A stretch of 64,000 nt of DNA from Octopus bimaculoides. Its lineage: Eukaryota. Both the position numbers and the translations under genes were made by a program. The notes under the pieces are model-generated. The model was not told where the DNA came from. It saw only the letters and a program-made list of their open reading frames with translations, and searched no databases. The first letter of the stretch is position 1; each line of letters opens with the position of its first letter. This document shows positions 1 to 64,000 of this stretch, piece by piece. The stretch covers positions 38,875,444-38,939,443 of the forward strand of contig NC_068984.1 in the NCBI RefSeq assembly GCF_001194135.2, given 5' to 3'.

Positions 1-1303
1 AATACCATAATTTTGAATAAGACTCTGCTTTCTACCTTCATACTCAAAGCAAATTTTTAAGTCTTTTCTTTATTAATTTCACCAATTCTATTTTGAGATG
101 GTAATTTGTCAAAATAAAAGAAGCGGTATCACCTTTAAAAAAAAAAAAAAATCGATCTCCGTGGCAAGAAAACCATTTTCTTAGGCCAACTATGTGACAG
201 TATTGGCATAGACTGGCATTAATTGTTTGATTTTGAAATTTCCTACCATATTTTTTTTTAAATGTCCAGCTTACACTACATTATAAATCTTTAGCCACAG
301 TAATTAGAGAATAGGAGTGATGGTGGGGGAGTCGGAGAGGATAGAAGAAATTATTTGCAGCAGTTGTGAAGTGTAGGCTAGATAAGGAAGCAGAGTATTT
401 TGCAAACGACTTTTGCATGAATTATTTTGCTGGTATGAGCTTGATCAATTAAAGCATTTCAGGGGAGTAACTTGACAGGATTTGCTCCTAACAGCTTGAA
501 ATGTTCACTACACTCATATATTTTTCTGTGGGTTTGTCTCAACTCTTTAGCATTTAAAGTGGCCATATCCAGCCGAAATGTGTGTGCATCACGTACTGTT
601 TTATTGTTTTTAAGATGCTTCGAAATATTGTTGACGAAGGAGTGAATCATATTGAGTATACTTCATTATGGAAATTTTTTTTACGAGTTTCAGGTAGCCC
701 CAGGATGCTTACCACTACAGTAAACTTAATTACTGTTGTAATGAAAGATGGGGTAAATTAATTGTGCATTTCTATGAAAGCAAAGAATGTGTATTTTTGT
801 TTAAATAGGTTTGCTACATGCAGTTTTGGGCATTATATGCCTAGATCCTTGTGTTAGTACAAAGAATTTTGTAATGAATAGACTATCCATTACATTCTTA
901 TTAATAAGGTAGATCTGCAATAGCATATCTTTTTGTGTCTTCTAGTTGAATTGTCTGTATCAGTCTCAATTTAGCTGTCAAACTTTTTTTACACTGAGTG
1001 AATTACACTAAACTTATTCCTCATATTACTGTAAATCATTATTACTAGTTTTATCTCTACTTCAAAATTATTGCTGGTTGGCTCTTGATATGTTGTGCTA
1101 TTTACTAGTTCATGATTTTGTGTGGTTACTGTGATTGCACATCTTCACCGGCAAATAATTTGCATTTGGTGCTGAACTGGCTTTGATTACATTTTTCTTG
1201 AGATGTTATCTATTATGTGAACATGCTGCTTAATTTTGAATAAAAGGTTTTTCTTCTAGGGTGTTGCCACTGAAATTTATTTCTTATATTTATTTGCATA
1301 CAG

Positions 1304-1514
1304 GGTTATGTTTTCCGAATTACGGGTGGAAATGACAAACAAGGCTTTCCCATGAAACAAGGTATCCTGACAGCTGGACGTGTCCGCCTTTTACTCTCTA
1401 AGGGACATTCTTGTTACCGTCCACGACGAGAAGGTGAGAGGCGCAGGAAGTCTGTGCGTGGCTGTATTGTTGATGCCAATTTGAGTGTTTTGAGCTTAAT
1501 TATTATCAAGAAAG
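1304..1514 (+). CDS. RPS6: 40S ribosomal protein S6 (eS6), internal coding exon (first one visible; the ~46 N-terminal codons lie upstream of the window)
   Basis: tttgcatacag acceptor, then [71 protein letters not shown], then gtatgt donor. Near-identical to the eS6 core. Confidence 0.97.
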
Positions 1515-1601
1515 GTATGTATTCCAAGTTTTCTTTCTCTTTCTCTCATTTAAATTTTTCAAGTGTTTGTTGATGGTTCATTTGACTTATTTCTTTTTCA
1601 G

Positions 1602-1760
1602 GTGAGCAGGAAATTCCTGGTCTTACTGATATTACCATCCCACGTCGTCTTGGTCCCAAGAGAGCTGGTAAAATTAGGAAATTGTTTAATCTTTCTAAAG
1701 AAGATGATGTACGAAGATATGTTGTACGTAGACCAATCCCTCTCAAGGAAAACACCAAGC
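1602..1760 (+). CDS. RPS6: eS6 internal coding exon
   Basis: ttctttttcag acceptor; (G)[52 protein letters not shown]; gtaagt donor at 1761; phase 1 at both ends, frame-consistent with neighbouring exons. Confidence 0.96.
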
Positions 1761-1910
1761 GTAAGTATTTTGCTTGCAGTGTTTATGTAATCAGTGTGTA
1801 GCAATTATATACACTACATATTAATTGCCTTTTTAAATGAATTTATGCTTAAATTAAGGTAATAATTCTAATTTTTTTTCTCTCTCTCTCTTTCCCTCTT
1901 CTATTTTCAG

Positions 1911-3829
1911 GTAAGAGCGCACTCTCTAAGGCTCCGAAAATTCAACGATTAGTGACACCTTTAGTGTTGCAAAGAAGGAGACATCTTCGTAGTATGAAGG
2001 CATTGAGATTTGCAAGAAAGCGTGAAGAAGCTGCAGATTATGCTAAGCTTCTGGCTTTGAGAATGAAAGAGCATAAAGAGAGGCGCCGTGAACGAAAACA
2101 ATCATCAATTTCTAAGAGTAGGAGTGAATCACTTGCTAAGGATGCTGCTAAAGTGGCTGCTACTGTTGCTAGTATTCAGAAAAAGCAACAGCCACAGAGT
2201 AAGAAAAGGCCGAGCCCAGGAGATGCCAGTAAAAGTGGTGGCCAGAAATCAGTCCTTCATACTCCTGCTAAGATAGCCAAAGTTTCCAAGCCAGCTCAAG
2301 CAGCAAAGGGTGCTAAGGTTACAAAGCAAGGCAAACCAGCAGCAGGAGCAGGAAAGGCAGCTAAAGGTGTTAAGGGAGTGGCCAAGGGTGCGGCTAAGCC
2401 TGTTAAACCAGCTGTCAAAGCAGCAGCTAAGCTTACTAAAGCTGCTAAAGGTATGACAAAACCAGCTCAGCCAACTAAGAGACCTAAACCTACACAGGAA
2501 GTTGCAGCAGTAGCAGCCAAAAAAGCTAAGCCTGGTAAAGAAGCTCCAAAAGTTTCTGCCAAGGGAGCAGCCAAACCCTCTAAGCAGGCTCAACCAGCTA
2601 AAGCAACCAAACCACCAAAGGTTGTTGGCAAAGGAGTTCAGCCAGGTAAAGCTGCTGGAAAGGCTGCAAAGCAGGCACAGCCTGTTAAAGCTGAAAAGGT
2701 TATTAAGGCAAAAGCTGCTAAGCCAACTCAGGCTGCCAAACCAGCAAAGGGTGTTCAACCTGCAAAAGGTCAGCAAGCTAAGGTAGCAAAGGGTGCTTCG
2801 GCTAAGGCTGCAAAAGGTGTACAGCCCGCAAAGGGGGCTCAACCGGCTAAGGCTGCAAAGCCATCTCAGCCTACTAAAGCTCAACCAGGTAAGGGTGCAA
2901 AAGTGACCCAACCAGGAAAAGCTGCAAAGGTTTCCCAACCTGGTAAAGCTGCTAAAGTATCTCAGCCTGGTAAACCAACGAAGGGAGGTCAGCAAGGTTC
3001 CGGTGCACAGCCAGCTAAACAGGCTCAACCTGCCAAGCAGCAGCAAGCTAAGCCAGCTAAACAGGCACAACCAGGCAAAGGTGCTGCTCAGGTTCAGTCT
3101 AAATCTGCCAAGGGGACAGCACAAGCACAGCCTGTTAAAGCTACTAAACAGCCACAGCAAGCTGCTAAACCGGCAGCAAAACAGTCCCAGCCTAAGCAAG
3201 GTCAAACACCTAAGCAGGGTCAGGCACCAAAGGGTCAGCCTGCTAAACAAGGTCAAACCCCAAAGCAGGCTCAGACTCCTAAGTCAGACAAAGCACCAAA
3301 ACAGGCTCAGACTCCTAAGTCAGACAAAGCACCGAAACAGGCTCAGGCTCCTAAATCAGATAAAGCACCGAAACAGGCCCAGACTCCAAAAACTGATAAG
3401 GCACCAAAACAGGCCCAGGCTCCAAAATCAGATAAAGCTCCAAAACAGGCTCAGGCACCTAAAACAGATAAAGCTCCAAAACAAGCTCAGGCTCCAAAGT
3501 CGGATAAGGCACCTAAACAGGCTCAAACTCCAAAGCAGGGTCAGCCTCAAAAACAAACTCAACCCCAAAAACAAGCCCAGCCAGCTGCTAAGACACCGAA
3601 ACCAGCTCAGGCTGCAAAGCAGACGCAACCTGCTGCGCAGGCCCAGCCAGCTGCCAAATCACCCAAGCCAGCACAAGCTACAAAACAGGCACAACCTGCT
3701 AAACAGGCCCAGCCAGCTGCCAAGTCACCCAAACCGGCTGCAAAGCAGGCTCAATCCCCTAAACCTGCTCAGTCTACACCTAAATCTGCATCTGGCGCTC
3801 AGAAACCTGCTGCAAAGAAACAGAAGTAA
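1911..3829 (+). CDS. RPS6: eS6 terminal exon: canonical C-terminal helix and Ser cluster, then ~560-aa K/A/P/Q-rich extension to TAA
   Basis: Polypyrimidine tract + cag acceptor at 1910; [18 protein letters not shown]...[36 protein letters not shown] matches eS6; the same frame stays open to the stop at 3827-3829. Confidence 0.93.
3263..3514 (+). repeat. Coding tandem repeat, 7 x 36 bp (KQAQ[T/A]PK[S/T]DKAP) within the eS6 tail
   Basis: Seven consecutive 12-codon units read directly from the sequence. Confidence 0.95.
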
Positions 3830-3855
3830 TTTACTTCTACGGTGTTATATATCAA

Positions 3856-3861
3856 AATAAA
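3856..3861 (+). promoter_or_regulatory. Probable polyadenylation signal of RPS6
   Basis: AATAAA about 27 nt after the TAA, followed by T/GT-rich sequence. Confidence 0.6.
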
Positions 3862-5454
3862 TTCTACTCTTTTAAAATTGTCTTGTGGTTTTTGTTTTTC
3901 CTTCATATTTGTATTCTACTATAATCACCTTATAGGTTGCATGAAGATGAATATCTCATTCTGAATTATCATTGCTGCAGTTTCATGAAGATTATTATGC
4001 ATTTTAAAGAAAGGACTACTCCAGGTAGACCCAGCAAAGTAGCAACTATTGAATCTATATCTTAGTTTATGGTTAGAAAGGCAGCTGGATTATCAGAGAT
4101 AATGAGATGCTTGTCATTTGCATGTTTAATCAGTGCTTGATGAGTTCATAACCAGTGACTACAACAATGAAGACTCTCTGGAGATTTCTTATAAACTCAT
4201 GACCAAGGTTGTGGCACAACTTTAGGAAGAGTTAGTATTGGATACCACTAATGCTTTTTCATCTTAGTGGAACAACTGCAGGAGAAATTCTTAAAGGTAA
4301 GCTATATCTAGCAGTTGATCTGGAGGAGGATCACTAGTGTGAGATTCTTTTTTTTTCTGTTTGGCTGACAATTTTCAATTTGTTAGAATTGATTTTGTAA
4401 TCAGTGTAATGTTCTATATGCTAATTTTTACCATAAATCGAAGTGTAGTTTTAAAGTTTGCAAATTGGTTGATTTTAGCCAATTATGAGCTGCAGACATA
4501 TTTGTACCTGTTTGCATAGTAACGAGCCAAGCATAAAGATTTGTCTGTGAGACAGTATGTGTTGGCAAAGATATTGTGTGTGAAAGCATATGCTTCAATG
4601 ATATGTTTTGTTGCTTGTATCCTGGTTGAAATGTGCTAAGGTTAATAGCCATTCTGAATGTAAAATAGTTGATTTATTTGGTTTCATATTATAACAGGTT
4701 GCAGATCTTGTTTTTTTTTACTTGGTGGTAGGCAATCTTACAATACCAGTTCTGAAGCTGTTACTTACTGCACATGTGTTTATAAGTTGGCATGTGTATG
4801 TAAGAGAGATAACTGAAATTATTTTTATTTCCTTTTTATAGTGTGTGTCACTGAATCCATTCACACACACACATACATAACCTGCGTGTGTGTGTCACTG
4901 TAGCCATTCATACATACATGCATAACCTCTCTCACACAAAAGAACTTCACCACACTGTCTGTTTCGCATACATGCTATTAAAAGGAAATAAAAATAATCT
5001 GTTATCTGTCTCTCTCCGACACACATGCCAACTTCAAAAGAAATCGCGCTCTCACTGTCTCTTTCACTTTTACAACGTCGTTTCCCTCCAATACTTTTTA
5101 CAGAAAAGGCCAATGTGATGTAAATAAACACGTGGTGTATAGCTTCAGGACTGGTATCGTAAGATCGCCTGAAACTTTAAAAAAATTTTCCTGGTAAAAG
5201 TGAAAGGTCTTCTGAGATTCAGCTTGGATAACTACATTAATGCACTGAATTTTAAACTTTGAAATTCCCACAGCTGCAACCAAACAGAAATGGCCCTCTT
5301 AGTGTAGGTCCGTGATTCCCAACATGGGGCATGGTAATATTTTGGTGAGGGATGCATAGGGTTATGTTAAACTTGGACTTTTTGTGCATGATGTTTAGTA
5401 TACAAATAAGAGAAACTGGTTAATTCGAGAATGAGTTATTAAAAAAAAAATTAT

Positions 5455-5772
5455 ATAGGCGCAGGATTGGCTGTGTGGTAAGTAGCTTGCTTACCAACCA
5501 CATGGTTCTGGGTTCAGTCCCACTGCGTGACACCTTGGGCAAGTGTCTTGTACTATAGCCTCAGGCTGAAAGAATTCCGTCGTATATATATATGTCTGTG
5601 TTTGTCCACCTCAACATCGCTTGACAACTGATGCTGGTGTGTTTACGTCCCCGTAACCTGGCGGTTCGGCAAAACAGACTGATAGAATAAGTCCTGGGGT
5701 CGATTTGCTCAACTAAAGGTGATGCTCCAGCATGGCTGCAGTCAAATGACTAAAACAAGTAAAAGAGTAAGA
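5455..5772 (+). mobile_element. tRNA-derived SINE
   Basis: A-box/B-box-like head (ggctgtgtggtaagtagc...gggttcagtccc) and tail ccagcatggctgcagtcaaatgactaaaacaagtaaaagagtaa. A related head recurs at ~49295-49460. Confidence 0.7.
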
Positions 5773-6100
5773 GTATCTCTTCAGTGGACAATTTTATCAA
5801 ATTTTTTACACTTTAGAGACAACAGGTCGTTTTCAGCATATTCATAAGATCTGATGTCACTAAAGAGGGAATAGGATTATTTCCTTTGATTTAGTGGTAT
5901 GTGAAAACGTAGGTAATTACAAATGTGTATGTAGTAAGGAACTGGTCAGTACTGAAAGCAATGCCATCTTAATATCCTATGGAGAAATAAACTGACCGCA
6001 AACTTATGTGTTTAAAAGTACTGACACTTTTATCTCTGGCAACAACAAATCTAGGTACACGAGAAAAATGTGCTGCTGCAGGGTGTTGATAGGGCGGTCC

Positions 6101-6456
6101 AGATGGACTACATGTAATCTGAACCTTTCCCCCCTTGTTTTATTTTCTTTTTTTACGGAATCCCACGTTTTAGGCTATGGAGATTCCGATTCTGAAAAAA
6201 AAAATTTTCAAAATTTCGATTTCCTCCCCCGGTTTTTATATAGATCCACAGGGTAAACCTAAACCTAACACTGGTTTTGTGAGATTTGGCTGTTATTTCT
6301 AGCATGTAAATAGCCTGCTTGGGGGGGGGGGGGTCATTGAAATTTTTCAAAAAATTTTTTTTCAGAATCGGAATCTCCATAGCCTAAAATGTGGGATTCT
6401 GTAAAAAAAATTAATAAATAAGGGGGGGGAAGGTTCAGATTACATGTAGTCCATCT
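6101..6456. repeat. Palindromic MITE-like/foldback element
   Basis: agatggactacatgtaatctgaacct... pairs with ...aggttcagattacatgtagtccatct; arms of about 130 bp with few mismatches. Confidence 0.85.
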
Positions 6457-6524
6457 CTACCAATAGGGCAATAAATGGTGTTTGCAGGATGGAGGAATAG
6501 AATGGAGTGGAAGTAAGGGGTTTT

Positions 6525-7210
6525 CAGTTCATCTTAACTTCCAAGAAAATGGATATTTCTTAATGAAATTCTCTACAAATATACTGATGACATAGGAATT
6601 TTGGGGGTAAAATAATTAGGGGCTATTTTTGAGAACTGTTCCGCACTTGTGGATGTTTCTGAACAAGTCGTCCATATTCGTTTCATTTTCTGTTTTGTGC
6701 ATCTGTGGATTTCTACTGAAGCAACAAACAGGCAATGAAGCCCTCACCAGAAAACTCATTATGCTAAAAATAACAGTAAGAGGTCTGGTACACTGAAAAA
6801 TATTAAGACGACTTATCTGTTGCATACTATTCTTTTTCACTTTAAGTAAATTCCCAGGTAAACGTTTCTAATAGAAAGGCAGAAGATACCGAAAGCAATA
6901 ATAAGGAATATACATGCGCAGTTAAGTATAGAAGTGTAAAGCATAATTTGTTATATAATTCCCCGTTTGAACTTTTTTAATTACATATGTGTGTGGTAGA
7001 AATCTGTGGATGCACAAAACTGAGAAAATGAAACAAATATAGACAACTTCAGAAACACCTGTGAATAGGGAACAATTCTCAAAAATAGCCTCCAATTGTT
7101 TTCCCCACCAAATTCCTGTCCTCTGAATCTACATAGTCTGAGGTATGTTTGTAGAGAATTTCATTAAAAAATATCCATTTTCTTGAAAGCTAAGACAAAT
7201 TGAAGTGGAC
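6525..7210. repeat. Larger diverged inverted repeat (foldback family)
   Basis: ~6525-6716 is the reverse complement of ~6997-7210 (gtgcatctgtggatttctac / gtagaaatctgtggatgcac). The core tgtagaNaatttcattaaaaaatatccattttt recurs at ~7290-7330 and ~14010-14050, and inverted at ~13575-13620. Confidence 0.75.
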
Positions 7211-8169
7211 TCCTGTGAAATACGCCTCCCCCTCCTAAAACACTTTCCCCCAAAAATTTTGTATATTCAGAATCTACGTGATATAACACATTCGTAGATA
7301 ATTTCATTAAAAATATCCATTTTTCTGAAAGTTATGATCATCCAAAGTTGAGGGTGCAGAAATTTGTAGTTATGCCGATTCAAAAAATATGGTAGTGCAA
7401 GTAAAAAAAAAGTCCATCAATATTCAGAGGAATATTTAAAATATGGATTAATACCCACTATCCACGATAAACTGTCACCAAGTTATGGGTGAAAAACTCA
7501 GATCTTGTGAATTTTCCGAAGTCCTCCCCCCACCTCTTGGAAAAGATAAAGTAAAGTGTAAGAGCAGTGAATGTTATAAAAACAAAAAAATTCCACAAGC
7601 AGTACAATTTGTTTTATGAACTTGTAACATGATACATATCTTTTGTAAATTTTAAAGATTTATATCGCAAGAAAAATAGAAGTTGTACAAAAATAACGCT
7701 TCTTACATGGCCAGTTTTGACTTCATTCGTCATAAGATCACACAGTACACAATAGTTTGGATTCATAAGATCAAGTACAAATAACTTTACATTGAATTTT
7801 CCTTTTTTTTGTCTAGATATGTAACACAATGTCTGACTGTTTCAGAAATATGTGTACATTCTTATTTCTTATTCTCATCAGTGAACAAGTGATTGTTTCA
7901 TCAGAACTTGATATACAATGAATCTGCAAATACCTATGAAAATGGTAAGGAGGGGACTCCTATGTCAGTCTGCTTGTCAGAATTCCCTATTGTCTTATTG
8001 CAAAGGATATCAGTCTTATATATGCCTAAGCAAATGAGATGGTGATGACTGCAATGCCTTTTGATTAGGTGTTTGCCCTTTTTGTGGGGAGGGGGGAGGA
8101 TTTAAGGGACTGTACACATCGCCTTTACAGGATCCCTGAGACCTATTAAATATATTCAGGATCTTTTCT

Positions 8170-9690
8170 GTTGCTGTCAAAGTTTTTGAAACTAAGTGAA
8201 AACTTTCAAACTTGGTACATTGATGTAATTTTTCACACTGAATCTAATTTTGTTATTCACTTGTTCCAAAAAATTTTAGGAAATGTTACAGAAGTTTGAA
8301 CTTTAATTTTTACCCAATCAGAAAACAGGATTTGGAAGATGGCATTTTGTGAGTGTTAGCTGTCTCTGACATTATGAAGACAAACTTGTAAAAAGTTTTA
8401 CTGAATAAAGTCGTGAAATGTTGGAACAGGCATGTAAACAATATAAAAAGAAATCCTCAAGGAATTTTTTTTATTTTTTGCAAAAAATTACAAAAGTACA
8501 AACTACATTAAATTACAAAACAAAAATAGTTCATTTCATGTAAATAATTGATACATTTTTTGTAGCAAAAATTAAAAAACAAAAGTTTGAGATACAGTCT
8601 AGAAGTTTTTTCTCAAACAAATTAGAGTTTTATTTCCTGTGCCACATATTATAACCATAAATTTCAAGAATGTCAGAAGTCACTGAAAATTGTGTTTCCT
8701 GGAGGAACTGATTGACATATGCATTCCCCCAGTGTATTACGATTCCGACATGGCACCATATAAAGAAAAACATGTCTGGTCTCACAACACACTCCTCTGA
8801 AAACCTGTTCAGGTAGCAAGCACCTTCCCCAATTGTATTTACACTTTGAGAAGACTGCTTCATTTATCTCAACAAATTTCCCAGGACTGTTTATCTGAAC
8901 TGGGCTGTGGAGTAGGTCCTCCATACATATTTCACGAGCATAGCTATTGTAATCCCCAGTTCTTCAACACAAAGCCAGACTGAAGTCAATTCCTTGACCC
9001 ATGAGTAAAGGGGAAAAAAAGCAGTACTGTCCTAAGAGGAAGAGTGCTGCCTTCCATCAATGTATTTTTTCTGGCAGACAACCTTTTTGGGAGCACCAAC
9101 TGTAAATTTTCCCATAAAGCTTCTTGTTCATATGGTGTCTTTTTCTACATAATTTTCTTTTAAGGATAACAACCTTCTCTTGTAAGTAAGAAACCACATC
9201 TGCCTAGGTTTTCAATTTCTCCATCATATTTGAAAGGTTAAATGAGCTGGTTGCAGTCATGCATCTATTTAGGTTGAAGAAGTCCAGGAAATCACAGAGT
9301 TCAAAATTATGAAAATGAGGTAGTGAGAGGACAACAACAACAACAAAAAATATTTGTTCATTTCTCAAAAGAACAGGTGAAAATGACAAAAATGAGGTAG
9401 TACAAACTCAGAAAATAGGCATTTGTGAAAGAAAATAGTTAGGTAAAGATAATACATGTGGTTGGTGTTTTAAGGAAACTATACCTTGGCTTGTTACTAT
9501 GGAAACCGGAACCAATATGCCTGTGGCTTTTGATTGGTTAAAATTACCCAAAATTTGTAAACTTCAAAAGTTATTAACTTTTTATGTATTAATTTATTGC
9601 AAAAATGAATTTCATTTCCATAATTAGCATATAAAACCACGTCAATACACTAAATCTGACAACAATAAGAACAAAATTTTAAAAAATGAA
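8170..9690 (-). mobile_element. Degenerate Merlin-superfamily (IS1016/ISXO2-like DDE) DNA transposon
   Basis: ORF 8673-8924(-) PGKFVEINEAVFSKCKYNWGR...QVFRGVCCETRHVFLYMVPCRNRNTL...VPPGNTIFSD fits the ISXO2-like motif (PGxxVEIDExxFxKRKYNRGR...WVFGG.CRET...PGTxIxSD). It has stops and frameshifts, and imperfect inverted similarity between ~8200-8340 and ~9525-9660. Outer limits are approximate. Confidence 0.75.
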
Positions 9691-9950
9691 AACTGACAAC
9701 AGAAAAGGTCCCATATTCACCTTTAACAAAATAAATAATGTTATAAATTTTTTTTTATTACACATATATCACAGGTTTAGGAAAAATTGGAGTTGTGGCA
9801 AATATTTTATTTTGATTTGCTATTCGCCAATTAAAGGATATTTATTTACATATGTCTGTGTGTGTTCAAATATCTTATATCTCAAAGTATCGACATTTGA
9901 AAGAAAGGCACTTTATATATTTTCATCAAATTTCACTTTTATTTTTAATA

Positions 9951-10535
9951 TCAGTCAGAAACCTTATCAGTTCTATATTTAATATAAGAATAATAAATAT
10001 CAAATCCAAACGATACTGAATTATCAAATAAAACACGAAATTTAAGTGGTATGAAAGCAAAATTAATCACTTGTACTGGAGGCCAAATTAGCCATTCAGA
10101 AAGTAACAAAGTTTTTCCACAGTTTTTGTATTCAGTTAACATTTTGTCAAATGAAGAATTTTCTAGAATTCCTAGTGATGATAAAAATAGAAAAATACCT
10201 ATCGGTGTACCTATAGTTTGGTCAAATAGTAGTTTTTTGGCAACTACACGAACTGAAGAACCTGGGAAAAGATAGTCTATCAGGTGATACCAATAATGGC
10301 TTGGGGGTCCCAATATTAAACCAGTAATACTGATGTGTAGAGTCCGATCTTTGTTCCATGTTTGCTGTCGCTGAATTGAAAGTTCATAGAATTGTTGAAC
10401 AGAATCTCCACCTGCTGCTGATGTTATACTAATGGCTGTATTAGTCAGGAGAAGGTATTTCCGTGAAAACAACAGCTGCACACCGGATACTACTTTATGG
10501 TATATTCTTTTGCGTGCACCAACAAAAACAGTCAT
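9951..10535 (-). CDS. MPV17L2: Mpv17/PMP22-family mitochondrial inner-membrane protein, MPV17L2-like, 194 aa, intronless CDS
   Basis: KYLLLTNT...GDSVQQ...GPPSHYWY..ID..FP....V.KKLLFDQ...W.IWPPVQ.INF.FIP..FRVL..N.VS.G.D.Y.SY.KY aligns by eye with MPV17L2. First ATG at 10535 is preceded by a ttttccag acceptor (exon boundary at 10544); the ORF track start at 10577 is a GTG inside the intron. Confidence 0.88.
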   Translation of the reverse strand: MTVFVGARKRIYHKVVSGVQLLFSRKYLLLTNTAISITSAAGGDSVQQFYELSIQRQQTWNKDRTLHISITGLILGPPSHYWYHLIDYLFPGSSVRVVAKKLLFDQTIGTPIGIFLFLSSLGILENSSFDKMLTEYKNCGKTLLLSEWLIWPPVQVINFAFIPLKFRVLFDNSVSFGFDIYYSYIKYRTDKVSD

Positions 10536-11289
10536 AGTTTCGAACTGGAAAACATAAACAGTTTTGTTTACATTCACAACAGTGATAAAAATTTTAGATC
10601 TGAGTCATCATTTAAAAACTATTTTAAATAATTCATACTAAGAAATTGGTAGTCATTCCAGAAAAAATATATGAACTAGAAATAATAACCAAACCTTCCT
10701 CAACTCCCGTTACATGGTCTTAAAAAAGGACATCAATCATGTAGCCCCAGATACAATCTCTACAAATAGTCGCAACTTGAATGCTTTCTATTTTATAGAT
10801 CTGCCCGATCAAAGCTAAACAATTTAACAATAAAGAGATAAAGGTGACAGTGGGATGGGCAACAGACACATCAATGATAGAGATGCATGATGTGAGGGTA
10901 GAAAACTAATATGGGCGTCAGAGGGGCATGAAGTTATGAAAGAGAACAGTGGTGTAGGTTACACAGCAGGGCAGATATGCATGTGTGTGTGCGTATGGAC
11001 ACAAATATACATAATTTTAACATCCATTTTGTTATGCCTGAGCAGGCAAGTGGGTCAACTGAGTTGATTGGTAATATGCTAGTCAACACGGTCCTTTGAT
11101 ATCTTCTTTGTGAGGTGAGATTTAGATTTGACTTCGCCATGTCACTCACACCTCCCTTAGTCTCCCTCTTCTACAGGTGCCAGTTCTTTGAGCGCACGGC
11201 ACAACTTTATACAACTGTCCTCCTTGCGTGCGGGTGTATACATATACTTATTATGTACATATAAATTCAAATAAGTTATTATCTTTAAA

Positions 11290-11660
11290 ATGCACTGGCA
11301 TGTAGAAAGCACCATTCGAGCATGACTGATGCCAGTGCCACCTGACTAGCACCCGTGCTGGTGGCATGTAGAAAGCACCATTCAAGCGTGACCAATGCCA
11401 GTGCCACCTGACTAGCACCTGTGCTGGTGGCATGTAAAAAGCACTGTTCGATCATGCTCAATCCCTGGGCCACCCGACTGGCTCCTGTACCGGTGGCATG
11501 TAGAAAGTACCCACTACACACTCAGAGTGGTTGGTGTTTAGAAGAGCATCCAGCTGTAGAAACCTTGCCAAATCAGATTGTAGCCTCCTGGCTTGCCAGT
11601 CTTCAATCAAATCATCCAACCCATGCGAGCATGGAAAGAAGATGTTAAATGACGATGATA
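11290..11660 (+). mobile_element. 5'-truncated RTE LINE 3' end (or a SINE sharing it) with 4 tandem 66-bp units
   Basis: tggcatgtagaaagcacc at 11296, 11362, 11428 and 11494, then the family tail ending in (GAT)n. The same tail follows RTE ORF2 at ~25500-25810 and ~41700-42010. Confidence 0.8.
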
Positions 11661-11847
11661 TATATATATGTATATATTATCCAAAATATATAGTATTTTC
11701 TTTTTCTTAACATAAATGATAATATACCCATATCCATCAATGTAAAGCTAACATATTTTAGTATTTCACTGATACACTGGATAAAACTGGGGAATTTGGA
11801 TGCTGACATCCTTTTAAGGTATTTATATCCTTGAAATAATTATATAT

Positions 11848-12395
11848 ATCATCATCATCATCATCATCATCGTTTAACGTCCGCTTTCCATGCTAGCATG
11901 GGTTGGACGATTTGACTGAGGACTGGTGAAACCGGATGGCAACACCAGGCTCCAGTCTGATTTGGCAGAGTTTCTACAGCTGGATGCCCTTCCTAACGCC
12001 AACCACTCAGAGAGTGTAGTGGGTGCTTTTACGTGTCACCCGCACGAAAACGGCCACGCTCGAAATGGTGTCTTTTATGTGCCACCCGCACAAGCCAGTC
12101 CAGGGGCACTGGCAACGATCTCGCTCGAAAATCCTACAGGAGCCAGTCAGGCGGTACTGGCAACGGCCACGCTCAAAATGGTGCATCTCATGTGCCACCC
12201 GCACAAGAACCAGTCCAGGGGCACTGGCAACGATCTTACTTGGCTTGCCGGGTCTTCTCACGCACAGCCCATTTCCAAAGGTCTCGGTCCGTAGTCATCG
12301 CCTCGGTGAGGCCCAATGTACGAAGGTCTTGCCTCACCACCTCAGCCCAGGTCTTCCTGGGCCTACCTCTTCCACGGGTTCCCTCAACTGTTAGG
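11848..12395 (-). mobile_element. 5'-truncated RTE LINE copy (ORF2 C-terminus + 3' UTR + (GAT)n tail), CpG-rich and probably young
   Basis: The reverse strand encodes RGRPRKTWAEVVRQDLRTLGLTEAMTTDRDLWKWAV, followed by the family 3' UTR and a (CAT)n run at 11848-11871. Confidence 0.85.
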
Positions 12396-12734
12396 GTGTG
12401 GCACTATATACACTGGTACGAACATGATATCTTTAAGATAGCATGTATTAAATTGATTTGATATCATTGTATCAGATATTTCCATAGTGATAGTCCTATA
12501 AGTATACATATTCATGTGGAGGAGCACTGGCAAGACATGCAAAATGAAGAAAGCTTGAATGTCAATAATAATGTAAAATAGAGCTATAAGATGAAATGCA
12601 ATTATCTTAAAAGAATGTGCATTTATAAAGTAATGCAAAATTACTACCTAACTACTGCCTAAATTTTAACAATATCGGGTGGTGTGGGTTTATGGTCTTG
12701 TCACTCACATCATAAATCAGGTAGTTCATGAAGG

Positions 12735-13088
12735 AGTCATACCCAATGATTGGTTGTAGCAGTACCATAGTCAACTGCTACAAGGGTAAAGGTGATGCTT
12801 TAGACAGAAATAACTACTGGGGTATCAAATTATTGGCTCAAGTGATGAAAGTTACAGAAAGGGTCATAGCCCAACTAATTAGGGAGAGAGTTAGCCTAAA
12901 TGAAATGCAGTTTGGTTTTGTACCAGGCAGAAGCACCACTGATGCTATATTTCTGGTAAGGTAACTGCAGGAGAAATATCTAGCCAAAGATAAACCTCTG
13001 TACTTGGCTTTTGTTGACTTGGAGAAAACCTTTGACAGGGTCCCCCGATCCTTTATCTGGTGGTCAATGCAGAAACTAGGGATAAACG
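12735..13088 (+). mobile_element. RTE LINE reverse-transcriptase fragment
   Basis: NCYKGKGDALDRNNY.GIKLL..VMKV.ERVI..LIRERV.L.EMQFGFVPGRSTTDAIFLVR*LQEKYLAKDKPLYLAFVDLEK.FDRVP, with an in-frame stop. Confidence 0.9.
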
Positions 13089-13245
13089 ACAGTAGATTGA
13101 TTACATTATGTTATCAAAGTTGTGTGAGATTAGGCTATTATTTCTAGCATGTGGCTAGCCTGCTTGAAGGCCTGCTTTTTTTTTCTGTAGTTTCAGCTCA
13201 GAGCTGCGGCCTTGTTGAAAAATTGAAATTTTACAATGAAGGGGG

Positions 13246-13421
13246 NNNNNNNNNNNNNNNNNNNNNNNNNNNNNNNNNNNNNNNNNNNNNNNNNNNNNNN
13301 NNNNNNNNNNNNNNNNNNNNNNNNNNNNNNNNNNNNNNNNNNNNNNNNNNNNNNNNNNNNNNNNNNNNNNNNNNNNNNNNNNNNNNNNNNNNNNNNNNNN
13401 NNNNNNNNNNNNNNNNNNNNN
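13246..13421. other. Assembly gap (176 N)
   Basis: Run of N. Confidence 1.
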
Positions 13422-14630
13422 CGTTAACGCAATTTTTTTTTTTCATATTCGTTTTCTACATACTTGTTAACACCCAGCAGGCTGGTTTATTTGTTTATTT
13501 ATTTTAAAATTTTTTACGAGTGAAGATCTTTATATTGACCGAAACGGCTTTGTTTCCTCATAATTTTCGGGGAAAATGAGGTATTTTAAATGAAAATTTC
13601 TACAAATACCTTTCAGAGTGCGTAAAGTACGATTATATTGAAATCTGATGTAGTAAAAATAAATAAATAAACGGTTAGCATGCACACTAACACATCACAA
13701 TTTTCTTCGAAATTTCAAGTTTCATTTTGTAGATGTATGTGATGTGTCAGTATGTATGTGTGCAATTTCTTTCTTTTATATATATATATATAATCTCCGA
13801 CATCTAAAACGTAGGGCATCCGAAAACATTTTTTCAAAAAAAATGCATTTTTTAAGGAGAGGTGCGAAACTGCATTAGCCCCCATTTTTCTAAAAATTGA
13901 GAAAAGAAAGGTACCTTGTGTGAATTTTCTGAAACCCTCTCCCCACGTACGGAAAATTTTTTTTTTCACAACAAATTCCAATATAATGGGATTCTATACC
14001 ATCTAAAGCGTATTTGTAGAAGGTTTCATTAAAAAATATCCATTTTTTCTGGAAGTTATGAGGAAATAAAGTCAGGGGGAGGCACACACGTTATAGGTAT
14101 GTTGCAGGATTAACTTCACATATGTGCCCCAACCCCAATATATCTGCAAAATAAAACTTGAAATTTAGAAAAATTGTTGTGTCAGTTTGTATCTGTGCAT
14201 GCCCACTAAGTTGAGGTTTTTTTTTACATTAAACCCCAATATAATCGTAATTTACACACTCTGAAAGGTATGAACACTTCGCTCCGGTTGGTTAATGGCA
14301 TATCATGGTACATTCGTTTGCGGTGGTCTATAACAAACATGTATGTTTTAAAATTATATCGAAGACATATATTACACACATTTACGCACAATTAACGACT
14401 TATAAAACACACAAGCACATAGACCCACCTCAATTTGGGTAGTTTGTCTCGAACTAGTAATTGCCATTAACCCAGTCTGTGACCTTGTGTTCAAATGAGG
14501 AGCGCTAAACTCTCTAGGACATTATTTTGGGGTTAAAAAACAAAAAAGGTAGATTTTCCGAGGTTTTATTTTTTTCTTAGTGAACCACGTGGGGGTGTAC
14601 TTACCAAAAAACGTATTCATTTGCACACGC

Positions 14631-14698
14631 GGGTTAGGGTTAGGGTTAAGGTTAGGGATAGGGTTAGGGTTAGGGTTAGTGATAGGGTTAGGGTTAGG
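14631..14698 (+). repeat. Interstitial telomere-like (TTAGGG)n tract, 11 units, 3 variant
   Basis: gggtta x3, aggtta, gggata, gggtta x3, gtgata, gggtta x2. Confidence 0.9.
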
Positions 14699-15759
14699 AT
14701 CGACCACTCAAGACTAGCTAGCGCGTTCGGGTCCGCGCTGCTTTAGTAGTACCAAACAACAGAATATAACTTTAAGGTAATTTGGTTGTTGTTTCGAGCG
14801 ATCGCGTGGAGAATCTATCGTTGGCTCGTTATTGTTTTCCAAAAAGGTAACTAACTCTAGTAATTCATCGAGTTATTCTCAGCTTCTCACGTGAAAATTT
14901 TCGTAATATGAGAAATATAATCTCTCAAGTTCGAGTATATGATGCGATTCAAACAATGTTCCTACCTTCTTTCTTGAATATCGAGGTTTCTGTTTTCTTT
15001 TTGTTACATAATGTTGTTTTAACACTAAGAGCTAACATCCGTGTTACTTCCGGTCTCACAGTATAACACCGTATCATTTGTATGGATGGAAATAATGGAA
15101 ATAATTTTAAATAGAAGACACTAATTCCATCCGCAGTCTAGAAATAACTACTGTTCTTATCGATCATACTGCTGTTAGGTAGCTTGTGGAAGTAGTTGTG
15201 GCGGAGGTCGCTCAAGCAAAGGAGGCAAGATAACAAAATGATGACTCGGTAGGATATTCATGAGTAGCTTTTGATTGTTTGAATACCTACGGACTTTTGG
15301 ACCCCTTCTACAGTTAGTGAGCTTGCCTCTTCGTGGTCGCTCGACTTGCTAGAAATACTTGCCAAATCTCCTTTAAACCCGTTATCATCTTATATAAAGG
15401 ACATGGTGCATGCAATAGCTGACATATTCCTACATACACCAAAAAGAATGAGATGATCATGGCTAGAATGCCTTTGATCCACTAGATCAGGATAGTTATG
15501 AGCTAAGATGGTAAGAAGTTAAAATGTGTAGCAACAGAAAGCAATCACAAAAAGCTAACATATTTCTTTAAGGCATATCCAAGTTGCGAACGGAATTAAG
15601 ATAAATGTTTAGTAAAAGCAAATTTTCTCAGATTGACGTTTTTTTAATATATACTTACAGAAGTTGTAAATGATATACTAATAAAATATAGGAGCTTAAA
15701 AAGAAACTAACACCGACAACAGTTACCTTCTACTATCAATATTAAAATATAACTTTGTG

Positions 15760-16740
15760 GTACGGTGCTACTTAAGCTGGGTGCAATGGGGCCGATCGAC
15801 CTGGAAATGTGAGAATGGGTGCAAAAACTTACTCTAACATATCAAGTTCCCTTAACTTATGCCAGTCGTTTGGGTGTCACTTGAGACGCTTTAGCAGTCA
15901 GCCATGGCCACTGGTCATTGTTCTCCGGTTTACAATGTTTCTTTAAAGTGGATCCGCCAAAAGACTTAATCCTGCAGTACAGAAAACCCTACCATTCTAC
16001 TGATACTAGCGGTGTTTATCTTGTTGATCCAATGCTGTTAGCTTGTACTTGATTAAATCACCCTCCTCAGAAATAATCTTTAAAATTCAATTCTTTTCTT
16101 CACGAAACATTTTTGAGTGATACCGATGAAATTTCCTACGTTTAACGTGCTTCGACGACTGAAAGGAACACCACCTTTCTGCTTCAACTTAACATGTGTA
16201 TGAAGTCAACAAGAGTAGCTTTGTGTGATTACGCGACCTACCAGAAATATCAACCAACTCTCATTCGAATCAGTTCCATATTGCCCTACTATATCTATAA
16301 AAAGAAGAAAAGACACACTGCATGTTGTAATCCCTTACATCTAGTTTAGCTGTGGTCTGCCCCTTGGCAAGTCCTGTGCACGCGAACCTTCTCCAACACT
16401 CTCTATACAACCTGGGAGGGCCCGTATGCGAATTATTTTTCCCCACGAGAGTTCTGGATTCCAGTAATGAACTCATTTGCATACAGCCTATCAGAGCTCA
16501 CTTTGACTTTGTTGTATACAAACAACTACGCAGAGGCAGCCATGCAGATAAGGAAGGATCAGATCCGTTCAGCTCTCAGATTATGCCGAGATGCAAAGCA
16601 CAACATAACATTCGTGAATGTGTTAAAAACAACCAATCTCTTGGTAAAACACACTCTACTAAGTAAATTCAAGACGAAGAACGGTATTGTAAGTCGACCG
16701 ATCGCCAAGTTATGCCTGATTTTAGAAGACAAGTAATTAG
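15760..16740 (+). mobile_element. Degenerate BEL/Pao LTR-retrotransposon pol (RNase H-integrase) remnant
   Basis: One broken frame gives LTYASRLGVT...HWSLFSGLQCF (cf. PAD.ASRG...LWFSGP.FL), TRTFSNTL.TTWEGPY (cf. RPFSNTGVDY.GP) and KFKTKNGIVSRPIAKLCLI (cf. VKT..G...RP..KLC.L, BEL integrase C-terminus). A purine-rich PPT-like stretch lies near 16800-16822. Confidence 0.65.
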
Positions 16741-17519
16741 ATTTGCATCTATACCTATTATCGGATGATTTTGTTAGGGTCCCATATGGTGAAGATGTGA
16801 ATGGGAAAAATATGGGTAGAGGGTGATGTGCGAGCAACCCTGTCCCCTTATTGTTTTACAAATTAAACAACAACATAAATAATTGCGCAGAGCCAGCCAT
16901 GGTTGAAACAAGAAAAAGAACAACATGCATTATTAGAAGAGAGAAGCATGGTCATTCTGTAGTGAAACCACCTCTCTCACGGTTATTTATTCACAAATGC
17001 GAACGTAGCAGGTAACAACTCTTTCCTCTTTTTAGTCACCAGTGGCCACTGGACGACTCATGGAGAATGAAGCCTGGCTGACACTGTCAGCCACTGCGAG
17101 ACAACGTCGCCCACATCATAACCCTACCATCTCTCTCTCTATACAATTACTACTATAAAAAAGGTACATACAGATACAGGCCTAAATTCTGAACCTTGCA
17201 TGTTTTATATACTATTACACTGGCCTATGGCAACATAGAATGTAACGGTAAAAATAAATATTTCTTATAAAAAATGTCTTTCATCGTTCAATCCATAACC
17301 GTTACAATTAGTAACCTTTCTACTATAACCGTTACAATTCCTTACCCAAGTGATCTTATCTTATCGCCCATCACTTGTTATGCGTTCATAAATTACTTTG
17401 ATAGTTGAGCTCTGACTGCAAATGAGTTCATAACTGGGTCCAGAACTCTTGTGGGAAAAAAAATTTCGCGGCCCGTACCCTCCCCTGTCGCCGTTAAGTA
17501 CATTACTGAAACTTCAGCC

Positions 17520-17755
17520 ACCATGACTAAACTTAGGATGAATGCGGGAATGATTTACCGTTGCCTTCTCTAGTCAGGTGGGATTTGAACTCAGAAAGCA
17601 GAGAGCAGGAAGCTATACCGTAAAGCATCTCTGCCGACGCGCCAACGATTATGGCTCTATCCCAGTGAAGTGTTTTGTGCAAGAATACAACGCGCGGCCC
17701 GATCCGGGTATCGAACCCACGATCGCTCGATCGAGGGTGCAACACTCTAACCACA
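17520..17755 (-). mobile_element. tRNA-derived SINE(s)
   Basis: The reverse strand reads gtggttagagtgttgcaccctcgatcgagcgatcgtgggttcgatacccgg (A/B boxes). The adjacent gggatttgaactcag module is shared with ~19180-19250, ~44700-44840 and ~54420-54530. Confidence 0.6.
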
Positions 17756-18229
17756 ATCTCTTGCATACATTTTTCTGGTATAAGTAATTCCTTACATACA
17801 TTTACGTGATCAAGTCAGACCGAGATATCAACATAGTTATCTATACTCTCAAAAATACATTTACAAAATTTCATTTTTTTTTTTAAGAAAAAAAAAAAGC
17901 ATTTTCCAGAAAGTGATGATGAAACAAGTGCGTCAATCTGTAGCTATGTCAATAACAAGCCACTGAAAAAGTTTACATGGTTCTCGATCTGTTAGAAATA
18001 TCAACTAAATCATACACCCTGCCGTCATAGAATATTGCTAACACATTAGATGAAGTAGTCCTAGATAAAGTAACCCTAGGAATAAAATGGCTGGAACGCA
18101 TTTAGCCTTGAAGTAATTGAACCCCTCAAGTTTTTTTTACTTAAGCGTTACTTGTCGATTCTTAGGTTATTGCATTTTCTCAGAGTTAGTCCCTCTTATA
18201 GATTCTCGTCGTCTTTCCAATGATTTGAC

Positions 18230-19030
18230 GACCTAATCTTCAGGAAACTCGATTGCGTGGCCAATGTCAGACTCTCCAGCGTCCCGCGACCAGGTTGCTT
18301 TGTCAATTTGGTTTGTGGGTCTAGGTTTGTGTAAGTGCTCGTCTCTTATCTTCCTTGTTTTCTTTACTCTATCCACGCTTGCTCCTCTTTGGTAGGTAAC
18401 ATTTCTCCTTTCCAACAGGGAAATGGACGAAGCTCTGTTACAGTGGAGCGAGCTGGGTTTGTCAGTTCCTGATACAGTTGAGAATAGACAGAAGTAGAGA
18501 GTATGAGGAAATCTGCGCCACTGTCAATTCTCTCTTTGATCAATCTGATCAATTTTCAAAGTGTCTCCTACTTTCTGCGAAATTATTGGGGGCGGGGGCA
18601 TTGATGGCCAACATTGGCGGTCTACTCATTCTAGATGGGCTCCGCATCTCCATTGTACTAGAGTGTGAGCCGACGTCTGTAGGGACTGAGATGTCTCTGT
18701 GGTAGGCCCCTCGACTCTACAGGCCTTCACGGTTTGTCTTGCCGTCTAAGTCCTTGTCATTTCGCTCGTCGCATCAAGCTAACCTTAATCATTAAGAGGG
18801 CCCTGGCTCGGGTTAATATCCCCTTGGTTCTGGAGCCAGCGGGATTATCCAGAAGTTATGGAAAGAGACAAGGTAAGAGGTTAGTGCCTCATCTGGGACG
18901 CCACAGTCTGTGACTCCTTTGCTCCCTTCCACATCCTGGATGTTGCGGTAAATGGGAGGGTCACTGCTTCCCTAGCCGAACGGAACAAAGTCCTTAAGTA
19001 TCGGAACTTTTCCTGTTCCAACACCTTGAA
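18230..19030 (-). mobile_element. Degenerate Ty3/Gypsy-like gag-protease remnant
   Basis: GC-richer island. The minus frame has RIDSGADFLILSTSVYSQL (retroviral-type aspartic protease D[S/T]GA motif) and downstream IGHAIEF (cf. V.H.I.T). Multiple stops. Confidence 0.4.
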
Positions 19031-19548
19031 CTTTTTGAGTTCAAATTATCCCCAAATCAAATTACTTCCATCCCTCCGGGATCGATAAACCAACTACCAG
19101 TGATAATCTTAGTCTTCTATTGTAGGTCTAATCACATCTAGGATACTTTATAAAAAATATTAAATCGACTTAATACTCGACTGGTGTTTGATTTTATCGG
19201 ACCCGAAAAGACGAGAGACAAATTCGACCGCAGTAATATCTGAACAAAAGTCATAAGGAAATTCTGCAGGTATTTTGTGAAACACTTCAGACGACAATAT
19301 AAAGCTGGGGCGGCGGGGTGACATCATCATCATCATCGTTTAACGTCCGCTTTCCATGCTAGCATGACATAACAATTCAAAATTAATGCTTTAAATAAAA
19401 AAAATAAATTGACTTATTATTTACGAAGAGTGGACGACAGAAGTTATCGCTATTTATCTCCCCTGGCGAACAATCTTCAGCAAGGTGACTGGGAGCTGTG
19501 GCTTCTCCATAACATATTCTTTTGGTACAGTTCTCATCCGAAAGTAAA

Positions 19549-19601
19549 ATGCCCCTCGCTCAGTTATTTTCGGGAAAACATGCACAACAGCTTAAAAACG
19601 C
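19549..19601 (+). CDS. UQCR11: Cytochrome b-c1 complex subunit 10 (6.4 kDa, QCR10/UQCR11), coding exon 1
   Basis: ATG CCC CTC...AAC GC|gtaagt encodes MPLAQLFSGKHAQQLKN(A). The phase-2 donor matches the phase of the next exon, and GKHA resembles the invertebrate N-terminus. Confidence 0.75.
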
Positions 19602-21764
19602 GTAAGTATATATTATATGCATGTAAATTATATATCTTGAACGAGGTCAATATCTTTTTAATTAGCTTTCTAGGTATGCTTGTTGAAGGTCATACCAAAG
19701 AATTTCCTGCTTCTATTCTGTTCGTGATGAATTGCCGATTCTATTCTGTTATGTTGGGGTAGTCCAGAAATCCTTTCAGCATTTAAATGATATACAAAAT
19801 TAAAATGCTAAAAAGGACTTTCGGATCTTAGTTATGTTATTTCCCTTTGTTTCATCTTGGTCGGTCAAAAGGTTATTACGTTGTTACAGACGAATTTTCG
19901 AAAATAGACTAAAATTGTTAGCATAATGTTGTCAAAATGTGTGAAATGAAAATTTTCTACCCGGGAGTTATTGTATATAAGATAAACTTGATTAAATGCC
20001 TTTGTGTCTTAGCATAAGAACTAAAAGTATATAGTTAAAAAAATAAAACTAAAAAAAGGGTCTAGCTTTAACTTGATACAATGTGTTTATGGTAAACTAA
20101 AAATCAAGCCTCAGTTTATTTCCTTCTCGTAGAATTCTACATCAAAAATTATTTTAAATGAAGTGAATTGTGATTTTTCGATTCCTTTTAGTTACCAGAA
20201 GTCTTTTATAGTGAATAGTCAGTGGTTTTATATTTGGCCTTCTTACAGAATCGTCTAGATTTTACAGCCTACTTTGCCAAATGACAATTTGATTTATTTC
20301 TGGAAAAAACATGCAGTATAATTTTTATTTATTTATCGAAGTTGCTGAAAAACGATGTTATAGACAGTTCCTTCCCAATGCAAAACGAAACTTGTATTAA
20401 GAGATTTTTCAGTCGGACAAAATGAGGGTAGGAACAATTGGCGGTTTATTAGGTTGTCACAGAGTTTTGTGAGTGTGTCGTACCACTCCTCTACAAACTC
20501 ACGAGTCTCTGATTCACATATTCATAAGGAAAATAGTATTTTTGCTGAGAGAAGATACGTACCACTCGTCATTTTATCGTTTCGCTCCGAAGTCAACTTT
20601 GATTGAACAGACCTATAATCAAAGGTGTTGCAGTCGTAACCACCCAATCTTTCTGTAGATGTCTTTCTCTTTTTACAACGATTTTAGAAGATTTAGCAGT
20701 TATATCTAGCAGGTCAAACGATCATGCAGAGGTTCTCCATTGAATGAATCCGCGTTTTTGAGCTATCGTGAGGCTGAGAAACAGATGCAGTTATTGTTAA
20801 ACCATTTACGGTTTAGTTCTAAGTCAGTGCTGATAGAATGTTGATATTAGTAGGGACGCATCCGAATCTAATGCATTCTCCCTTATCTCCAAAAAATGTA
20901 TATCTCTTTGCGTAAGTAAAAATGTTATCCCGATAAGAGAGGACAAAGATTGTCTTTTATATTTTACTCGTGTCAGTCACCGGACTGCGTCCTTGCTGGG
21001 GCACCACCTTCGAGGGTTTAGTCGAACAAATAAACCTAATACTTTTTTCTTTTTAAGTTTGGTTCTTATTGCATTGAACTCTTTCATCGAACCTCTAAAT
21101 TACGTGGATGTAAACAAACCAACACTGGTTGTGGAGGGAACAAAGTCGCGCGCGCGAGCACGATGGGATCCCATACAGTTTCCATCTACCAAATTCATTC
21201 ACAATGCATTCGTCAACTCCGGGTTTATAATAGAAGACACTTGGTCAAGGTGCCATGCAGTGTTCTGAACCACTGTCATAGATATCTGTTTGTAATGGAT
21301 TGGGTTCTGAAGAACATTTAAGAAAATAATAAAATACTCGTGAAAAGGAATGAATATGAGAAATATCAGGTTAAAGAAATTAGTTGATTTATTTATTTTT
21401 TTTTTCTTTGTGAACCTCTTTACTAATGTAAGAAAAGACTATTAAGTAGATCTTATAAAGAATCCTGAAAGTATCCAGTAATATATATTAGTTATTCAGA
21501 GGAGAAATAGTCCTCATGACTTTTGCACCCTGCTTCCTTGGTTAGTAAGATCAGTATTGCTTAAGTTCAGTTAAACCCTTTTGTTACTATATTCCTGTTA
21601 AAACATACTGTTTTTGCTTCAATTGATTTTGATAATAATAAAGAATTTGTAAAATAACTGTCATTAATAAGCTGATGTTTGGAACATATGTTAACATGAG
21701 ATTTTGCTGTAAGTTTTTAATTTAGCTCACTTTAAAGCAAGAAGTTTGTATCATAGAATCAGGT

Positions 21765-22230
21765 TTGGTCTCAGGCTGGTTGGTATCAAAAGGATTCAAG
21801 AACATATGTAGCTTAACAGTGCTTGAGAAATGTAAGAGGAATTTGAAACTCATCTTCCCAAACAAGGTAACAATTACATCACTCCAACCAGACATGTTTT
21901 TGCTCTCTCAGAGTGTAAAAAGAATCATCATGGTCAAACTTAGTGTCTCTGGAGGACAGACTCAACATTTCTTACCAGCTTAAAGACAACCGAATATCAG
22001 TATGTGATTAACAAGGCACTTGTGGAATTGCAAGCAACTTCATTCCCTACTGAAGTTGGCTTACTGTAACTTTCCAGCAGATTGGTGCGCTTTTTCCTGT
22101 AGTGTCTGGAACCCAGACAACTGAAGCAAACCACCAAGGAGATAAGCATGACAGCTAAACCCAGCTGAAGTTGGCTGTGATTGACAAGAGACTATGTGTG
22201 GAACGCTTCTGCAGGCAAAGACTGATTTAG
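21765..22230 (+). mobile_element. C-terminal restriction-like endonuclease fragment of a Hero/NeSL-type non-LTR retrotransposon, in the UQCR11 intron
   Basis: Across frameshifts: LIFPNKVTITSLQPDMFLLSQSVKRIIMVKLSV / EDRLNISYQLK / FPTEVG / LKQTTKEISMTA..S*SWL, cf. FP..I..T.LRPD.VL.S...K.....ELTVP.E...K..KY...FPVEVG.RG...AE..S.WLW. Confidence 0.65.
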
Positions 22231-23746
22231 TCCTCACTGCCCGACTCGAGTAAAGCATATAGGCTAAGGAGTGAAAGGCTTGTGACCCTAATTTAACTAC
22301 TGATGATAAAGAAGGGATTCTGACATTGCAGTTGATTCATAGGTGGAGTTTACAGTACCTCTTCTGTAGTTTCTACATGGGATTAAGCAACTCCAGTGAT
22401 TTATCTGGATGGTGAGAGAAAGTGAAATGAAAGGAAGAGATACAAATGGTCTAGTGGTTTAACTGGAAGGACTATGCAGTTGGTTCAGAAAAACAGAGGT
22501 ATTGTGTGTGAAGTTACCATAGGAGATCATCAGATATTGTAAAGTCTTATTTGCAGCAATTTTGAGAATTTTAGTCATGATGCTCCTCTCTAGAAAGGGT
22601 AAAGTACAAGACTGTTTCCTTGGTATATGTGGTAATTGTCTTTGTGTTGTTGATGGGGTTTAAGTTGTTATGTGCTCATTGCTGAATATTTTTGTAGCCT
22701 CTGATCATGTTCTAAGTATATTCTCCCCAATTCTTGCCTTAGATAACCTTCAGAAGAAGAAAAAATTTTTAAACCTATCCCTAGTGCTCTCATCTATATG
22801 TGTGTGTGTGTATATATATATATACACACACACATGGAATCTTCTCATCTCACACTACCAGTCACATGTAAATCTTTTCAAAGACTCCAAATGCATTCTC
22901 AACATTTTGCTTCTCTCTCTCCCTCTCTCTCTCACACACACGAGAAATGGAGAGGCACTTTAATTATTTTAAAAACATATTTTGAGATTTCAATCTGGAG
23001 ATCTTCAGATAGATCTATAGAAGAAACATGACCCATTCTGAAGAGCAACTTTTTTGACCTTCCAAAATCTTCAAAGACGATGAAAAAAAACGTTATGTTT
23101 ATGATAGTTTAAGGTAATAAAAAATGAGATGCTTGTATAATTCTACGAAAAAATTGACCGTCACAAGCAATTGCCACTAGATTTTTGTTTTCTTCCTTCA
23201 CCTAAAATGGAAATTTCAATAAAAGTAGTTATGTATAGCTGTCAGTACATCAATCCTTAGCTTCGACATGGCATTTGAGTTATTTCCCTTATTTCAGGGT
23301 TTTAAAAAATTTTTTTTTTTATATCGTGCAAATGATATTGGACCAAGATTATTCATAACGTACAAATCTAAATTAACTGATCACCAGACTTGTTCAGACT
23401 ACCCTATGCTGATGAAGACTTATAGATTGAAACATGCTACTTAACGTCTTAATTTCTTGAAATTATCCCCCTTTCCACTCCGAGAGTCCTTCACAATAGC
23501 TACTAGTTGTTGTTCTTTCTCCTGCTAAAAGGAAATGTTTGCAAGTAGTATTTAGTAAATCCATCAACCCTTTTATTTATACAGAAATAGATTTTTTTTA
23601 TTAAGCTTTGTTTATATATATTGTCATGTTGAAAGAAAGCTAACGTAATGTATTGTGATTTATTGATTGTGCCTTGAACTTAAAAGTCAGTTACTTCTTT
23701 TGAAATATCATTCCTTACAAAATGTTTAATCCTTTTTTCATTGTAG

Positions 23747-23867
23747 AAGTCGATCATTAGGTATATTTGCTGCTACTGGAGGTGTAGCGCTTTTGTATTT
23801 TACTGACTGGAAGTTAATACTTCAATATGTCCCAATAATTAAGAGAAAATTCAAAGAAGAAGAGTAA
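23747..23867 (+). CDS. UQCR11: UQCR11 coding exon 2 (protein 57 aa in total)
   Basis: ttttttcattgtag acceptor; SRSLGIFAATGGVALLYFTDWKLILQYVPIIKRKFKEEE* carries the diagnostic TDW[K/R]LIL..VP.I..KF motif. Confidence 0.92.
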
Positions 23868-24611
23868 GTCAACATTTTTTCTGTCTTTCTATTTGTTCAA
23901 TATTATTGATACTAAGATCATTTAATTTGATTTTTTTGTTTTTTCTTGTCAAATGATTTGCAACACGTTTTTTTTTTTCTTTTAATGAATCTGTTGCACT
24001 AATATCTGTAACTATGTTTTAACTAGAATTTATAACTGCTGCCTTATCTTTGGAACATATTAATTCCAATGACAAAACTAAACACAACAGTATGCACATA
24101 TTTAACAAGATATTCTCAGAAAGCCTCTCTAAGAAACACATGTTAAAGATTGCAATAAATAAGAAATATATATATGTGCACAGGTATGGTTATATGATGA
24201 AGAAAATGTATTCACAAGTATGTGGTTCTGAGTTTGGTCCCATTGCACAGCACTTTGGACAAGTGTTTTCTACCATAAGCTTTGTGAACTGAATTTGGTA
24301 GACAAAATGTAAGGAAGCCTGTCATGTGCATGTTGTCACTTTATATCAGATTGCTCTTAGCTTCATGCTTGAAAGCATTCTTCAGACATGTAGCTGGTAA
24401 AAAGATTAGTGCTGAATTATCCAAGAGTACCAAAGTTCTTTCTCCCAACCACTTCTGTCTAAGGGTTATATTTATCATAAATCTATGTGTAAAGTAACTT
24501 GATTTAATATAAACAATAAATTTACTCTAATTTTTTAAAGTTCTGTTTATTCATAAAGTTAATTTGTAGGTAATTACACTTGTAAATACAGCACCATAAC
24601 TATATACATAT

Positions 24612-25810
24612 AGGGTCAACCTAACAAAAACCAAAGTCTTAGTAAGTAGGAAGGCTGTCAAACCACAATCCCCTTCAGGTAGATGGCCCTGCTCGATCTG
24701 TAGAAAAGGTGTGGGTAGAAACTCCATACAATGTACCTGGTGTAAGCTATGGACACATAAAAGGTGCAGCAATATCAAAGGAAGGTTAACCAGGAAAATA
24801 GTTTTTGTGTGTGGCAGATGCACAGGGGCAATAAACACTGAAGATGTTGAGACAACAGATTCCATCACATGCCAGGGGAGAAGCTAAAAGTAGTTAATGG
24901 CTTTTGCTACCTAGGCAACCAAGTCTGTAGTGGGGGTATTTGCTCTGACTTTGTAGCGGCTAGAATAAGGATAGCCTGGGCAAAGTTTAGGGAACTCCTA
25001 CCTCTGCTGGCAACTAAGGGCCTCTCGTTCAGGCTGAAAGGTAGACTATGATGCATGTGTGCGAACTGCCATGGTGCACGGCAGTGAAACATGGGCCATA
25101 ACTGCTGAGGACATGCGTAGGCTTGAAAGAAATGGAGCTAGTATGATCCGCTCGATGTGTAATGCCAGTGTGCATACACAACAAAGTGTAAGTGCCCTGA
25201 GAGAAGGGCACAAGAAGCATCAAATGTGGTGCAAGAGAGACGACTGCACTGGTATGGTCATGTGTTACGTATGGATGAGGACAGCTGCATGAGGAAGTGT
25301 CACTCCCTGACTATGGAAGGAACCTGTGGAAGAAGTAGATCCAGGAAGACATGGGATGAGGTGGTGAAGCATGACCTTCAACCATTGGGCTTCACAGAGG
25401 CAATGACAGGAGATATGCTGTGATTGAGAAAACCCAGCACTAAAGTGAGATCACAGCCACGCATGTCCGGCCCAGTTAAGAGTACTCCTGATGTGTTGTG
25501 CAATATATGCTTGAGAAGACCTGTTGTGTCAAGTAAAATCAATATTGTAGCTGTGGCCAGTGCTCCCTAACTGACTCCCATGCTGGTGGCACGTAAAAAG
25601 CACTATCCAAACGGGATCGCTGCCAGGCCTGCCTGACTGGCTTCTGTGCTGGTGGCACATAAAAAGCACCCACTACACTCTCGCAGTAGTTGGCGTTAGG
25701 AAGGGCATCCAGCTGTAGAAACATTGCCAGATCAGACTGGAGCCTGGTCAGCCGCTGGCTCTGTTAAATCGTCCAGTCCATGCCAGCATGGAAAACGATA
25801 ATGATGATTG
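24612..25810 (+). mobile_element. RTE LINE 3' portion (PHD-like finger, post-RT region, 3' UTR and tail)
   Basis: ...F.YLG.QV...G.CS..V.ARIR.AW.KFRELLPLL..KG.S...KGRL...RLRWYGHVLRMDEDSC..KC.......G...R.R.RKTWDEVV..DL, then the family tail. Confidence 0.9.
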
Positions 25811-26169
25811 CCAATAAAACAGGAAAACTGATGCTTTTGAATGAAGCTCCTTGTCATAGTTCTTTACTGAGTTATCAAGACAATCTTTTGTTATTCTTAC
25901 CATTCAAAATACAGCAAAATTGGTTGACTTGTAGGAAACTTGTAATTAATGATGTTACTGTTCACCAATTGCAATATATAATATCCAACTATACAACTTT
26001 AGTTACTAAAACCTATGAATATTCGTCCTCAGTCACCTGAATTACAACTTCCAACTATGATCACCTCAAACTAACAGCAGAACTGAAGGCAAGCCAATGG
26101 CACTATACTGAGAAGATTGACTCAGTGCCACAGACAAGCTACCAAGAAGTTAAGAGCTAATGCTTTGCT

Positions 26170-26560
26170 CCCCATAGAGATGATGTGAAAGATATGCATT
26201 GATATATATATGAAAGATAATGGAAAGTCTAAAACCTAACTTCGGGATTGAAAGCTCTACCAATCACCAAACTAGACACCATTGCATTGTACCAAAGATC
26301 CTGTCCTCTCTGTCCAGAGTAAGGACCCAGTACTGTAATGGCTTAGGTTTCAGAGACCTGCAACTTTCCAATATCTTGCCAAAAGGCCCCAGAAATCTAC
26401 TAGGAGTAGATGTATTTAAAGAATATTTAGACAATTTTCTGAAGTACTAGATGCACCACAACAAGAAATGCAAAGAAGGGCAGCCTTGTCCAACTCACTA
26501 CTTCACCAGGATTGATTCCAGAGACGGAGCCAGAAAATGGGTCTAAAATAAACAAGCATT
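26170..26560 (+). mobile_element. CR1/L2-group LINE 3' fragment
   Basis: RHHCIVPKI.S.LSRVRTQYCN.L.FR..QL.NILPK..RNL.GVDVFK..LD.FL, similar to 47520-47760. Confidence 0.6.
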
Positions 26561-29500
26561 AATGCTGAGTGTCCCAGCATAGCTACAGCATGCGGGTTGA
26601 AACCAGTAAAAGAATACAAATGACATTAGTTCTAAATACTAACCAGCAAATGCTCTTATTAAACACTTTGCCTAATCCAGTAATCTAAGATTAAAACAAC
26701 CGTGTTGCATCCATTCCCAAGCATATTATAGAAATAAGTCAAATTCAAGTAACATACAAAACACCTTGGACTTGCAAGGAGTTTCACTTTTCAAATATTC
26801 ATGCAAACAGTACCAAATCTTCAAGTTATCAAAGGTGGTTTAATTTTAGGCAGATACATGAAAATAGCATTCAGTATTTATAATATGCATTAGGTATAAA
26901 CAGTAAAAATTGAACTCTAGGAGAAATCATTAAAAAACTGCACACTTCTTGGCAAACTTATTTCATCTGGTGCACTTTGTATTTACTTTTTTCTGACACA
27001 ATTCACTATTTTTTTCTTTTGATGGGTAGCAAAATCTACTGCTTCACTTTGACAACTTGTAGATTAATGTTTATTATACCTCTTGCTATTTATTAATCTG
27101 CTGGTCAATTACGAGATTAAAACTCTGAACTTACAAAAACATTCCATTTTTCCAAACACCAGGTCTCATGCTGAATATAGATGTTAAATGTCGTTTAGCA
27201 ACTTAACTGCTTGTTTTGTATATATAGAGTAGCTTTAATTATATTACAATCCTTTAGTTAATTTAGAACTATAATATGCTTATTTGAGGCTCAGTATACA
27301 ATCATCAGAAACATCATTATTGCCAGCAAGCTCTCAACCAAATGCATATCCAATGTAATTTTTATTTTAGCATCCATTGTCCATGCTGGTATCGGTTGGA
27401 CAGTTTGACTAAGCCCGATAAACTGAGAGACTGCACCAGACTCCAGTCTAATTTGGCATGGTTTCTATAGCTGGATGCCAATTATGTGACACCAGTATCT
27501 GCCAGGACGACATTTTCACTTGGCTTGATTGGTCTACTCAAGCACAGCATATTGCCAAAGGTTTTGGTCATGTGTCATTGCTTCTCTGAAGCCATTGTAT
27601 ATTTCATATCCACTTTTCCATGCTTGCATTGGGTCAGATGGCATTTGAGACAGGTTTTTATATGGTCAAGCTCTTTTTTTGCCAACCCTCACTTATTTCC
27701 AAGCAAGTTAATATTTGCCCATAACCAGATAATGTTTCCATGTAAGATTATAAATAAACACCACCACCACTTGGACGATGATACTTGTAAACAGCTGCAA
27801 CACCATATCAAGACAAAAGCACACTCAGATTCAGAATGATGAACTCCACTTACAAGGTTTTGAGATATGTAGTGTTGAATGAAAGCATTGTCAAAGCTTT
27901 TATAGTTGGATCCAAATTTCCAGGTTAATATCTAAGTATTTTATCTCACAAGACACTCATTTTCAGTTTTATTTTGCATCTTTAGAGTCTATGTACACAC
28001 AGAAAGCTATTTAGAAAAGTGGAATGTTTTGCTGTGCATTTGGTCAAGTAAAAACTGGTAGTGGTGGTAATTTTGTCGAAAATATATATATTTTCTGTAA
28101 TTTAGTCAATAGATTAAAGTGTTCATCTGAAACGAGGTGCAAGATACAATACAAGTCATATACTGAAGATTTTCTTTATTATTTTAATTTCCAATAATTA
28201 CTTTTGAACTGAGCTTTATTTGAAATAATATAACTGTTATATTTCCCCTTGAGTACTGATTGTCTTGGCAAGGAATGAATATGCTTACTAAATTCTTATA
28301 TGGGAAAAAGAACTGAATCATCCTTTAAAAAAAAAGGTATGATGAATGAAGTTGGAAATAAACTCTAGTCATTTGTGTTCTCACAGACACCTTTTGAAAA
28401 ATTTTTTGCTGATTATCATTGTAGTGAGTTATGTCAGGAATTGTTCCATTTTGATAACAATGTTGCAATATTTATATATGTGAGGATAATTTATACATGA
28501 TATCCATTGCTGAAGATAGGTAATCACTGGTTCAACTTGAATAAGCATAGTTAGTAGGTAAAGACATCATAGCAAGCTGTTTGATAGTTTTTGTAATTTG
28601 AAGTGCCGGCCTTTAAACTCTCAAATTCTATATCATATTTGACATTTCTCTTTTATAATTGTAACTTTCTTCTAAAATTGATGTAGTTATGATTAGACTA
28701 CATATATGGCTTGCTAATGTGGAACACCAATCTAGAAAAAAACTTTTTAATCAGCTATGTAGAATTATGTTCTTTGCACAGTGGCTGTAGTAGTAAGTTC
28801 AATATCTTATATTTCACCTTTAATAAACAAATCACAGACCTCTAGATGCTGGTTGGCAGCAATTTCTAGGAACACAACTTGGAATAAAAGTAAATTATAT
28901 TTATTATTCAGGTAAGCTTTTGACAGTTTAAATTTTATCCAACTGGCTTTAATCTCAAAGAGTCAAGACAAAATTGATTTCATAAGTTGTGAAAATTAAA
29001 TGTTTTTGGAGAATTACTATTTAAGAGGCACATCTCCATTTTTCATTGCTATACAGCAACACAGAGACCATTTAATTGTTTCTCAGTTGCCTATATAAAT
29101 ATTGAAGAGGTTTTTAAATGCTATTTCCTCATGTTGATGGTAATTAGATTTACATTTGATTTGTTACAACTTATCATTTTTGTAAAAACAGCTCAAGCAA
29201 TAGCAAGTATTGAGGTAATAAAACAAGAGTTCTAATAGTAGTTTCTTAAAAAAAAAACTTGATTTCAATTTTACCATTAAATTTCAAAGTAAAGCTGGGA
29301 AATTTAGAATGAGATTCTATAAAACAGAGCAACAGAACTATGGCTATTAGTGAATTAGTGTTGCTGTCAAATGTCTTTATACTCTTATTGAACTAATTAG
29401 GTTTACTATTGTATTACATTAATTTATCAAATAATTACCATGTATTTGTAAATCAAAACAAGTCAGCTTTACTGTTATAAGATCTGGACAAACCAAAATG

Positions 29501-31583
29501 TGAAACTAAATATTTAAAATTATTTTCTCTTTAACAGGTAAATGTTAGCTGGACAAGAAAATTGTTTGGATATGCAGCTATATAGAAGACTGAAAAATAA
29601 AATTAAAAAATGAATTGTATATTGTCTTCATAGTTTTTTTTTTCCTTCACGAGATAAATCTAGTGTCAGTCTTAGTAGTATCTACATATTCTCATTCTAG
29701 AACATTGATATATTGTGTCGGCCTCCATTTTTTAAACAATTTACAATGGGCATACATTTTATTCATACAAATAACTTTAAATTGTATATTAAAATAGAGG
29801 AAAAGTATACTAAGCTTTTCTATAAACCCTTGAAATACTCATTCCAGCCTGTATTTTTTTTACTGATTTTCAGGGCAATGGAATGCAGTCATGCTGGGCC
29901 ACTGCCTTCAGAAGTTTTAGTCACAGCCATGCCTATACTTTTATACATCCATGAATTACAACCTCTATCATGTTACAATTTAATATTTTAAATAAAAGCT
30001 CCATTGCATGTAAAAATAAAGATTTTGGGATAAAGTGAATCCTGATTCTTCCAATAGAGTTGATAAATTTAAATGCTGAGCAATGCATGTGAGAAATCAA
30101 ACACTTCAAATTTATTTTGAAAGTTTAACATATAGGCAATCTTTAAAAAGATTAATTTTCAGAGTTAATTCAAAAGTGTGAAACTAAGAAAATTATTAAA
30201 CTTAATGACTGCTATTTCTTTTTCACTTCCAACTTTGATATGAAAATCTTGATAGGATGGAAAAAAGGAAAGCAATGATTTTTTAAGAAAGCAGGTGTGT
30301 CAAATATATTCATAAATGCAAATTAATTTCGTTTGCAATGTCCACTCTTGCATGGGTTGGAACATATATCTCAACTTTTGCAACAGATCTAAAAGACGTT
30401 ATCAATAACACTATGAAACTGAAATAGCTTAGTTCTTAATTCATTATTGAGAACACTTTAAAATAAAAGCAAGTAATAATCTTCTTGCATGCTACAAGCT
30501 AGTTTTTATCATGTCCAAGTTTTTAACTCAACCAGCTAAATCTAACAATGATGGAAAGCAAACCAGACTTCTGTAAACATCCTTTTTATTATTTAGACTA
30601 CAAAGTGACTTGAGGGAAAAAAGTTTGGAATGTAGCAGGAATTTGTTATTTTAATTAGTTTTTCAAAATTTAACTTAAGCTGATTAATTTGGTAGTAAAT
30701 CTTGAATGATAGTTGGATGTGTCACTATATTCAAGTAAATATAAAAAGGAGCAAAGCAAAGCAAATAAGAAGAGTAGTTTGGAAGTCACATTGAAATGAA
30801 ACAAATGTTAAAAACAAAAAAATGGAAGATGTCGGATTTCCAGCTAAATGATATTGATATATACTTATTGAATTAATTTTGACTGTCTGCACTTCTAAGA
30901 ATGAGAATATGAGCTTGAGATTTATATTTTTGAGATAGAGGAACAGTTTACAGAGGACAATTTATTAAAAATGAAAACAGCAAACTATCTATAAGACAAG
31001 CTTTTTTCCTTTTACCATCATGATTTATATACTCATAATTTTACATGGATGAACATACGCACAGAATATATGCATCCAAAATTGACATTAACATGAACAG
31101 ACATACCCTTTAGAATAGAACTAAATGTGTGTGGTGTGTGTATTTGTATGTGTGTATACAGTCCATTGTAAAATAGTAACAATGTTTGTGTGTGTGTGTG
31201 TGTGTGTGTGTTGTGTGGATTGGTGTATTTTTGAAGTTATATGTATGTATAAATACTAAAGAAAGTGCAATTGTTTATCTCTAACCAATGGTTGATTCAA
31301 GAAACCTTCCAGGAATGCAAACGTTTAGAGTGTTTAGAAAATAAGTAAAATAGTTCAATTTACTCATAGTTTGCATAAAAATTTGGATATTAAAAAGGTT
31401 TCTGAACTTGGCTGAAATTATATTCAGAACAAACTAAGAAAGTTGGAAGAGTGTGGTAGTTGTTGATGTCACACTGTCCCTTAGCATACTTTTGTCTCTT
31501 GGCTGGTGGCTTGTCAGCAGCCAAATAGCAAGTTCTGGCATCCTGCTTCCAACGGCTCATTGACACCAACCAATTTTATAAGT

Positions 31584-31679
31584 TCAACAGCAGTTACTAC
31601 CACTGGTTCCTCCGCCACCAGCAGAAGGCATGCTGGTGTTGGCATTGGAATGTTGTGGACCAATCTTGATTCCATTTGC
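31584..31679 (-). CDS. RAB2: Rab2 exon 8 (last)
   Basis: tttcacag acceptor; ANGIKIGPQHSNANTSMPSAGGGGTSGSNCC* with a terminal di-Cys geranylgeranylation motif. Confidence 0.95.
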   Translation of the reverse strand, partial: ANGIKIGPQHSNANTSMPSAGGGGTSGSNCC

Positions 31680-31831
31680 CTGTGAAAGAAAAAAAATTTT
31701 TTTTAAATCTGAAACTCGTAGAACTTGAATATCAATTCCAAAAAAATCTAATAAAATAATTTGATATCAGTGGTGAAGGACATTAATTCTTATCAAAGGA
31801 AGATTATATGTGTTTTTACATTTTATCTTAG

Positions 31832-34800
31832 ATCATTATCATCGTTTAACGTCCGTTTTCCATGCTAGCATGAGCTGGATGGTTGGCTGGAGTCTGGGAA
31901 GCCAGGAGGCAGTACCAGGCTCCAGTCTGATCTGGCAGTGTTTCTACAGCTGGATGCCCTTTCTAACACCAACCACTCTGTAAGTGTAGTGGGTGCTTTT
32001 TATGTGCCATTGGCACAGGGGCCAGAGGAGGCTGGCAACGGCCACAATCAGTTGGTGCTTTTTACGTGCCACCGGCCACGTTCGGATGGTGCTTTTTATG
32101 TGCCACTGCACAGGTAACACAACTACAATCTCCATTTTGACGATATACTTGACTCAATAGATTTCCTCAAGCACAGCAGGTCACCCTACGATCCAAAGTA
32201 CTCCTGAATGGGCTGGGGCTGGTTATGCGAAACTGGTGTAGAATACAGCTGTGAACTCACTTTATTTGCCAGACCTTCGCAGTCACAGCATATCTCCAGA
32301 GGTCTCGGTCTTTCGTCATTGCTCTGTGAGGCCCAACGTTTGAAGGTCATGCTTCACTACCTCATCCCATGTCTTCCTGGGTCTACCTCTACTCCAGATT
32401 CCTTCAACTGTTTGGGAGTGGCACATTTTCACACAGCTCTCCATCCATCCATAGTACATGATCATACCAGCGCATACGTCTCTCTTGCACATCACATCCA
32501 ATGCTTTTTATGTCCAACATTTCTCTCAGGGAGCTTACACATCCAGCGGATCATGCTAGCTTTGTTTCTTTCAAGCCTACGCATATCCTCCACAGTCACG
32601 GCCCATGTTTCACTGCCATGAAGCATGGCAGTTCGCATACATGCATCATACAATCAACCTTTCACTGAGCGAGACGCCCTTTGTCACCAGTAGCTTTGCC
32701 CAGGCTATTCTTATTCTAGTGGTAACACTCTCAGAGCATCCACCCCCACTACTAACTTGGTCACCTAGGTAGGAGAAGCTATCAACTACTAGTTTCTTCC
32801 ACTGGAGTGTGATGGAATCTATTTTCTGAGCATCTGTGGTGTTTATTACCCCTGTGCATCTGCTGCACACGAAAGCCATCTTCCTTTGATGTTGCTGCAT
32901 CTCTTATGTCTCCATAGCTTACACTGGGTACATCTTATGGAGTTTCTACCTACACCTTTTCTACAGATCGAGCAGGGCCACCTACTTTAAGGGGTATGTG
33001 ATGTGTTCACCTTCCTACTAACTAGAACTTTGGTCTCTGCAACATTAACTCTAAGGCCCTTCGACTTTAAACCTTGCTTCCAGACATGAAATTTCTTCTC
33101 TAGTTCTGCTATGAGGGCCAGGTCATCAGCATAGAGGAGCTCCCAGGGGCAAACGGTCTTGAATTCCTCTGTTATTGCCTGGAGGACTATGATGAATTAA
33201 AGGGGACTGAGAGTTGGTCCTTGGTGGACCCCTACTTCTACCCAGAATTCTACACTATACTCATTGCCAATCCTAACCTTAACAGCTTCTCTGTATAGGG
33301 CCTGTACAACCCTTATTAACCGTTTGTCAATCCCCAGTTTCTGCATCACCCACCAGATGAGGGATCAGGGGGACCCTGTCAAAGGCTTTCTCCAAGTCCA
33401 CAAAAGCTAAGTATAGGGGTTTATCTTTAGCTAGGTATTTCTCCTGCAGTTGTCGAACAAGGAATATAGCATCAGTGGTGCTTTTACCTGGCACAAAACC
33501 AAACTGCATCTCATCTAAGCAGATTCTCTCCCTAATGAGATGGGCTATGACCATCACCTGATCCAGTAGTTTGATACCCCTGTAATTATATCTATCTAAA
33601 GCATCACCTTTAGCCTTGTAGCAGTTGACTATGGTGCTGCTATGCCAGTCATTGGGTATGACTCCATCATGAACTACCTGGTTTACAATGCGGGTGACTA
33701 GGCCATAGCCCACACCACCAGATATTTTAAGCATCTCAGCAGTGATTCCTGATGGGCCGAGGGCTTTTCCTGGCTTCATACCCTTAATTGCTTTATCTAC
33801 CAGGGATCTGTCTATTCAGATAGCTGGTCCCTCTACCGGGTCGACATTTGGCAGGCTCTCCTCCTATTCATTCTCCACATTCAGCAGTCTTTCATAATGG
33901 CTTCTCCAAGTCTCTTTCTTTTCAGAATCATTAAAAGCAAGTGCACCATCATCCATGCGGACACATTTCTCTCCTGTGACATCACAATTTTCTCTCACAC
34001 ACTGTCTTGCAATCCAAAATACTTCAGTTCTTTGGTTCTCACATCGCTGGACATTGGCAAACTTCTGCACAGCCTTCCCTGCTATCCCCACCCTTCCAGG
34101 CCTGTTTCTTTGCTCTAATGGCTTTGTCTACGGTACTATTCCACCACCACGTAACTCTAGGTCTGGAAGGGACTTTGCACTATCCACAGACTTGGTTTGT
34201 GGCACTCAGCAAGCTGTCCCGTAGGAATTTCCAGCTACCTTCTATGTCCGATGTCTGTATTTCCTCCTCCCTCTCACCAAATTTCTTGATGAGGATGTCC
34301 CTAAATCTCTGACCATGTGAAGGGTTCTTTAACTTACAAATCCTTCCTTTCTGGATTGGTCTGCTTCTTGGTATCCTTTGGGCCTCGAGCCTAAAGTCAC
34401 TAATGACTAGCCTATGCTTGGGGGTACATTCTTCACCCAGGAGGGTCTTTGTATTTAAGAGTAAGCCTGCGTCCCGCTGTCTGGTGAGGATGAAATCAAT
34501 CTAGCTAGCAGAGTCACCTGATTGATAGGTTATCAGGTGGCTGTCTGGTTTCCTGAAGTTAGTGTTGCAGATTAAAAGGTTACATGCATCACAGAACTCC
34601 AGTAGCCTAGTTCCCTCATCGTTTCAGGAACCAATACCATGGCCTCCGTGTACACCAGTGAAGATACCGGATTGCCGCCCAACATGTCCATTAAAATCTC
34701 CAGCCACAAAGATGAGGTCATTGCCACTCGTCTTTGAAGTAGCCTGTAGAAGGGTATCATAAAATGGCCCTTCTGACCATTTTGTAGGTCCGCTTGTGGG

Positions 34801-34970
34801 GCGTAGGCAGAGATAATTGTAGCTACACTATTCTGCAAGACTAGCCTGAGCTTAAGCACTATCACATACCCTGACAACCACTATGACTTTAGCTACCCAT
34901 TTCTCTGCAAGGAGTATGCCTACACCCCCACCATATTACCTTGCCAGAAGATTTTATACCTATGTGCCTT
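31832..34970 (-). mobile_element. Long degenerate RTE LINE (APE endonuclease + RT + PHD-like region + 3' UTR + (GAT)n tail) in Rab2 intron 7
   Basis: KIFWQGN...GVGILLAEKWV, ISAYAPQ (APE); MKPGKALGPSGITAEMLK...QFGFVPGKSTTDAIFLVRQLQEKYLAK.KPLYLAFVDLEKAFDRVP (RT); same 3' end as the other copies; many frameshifts. Confidence 0.93.
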
Positions 34971-35376
34971 AGAATTTATCATTGTCCAAATTCCAATTGG
35001 GCAGACCTATGTCCAAAGGTTTTTCAGTAATTAACATTACATCGTTTCAAATATCTATAACAAGCTTGTCCAGTATAATTTAGATAGTAGTGTGATTTCA
35101 GAAAATTTGGTAGTTACCTCTAGCAAGTCAAGCAATTATTTAGAGACTACCTCACTGGCTCAAATGTATCTTTGTTCTTAGAGCAGGTATTTTTACAATT
35201 GGATTCTTTTAGATGTCAAATCCAGGCTAATTGGTTAGTGAATTTAATTTCCAGCTTGGAAAATAAGGCAACTAGTATACACAACAGTTTGCAACCCTAC
35301 ACTGCCTGCAGTCTGAGTCAAAGTACAGCAAAGAATCTATCTTGCAAACATTGCATTCATATTTAAATGGTTATTA

Positions 35377-35556
<180 letters not shown>

Positions 35557-35816
35557 CTAGAAAAGATAAACAATTAATTAAAATTCTAAAAATAAGCATT
35601 AAAATGTCAATGCTGATAAAATATGCAAAATGTCGATAAGAAAAATGCAATCACTGGCATAGTTTCAAAAAAAAAAAAAAAAAGATATTGAAATAAATTC
35701 CTAGAATATTCAGACTAAAAAGAAAAACTCATTCTGTCAAACTGATCTCTGTAATGAGATATCAAAAAAAAAAAAAATTACACGTTTTCTGTATGACATG
35801 AGAGCATGTGAAATCA

Positions 35817-36077
<261 letters not shown>

Positions 36078-38410
36078 TTAAGAATACATACTAAAAAAGT
36101 GAAGAGTAAAACTAGGATGGCTAAAATCTAAAGAAAGAATAACAGATACTATAGTGATAGTGGGTAGTATGTTTTAATGGAAATTAGAATATGGAGTCTA
36201 TACATTATAAACGATTATTTTGTATTGAGAAGAAAATGGGATTTGTCCAAAAGAAAGCAACTATATGATGTATTTAACACAACGAATAAAATAATATCTA
36301 TACCATGCCTTTACTATAAGATTGGGCAGTTAAAAAAGTCACTATAAAGAAATTTGCTGACTTTTAACCACGAGATTAGAAGCCTTAACATTCTGGAGCA
36401 AAAGAGAAATTGAGATTTTCGGGGAACAGGGGATCATATTTTGAAGCATTGACAAATTTGAAAACAAGTCATTTTACAAATTTGTACAAATGTAGCTTGT
36501 AGTAATTATTGGAGTTTGAATTAAAACACTAATTAATAATCATTGAGCAAATAGTTAACTTAGGAGTTGGCAAAAATACCTAACACGTGCATTCTTTAAT
36601 AATATTTGGAGATGAATGGTTTCACATGAATTTCATGTAAGACTAAGTAAATAATGAGAAATTATTTCATAACTAATTGCAGCTGGAATCTGTTGGGGCT
36701 GGGGCACCACTAGATACTTGAAAGCAACCTTCCAAAAGAAGAAAGTATGATCTGGGTTAGTACTTTGTAATTTACAGCTGTTGAAATTCATTTCTGTACT
36801 AAAGATTCAAATCCCACATGCTACTGTCACAACTTATTACATATGTAGTGAGACATGAAAGAACTACGTCCATTTCATCCAATTGGAGCTGGCTGCGGAA
36901 GAATGCATGTGGCAACTTCCACCCAGCAGCATTGTATGACTTTTTCAAGGAGCTAAAACAGTTGCAGCATTGACAACGAGAAAGCAACATCACTTTCTAG
37001 AATGTGGCATCTGTTTTATGTTCACCACCAACTTAATTGGACAGAGTTAATGGTCCTAGTGCTACATCAATCTTTCAGCTATGTATTTATTATAGAGTTT
37101 ATAACCAACATCACATAGTTCATTTCATTTTTAGCAGATTTCATTGAGTGGCTTGTAAGCACCAACTTAAATACATCATAAGTCTAGGGAATTTCATTCA
37201 TGACTCACTACACATTTCGTATTCTCCCATTGCACTACACACTTTTTAACTTTTACAAACCAACTTTAGTGGTTTTACTGCAACACGTGATTTACACTAA
37301 AGAATACAGTATTATATTCTATTTACAACATTGCCTTCAGATATTTATTTGTACATTCATGTCATACACATAGTGGTACCGATTAAATTGGTGACTACTA
37401 ATCCACTTAAACTGTGACCCCCCCCCCACTGGTGACCTTCCTACATATTGTCTCATTACTAAACATATCAACAGAAGAAATATTTTTATACTTGTTAATA
37501 ATGACTTCTTTGCTAGGTATAAAACCTGTTGTAAGGTAAATGAGTGTCATACCTTAACACAATTATGTTCATTTTTAAGTTATAAATAAAGTTTCAAGCA
37601 AATAAAATGGTTTAAGTGTAACAATGCCACCAGCAAAATACAAGCTCTAAATTACTTACTCTATTTCAGCAACTACTGTGCAGCATCATTAAAATAACAT
37701 CTTAATCGGGATTGCAGACTTAGGGTTATGGGAATGTGAAGTAAAGCATTTTCAACTGGAGATGAAAACGAGTGATAGAAAATAGACAAGGACTCACTCA
37801 ATGATCTCATCAATAAAACAGCAACTAAATATTTTCTTAACTGAAAACTAACTTTTTGTATCACTACAATGCTTCCTTTCATTTTTTTTCAATCAACTTT
37901 TTAGCATATCAATGGTGATAACAGCAGCTGAGCCTAGGGTAAGATGGCAAGAAGATAAAGTATGACAGGAAAAACAGATTTAATTAGTGTGAAAGGATAG
38001 TAGAGGAAAGAGAAACAGCAAAGGCAATGCTAGGAGGAAGACAAGAGTAATATTAGAGTTAGTGGGAGAGGCAGTAATGGCTGTTTGGAGGTGAAAGGAG
38101 GATTGATTGATGGGAAATTAGAGATGAGAAACAGTTAGAAAAGAGTGAAACCTCAATCATAAATAACGTGAGAAAGGGAGTGATGGTCAACACAAAGATC
38201 CATATTTCCCAAAGTATGTAGTGATGGTGGGGAGAGAGACAGAGGGGTTAAGTATTGTGATGGGGAAAGATGAAAGAAAGGATGGTGTGGAGGTTGAATA
38301 GAGAGATTTCCAGTGTTATCTCATATCATATAGACTACATGATACAGTGAATATGTGCAGGTGAGACAGAGAGAGGTAAGATAGTATTCAGGAATTGGAA
38401 GGGCTTGGCC

Positions 38411-38600
38411 TTCATGCCGGTGGCACGTAAAAGCACCCACTACACGCTTGGAGTGGTTGGCGTTAGGAAGGGCATCCAGCCGTAGAAACTCTGCCAAATC
38501 AGATTGGAGCCTGGTGTAGCCATCTGGCTCACCAGTCCTCAGTCAAATCGTCCAACCCATGCTAGCATGGAAAGCAGACGTTAAATGATGATAATGATGA
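38411..38600 (+). mobile_element. Short RTE 3'-tail copy
   Basis: ggtggcacgtaaaagcacccactacac...ggaagggcatccagc...gttaaatgatgataatgatga. Confidence 0.8.
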
Positions 38601-38685
38601 AGGTGCATAGAAATTAAGCCAAAGGGGTCAGGAGACACAGGATACACACACACTCATCCACAAGGCAAAAACTAATCAACCTTTA

Positions 38686-38817
<132 letters not shown>

Positions 38818-39247
38818 CTATAAAATGAGATAATGTTTAAAACATTTCTGTAAATTAATATGACTAATGATCATCTCTGTAACTTGATAATAAAATTATT
38901 TTTGTAAAATAATTTTAAAATTTATATTGTCTTTTTCAATGATCCAATTGAACTATTTTAGAATGAACCAATAATTGCTTGCAAATAAACTACTGCGAAC
39001 ATCTGTGACAAAAATGGCATTTATAGTCAAGTTTGACAAGAAGTATTGGTTTATATTAAATGATATTGATTTTTTTAAATCCATTCTTAAAATCTCAAGA
39101 CAGTTACAAGAGCAAGAGACAGTAAAAAGTTGTGGAACTGATAAAAAGACTGATAAAATCCTTCATACAAAAGCAGAAAAATATATTCAAATTTGTGTTT
39201 CTATAAGAAAGACTGACTACTTAAATGATATGGTAATATCTGAATCA

Positions 39248-39427
<180 letters not shown>

Positions 39428-40771
39428 TCAATTTTGTGAAAGACTAAAATAATTAATGATACTATTTATACCACAGTTGGCTGACTGACTGATACAGAAG
39501 AAAGTACCAATGGAGTGGGTTTCTTTGAGGTGGACCTCAACTTGTCAGAAAGTGACCCATACATTTGGTTTCATTACCTTCCTCTGCAACAGACAGCCAC
39601 TGACCCAGTTTTAGTTTTGAGTAGTACCTTCTGTAGCATGTCCGTCATGCATAACCCTCTTCTTCATCTGCTGGCTCAGGCATTGAGATCTGTTGTAGTC
39701 ATCAAATACTTGTTCCACCGTTAGGAGGTTGGTCGCGCTTAATCAAGTTCCTTGTCCTCGACCTAGCAGTCAAGGATAGCTCTACCAAGCGTTCAGAACT
39801 CCTGACTGAATGATGACCGATATAAAATCAGTTGTATCACAATTAAAAGTTTTCTTTGACACTCATCTACCAATAAAATACAAGTCCCACATGTCTTATT
39901 TAGTTCTACTTTTATGGCCATCATAGTGTGAAAAAAAAAAAAAAAATCTAATACTTGTGCAGTGAAAAAACTTTACCTTTCTAATATTAATTTAATCTTG
40001 GCAAGTCTAGGCAACAAATCCGGACATGTTTTGGTTCTCTATACCCTCAGCTAAACATAGCTTCCTCTGTAATTGATGTACAGTAATAAATGCCCTTAAC
40101 ATTTCTGATCTTATAGGAGTTATTCATGCCAGCATTCTTGAATGAAAAATATATTACAATGGTGTGCAGCAAAGAAAATTGATAAAAATATGAAGAAAAG
40201 CAAATTGATTTTATCTAAAAAGTTGAAGTTGATATTTCTATACAAACCAATAGGTGGATCACATGCTACTAATATATTACTGACAAGTTTATTGCTTTTC
40301 AATCAATACAAATCTCATTCCAAGAAGCCTATTCTTACAAAACTGCCACAATAAATTTATATACTCTCAACCAAATACACTAATTATCTGATTAATGAGA
40401 GTAAAAAGAAAAAGTCATTTAGGTAAGCAATGAATTTCTACCTCTTCATTCTTTTAGGAAGACAATTTCATAATTTGACTCAAAAGTAAATCAAACCTGC
40501 TTTTTAAAGTAGTTCTCTCAAATGGAGGATAGCAAATTTAGGATCTTTTTTTTTTTTTTCATATAGTAAAAATTTTGCAAGATTTTTTTACTAAAACTGG
40601 TTTCAAATGTTGGCAAGTTGTCTCTACATAAAATTAGATTTGAAATAAAAATGTGCTTGTTGGTTTGCAATGAGATGAAGTAGATCCTTATACACTTTGC
40701 AGAGATTTTCATGGATATGAAATTAGCAGCGCACAACTCGGCAAAAACAGTGTGCTAGACCAAATATCTTT

Positions 40772-40781
40772 NNNNNNNNNN
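40772..40781. other. Assembly gap (10 N) with duplicated flank
   Basis: The sequence after the gap (ggatagcaaatttaggatct + T run) duplicates 40527-40558. Confidence 0.95.
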
Positions 40782-41004
40782 GGATAGCAAATTTAGGATC
40801 TTTTTTTTTTTATTATAATGACACTCTTCAGTTTTAAGTATTTCTCACAAGAATACATGTGAAGTGAGACTTAAAAAGTTTTTATATTTATTTTGAACAC
40901 AAGACATTTAGAATATTACACAATACATTGTTTACTATAACACTAAAATCATTTAATAAAATGAAATATCTTTACATTAAAAATATGTATGTATATTAAA
41001 CATC

Positions 41005-42010
41005 ACACTCCAGGGGAAGAAACTAGAAGTAGTTGATAGCTTCCACTACCTAGGTGACCAAGTTAGTAGTGGGGGTGAATGCTCAGACAGTGTTACCACT
41101 AGAATAAGAATAGCCTGGGCAAAGTTTAGAAAACGTCTACCCTTACTGGTGACAAAGGGTCTTTTGCTCAGAGTGAAAAGTAGATTGCACAATATATGTG
41201 TGCGAACTGCCATGCTTCACGGCAATGAAACATCGGCCGTGACTGCAGAGGACATGCGTAGGCTCGAAAGAAATGAAGCTAGCATGATCCGCTGAATGTG
41301 TAATGTCAGTGTGCACACACGACAGAGTGTAAGCACCCTGAGAGAAATGTTGGACATAAGAAGCATCGGATGCGGCGTGCAAGAGAAACGTTTGCGCTGG
41401 TATGGTCATGTACTACAGATGGATGAGGAGAGATGTGTGAAGAAGTGCCACTCCTAAACAGTTGAAGGAATCCGGGGTAGAGGTAGACCCAAGAAGACAT
41501 GGGATGAGGTGGTCAAGCATGACCTTCGAATATAGGGCCTCACAGAAGCAATGACGAAAGACCGAGACCTATGGAGACATGTTGTGACTGCGAAGACCCG
41601 ACAAATAAAGTGAGTTCACGGCGTATCCTACACCAGCTTCACATAACCAGCCCCAGCCCATTCAAGTAGCTTGGATCGTGGGGCAACCTGCTGTGCTTGA
41701 GGAGACCTTGAGTCAAGTACATCAACATCAAAATAAAAATCAACTGGAAATTGTAATTGTGATACCCATGCTGGTGGCACGTAAAAAGTACCATCTGAAC
41801 GTGGCCAATGCCAGCGCCGCCTTGACTGGCTTCCGATTGCGACTGTTGCCAGCCACCCCTGGCTTCTGTGCTGGTGACACGTAAAAAGTACCCACTACAC
41901 TCACGGTGTGGTTGGCGTTAGAAAGGGTATCCAGCTTCCAAGACCCCAGTTGAACTGTCCAACCCATGCTAGCATGGAAAACGGACATTAAACGAAAATG
42001 ATGATGATGA
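41005..42010 (+). mobile_element. RTE LINE 3' portion with complete tail, in Rab2 intron 3
   Basis: LEVVDSF.YLGDQVS.GG.CS.SV.TRIRIAWAKFR...RGRPKKTWDEVVKHDLR..GLTEAMTKDRDLWRH, followed by the 3' UTR and (GAT)n. Confidence 0.9.
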
Positions 42011-42881
42011 CAAACAGTTTGAATATATTAAATGATATATTGACTGGATAGTCACAGCAAGAATGCTTTTGGAAAGTTCCAACAGCTATTACAGTAGTTG
42101 AAACAAAACTTTTAACACCTTTCTTCTTGTAACAGCATATAATGCACAGGTTGAGGTTTATAACAGCATTTAAACAGAAACTACATAGCCTTTGTTATTT
42201 TCATCTGAATCATTCTGAAGTGTTTCAGATAGTAAATGACAGAGCAATCCAATCTTAGGGGCACGCTGTTCTTGTGAAACATGAACCTTTAATGTACTAT
42301 CACTTACCATAGAAAAATGTAACATTGTAATATCAAGTTAAATTCTTTATTACACATTTGTTAGCTTGGACAATAGATATAACTTTTGCCATTCTGAATA
42401 TGACCGTGGAATAAGGAGTAATATCTAGTTCTTGCATATAATGAGCACCCTTAATTTTTAGGGGTAACAATCTAGAAACAGTGCATGTTATACAAAAATT
42501 AGATATATGATACATGGGTGTGTATATACAAAGTGTATCATTAAAAAAAAAATCAATAAAAAAATAAAAAATTGTACAAAGAGTCTTGAAATGCCATAGC
42601 CGGTTCATATCAGGTTAACTAATATCAGAGAGAGAGAGAGTGTGTTTGTGTGTTGCCTAAGAAACGACTTACTGTTTAACCAAGTTAAATAAACAGTTGA
42701 TTAGTTAATTGGATATTTAACAAATTGTCTAATATTAAAGGAGTGGAACTGAGACAGTGCATGTGTTAATAATATTGGCATAATGACTCTCACTAGACAA
42801 CTAAATTTATTTCAACACACAAATTCACATAAAGAATCTTGCAAACCAGATACAAAAATGTAGATATAACCATTACAACCA

Positions 42882-43099
42882 ATCTTACCAATCAATTTTG
42901 CACTGGGTACTAAAATTAGATGTTACATAACAGCATGGTTGAGTAATACCATTTGCTTTTCAGAGATAACAGGTATGGAAAAAGAAAAATTTTATTATTT
43001 TTTTCCATACCTGCTGTCTCTGAAGAGCAAATGTATTACTTAACCATGCTGTTATATAACATCTGATTTAGTACCTAGTGTGAAACTGATTGGTTAGAT
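42882..43099. repeat. Near-perfect long hairpin / MITE in Rab2 intron 3
   Basis: Arms of about 100 bp (atcttaccaatca...caggtatggaaaaa / ttttccatacctg...tgattggttagat) around a short A/T loop; a partial third arm at ~43435-43530. Confidence 0.85.
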
Positions 43100-43551
43100 C
43101 AGCTATAATGGATTTATAATATTGTATATTGAGATTAACAAACCCACTGACAAACATACAAGTGCATCTTTTTTCTAATGTATGGATCCTTAGACAACTT
43201 ACACGCTCTCACACATTGCATGGTATATTGCAACAGATTGCACATGACAGTTGTTATCCTTGACAGTCTGATCTACATAGTTGTCAAAGACTCACCTCAG
43301 ATACATATTCCCACCATAGAATACATCTTATTCCCACCATAACCTAGGACATTCAAAAAATATCTCAATGCCTTCCAACAAGTTCTACATGAGGTGGCTG
43401 CCACTGCAGATGATGGACCTGGTCACATATTTTTTCTGCCATACCTGCTATTTTTGAAAAGCATGCAGTATTATTTGACTGTGCTGTTATATAACATCAA
43501 GTTTTAGCACTCAGTACAAAACTGATGGGTAAGATCAGTTGTAATTGATAT

Positions 43552-43583
<32 letters not shown>

Positions 43584-46500
43584 GAAAGAGAGAGAAATAT
43601 TGGTCATGGGGAAATATTACTTTACTTCGAAACAGGTGAGGGTTGGCAACAAGCAGGGCATCCAGCTTACAGAAAATCTGCCTCAACAAACTCTGTGCAA
43701 CCCATGTGAGCATGAAAAAGAGGACATAGAAAACTTTGTCAATGATTATGATCTAGACATTTATACAACACTTGAAATCCAGTTGTTGTCTTAAGAATGA
43801 TGTGTAGTTCTCAGTGAATCCATAAACCAATTTTAATTTCCAGTTAGACTCAAATCACTTGTGTCACTAATGTTCTTAAGAGAACAAGAGAATAAACTTA
43901 ATTCATAAGTCAATAGAATTAATCATCTATTGACATCTACCCTATGAACAGTCAAGTGACTCATGTGAATATATAGAAATAATACAATTGTACATAAATC
44001 TGCTCTTCTAATACAAAGAATATTGATGGGACACTCCTATAAAATGTCTACTAAGTGTAGACAACAGATAGAATAGTCACCGGAGAAAGAAAGAAAAAAA
44101 AGAGATGTGATGTGAAAGTTAGATGTAAAGACCAACAGAAAGTTAATGATGAAAAAAATGAAAAAAAAAAGAGGCTAATGGCTTCAAAATCTGCAACAAC
44201 TCTATCACAATTGTATCCATTTTTATTTGTGCATTTAGTTTTTGCTTCAACAAGATTCATGACAAGCTGGATTTTGAAGAAAAAATAAATAAATGTAACA
44301 GGTGTTTTTACAAATTCAAATTGATAGTAAGACTTCAAAAGTCTAGCACGTGACTACACATTTGTTGCAGTCTTAATTCCAGTAATGTGACATTTTTTTC
44401 TTAGCTTGGAATTCCTTTATTTGAATGTAAAGCAAAAAGTTTTTTAAAAACAAGTATATTCACAAACATGTGCATACAAGTATCCTTTTGCTCAATTTTT
44501 TTTTTTCTTTTACTGATTGTTTCTGCTTGCCATCTGTTTTAGAAGATCAATGCATAAAGTTCAATCTGAAAAGTTCTGTCTAGAATAAAATAAAACCTCG
44601 ATAATTTGTACTACAATAAAGATATTTAAAATATGGAACTTAATTTTGAATCACTGTAAACTGCAAATATGATTTCTTAGAAACTTGTAGTAAAAGTATA
44701 CTATCAACTGAATTGATACCATTATATACCTGGTGGTTATTTTATCAATCCCAGAGAGGTTTGAACCTGAACATAGAAGATTTAAACTACACACTCTTAG
44801 GCGTTTAGCCTGACATTCTACCATTTCTGCCACTAAGACCATACAGTAATACATATATTGATGTTTTCCAATTAGGGAAACAAAAAGTGATGGGGAGAAT
44901 AAGAAAATTCCACACCAATTTATTTTCTCCACCAATGTTTATTAGTACTCATCTGCGTGCTATTTTCTGTTTAAATTTATTCTCAATTTCAACCTAATTT
45001 AAGTTGCCAGTACTTTGAACACGCTAGTATTTCAATATTATGACCAGCTGTGTTGTTATTCACTGACAACATACAACAAAATTGGATAGACTAAAACCAT
45101 TCAAATTCCCAAGTATCCTGTAAAGAAAATTAGTTATAGAAGGGTTATTAAATTTAAACTTAACTTTTTAAAATTCTCTTGTGTATTCATTTTTTTTTTT
45201 TTTGAAGTATGGGTGATAGTCAAACATACCCAGTGCCCAAAATATTTGTAAATGAATACTAAACTATTAAAACAAGTCAAATAACACTACTGCATTATAT
45301 AAGTTACCAGAATATGAGAATAACAGAATGGCTAATACACAGTAAAGTAAGATATCCATAATGGAACAAGCTTGATCACATTTGCTAGACTTCTACCTAT
45401 GCAAACAGAAAAGCTTATGAAAACGAATTTGGAAGTTTCATGAAGTTGCTTCAAGAGTAAAACATTTACAAAAGTAAAAAGCTTTATGCCAAAAACTTCA
45501 GCAGTGAATAAATATAATATTTTGACAAACCTGTTGAATATATTAAAACCAAACTTACACATTGTTAGATAGGAAGAGGGTTCTAGAATGACAAATTTCT
45601 GAGGAAGAAGAATTCAATTCAAGTGCTTAATAGGGGATTAGGATAAGGGTATCAAAACAGTGGAAGAGAAGAGACAAGTGCATTGAGCCAATTTTAGGTG
45701 AGAAAGGAGTAAACTTTGTGGCAACTGGATAATATTTTCCTATTGAAGAAGCGTCTTACCAACCTTTGGTACCTTTCTGAGAAAGCCAAGATATGGTGAT
45801 GGTTGAGAAACCATGAAGACAAACCAAGGAATGTATGCAAAACATGAAAATAAGTCTACTGGAATAGCCAACAAGAAGTCCAGACTTGAACTTAATTGAA
45901 AATATATGGAAAATGTTGGCATAGCTTGTGTATGACAGACCAGAAATGACTAGTGAGGCAGAATTATGGAAATAGATTTTAGGAGCTAAAAGAAGACTGT
46001 AAACATGAGGCTTAATATCAATATAGGCAGTGTCCTTTGCTTGCAGTCAACCATGAAAGCATTTCTAGGCTGGTCATTGCTTTATGGACTAGGAGGTTAT
46101 TACTTTGTTAGGAAACAGATTAGGATTAGCAACAGAAAGTGCATCTGGCTGCAGAAAATCTGCCTCAACAAATTCCATATGATCATTTCAAGCAAGGAAA
46201 AGTGGATTTTAGAATGATGCTGATGTATACTTTGTTTGTATTATATTGACATCAGGAATCTATCATTTATTTTTTCCCCCACTAACTTCAATTATCGGTG
46301 AATGTGACAAAACACATGCATACAAGAATAGAATAATATATATAAAATGAAAACTTTTAGCTAATTTGATCGACGGAACAGCTTTATTGTTACGGAAGGA
46401 TAGTAGTGGAAAGAAGAGAGGAATGGAAAAGGGAAACAAAGTCCGGAATTAGCATGAAGAGAGAGCAAAACGAAATAGTAATGGTGAAAGCATGGATTGA

Positions 46501-46744
46501 TCTTCTTGCCATGCCTGAACAATTTAGATGGTTTATTAGGGTCAAAAACAGATCTTATTAGAGATACACAGGTTTATTATTGAGAGAATGGTATGAGAGA
46601 GAGACTAGCAGAGACAGTATTGGACAAGGGGGTTATATGTCAGTTTTCAGTATTTTTGAAATGGGGGTGGAACAAATAGGTATTACATATTTTTTATATA
46701 AAAAGAGTTTTCAACAACATTACACTCATAAACCAAAGCTTTCT

Positions 46745-47830
46745 ATTTTGGGAGCTGTAGCAGACAATGGAGCCCTCTCCACAGAGACATTAATAGAAAG
46801 TGGAGTGCCTCAGGGAACTGTATTAGGGCCACTACTGTTCATGGTGACTCTTTCGGACAAATCATCAGTTACACAGATAGCCATACTTACTAGCTATGCC
46901 AACGACACAAAAGTAGTACAAGCAGTCAAGGAACCTTCTGATGCTAATCTTCTACAGAAAGACCTAGATGCCATATATAAATGGGCTAAGGACAACAACA
47001 TGCAATTTAATGCAGACAAATTCCAAGCATTCCGCTACCAGCTAATTAGTGCTCAGAAGTCACAACAACAATACTTTGGACCAAAAGGAGTGGAAATCCT
47101 AGAATCACATACAGTGCATGATCTTGGGATTTATATGAGCAACGATGCCTCGTTTCACATGCATGTCACCAAGATGGTGATAGTGTGCAGGTGAATTGCC
47201 AGATTGATTCTGAGAACCTTCAGAACAAGGGACCAGGAAACTATGGTGGTCCTATGGAAGACATTTGTCCTTAGCTGTCTGGACTACTGCTCTCAACTAT
47301 GGTCACCCTACATTGTAGGATTAATAGCAGAACTCAAGGCGGTTCAGCAATACTACATGAGGAAAATTGCATCAATGGAACAGCTGAGCTACTCGGAAAG
47401 ACTAAAAGAGTTACAACTACTCCCTGGAGCGAAGACAGGAGAGATACACAGTGATAGATACTGAAGGGGCTGGCACCAAACTTTGTAATCGTGAGTTATA
47501 CCAGACCTTGAAATAGACGTCACTGCACTGTTCCAAAAGTCTCAGCTGTCTCATCTAGGATGAGGACCATGTACTGCAATAGCTTGGAATTCAAAGGCTC
47601 ACAGCTACTTAACTCTTTGCCAAAACATCTGAGGGACCTCCATGGAGTGGGAGTAGATGTTTTCAAGAAACTGGACCTCTTACTATCTAAGATCCCAGAT
47701 AAACCAATATCAAGGCAGGAAACTCAAAAGAGGGCAGCAATATTGAACTCCCTCCGTCAAAAGCTAAACCCATTGAACTGGCCAATTTAAAGGTGATTAC
47801 AATAGCGGTGTCACAGCCTCAAGGCTGAAA
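46745..47830 (+). mobile_element. CR1/L2-group LINE RT and 3' end, degenerate
   Basis: SGVPQGTVLGPLLF...YANDTK...LQKDLDAIYKWAKDNNMQFN.DK; LRTF.TRD......LWKTFV.S.LDYCSQLWSPY...LSY.ERLKEL. Confidence 0.88.
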
Positions 47831-48518
47831 CATAAAAGAATAAATTGTATTTTTCACTATTGACCCCAAATTATCTTTCCATTAACTTTGAACTGAGGAT
47901 GCTACAAATACCAGCCACATCTTTCTCAAATAATGCTCTAACATCCAAAAAAAATCTGAAGCTAAACAACTAACAGGATCCACTATATGGTCAATCAATC
48001 TACTAGAAATAGCAGCCCAAGTGCAATCAAATTATACCCTACTCCCTTCAAAAAGGAAGGATACATTAAAGAATAATATACAAAGAGTTATATAATCATG
48101 ACTAGAAGTTTTCATAAGTTGGATCAATCAAGGCTAAACAACTAAGTTTTTAGCCAACAAAGAAACTTTTTTAACGATTTTCAACCCATCTGCTTTCATC
48201 TACCCTTACTTTAATTATTTTTGCCATTTTCTCCTTTACTCCCATATAACAATATAGTACAAAATAATTGTCACTACTGAGACACTATCTTTGAGATAGT
48301 GTGTTAAAACAAGTTGACATTCTTAAAAATATTATATCAAGTCTTTAACATTGAAAAATGATTAATTTTTATCTAGTGCTTTACAACAAAAATATATCAA
48401 AAGAATCATATGAATAAGAATCATAAGCATAATTAAACAGGAAAAAAGGAACAATTAATACAAAGACAAGTATAATCATAATTATTAATTCATTAATGTT
48501 TTCTTTTGAATTTGTTTA

Positions 48519-48635
<117 letters not shown>

Positions 48636-51315
48636 CTAAACTCAAATAAAAGATTTTGCAACACTTTAATGGAATCTTAGAAAAATTCCTATACTTTCTC
48701 AATTCCATCATTAAACACAGATCTTGCCTTTCAGAATAATGGATTTTATCTGGGATGAAACTGATTGGCTAATATTACAAAATTTCATTTCAATCTTTAA
48801 AAAGGTTCATAACTATTATAAATTTCATCAAAATACAGCTCTACTATTCATAGTTGTCATGAAAAATTACATCTATGAGGAAATTTTCAATGAGATCAGA
48901 ACCAGTATGAGATGACAGTCAGAGATATAACCTTTCTTAAGACAAAGCAGACAGCTGCATGCTTCTGAGCTTCAAGATAGCTAAATTAGATTTTAACAGG
49001 TTAACTAGTTCAGTGAGGATGGAACTCATCCAATTAAGCTGTATAGAGACTTTGAAAGAATGCTGCCATCTGAATTTTCTAGTGCTGATTAACTCCATTG
49101 CTAATAAATTCTTCATTAATCAGCTGACATATTTTAGCCAGTCATATATTTCAGTGAGATTTTCCTTTGATACATTAACATGGATCTAAAGAAGACTCAG
49201 TCACCGTTTAAATTTGTACATGTTTCTTCTGTATAACTTGAGAATAAGAAGCAGGTCATATGAAACAGACTTATTGTTTATGTAAAAGACATATGATGCA
49301 GGCATGGCTGTATGATTAAGTAGTTTACTTCCCAGCCATATAGTTTCATGATCAGTCCCACTGCATAGCACCTTGGGAAAGTATTAACAATAGCCCAGAG
49401 TGTCAATCAAAGTTTTATGAGTGAATTTGACAAACAAAAACTGAAAGAAGCCTGTCGTTTGTTTGTGCACGCATGTGTGTGTTTCTTCTGATCTGGATAT
49501 CACACAGTTGAAAACAAGCATTGTTGTCATACAAGTGGGGTTGTTTGTTTCCATTTTTCTCTAAAAACAAGTCTGGTCATGGTGAAATATTAATTTATTT
49601 GGAAACAAGTGAGGACTGGCAACAGGAAAGGCATCCAGCCATAGAAAATTTACCTCAATAAATTCTGTCTAACCTATGCAAGCATAAAAAAGTTTACATT
49701 AGAACAATAATGATAATGAATCTAACAATGGAGACTAATGGTGGTCTGAGTAGATAAAAATTTTCCAATAAAAAGCTCTGCCTATAAGGTCAGAATTTCC
49801 TATCTTCTACAGCACATGAAAGCATACAGAATTATTCAAATTTGCAAATGTTATTTTCTTCTGATTACCAGATTTGACAATAAGTTAAAGGTACATAAAT
49901 CATCGGAGTGTGCACAACATGCCAAACTCTAGACTAGATGTTTTCTGATAACAAATGTCAACATTTGAGTTTAAACCATACCAAAATCAACTTTACTTTC
50001 CAGTTCCCTATTTTAATGAAATAATTATTTGTAACATATTGGAAGGGAATCAGTTATACTCATTAAAAAATCCTTAAAGCTAGAAAATATTTAACTATAA
50101 TCTAAGAAGTGAAGTTGAACTTCACTAGTTATTTTTCATATTTATAGAGGTTATCAGATTTTAAATTTCAATAAATGCAATTTAATCAAGTAAAATACTA
50201 AGTAAACAAATACAAAATAATTTACTATTAACCTCAAAATGAAAGAATTTCAATGTCCCATGATGTTGGGTATGTTTATGGCAATTAATAAAATACCATT
50301 ATTTTGGAGATACTCAACTATCACTAAGTTGGTGACTACTGCTATGTTCAAATTGGCTAGCTGCCAATTTGAATACTATCTTCCCTAGATCTCTGGCTAC
50401 CATAAACATCAGTAATGTAATGTTTACCAAATATAAATCATCTAAAATAGTATGTATTCACCTTTCTAAAAAATTATATAAAACATTCTTCAGGCAAGCA
50501 TTAGTTAAGCTAATAGGATAATTGATTTTGGTATCATCAAATTATTAACTGTTTTTTGGAAAATAGGTTACAGAATAAAATTCAAATAAGATACAGATTT
50601 AAATCATACTAAAAGATCTTACCCACAGTTCTCAAACAAATGGATAGTCAGCAAAACGTTGATTAACAAAGTATCTGTAAGTCTATTCATTAATGGAAGT
50701 GGTTTGATAATTTTGAGTTAAAATAGAATAGAAATAATTAGAAACATTTTAAGACTAAATAAATTATGACTGGAATGAATTTATTTATTACCAATAAGAT
50801 ACTTTTTCAATCATTGCTAGCAAAGCATTCAAGATTATTTATAAAAAGCTAAACTTCATTGAGAAACCTTCCTTCATTGTTCAACATAATCACTTCCACT
50901 TCTAATAATCTTAAACTAGGCTTACAAGATGTGTTCATTCTGTCTAAAATTAAGTACTGTGTCTGCTTCTCAAAAGATTGAGCTACACTACAATTTCCAC
51001 ACAAATTATTTTATGTCAGAAAGTCTACATTCACAAGTTTACTCATTAAGTATTAATTCAGTTTCAAGCTTTTCATTGATTTCACTTTTTAATCCAAAAC
51101 ATTGGTCTTTGGATTGTAAAAAAAATCCAAGATGTACAAATATTTGAAAAGCATACAATTTCAGGTTAAAAACAGACCTCAATCATGAATAAAAGGTATT
51201 GCTCTTAAATGTCAAATTTGATTAAAATATAACAAACCTTTATTACCTGTGACAATTCTAGTAAATTTTCAAATACAAGCTTTAGAAGTATTTTCCCCTA
51301 TATCTCCCACTCTCC

Positions 51316-51878
51316 CTTTGCATCCTTGCAAACCTACTTGCACAAAATGTGTCCCTGTTAAATCTGTTTCTCACAACATATTCTCCTAACAGCCCCTCCC
51401 TCAATTTGTGTCTGCTCACTGCATTCCCTCTCTTCCACAATCTTGCAAACTTACCCACCCATTCACCCTATCTAATCCTTGATTCCTCTTCACTTATCCT
51501 CACCCACACACACTCTCTATCTCTGACTGAGGTAGCCATGTATCTCCTTTAATGCACGGCCAACACAATGCCACCTCCCTTAATACTACTCCTACCTCAG
51601 TTGAAGAGTTTTGTCTTGTAAGTTACCTGGTGACCTCACTGGTGCTGGTGCCATGTAAAAAGCATTCGGTATACTCTGTAAAGTAGTGTATGTAAGTGAA
51701 GAGGAATAAAAGATTAGGGTGAATGGGTGGGTAAGTTCAAAAGAGTGTGAAAAGGGAATGGAAGAGAAGGAATGCAGTGAGTGGACACAAATAGAGGGAA
51801 GAGTTGTTCGAATATGTTGTGAGGAAGAGATTTAACAGGGACACATTTTGTGCAAGTAAGTTTGCAAGGGTGCAAGAG
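51316..51878. repeat. Inverted repeat, arms of about 165 bp, in Rab2 intron 2
   Basis: 51316-51480 (ctttgcatccttgcaaacctacttgcacaaaatgtgtccctgttaaatc...) is the reverse complement of 51709-51878. Confidence 0.8.
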
Positions 51879-52234
51879 CATCTAGCTATAAAACCATGTC
51901 ACAACAGACTTGCCAGCTCCTGTCAAACCATCCAACCCAAACCAGCATGGAAAACAGACATTAAATGATGATAATGATGTTCCAAACACCAGCTCTATAA
52001 TAAAATTATTTTACCAAATCCCTCCAAACTCTTGATTATTATCAAAATTGGAAAATACATAGTTATTCCACTAGAAATATGGTTGTAAAGAGATCAAACC
52101 ATATTTTGTGCTAGTATTCTTTATTTTTAAGCTCAGTTTCTATTGATGTATTATCAGAACCTCTTCATAGATTTTCCCCAAACTACAAGACAAGATTTTT
52201 TTTTATAACATAATATTTTCACTAATTTCACTCA

Positions 52235-52447
<213 letters not shown>

Positions 52448-52704
52448 TCATTACAATGAAGGCAGAAAAATGTGTGAGGAAGAGAGAGGAGTATATATGG
52501 GTACTTCCCCCACAATTTCATTTGATTTTTCAGAAATCAAAACCTGAGATTTTAAAATTTATGTTTGAATTTTAGAATTCTACAACCAACCATATAGTTA
52601 ACCCTTCTGTTACCATATTTCTGTTGAAATACACTGCTTTGTTTAAATCAATTTAAAAAAAGCAGAATTTAGTAAAATAACTCAAGTTGGTGTTTGGAAC
52701 ATCA

Positions 52705-53500
52705 CCATCGTTTAATGTTTATTTTCCATGCTTGCATGAGTTGGACAGTCTGACAAGAGCTGGAGAGCTGTCCAGGCCCTGTCTGTTTTGGTATGGTATT
52801 ACAGTGTGCCAGGTGCTTTTTATGAGGCACCAGCATGGGTGCATTTTACATGGTACTAACACTTGCAACTCAAAGACCTCTCAGTTGGGAGAGGGAGTAG
52901 GTGCATGCTTGTATGCATGGATCGCCACAATATTACTTAGCTTAATGTATCTTCTCACGTACAACAAATTGCCACAACTTTCAGTTCCTTGTCATCTCCT
53001 CAGTGAGACCCAGCATTTGAAGCTGCTTTCTCATCACACTGTCCCAGGTCTTCCCTCCACAATTAGAAATCAGTACTTCTTTAAGCAGCTGTCCTCATCC
53101 ATACACAATACATGACCATACCAGCAGAGTATTCTCTCTTGCACACATCTGATGCCTCTTATACCCAGTTTTCCTGTTAAATCATTTACACTGTTGTGTG
53201 TGCACACTGACATTACCCATCCAGCAGAGCTTGCTGGCTTAATTTTTTCAAGCCTTCACATGTCCTCTGTAGTCATAGCTCATGTTTCACTGCCATGTAG
53301 CATACACAAGCATCATACAATCTGCCTTTCACTCTGAGGGAGAGGCCCTTTGTTACTAACAAAGATAGTAACTGATTTTTGCCTAGCCCATCTCTTACTC
53401 TAGCAACTATGCTTTCAGAACTTTCTCTACTGCTAACTTGGTCACCTAGGTAACAGAAGCTATCTACTACTTCTAAGGATCCCCCAAGCATTTGAGGGAG
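52705..53500 (-). mobile_element. Older RTE LINE 3' fragment
   Basis: LEVVDSFCYLGDQVSS...ES.VARVR.G..K...L.SLLVTKGLSLRVKGRLYDACV, plus a degenerate tail. Confidence 0.8.
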
Positions 53501-56500
53501 TCTATTTTCTGTACATTTTTAGTGTTTATTGTACCTGCACATTTGCCACACACAAAGGCTATAAATTACAAAAAACTGATGGAAGGTTTTAATTTAAACA
53601 GGAAGCTTGTATGATAGAATCAGAGGCAATCTTGGACAAGTTGGTATCAAAAGGGTTGTATGTTGTATTGATTGTATAATACAACCTGAGAATTTATAGA
53701 TTTATTACATGATATCAGATGTCCAAAAGATCAATAATGTCATATAAGGGAAGAGATTTCAATCCAGAAAAACATTCTAGAAATTGTGAGAAATTTATAA
53801 GAAAAAGCAATCAAAATTTATTATTGTATTTATAGAATATAAATGTACAAGTCTGTTTTTCTTGGAAAATAAATGCATAGATATTAAAAGATAAGAGTAG
53901 TTATTACAAAGATATCTTTAAAAAAAATTATTTTTAAAAAAACAAAACTGGGATGAGATTGGAAATCTGAATGACTTTTTTAAACAGAAACAAGTAGCAC
54001 ACAGGTGCGAAATTGAGAAGTTTATGTATCTTAAAAAAGTTTAAAGAGCAAAAGTGCTTAAGAAAGTCTATTGATATTCTACTAACAAACCTTATTTGAC
54101 AAGAGGTTTGACCTGAGATCATGTGCTGAAATGAATATGGCTGCATTATTATAGTTTTATTGTATATTTATGACCTGGTCACCAAAACTCAGGATGAAGC
54201 ATTAGCAACTGTTCTAGAATTTATCCTACTTTTTAATTGTAGCTCCAATTAACATATTCTGTTGTCTAACATAGGAGGCTTATTACCATTAGCCAGATCT
54301 GAAAGGCTCTGTTTCCCACAATGAAGAAGCTAGTAATAAGTGGAATTTGAACTTAGAATGCAGAGAGAACAGGTACTGCAAGTTATCACATTTACTGCTG
54401 CAACAATTCTGCCAATTCATTGTCCTGAACTGGTATTTTATTGAACCCCAGTTCCTCCCCCCCCCCAAAAAAATGAAAGGCAAAGTTAACCTTAGAGAAC
54501 AGAGAGCTAGAACAAATACCTCAAAGCATTTTATCTGACACTCTAATGACTACCAATTTGCTACCTTTTTAGTGCTTTATAATACAGAAGGAAATACAAC
54601 AATATGCCAGTAAAACGGCTAAACTTGCTATTATAAAGCCACAGACTGACGAATCCTCAACTTATATTCCACACACAGAAATAAAAAAAATTCCATGAGA
54701 ATTTTAATATTTTGACATTTGTTTTTTAGGGCCATCTATTCCTGAATTTTAAAATATTTTTAAATGGAATATTTTCAAAATTAAATTTGTTTGAGATTTA
54801 AGCCAGCATAAACTTCATTAAAAATTAAAAAATGAAATCCAAACATATTCTAGCCGTGACAAACATTATTTACAGAATGTTCTCAAATAAATTTGAGTTT
54901 TAAGCAGTCTTGAATGTATTAAAACAGTTCAAATGTTACAGACATACTGTTTCCCTTAATTTTTCTTTTCAACAGGCCATGATGTCATTTGCAGAAAGGA
55001 CTAAGTAGTTTTCAACTAAACTTTTAATGAAGCCATTCATACAAATCTTCCTTATCAAAATCAATAATTTTAAAATCCCAAAACTAGCAGATCAATTTAT
55101 TACATACAAGATTATTGCTCAAAATTAGTACAAACACATAAGCTTTGTTCACTGATGAAAAATTAATCCCAGCGTTCATATTTTATTATAAACATGAGTT
55201 GATTAAATGAAACAGAGACCTTCATAAGGAAGAATATAAGATTGTAATATTTTGGGGATTAGCAGAATCCTAAGAGTGTCAGACAAAATGCTTTATGGTA
55301 TTTGTCCCAGCTTTCAAATACTAGAGTCAATACAATCAACTGTTCTTTTCCCCCTAAATTTGAAGTCTTGTATTAAAAGAAATCAGTACTTAAGAAGAAA
55401 AATTACTGGGAGGAAATTAGGGTGTCAGCAGCTTATTATGAAATGCTTTGTCAGAGTTCTACATTCCTGGTGCAAGTTCAATTAATGATATTTACTTCAA
55501 AAACACATTTCAAATACTAGAATATTACAATATTTAATTGCATTTAACTAATATTACTCTTAGTAACTATTAATACCAGTTAGGAAAAAAAAAAAAAATT
55601 CTAACCTTCATAAGATGACTAGCCCAAACCAAACCAATAATATACTTACTCCATGCATTTATCAAGTACCTCTTCCATAGGGTCCAATCAGAAGCAACAT
55701 TCTCTGGCTGGATTCCCAAGCTTGACCAACTGAGATTATGGATATTATCCAACAGTCTCATTCTTTGTCAACCCCTAAGTCTCCTACCAGTTGATCCTTC
55801 CCTGCAGTATTCTAATCATGCCGGTAGCATTGGAGTTTTGACCTCTCAATGCAGAGAAGTAGCAGCTCAACCAAAAGAAACTTACTAATTGCTGAGCTAT
55901 GCAACCTGTTGAGTAATGTTACTCCAGAGATCCTTTGGAAGAACCCCCATTTCAGCTGCTTGCATTCACAGTTGCACTCTTTCAGTTATTACTCAACATT
56001 CATGACCAATATAATATAGTTCCTATCCACTGAAAATAAGTAAACCTGCAATAACTTAGATAATACTTTCCATCACCAATGTATGTCAACATCCGACCAA
56101 ATTGTAACTATATTCAGCTTATTTAACCTTTACATTCTATAAAATTTTAATATCCCAATAAATAGGTGTAGAATGTAATGCATAACGCAAACCTTTTTTG
56201 CAGATATTTAAATTATGACTGGCAGCAAAATTTCCTCATTCATAGAGACTACTTTGACAGTCTATTTCTTTACGAAATAGTCTAGATTTATCAACCAATG
56301 TTTCTAAACATGAATTTCCCACCAGTTGACAATTTTTTTCTTTCATTAATTAAAACATGGATATATGTCAGCTATACATTTCAAACTCAGCACTGTAAAC
56401 CACTGAACCAATCACCACATTCAGTTCAACACTATCACAAAAACTTCTCATCCTGAACGCATTATCTTCAACTAAATAGACTGGTACATAACATAAATAT

Positions 56501-56966
56501 AGCACAAAACTTGATGTGAAATTCAGTTCACAAAAACAAGATACTTTATTCAAATGGTTGGGTGATTATTATGAAAGCATTTACAAATGAAATCCATATA
56601 CAAAATTTCCAACAAGATTTTACAGAAACTATTTAACCTGAACTGAATGAGTATAAATTGTTTGAATTATGATTTTAATGTGATGTGCAAGCCTGTCACT
56701 GAAATGTTCATGTTAGTTACTACATTCAACCATATGAAAAACAGTATAACTCAAATGATCTATTTCAGGAAGAGCATTTGTTAAAACAAAATTGTTTAGT
56801 AAATGTCTTCTATAATAAGCCTCAGGTCAACTAAAAACTAAAACCATGAGAGAAATTTGATATGAAGGCGTGGAAGGCATGTTTTCGGATAGTTGACTCA
56901 ACATAGCATCTGGTTTCACACCACCCAACTCCTTGTGGTGTGTTTAGAGGAGTCCACTGCTTAAAG

Positions 56967-57192
56967 CAGTGATTCTCAACCATTTTTTGCCAATGGACCC
57001 TTTCGATTCCTATTTTAATCTGCTGAACCACCACAGCCTTTCGATGTATATAAAAAAAAAAAAGTTTTTTTTTTCTTTTTTATATTTAAGTATTATTAGG
57101 AACTGCATAAAAAATGTGTTGTAAAAGTATAAGAAATTTATTGCACATAAAATTTAACAAAATCTTTTATAGACCCCAGTTGAGAATCAGTG
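56967..57192. mobile_element. hAT (Charlie-like) non-autonomous MITE, 226 bp
   Basis: TIRs cagtgattctcaac / gttgagaatcagtg; 8-bp flanking direct repeat gcttaaag / gtttaaag. Confidence 0.8.
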
Positions 57193-60100
57193 GTTTAAAG
57201 AATTCAGGCAAAGTCCCTGATTTGCAGATAACTTCTTCCTTTCTGTCCTGAAAAGAGTCACAAGAACCGTCCTTCTGACTACACCATAAAAAATTTTAAA
57301 CAAAGATATAAATTTTTTTTATTAATTTAATGAAAGTGCTATCATTTATTTTTTTACAAATAATATATAAAAAGGTACAAGATGTAATATCATTTAAATA
57401 AGTGTTTGTTTGTTTTTTCATTCAAATACTTCATGAAGAGGTTTTATTTGATAAAAATGTAGCTTGCTTTCCTATCAATAGCGATAATCTCTAGAGTGAA
57501 AATTTGCATAGAATAATCCATCCATGAACACACAAATGGCTTACATATTCATAAGGAAAACCAGTGAAATAGTGAAATTCAAGAGAGTATAATATATGAG
57601 CAACAATCATCAAGTGAAAAGCTTTGCTTAAGGAAATTCCAAAGACACAAACATATGGAGCAAGAATCGGGAGTAATTGCTTCTAACAGGTAGAATGTAT
57701 AAATTTCATTAATAACCTTAGTAGAAATCTGGTTGTCATGATCACTGGACGATTATGAATTATATCAAATTTTTTTTCAACTGCTTAAGATTAAATTATA
57801 TTACAGAATTATCTAAATTAATTGAATGTGAAATATATAATTTAAGAAATATTTAAGAAACGAGACGACAGAACAAGAAGTAGTTTTAGTTTCATAATCA
57901 AATTGAGATCATCATATTTGCTATAGAAAAAAAAAAAGAGTACAATTGATTAGTATTAACAGCAATCTATGTACATACACACACACATCTTAGAGAAATT
58001 GGATCTGTAATTATTCCTGAAATCAACACAATTTCGGACTACCATTCTATAATTCAGCAACTGAATTATTAAATTTCTCATTCACAACAAGCTAGTTAAA
58101 AGTGTCGGACAATATTACGCAGATGATGAGCAAAATTGAGGAAATTAAAGAAAAAATGTGAAAAATAGCCTTTCAGACTTAAAAATCAATATATAAGTTA
58201 TGAGCTATAGGAAGTAATAATAATTATGCCTGCAAGGGTTTCAGAAACATAGAATTAAGTCTTTATATGAATCGTTCGAAAGATTTTAAAATGTTGGTTT
58301 TGTAGTATTTAACTATTTTTATTAAAAAATTTTCAATAACATTCGTCTTGGGTTTACATTAATAATCACATAATGCATCCAACAGTTGTTGGAAATGAAA
58401 GTAAGATGTAAACAACCAATATGTCAGGATATTGGCAACTAGAGAACTATGTCACTCAGATTAGTCTAAAGAGGAGTGATTATATACAACAGCACTACTA
58501 CCACTGGTAAATCTGCATTGTTAACGAAATATATTGGACATATGGTGTATTCTCTCAATAGATTGTCGCAAATATATATGACAACTTAAGATTGAATTAA
58601 TAAATATTCATGTATTTTCTCTCCGACGACGGATTCTGCCCGAAACGTTAGGCTTTTTTATGGCACAATTTATTCCACTGAATTACTTGCATTACTCTTT
58701 GCCAACGTAGAATATCACTAGTTTCTTATTTATTTATAGCTTGCTATAACGTAGACTATATTTCATCAATAAAAATACAGAGAAAAAGATGAGAAAACAA
58801 GGCTTGCAAATGAATTCAATAAATCGAATCCATATTTTTTCAGGCCAGCTGCGAACCTAACGTAATAAATAACTTCCACAGCAACTATATTATATACACA
58901 CACGCACTAATAGCTGAACAAGCTGTTGGTTGAACACGTACTAGTCATACATAGATATTTGCTCCACTCACAACTCAAATCATATAGAATTGAAGACAAA
59001 TACGATTAAGAGGTTTCTCGCAAGAGGCATGCATGAAGAAACGAAGTAGTAGTCGATACAAATAACGCTACCTTTCATCTTATGAATTTTTAACACTATC
59101 GAAAAGGCCACTGACAATTGAAAATAGTTAAAAGGATGTTAACTAAATGAATATGTATACATACACACATACACACACATGTATACATATATATCTTGTG
59201 ACTTTCTAAAAATAAATCGATAATGCATCAATATGGAGACAATGTTTTAGTATATATACTGCCGAAGGTAACAAAGAGACATCATTGACAATATTTTATT
59301 TTACTCATTACACAAAGCATTAATGAACAAAGCTTGAACTAAGTGAAATACACCCATAAACACGAAATAGGGCAACGAAATTCAGTAGCAGTTCGAGTAA
59401 GAGAGACAGCGAATGATCAGTTACATTTATAGAACTATAATCTTAATGGGTACAGTTATATTCTACATAGGCAAAGAATATTTAATGACAGTAATTAACA
59501 ACAGTCAATCATAGAAACAATTTTATTCATTACAATGGTTGCAATTGATATACAAAAACAATATTCAAACCTAGACAACCATTATGGTTGTGTAGGATAT
59601 ATATATACATTGCAGGTCGTCACACCCAGAAAATATTTTTATGCAAGTCTTTTAAAGCGGGTCATTTGTTCATATATATACTGTTAAAATTAATCTCACC
59701 CGATAAATATCTTTCAAAAATCGTTCTGAAATAGCTGCAAGGTACTATCTTATTTAATGAGAGTTCAGATAATTATTTACATCCCAGAGAGCAAAATATT
59801 AGAGATTCAGTCTAAATAACAAACGACATATTTATGAAATTCAATATAAAGGACCCGAAAACGAGCAAAGAAAATCTCTTTATGGACCCATTACGAAGTA
59901 CAAGGACGCAGTTTTAGTCATGTTTAACTGGCCGACGGCGGGGACTGCTTAAAACCCTAGCGTAAATATTGATTGCCTCTTAGAATAGGAATACACTTGA
60001 AAATACTCGCAGACACACAAGTACATGGAGATATATCATATACATTAGACAATTGTATATTTTCACCAGTGATCTCGCTTTCTATATACCAAAATATACA

Positions 60101-61344
60101 CCTATTAGGCTAAATGGTCTACAGTATACTTATAAATATACACCTTACTAACCCCTTTAAATAATTAACTAACAGATATATAGAATTCAACAATTCCTAC
60201 AAATACGTAAAATACACAATGTAAACACGTCTCGTGTTGGTGAATTTTAATATGAATTATTGAATGGGTTTAAAGGCGCATATATATATATATATATACA
60301 CACACACATCTGTGCCCCGTGTTAAAGAAAAAAAAAAGAATCAGTAAGAGGCAATTTAATATGACAAAAAGTAATAACCAAAAATATAATATACTCTAAT
60401 CGAATCTGAATAGCAACAAAGGAAAATTATATGAATCATTTTAGTTAATTAAAGAAAATGAAAGGAATTAAGGTACTATGTTGATTTTTTTTCCTGACTA
60501 GCCAAACCTAGTAGAATATTCCACTGTAATAGGAATTTCAATTGCATGGAAATAAAAATGATATTTATATAAAAAAGCTACCTTTGTGTTATTCAAATAA
60601 AACATTGAAAAATATAAAACAATCAAAAGAGAAAATAAATATTATCCAGATGTTTTTGATTTATAAAACGAAAACAAAGGAACAAAAGGGTTGAAAATAA
60701 TCAAAAGGTGGGATACATAAATCACAAGTAACAAACTACTAATTGGTGCGTTTTATTTTTCATCAATAAAAATATGGCCATTAGTATCTAACCGCGACTA
60801 TGCAATTGTCACGTTTCCATTATATAATAACAGTTATTGTAATATACTAGGGGTTTTTTTGTTTGTTTTTTAACAGTAATTAAATTACAGAAGTATAAAC
60901 AGAAAAAAAGCAAACAAGTGTTAGGTAATATTTTTCAGAGATGAAAAAAAAATATTAAAATACATAAAACGTCACCGAGAAACGAAACAAACAAAAATGC
61001 ATGGAAGATAAACGGTATACATATATATATATATATATTAACATCTATTGAGGCATAGGGAACAGAGGGAATTAGTATTATAGCTAACAGGTGACAATTG
61101 AGTTGTGAATATTTTTAAAATATTATCTTCGCAGTGCTGCTAGTGTCAGTAAAAGAGAAAAAGGGAAGAGGCGTGGGCAGTAGTCAGGGAAGATATCAAA
61201 CGTCGACAAGTGGTATACGAATGGTGTACGACTTTCGTCAACATGAAAACACAGAACATTCTCAGCACGTAAAATAATTTATCATGAAAGTTATATAGAA
61301 AATATATTAAAGTAAAAACTATAAATACTATATATAAATCTTAC

Positions 61345-61390
61345 CTGTATCACCTATAATAATGTACTTAAATAAATATGCATATGACAT
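61345..61390 (-). CDS. RAB2: Rab2 exon 1 coding part
   Basis: ATG at 61390: MSYAYLFKYIIIGDT(G)|gtaaga, 46 nt. The eight exons sum to 639 nt = 212 aa + stop. Confidence 0.97.
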
Positions 61391-61441
61391 CCTGAAGCTT
61401 GATCCGAGACAGTTTAAGCTACGTAAAAGTATGTCTGCTGA

Positions 61442-61465
61442 TGACGTCACCGGACGTTGACGTCA
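61442..61465. promoter_or_regulatory. Two perfect CRE palindromes (TGACGTCA) just upstream of the Rab2 ATG
   Basis: TGACGTCA at 61442-61449 and 61458-61465 in a locally CpG-rich patch. Confidence 0.6.
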
Positions 61466-62446
61466 CGCTTTACCGTTCTACGTTATATAGAGGGCGCAAC
61501 CGTCTGGAAAAAAAATCTGTCTTCTTGCTTTATATATCTTCGCAGATTATGAAATACGATTGTCTACTTTAAAGTATATATGCATCAAGAAAAGAAAGGC
61601 GGGAAAAAAAGACGAATTCCAAGCATATAAAGAATAAATGAAAAATGTAATTCAAAAAACCGATAAATTTATTATACAGTATAAACAACTGACTTTTTCT
61701 TCAGTTGCCAACAACAACAAAATGAGGGCGAAATATAATGCACTAATATACATTTTCGACAGTTTTAAAACCCATTTCTTACACTCATTTATAATAATTC
61801 CTTTGTTAGAAATTTATTAAACACTATAAAATATTTTTAAGTCGAGAGATTATCAACGCCAAAATAAGTGGACGAAATTTCATATTTGATGATTATGTTA
61901 GGAGTGATGGTAAAACAAATGCAAAATAGGATTAAAATAGGGGATATGCACTTTAGCATTAAAGGCACCACATTATTCCAGTTAGATGTTTGCCTAAATA
62001 GAAAATAAAAAGTACTTTTCCTTTGTTGAATTAAAAGAATCTTTGACAAGATAGTGTGTAAGCATTTGTTGAAAAAGTATCAAGGGAGTTAAATACCTAC
62101 CAAATGAGGTTCTATATTATTTAAATTTATTTTCTATGTATCCCTATTTTAGAATAGCTACACTATGTCCCTAAGTGATAAGGGGGTTAAATGCGGATTA
62201 ATGAGGATTTATCTAACTATATTTACTGTTATTTATGTACCTAGGTTTTAGAATAGGTACACTGTATCTCTAATGGAGTTGGAGACAGGAAAAGCATCTG
62301 GCTGTAAAACACTACCTCAGAAAGTCTATCCAATCCATGTCAGTGAATGGAAAAGCAGATAAAATCGAGGTGGAGACAGACAGTCTGGATAAAAGTGTTT
62401 AATAAGTCAAATTATAAGCAACATGTAAACACAGGAACAGTGTGTG

Positions 62447-62486
<40 letters not shown>
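62447..62486. repeat. (TA)n microsatellite
   Basis: About 20 TA units. Other microsatellites: (GT)n ~31187-31210, mixed TG/TA/CA ~22800-22833, GA-rich ~43552-43596. Confidence 0.9.
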
Positions 62487-62491
<5 letters not shown>

Positions 62492-63713
62492 GGTTATAAA
62501 TACTAAAATAATGGTAGTAGACAAATATAATTTTAATGTAACATTTATTACAACAGAAACATTTACCACTCAATATGGCTGCTCTTTTGGGCAATTACTG
62601 CCTCCACACAAGAACAAAATTTTTTGCAGCTGCTGCAACCTCTGCCTTTTTGATTTTGCATGTCACACACATGGTGCAAGTCTTCAAACTGTTGACACTC
62701 AAGTGTGGTGAAACATTGGTCCTTGCATGAAGTACACCCCATAAAAAGTAATCGAGAAAGTTGAGATCTGTGCTATTTCTGGGCCAGATGTTGGCCCTCA
62801 CAAAAAATGGCATCTCACCAAGGAAAGCCTGTGTTGCTTTTGACCCATGGTATGGTACAGAATCCTGGATAAGTACCATATTGTCAAGCCCAAACTTGTG
62901 CTCCATCCAAGGTAACAGAGAGTTCTTCAGGATGTCCAGATACTCCTTTATGCCAATCTTAAAGCCAGACTCAATGAAGTGCTGGTCCATGATACTTCCA
63001 TCACTTGCCACAGCTCCACATACCATTACTAAGACAGGATTCTTAGTCTCAAACACAGTGGGGGTGGTGTCAGAAGGGTTGTATGCGATCACTCAAGAAT
63101 TTCTGTGATTCACCTCAGCATCTACAGTGAACTTTTTCTCATCCACAAACATGAGAGTTTTTTATGCACCTTGATGCTTGATGAATGACAGAAGCTTTCA
63201 GCATCTCTCAGCTCTGATTGCTTTGGCCTTGGCTGTTACGAGGTGACAGCATCATCGAACATACCTAGTCATGCTAAGGTTCCTATTCACAGCTCTAGAC
63301 ACTATGGGAAAGAACACATTGCATTTCTTTTCAAGATGTGTTGGCTTCAATTGAGCATTTGAGGCCAGCAAGAAACTTTGGATTGTGTTTGGAATCACTT
63401 TGAGTCTTGTGTTCTTTTCTATCAATCTTTTCCTCTTCTTTAAATTGTTTATACACATGATAAACTGTTGCTTTTGGAAGTTTCACTAACATAGCAATTT
63501 TATTGGCAATGTGCCTGGCACACACCAAAACAACAATGGTAGAATGATTCTGTTGTTCCATGACTTTCTGTTGTCGAATCAGTATGCCTTTTACCTGAAA
63601 AATAAAGAGAAGGATTAGATTTTCAAACAAGTAGGGTTTTGTCAAAAAATGAAACATTAAATTCACTAAGTCACTGCTAAAAATTGGTCTCAATTTATCT
63701 ACAAGACCCTGTA
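62487..63713 (-). mobile_element. Degenerate Tc1/mariner-superfamily transposon, DD37D (maT)-like
   Basis: FVDEKKFTVD...N.RN; VMV.GAVASDG...; QDSVPYH.SK.TQ.FL...IWP.NS.DLN.LDY.LW (36 residues between the 2nd and 3rd Asp); N-terminal HTH-like segment at ~63330-63560. The right end reads TA-CAGGGT (rc at 63706-63713); the left end is only weakly similar. Confidence 0.82.
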
Positions 63714-64000
63714 TATATTGCTACTAAATACAAACAGAAAGGACAATGCTACCAGAATAATTTGAAGAATTTAAGCTTTATTGTATCCCACTTATTTTTA
63801 AACTCAAAGTTGAAATTCAGCTTGTGTAAAACACTGAATAGTTCTGGCTTTAAATCACAGAAGTGAGACATTTTAGAATTAAACCAGCTGCCTCCCTGAA
63901 TCAAAAGTCAAAGGAACTCCATAAATATAAGTAGTAGTATTTTTGAAACAATGTCAACGTGATGTATCATTAGACAAAATAAATATCATATTGACATGAT

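Follow-up and report, generated by a model that had tools for sequence, protein, structure and literature searches.

Ribosomal protein eS6 of Octopus bimaculoides carries a 562-residue lysine-rich tail, an independent and longer counterpart of the mosquito RPS6 tail

The window analysed here, a 64,000-nucleotide stretch of Octopus bimaculoides chromosome CM046604.1, contains on its + strand the RPS6 gene, which encodes ribosomal protein eS6. Over 26,482 nt the window shows no difference from the O. bimaculoides assembly GCA_001194135.2, in keeping with the original suggestion of a cephalopod-like genome. Three exons of the gene lie in the window (1304-1514, 1602-1760 and 1911-3829), all with AG/GT borders and agreeing phases. 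They translate into 762 residues, 200 from the eS6 core and 562 from a C-terminal tail, the last exon (1911-3829) holding both the end of the core and the tail with no intron between. The features are as follows.

1304..1514, + strand: eS6 core exon, the first in the window, residues 47-116 plus the first base of codon 117 (AG/GT borders, reading frame, Pfam PF01092 match)
1602..1760, + strand: eS6 core exon with AG/GT borders and a phase-1 junction with the last exon (...NTKR, then 13 residues)
1911..2140, + strand: core part of the last exon, eS6 C-terminal helix and serine cluster
2087..2131, + strand: canonical eS6 phospho-serine cluster, 15 residues (229-243), with an RxRxxS motif (motif scan)
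2141..3826, + strand: 562-codon low-complexity tail rich in K, A, Q and P, residues 247-808, 56.5 kDa, net charge about +112
3827..3829, + strand: TAA stop codon (reading frame; same stop and near-identical 3' UTR in O. vulgaris)
3856..3861, + strand: AATAAA polyadenylation signal 27 nt past the stop, conserved in O. vulgaris

No N-terminal eS6 exon was found in positions 1-1303, and a tblastn search with the environmental eS6 transcript P0122 as query matches the window over 1301-2158. The missing 46 N-terminal residues were taken from PDB 9EHO chain HH, to which all aligned residues of the window (215 core and 562 tail) are identical, the tail being 100 % identical to residues 247-808 of the chain. 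With these upstream residues the full-length octopus eS6 has 808 aa, 85.0 kDa and a pI of 11, in agreement with the original prediction of 762 aa from the visible exons and about 800 in total. The core matches Pfam Ribosomal_S6e (PF01092) with E 6.8e-36 and 123 bits (cut-off 26) over profile positions 46-125 only, the first exons lying outside the window, and it matches eS6 chains of the PDB (human, rabbit and others) with 360 bits. As expected of an eS6, the C-terminal helix (predicted by AlphaFold2) and the serine cluster with RxRxxS (motif scan) are present. The protein is a classic signalling target on the ribosome, being a substrate of S6 kinase. The serine cluster of eS6 is known as the target of this kinase (background in PMC548281) and is a putative target in octopus. 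In octopus the cluster is internal instead of C-terminal: the core ends at nt 2140, where the canonical end had been placed at ~2140, and ...SRSESLAK is followed by 562 codons without a stop.

The tail consists of A (24 %), K (22 %), Q (16 %), P (13.5 %) and G (7 %), and its mass is twice that of the eS6 protein itself. The earlier observation that it lacks aromatic and Cys residues was correct, F, W, Y and C, as well as N, being absent from all 562 positions. Lysine and arginine together number 124 against 12 Asp and Glu. The lysines are isolated and spaced every 3 or 6 residues, with four KK doublets and a single S/TPxK motif. The tail is built largely of tandem units of 9 to 22 codons, among which Tandem Repeats Finder delimits three arrays.

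2882..2974, + strand: 27-nt repeat x 3.4, QPGKAAKVS units in translation
3260..3534, + strand: 36-nt repeat x 7.6, coding for PKQAQ(T/A)PK(S/T)DKA
3569..3739, + strand: 66-nt repeat x 2.6

AlphaFold2 predicts a helix over the core part of the last exon (1911..2140, pLDDT 76-90) that would extend about 15 residues into the tail, past which pLDDT falls below 50 and secondary structure disappears; a charge-hydropathy plot likewise places the tail on the disordered side. No processing motif is evident at the core/tail junction. Rfam and tRNA scans gave no matches.

Concerning the coding nature of this stretch, no in-frame stop occurs in the tail, whereas 2000 dinucleotide-preserving shuffles averaged 21.7 and never had fewer than 9. 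T occupies 4, 5.5 and 31.5 % and C 30, 46 and 7 % of codon positions 1, 2 and 3, respectively, and the AT-rich third-position bias is the same in tail and core. Within 1911-3950, AATAAA or ATTAAA occurs only once, at 3856, beyond the stop, and the ...KKQK end followed by AATAAA was thus read correctly. The seven copies of the 12-codon repeat differ at 11 third, 2 first and 0 second codon positions (13 variable columns), i.e. they have diverged almost solely at synonymous sites.

The same conclusion can be drawn between species. Orthologous Octopus loci were reached via the neighbouring Mpv17-like 2 gene; in Argonauta hians, eS6 was not found within 10 kb of Mpv17l2. Against O. vulgaris, 503 tail codons give dS 0.154, dN 0.025 and omega 0.16, and the indels, of 3, 12, 39 and 12 nt, are all in frame. 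Against O. sinensis, 540 codons give omega 0.155 (Fisher p 3e-17), again with in-frame indels, and the 13-codon copy-number difference from both species falls in the repeat at 3260..3534. Within the tail, the proximal 224 codons have an omega of 0.37 and the distal 338 one of about 0.06-0.11. None of the 119 aligned lysines was substituted, against 29 changes at other residues (P ~7e-4, with a crude model that distributes substitutions over residues by their frequency). The core part of the last exon was compared with O. sinensis only, because the sequenced O. vulgaris locus (L083) ends 37 codons into the tail; it is identical at 76/76 residues, with dN 0 and dS 0.20. Non-coding flanks reach only 76-92 % identity, with many gaps. 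Long eS6 gene models are present in three genomes, with 808 aa in O. bimaculoides and 786 aa in O. sinensis and O. vulgaris, both frames being open with no stop at the canonical position. Selection holds the frame open, keeps every lysine and permits gain or loss of repeats only in frame. Since omega is as high as 0.37 in the first 224 codons and the tail is unalignable with that of its nearest relative (see below), the constraint lies on composition and charge and not on a defined sequence.

Expression of the tail is documented in O. vulgaris. The paralarval de novo transcript Cluster-58773.138646 contains a single ORF of 789 aa (82.7 kDa) that runs from the eS6 N-terminus through core and tail to ...KKQK with no early end, and it is unspliced across the tail. 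Its product was identified by 16 peptides and 27 PSMs (20 % coverage), core peptides included, and two published proteomes, both of skin mucus and not of ribosome preparations, contain four tail peptides by MS/MS, all identical in the window sequence.

2153..2182, + strand: tail peptide, residues 251-260 (O. vulgaris, PMC10138644 supplement, 'High, Unambiguous')
2480..2521, + strand: tail peptide, residues 360-373 (O. vulgaris, PMC10138644 supplement)
3746..3817, + strand: two tail peptides of 13 and 11 residues, residues 782-805 (O. vulgaris, PMC11431876 supplement, both 'High, Unambiguous')

The two C-terminal peptides correspond to positions 763-775 and 776-786 of the 789-aa ORF and reach to three residues (KQK) from the C-terminus. 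Their TMT ratios (0.59/1.59/0.95 and 0.48/1.55/0.74) run parallel to the values for the protein as a whole (0.67/1.75/1.17), which lends weak support to a tail that stays attached to eS6. The O. vulgaris ink proteome yielded no matching peptides. Transcription and translation extend over the entire frame and yield a single protein of 808 residues, and the claim that an eS6 ORF continues into a tail of ~560 aa is accordingly borne out by the shuffles, omega, the transcript and the peptides.

The closest known parallel is found in mosquitoes, whose eS6 extension, mentioned in the original prediction, measures ~100 aa in Aedes and ~170 aa in Anopheles, and whose RPS6 retains this tail when isolated from ribosomal subunits (PMC548281). 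Both tails belong to the same protein, start directly after the serine cluster in the last exon without an intervening intron, are low-complexity and K/A-rich with the same net charge per residue (+0.20 in octopus, +0.20 in Anopheles), and diverge far faster than the core. The octopus tail differs in being 3- to 5-fold longer, in its Gln content (16 % vs 3 % in mosquito), in having 2 % Asp and Glu vs 14 % in Anopheles, and in its lysines, which are isolated at period 3 where Anopheles has KK doublets. Retention on the subunit has been shown for the mosquito tail, whereas the octopus tail is known from sequence, transcript and mucus peptides. Among named gastropods, bivalves and chitons, eS6 is mostly of 238-262 aa and tailless (one Lymnaea model has 300 aa), and most insects have a canonical eS6. 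Because these intervening molluscs mostly lack a tail, the octopus tail is a convergent analogue of the dipteran one and not its homologue; it arose independently and exceeds the mosquito tail three- to five-fold in length, as had been anticipated on both counts.

The nearest relatives found are the Tara Oceans transcripts P0122 and P0123 (389 and 388 aa; ERR1712168, JGI 3300018952), which probably come from another cephalopod. Their core is 79 % identical to that of octopus, with eight shared derived residues in a comparison with 20 named molluscs, and the transition into their tail, SESLA(A)KDAAK, agrees with that of octopus in position and sequence; the mRNA is polyadenylated and its 3' UTR is short. 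The tail, however, has only ~128 aa, is A/K-rich with 2 % Gln and cannot be aligned with that of octopus (E = 15). K/A/P-rich tails also occur on the eS6 of Cacopsylla (427 aa) and Trichinella (440 aa) and on that of the environmental transcripts P0116, P0045, P0040 and P0005 (tails of up to ~250 aa). These are likewise C-terminal low-complexity polycations with a charge density like that of octopus, and in P0045 the lysines also have period 3, but they are less than half as long and low in Gln; no studies of these tails were found. Across the independent eS6 tails charge density is nearly equal (0.15-0.25 per residue), and the octopus extension is by far the longest among the eS6 proteins compared, the next being of ~250 aa and the largest other PDB eS6 chain having 306 aa. 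Many other 'long eS6' database entries are fused gene models and not true extensions. When all 762 aa were used to look for homologues, low-complexity candidates dominated the result, and most of the 'long eS6' matches proved to be fused gene models; a metagenome scan with a clade-specific C-terminal alignment returned generic patterns and, as eS6 genes, only distant ones.

The C-terminal domain of histone H1 and the N-terminal extensions of Drosophila RpL22 and RpL23a resemble the octopus tail in being basic, K/A/P-rich, disordered and of nucleic-acid-binding type. H1 tails contain roughly 40 % lysine, vs 22 % in octopus. Ribosomal proteins with H1-like tails are a known theme (PMC548281, PMC11764897). 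The term 'H1-like' holds for this tail as a loose description of its composition, but similarity to H1 is absent from every search: the linker-histone domain (Pfam Linker_histone) is missing, PF01092 being the only Pfam family at E <= 0.01, and no H1 appears among PDB matches to the tail at E <= 1 or among its matches in 1.84 billion representatives. Homology to H1 was rejected on these grounds; the few KK doublets, the single S/TPxK motif and the richness in Gln also set the tail apart. The search of 1.84 billion representatives gave 110 matches, none of which reaches beyond the 12-residue repeat region; 11 were inspected and proved to be unrelated repeat proteins, and the eS6 core motif occurs in 0/110. 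With matches so limited, a capture of the tail from another gene finds no support.

The 808-aa sequence is exactly the one that the depositors assigned to PDB 9EHO chain HH ('Small ribosomal subunit protein eS6'), a match to the PDB reference sequence that says nothing on which residues were in the particle. The corresponding paper (Mitra et al., bioRxiv 2026, PMC13321053) deals with a break in helix 88 of the 28S rRNA of the O. bimaculoides ribosome, and reports a conserved overall ribosome architecture and a translation ~30 % slower, independent of the H88 break; its text and the supplement consulted contain no mention of eS6, RPS6 or any extension. Tail-bearing sequences are already public (UniProt A0A0L8FU76 and A0A6P7S8P2, PDB 9EHO), and no description of the octopus eS6 tail was found in the literature searched.

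By analogy with mosquito RPS6, the reading favoured here is that the tail forms a disordered polycationic arm of the 40S; we assign a probability of about 0.6 to O. bimaculoides RPS6 making one 808-residue protein whose tail stays on the 40S as a disordered polycation. The tail would remain attached to eS6 on the mature 40S, like the shorter mosquito tail, as an intrinsically disordered chain with isolated lysines and a net charge of about +112. Its point of exit would be the end of the C-terminal helix of eS6, which we take, following published 40S structures, to lie at the solvent-side base of the small subunit, and could there bind RNA or other polyanions non-specifically, such as rRNA expansion segments, mRNA, neighbouring ribosomes or granule components. 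That it is a functional, lineage-specific addition altering the behaviour of the ribosome is a speculative and rather improbable extension. In such a scenario the tail might anchor ribosomes to RNA granules, membranes or the cytoskeleton, serving transport and local translation in a nervous system as very large as that of octopus, or might have a share in the ~30 % slower translation. It may also have expanded together with the H88 rRNA break in incirrate octopuses.

If the tail is on the subunit, each octopus ribosome carries about 112 extra positive charges, which could affect mRNA recruitment, the packing and transport of ribosomes, and the reading of comparative work on octopus translation. 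Unlike most low-complexity oddities, it has transcript, peptide and selection evidence, and a purification protocol, an in vitro translation system and cryo-EM maps already exist for O. bimaculoides, so that the function of lysine-rich ribosomal-protein tails, a long-standing question, becomes directly testable.

Alternatively, the tail could be translated and yet have no place on the working ribosome, being cut away in the course of import and assembly or afterwards, or set free at a later stage, to act alone as a secreted cationic polypeptide in mucus or as a nuclear or nucleolar polycation. There is precedent in the ribosomal proteins eS31 and eL40, which are synthesised as fusions and then cleaved. 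All the protein evidence comes from skin mucus, lysine-rich histone H1 peptides are antimicrobials in fish skin secretions (as cited in PMC7551771), and the paper on the octopus ribosome noted nothing out of the ordinary at eS6. A disordered tail would, however, be invisible to cryo-EM regardless. The same mucus samples contain core peptides, and the tail ratios track the whole protein; a processing motif is not evident at the junction, across which the predicted helix continues for ~15 residues; and the mosquito tail is kept on subunits. We consider release unlikely, though worth keeping in view.

A tolerated, essentially functionless repeat expansion, whose amino-acid content matters little and whose frame stays open only since any stop or frameshift would damage an mRNA or protein that the cell needs, would account for growth by tandem duplication, for copy numbers that differ between species, for a tail unalignable with its closest relative's and for the omega of 0.37 in the proximal 224 codons. 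K/A/P-rich eS6 tails have moreover arisen repeatedly in many lineages, which suggests that they are easily gained. What makes this a doubtful proposition is the distal 338 codons with their omega of ~0.06-0.11 (0.16 overall), the loss of 0/119 lysines against 29 other changes, and the repeat copies, which differ synonymously and not in protein sequence; the near-equal charge density of independent tails also looks like selection on a property. Even as a tolerated expansion, the tail would be a clean example of selection on charge pattern and not on sequence.

It is quite improbable that the eS6 of the ribosome comes chiefly from a short isoform or a further gene copy, with the long form minor. 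A consensus donor-like site, CAG/GTAAGG, occurs once inside the tail, at 2887, the gene records consulted give only the longest product per gene, and partial transcript clusters accompany the full one. Yet the sequence has neither a stop around the canonical end nor a poly(A) signal ahead of 3856, the full-length transcript passes unspliced through the tail, purifying selection extends over the whole length of the tail, and the authors of the octopus ribosome structure assigned the 808-aa sequence to eS6.

Finally, an assembly or annotation artefact, or a non-coding 3' UTR open by chance, has next to no probability and is refuted by the occurrence of the same ORF in three independent assemblies, by the shuffle test, codon periodicity, omega of 0.16 and in-frame indels, and by the transcript and peptide evidence; in its favour stand only the other frames, which are also open for long stretches (285 and 335 codons) because T is rare in the region.

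The exons of RPS6 were assembled from a reading of window positions 1-4500, and all three show AG/GT borders in compatible phase:

1304-1514, forward strand: eS6 coding exon
1602-1760, forward strand: eS6 coding exon
1911-3829, forward strand: last eS6 coding exon
2141-3826, forward strand: open tail frame, 562 codons past the eS6 core and in frame with it
3827-3829, forward strand: TAA stop, end of the open frame
3856, forward strand: AATAAA poly(A) signal, the only AATAAA or ATTAAA within 1911-3950

Translated together, the three exons encode the 762 residues that the original prediction had assigned to the visible exons. The first 200 of them correspond to the eS6 core, with a match to Pfam PF01092 (E 6.8e-36) and ~360 bits against solved eS6 chains in a PDB sequence search. 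No N-terminal exon was found in window positions 1-1303, hence RPS6 begins upstream of the window, and the missing N-terminus was supplied by residues 1-261 of PDB 9EHO chain HH; the whole protein has a computed mass of 85.0 kDa and a pI of 11.0. The canonical core ends at nt 2140, where, as had been claimed, there is no stop and the frame runs open for ~562 further codons up to the TAA, followed by the AATAAA that had also been noticed.

The tail region is T-poor and contains long open stretches in other frames too, and therefore a matched control was needed. In 2000 dinucleotide-preserving shuffles the tail frame acquired a mean of 21.7 stops and a minimum of 9, versus 0 in the real sequence. 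T occupies 4, 5.5 and 31.5 % of codon positions 1, 2 and 3, and C occupies 30, 46 and 7 %, the third position being AT-rich, likewise in the core exons. Three tandem repeats lie in the tail:

2882-2974: 27-nt unit, 3.4 copies
3260-3534: 36-nt unit, 7.6 copies
3569-3739: 66-nt unit, 2.6 copies

The seven copies of a 12-codon unit, PKQAQxPKxDKA, differ in 13 columns, of which 11 are third codon positions, 2 are first and none is second; all 11 third-position differences are synonymous, and the first-position ones give T/A and S/T changes. The copies thus vary almost only synonymously, i.e. the DNA drifted with the peptide preserved.

Expression data come from two O. vulgaris proteomes. The supplement of a skin-mucus TMT study holds a paralarval de novo transcript, Cluster-58773.138646, with a single ORF (nt 30-2399; 789 aa, 82.7 kDa, pI 11.02), whose printed protein starts MKLNISYPATGCQK... 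and continues through the core into the tail, and whose product was identified by 16 peptides and 27 PSMs (PMC11431876). Four tail peptides, all rated 'High, Unambiguous', are found in the two data sets:

Residues 251-260 of the 808-aa protein: 10 residues (PMC10138644)
Residues 360-373 of the 808-aa protein: 14 residues (PMC10138644)
Residues 763-775 of the 789-aa transcript ORF: 13 residues, flanked [K]/[S] (PMC11431876)
Residues 776-786 of the 789-aa transcript ORF: 11 residues, flanked [K]/[K] (PMC11431876)

The last two stop three residues short of the C-terminus, and the window sequence carries all four unchanged. Since the peptides are spread along the frame, the last lying 3 residues from its end, the frame is translated from start to end: this is one gene with one ORF, transcribed and translated throughout. 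The 11-residue peptide and the paralarval transcript agree with O. bimaculoides, and the O. vulgaris genome (locus L083) encodes SASGTQKPAAK instead, a mismatch that could come from a polymorphism, from RNA editing or from a difference in assembly. A splice-donor-like consensus, CAG/GTAAGG, is also present inside the tail at window 2887, in the codons for P-G-K, and the O. vulgaris transcript reads through it unspliced.

Annotated genes beside the Mpv17-like protein 2 gene (Mpv17l2), on the opposite strand, give products of 808 aa in O. bimaculoides and 786 aa in both O. sinensis and O. vulgaris, and tblastn identifies these neighbours as long eS6 in all three genomes. In Argonauta hians, tblastn at the Mpv17l2 locus found no eS6 within 10 kb. 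The frame is open, with no stop at the canonical position, in both O. vulgaris and O. sinensis.

Substitution rates of O. bimaculoides RPS6 against two congeners
O. vulgaris, tail: 503 codons, dS 0.154, dN 0.025, omega 0.16
O. sinensis, tail: 540 codons, dS 0.165, dN 0.026, omega 0.155
O. sinensis, core portion of the last exon: 76 codons, dS 0.20, dN 0, omega 0

When the O. sinensis tail is compared, p is 3e-17 by Fisher's test; omega is 0.37 over the first 224 tail codons and declines to 0.06-0.11 further on. Tail DNA is 94.8 % identical between O. bimaculoides and O. vulgaris, and the four indels (3, 12, 39 and 12 nt) are all in frame in an alignment blind to codons; the non-coding flanks show 76-92 % identity and, in most aligned blocks, a gap opening per 50-120 bp. 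No change affects any of the 119 aligned tail lysines; the residues hit by the 29 tail substitutions are A, V, T, S, P, Q and I. A crude model, in which residues are hit in proportion to their frequency, gives P ~7e-4 for this. Purifying selection on the tail ORF keeps frame, lysines and general composition, and tail length changes through in-frame gain and loss of repeats. The long-tailed octopus eS6 is real, all factual points of the original prediction are borne out, and its core inference is supported.

The tail alone amounts to 56.5 kDa with a computed net charge of ~+112 (124 K+R vs 12 D+E). It consists of 24 % A, 22 % K, 16 % Q, 13.5 % P and 7 % G, and F, W, Y, C and N are absent, which agrees with its description as low-complexity and free of aromatics and Cys. 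Its lysines are isolated with period 3, lags 3, 6, 9 and 12 being enriched (z 3.7-5.6) and lags 1, 2, 4 and 5 depleted. The tail falls on the disordered side of the boundary in a charge-hydropathy plot. AlphaFold2, in a single-sequence run that is weak evidence, predicts one long helix that spans the last exon's core part plus ~15 tail residues (pLDDT 76-90), and no secondary structure for the remaining ~540 (pLDDT <50).

The closest known system is the lysine-rich RPS6 extension of mosquitoes, quoted as ~100 aa in the original prediction and indeed ranging from ~100 aa (Aedes) to ~170 aa (Anopheles), which is contiguous in the last exon, is kept on ribosomal subunits and whose likeness to H1 is regarded as convergent (PMC548281; the extension is mentioned too in PMC11764897). 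The octopus tail has the same position and equal charge density (+0.20 per residue), but its length is 3-5 times greater, acidic residues are almost absent, its Q content is 16 % versus 3 % in Anopheles, and its lysines are isolated rather than paired. Most named eS6 proteins of gastropods, bivalves and chitons have 238-262 aa (a model from Lymnaea reaches 300 aa), hence the octopus tail was gained independently, in line with the independent and much longer expansion proposed. Searches of Pfam, the PDB and 1.84 billion representative proteins found no histone H1 similarity, so that of the term 'H1-like' only the loose compositional sense, basic and low-complexity, stands, and any further sense is rejected.

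The closest relative found is a polyadenylated Tara Oceans transcript (P0122/L001), whose core is 79 % identical and which has 8 derived residues in common with Octopus eS6 relative to 20 named molluscs. Its tail starts at the same junction, SESLAAKDAAK, but has just ~128 aa and is not alignable with the octopus tail past that point. It is probably another cephalopod, in which case a shorter eS6 tail would be older than the octopus expansion. K/A/P-rich eS6 tails of 90 to ~250 aa occur also in psyllids, Trichinella and many environmental eukaryotes (P0116, P0045, P0040, P0042, P0005, P0009 and P0019), with net charge ~0.15-0.25 per residue where measured and, in P0045, with lysines at period 3 like those of octopus. 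This looks like recurrent convergent gain, and the octopus tail is an extreme case of a recurrent theme, eS6 with a lysine-rich low-complexity C-terminal extension. Homology searches of protein collections returned neither the long octopus eS6 nor any cephalopod eS6; the exact 808-aa protein is missing from the protein collection, yet the gene has a record that gives an 808-aa product and no Pfam hit.

Concerning function, the tail, predicted to be disordered, would most likely act as a non-specific polyanion-binding arm that projects where the C-terminal helix of eS6 ends, a site lying at the solvent-side base of the small subunit in published 40S structures. By analogy with mosquitoes, and given that TMT ratios for tail and whole protein co-vary weakly, the tail would stay on the 40S subunit. 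Alternatively, it may be removed or have an extra-ribosomal role, or it may be a tolerated expansion with no function apart from its charge; the long isoform may also be a minor product, and a second RPS6 gene may be present.

A PDB sequence search with the tail gave one real match, the 808-residue chain HH of 9EHO ('Small ribosomal subunit protein eS6'), residues 247-808 of which equal the tail exactly, as a reference sequence that is silent on residues present or modelled; the next-largest eS6 chain has 306 residues. This entry, the ribosome of O. bimaculoides, comes from Mitra et al. (bioRxiv 2026, PMC13321053), a work on a break in 28S helix 88, whose text and supplement do not mention eS6, RPS6 or an extension. 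Translation by octopus ribosomes is ~30 % slower than by squid or slug ribosomes, independently of the H88 rRNA break and from a cause left unexplained (PMC13321053), for which the eS6 tail is one candidate. The sequence is already public, annotated and present in a ribosome structure entry, and the proteome tables name A0A0L8FU76 ('40S ribosomal protein S6', OCBIM_22007935mg) and A0A6P7S8P2 (LOC115210314); neither PMC11431876 nor PMC10138644 discusses the long protein, and no description of the tail was found in the literature searched. The tail is well supported, and an existing experimental system makes it immediately testable.

The remainder of the window contains the following features:

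9951-10577, reverse strand: single-exon ORF with Pfam match (Mpv17/PMP22 family), the Mpv17-like protein 2 gene being placed at 9951-10535
11296-11511: tandem repeat, 66-nt unit, 3.3 copies, of a dispersed family with many copies in the orthologous O. vulgaris locus (L083)
13246-13421: assembly gap, 176 N
~14991-15078, reverse strand: possible 5' exon of Mpv17-like protein 2, ~4.5 kb upstream, where the O. vulgaris model's N-terminal extension has short matches
33327-33779 (reverse), 46580-47194 (forward) and 62595-63092 (reverse): mobile-element fragments, two RVT_1 reverse transcriptases and one weak DDE_3 transposase
40772-40781: assembly gap, 10 N

Mpv17l2 is convergent with RPS6, with 6.1 kb between the 3' ends; its product shares 94 % identity with O. 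vulgaris Mpv17-2 and 79 % with the Argonauta hians protein, and its protein cluster includes a 194-aa member on the same contig as the O. bimaculoides entries. The O. bimaculoides locus (L085) agrees with the window at every one of the 26,482 bases they share, which places the window on CM046604.1 of GCA_001194135.2; the 50 bases directly before the window start are N in that locus. The RVT_1 and DDE_3 fragments are decayed mobile elements, typical for the repeat-rich octopus genome.
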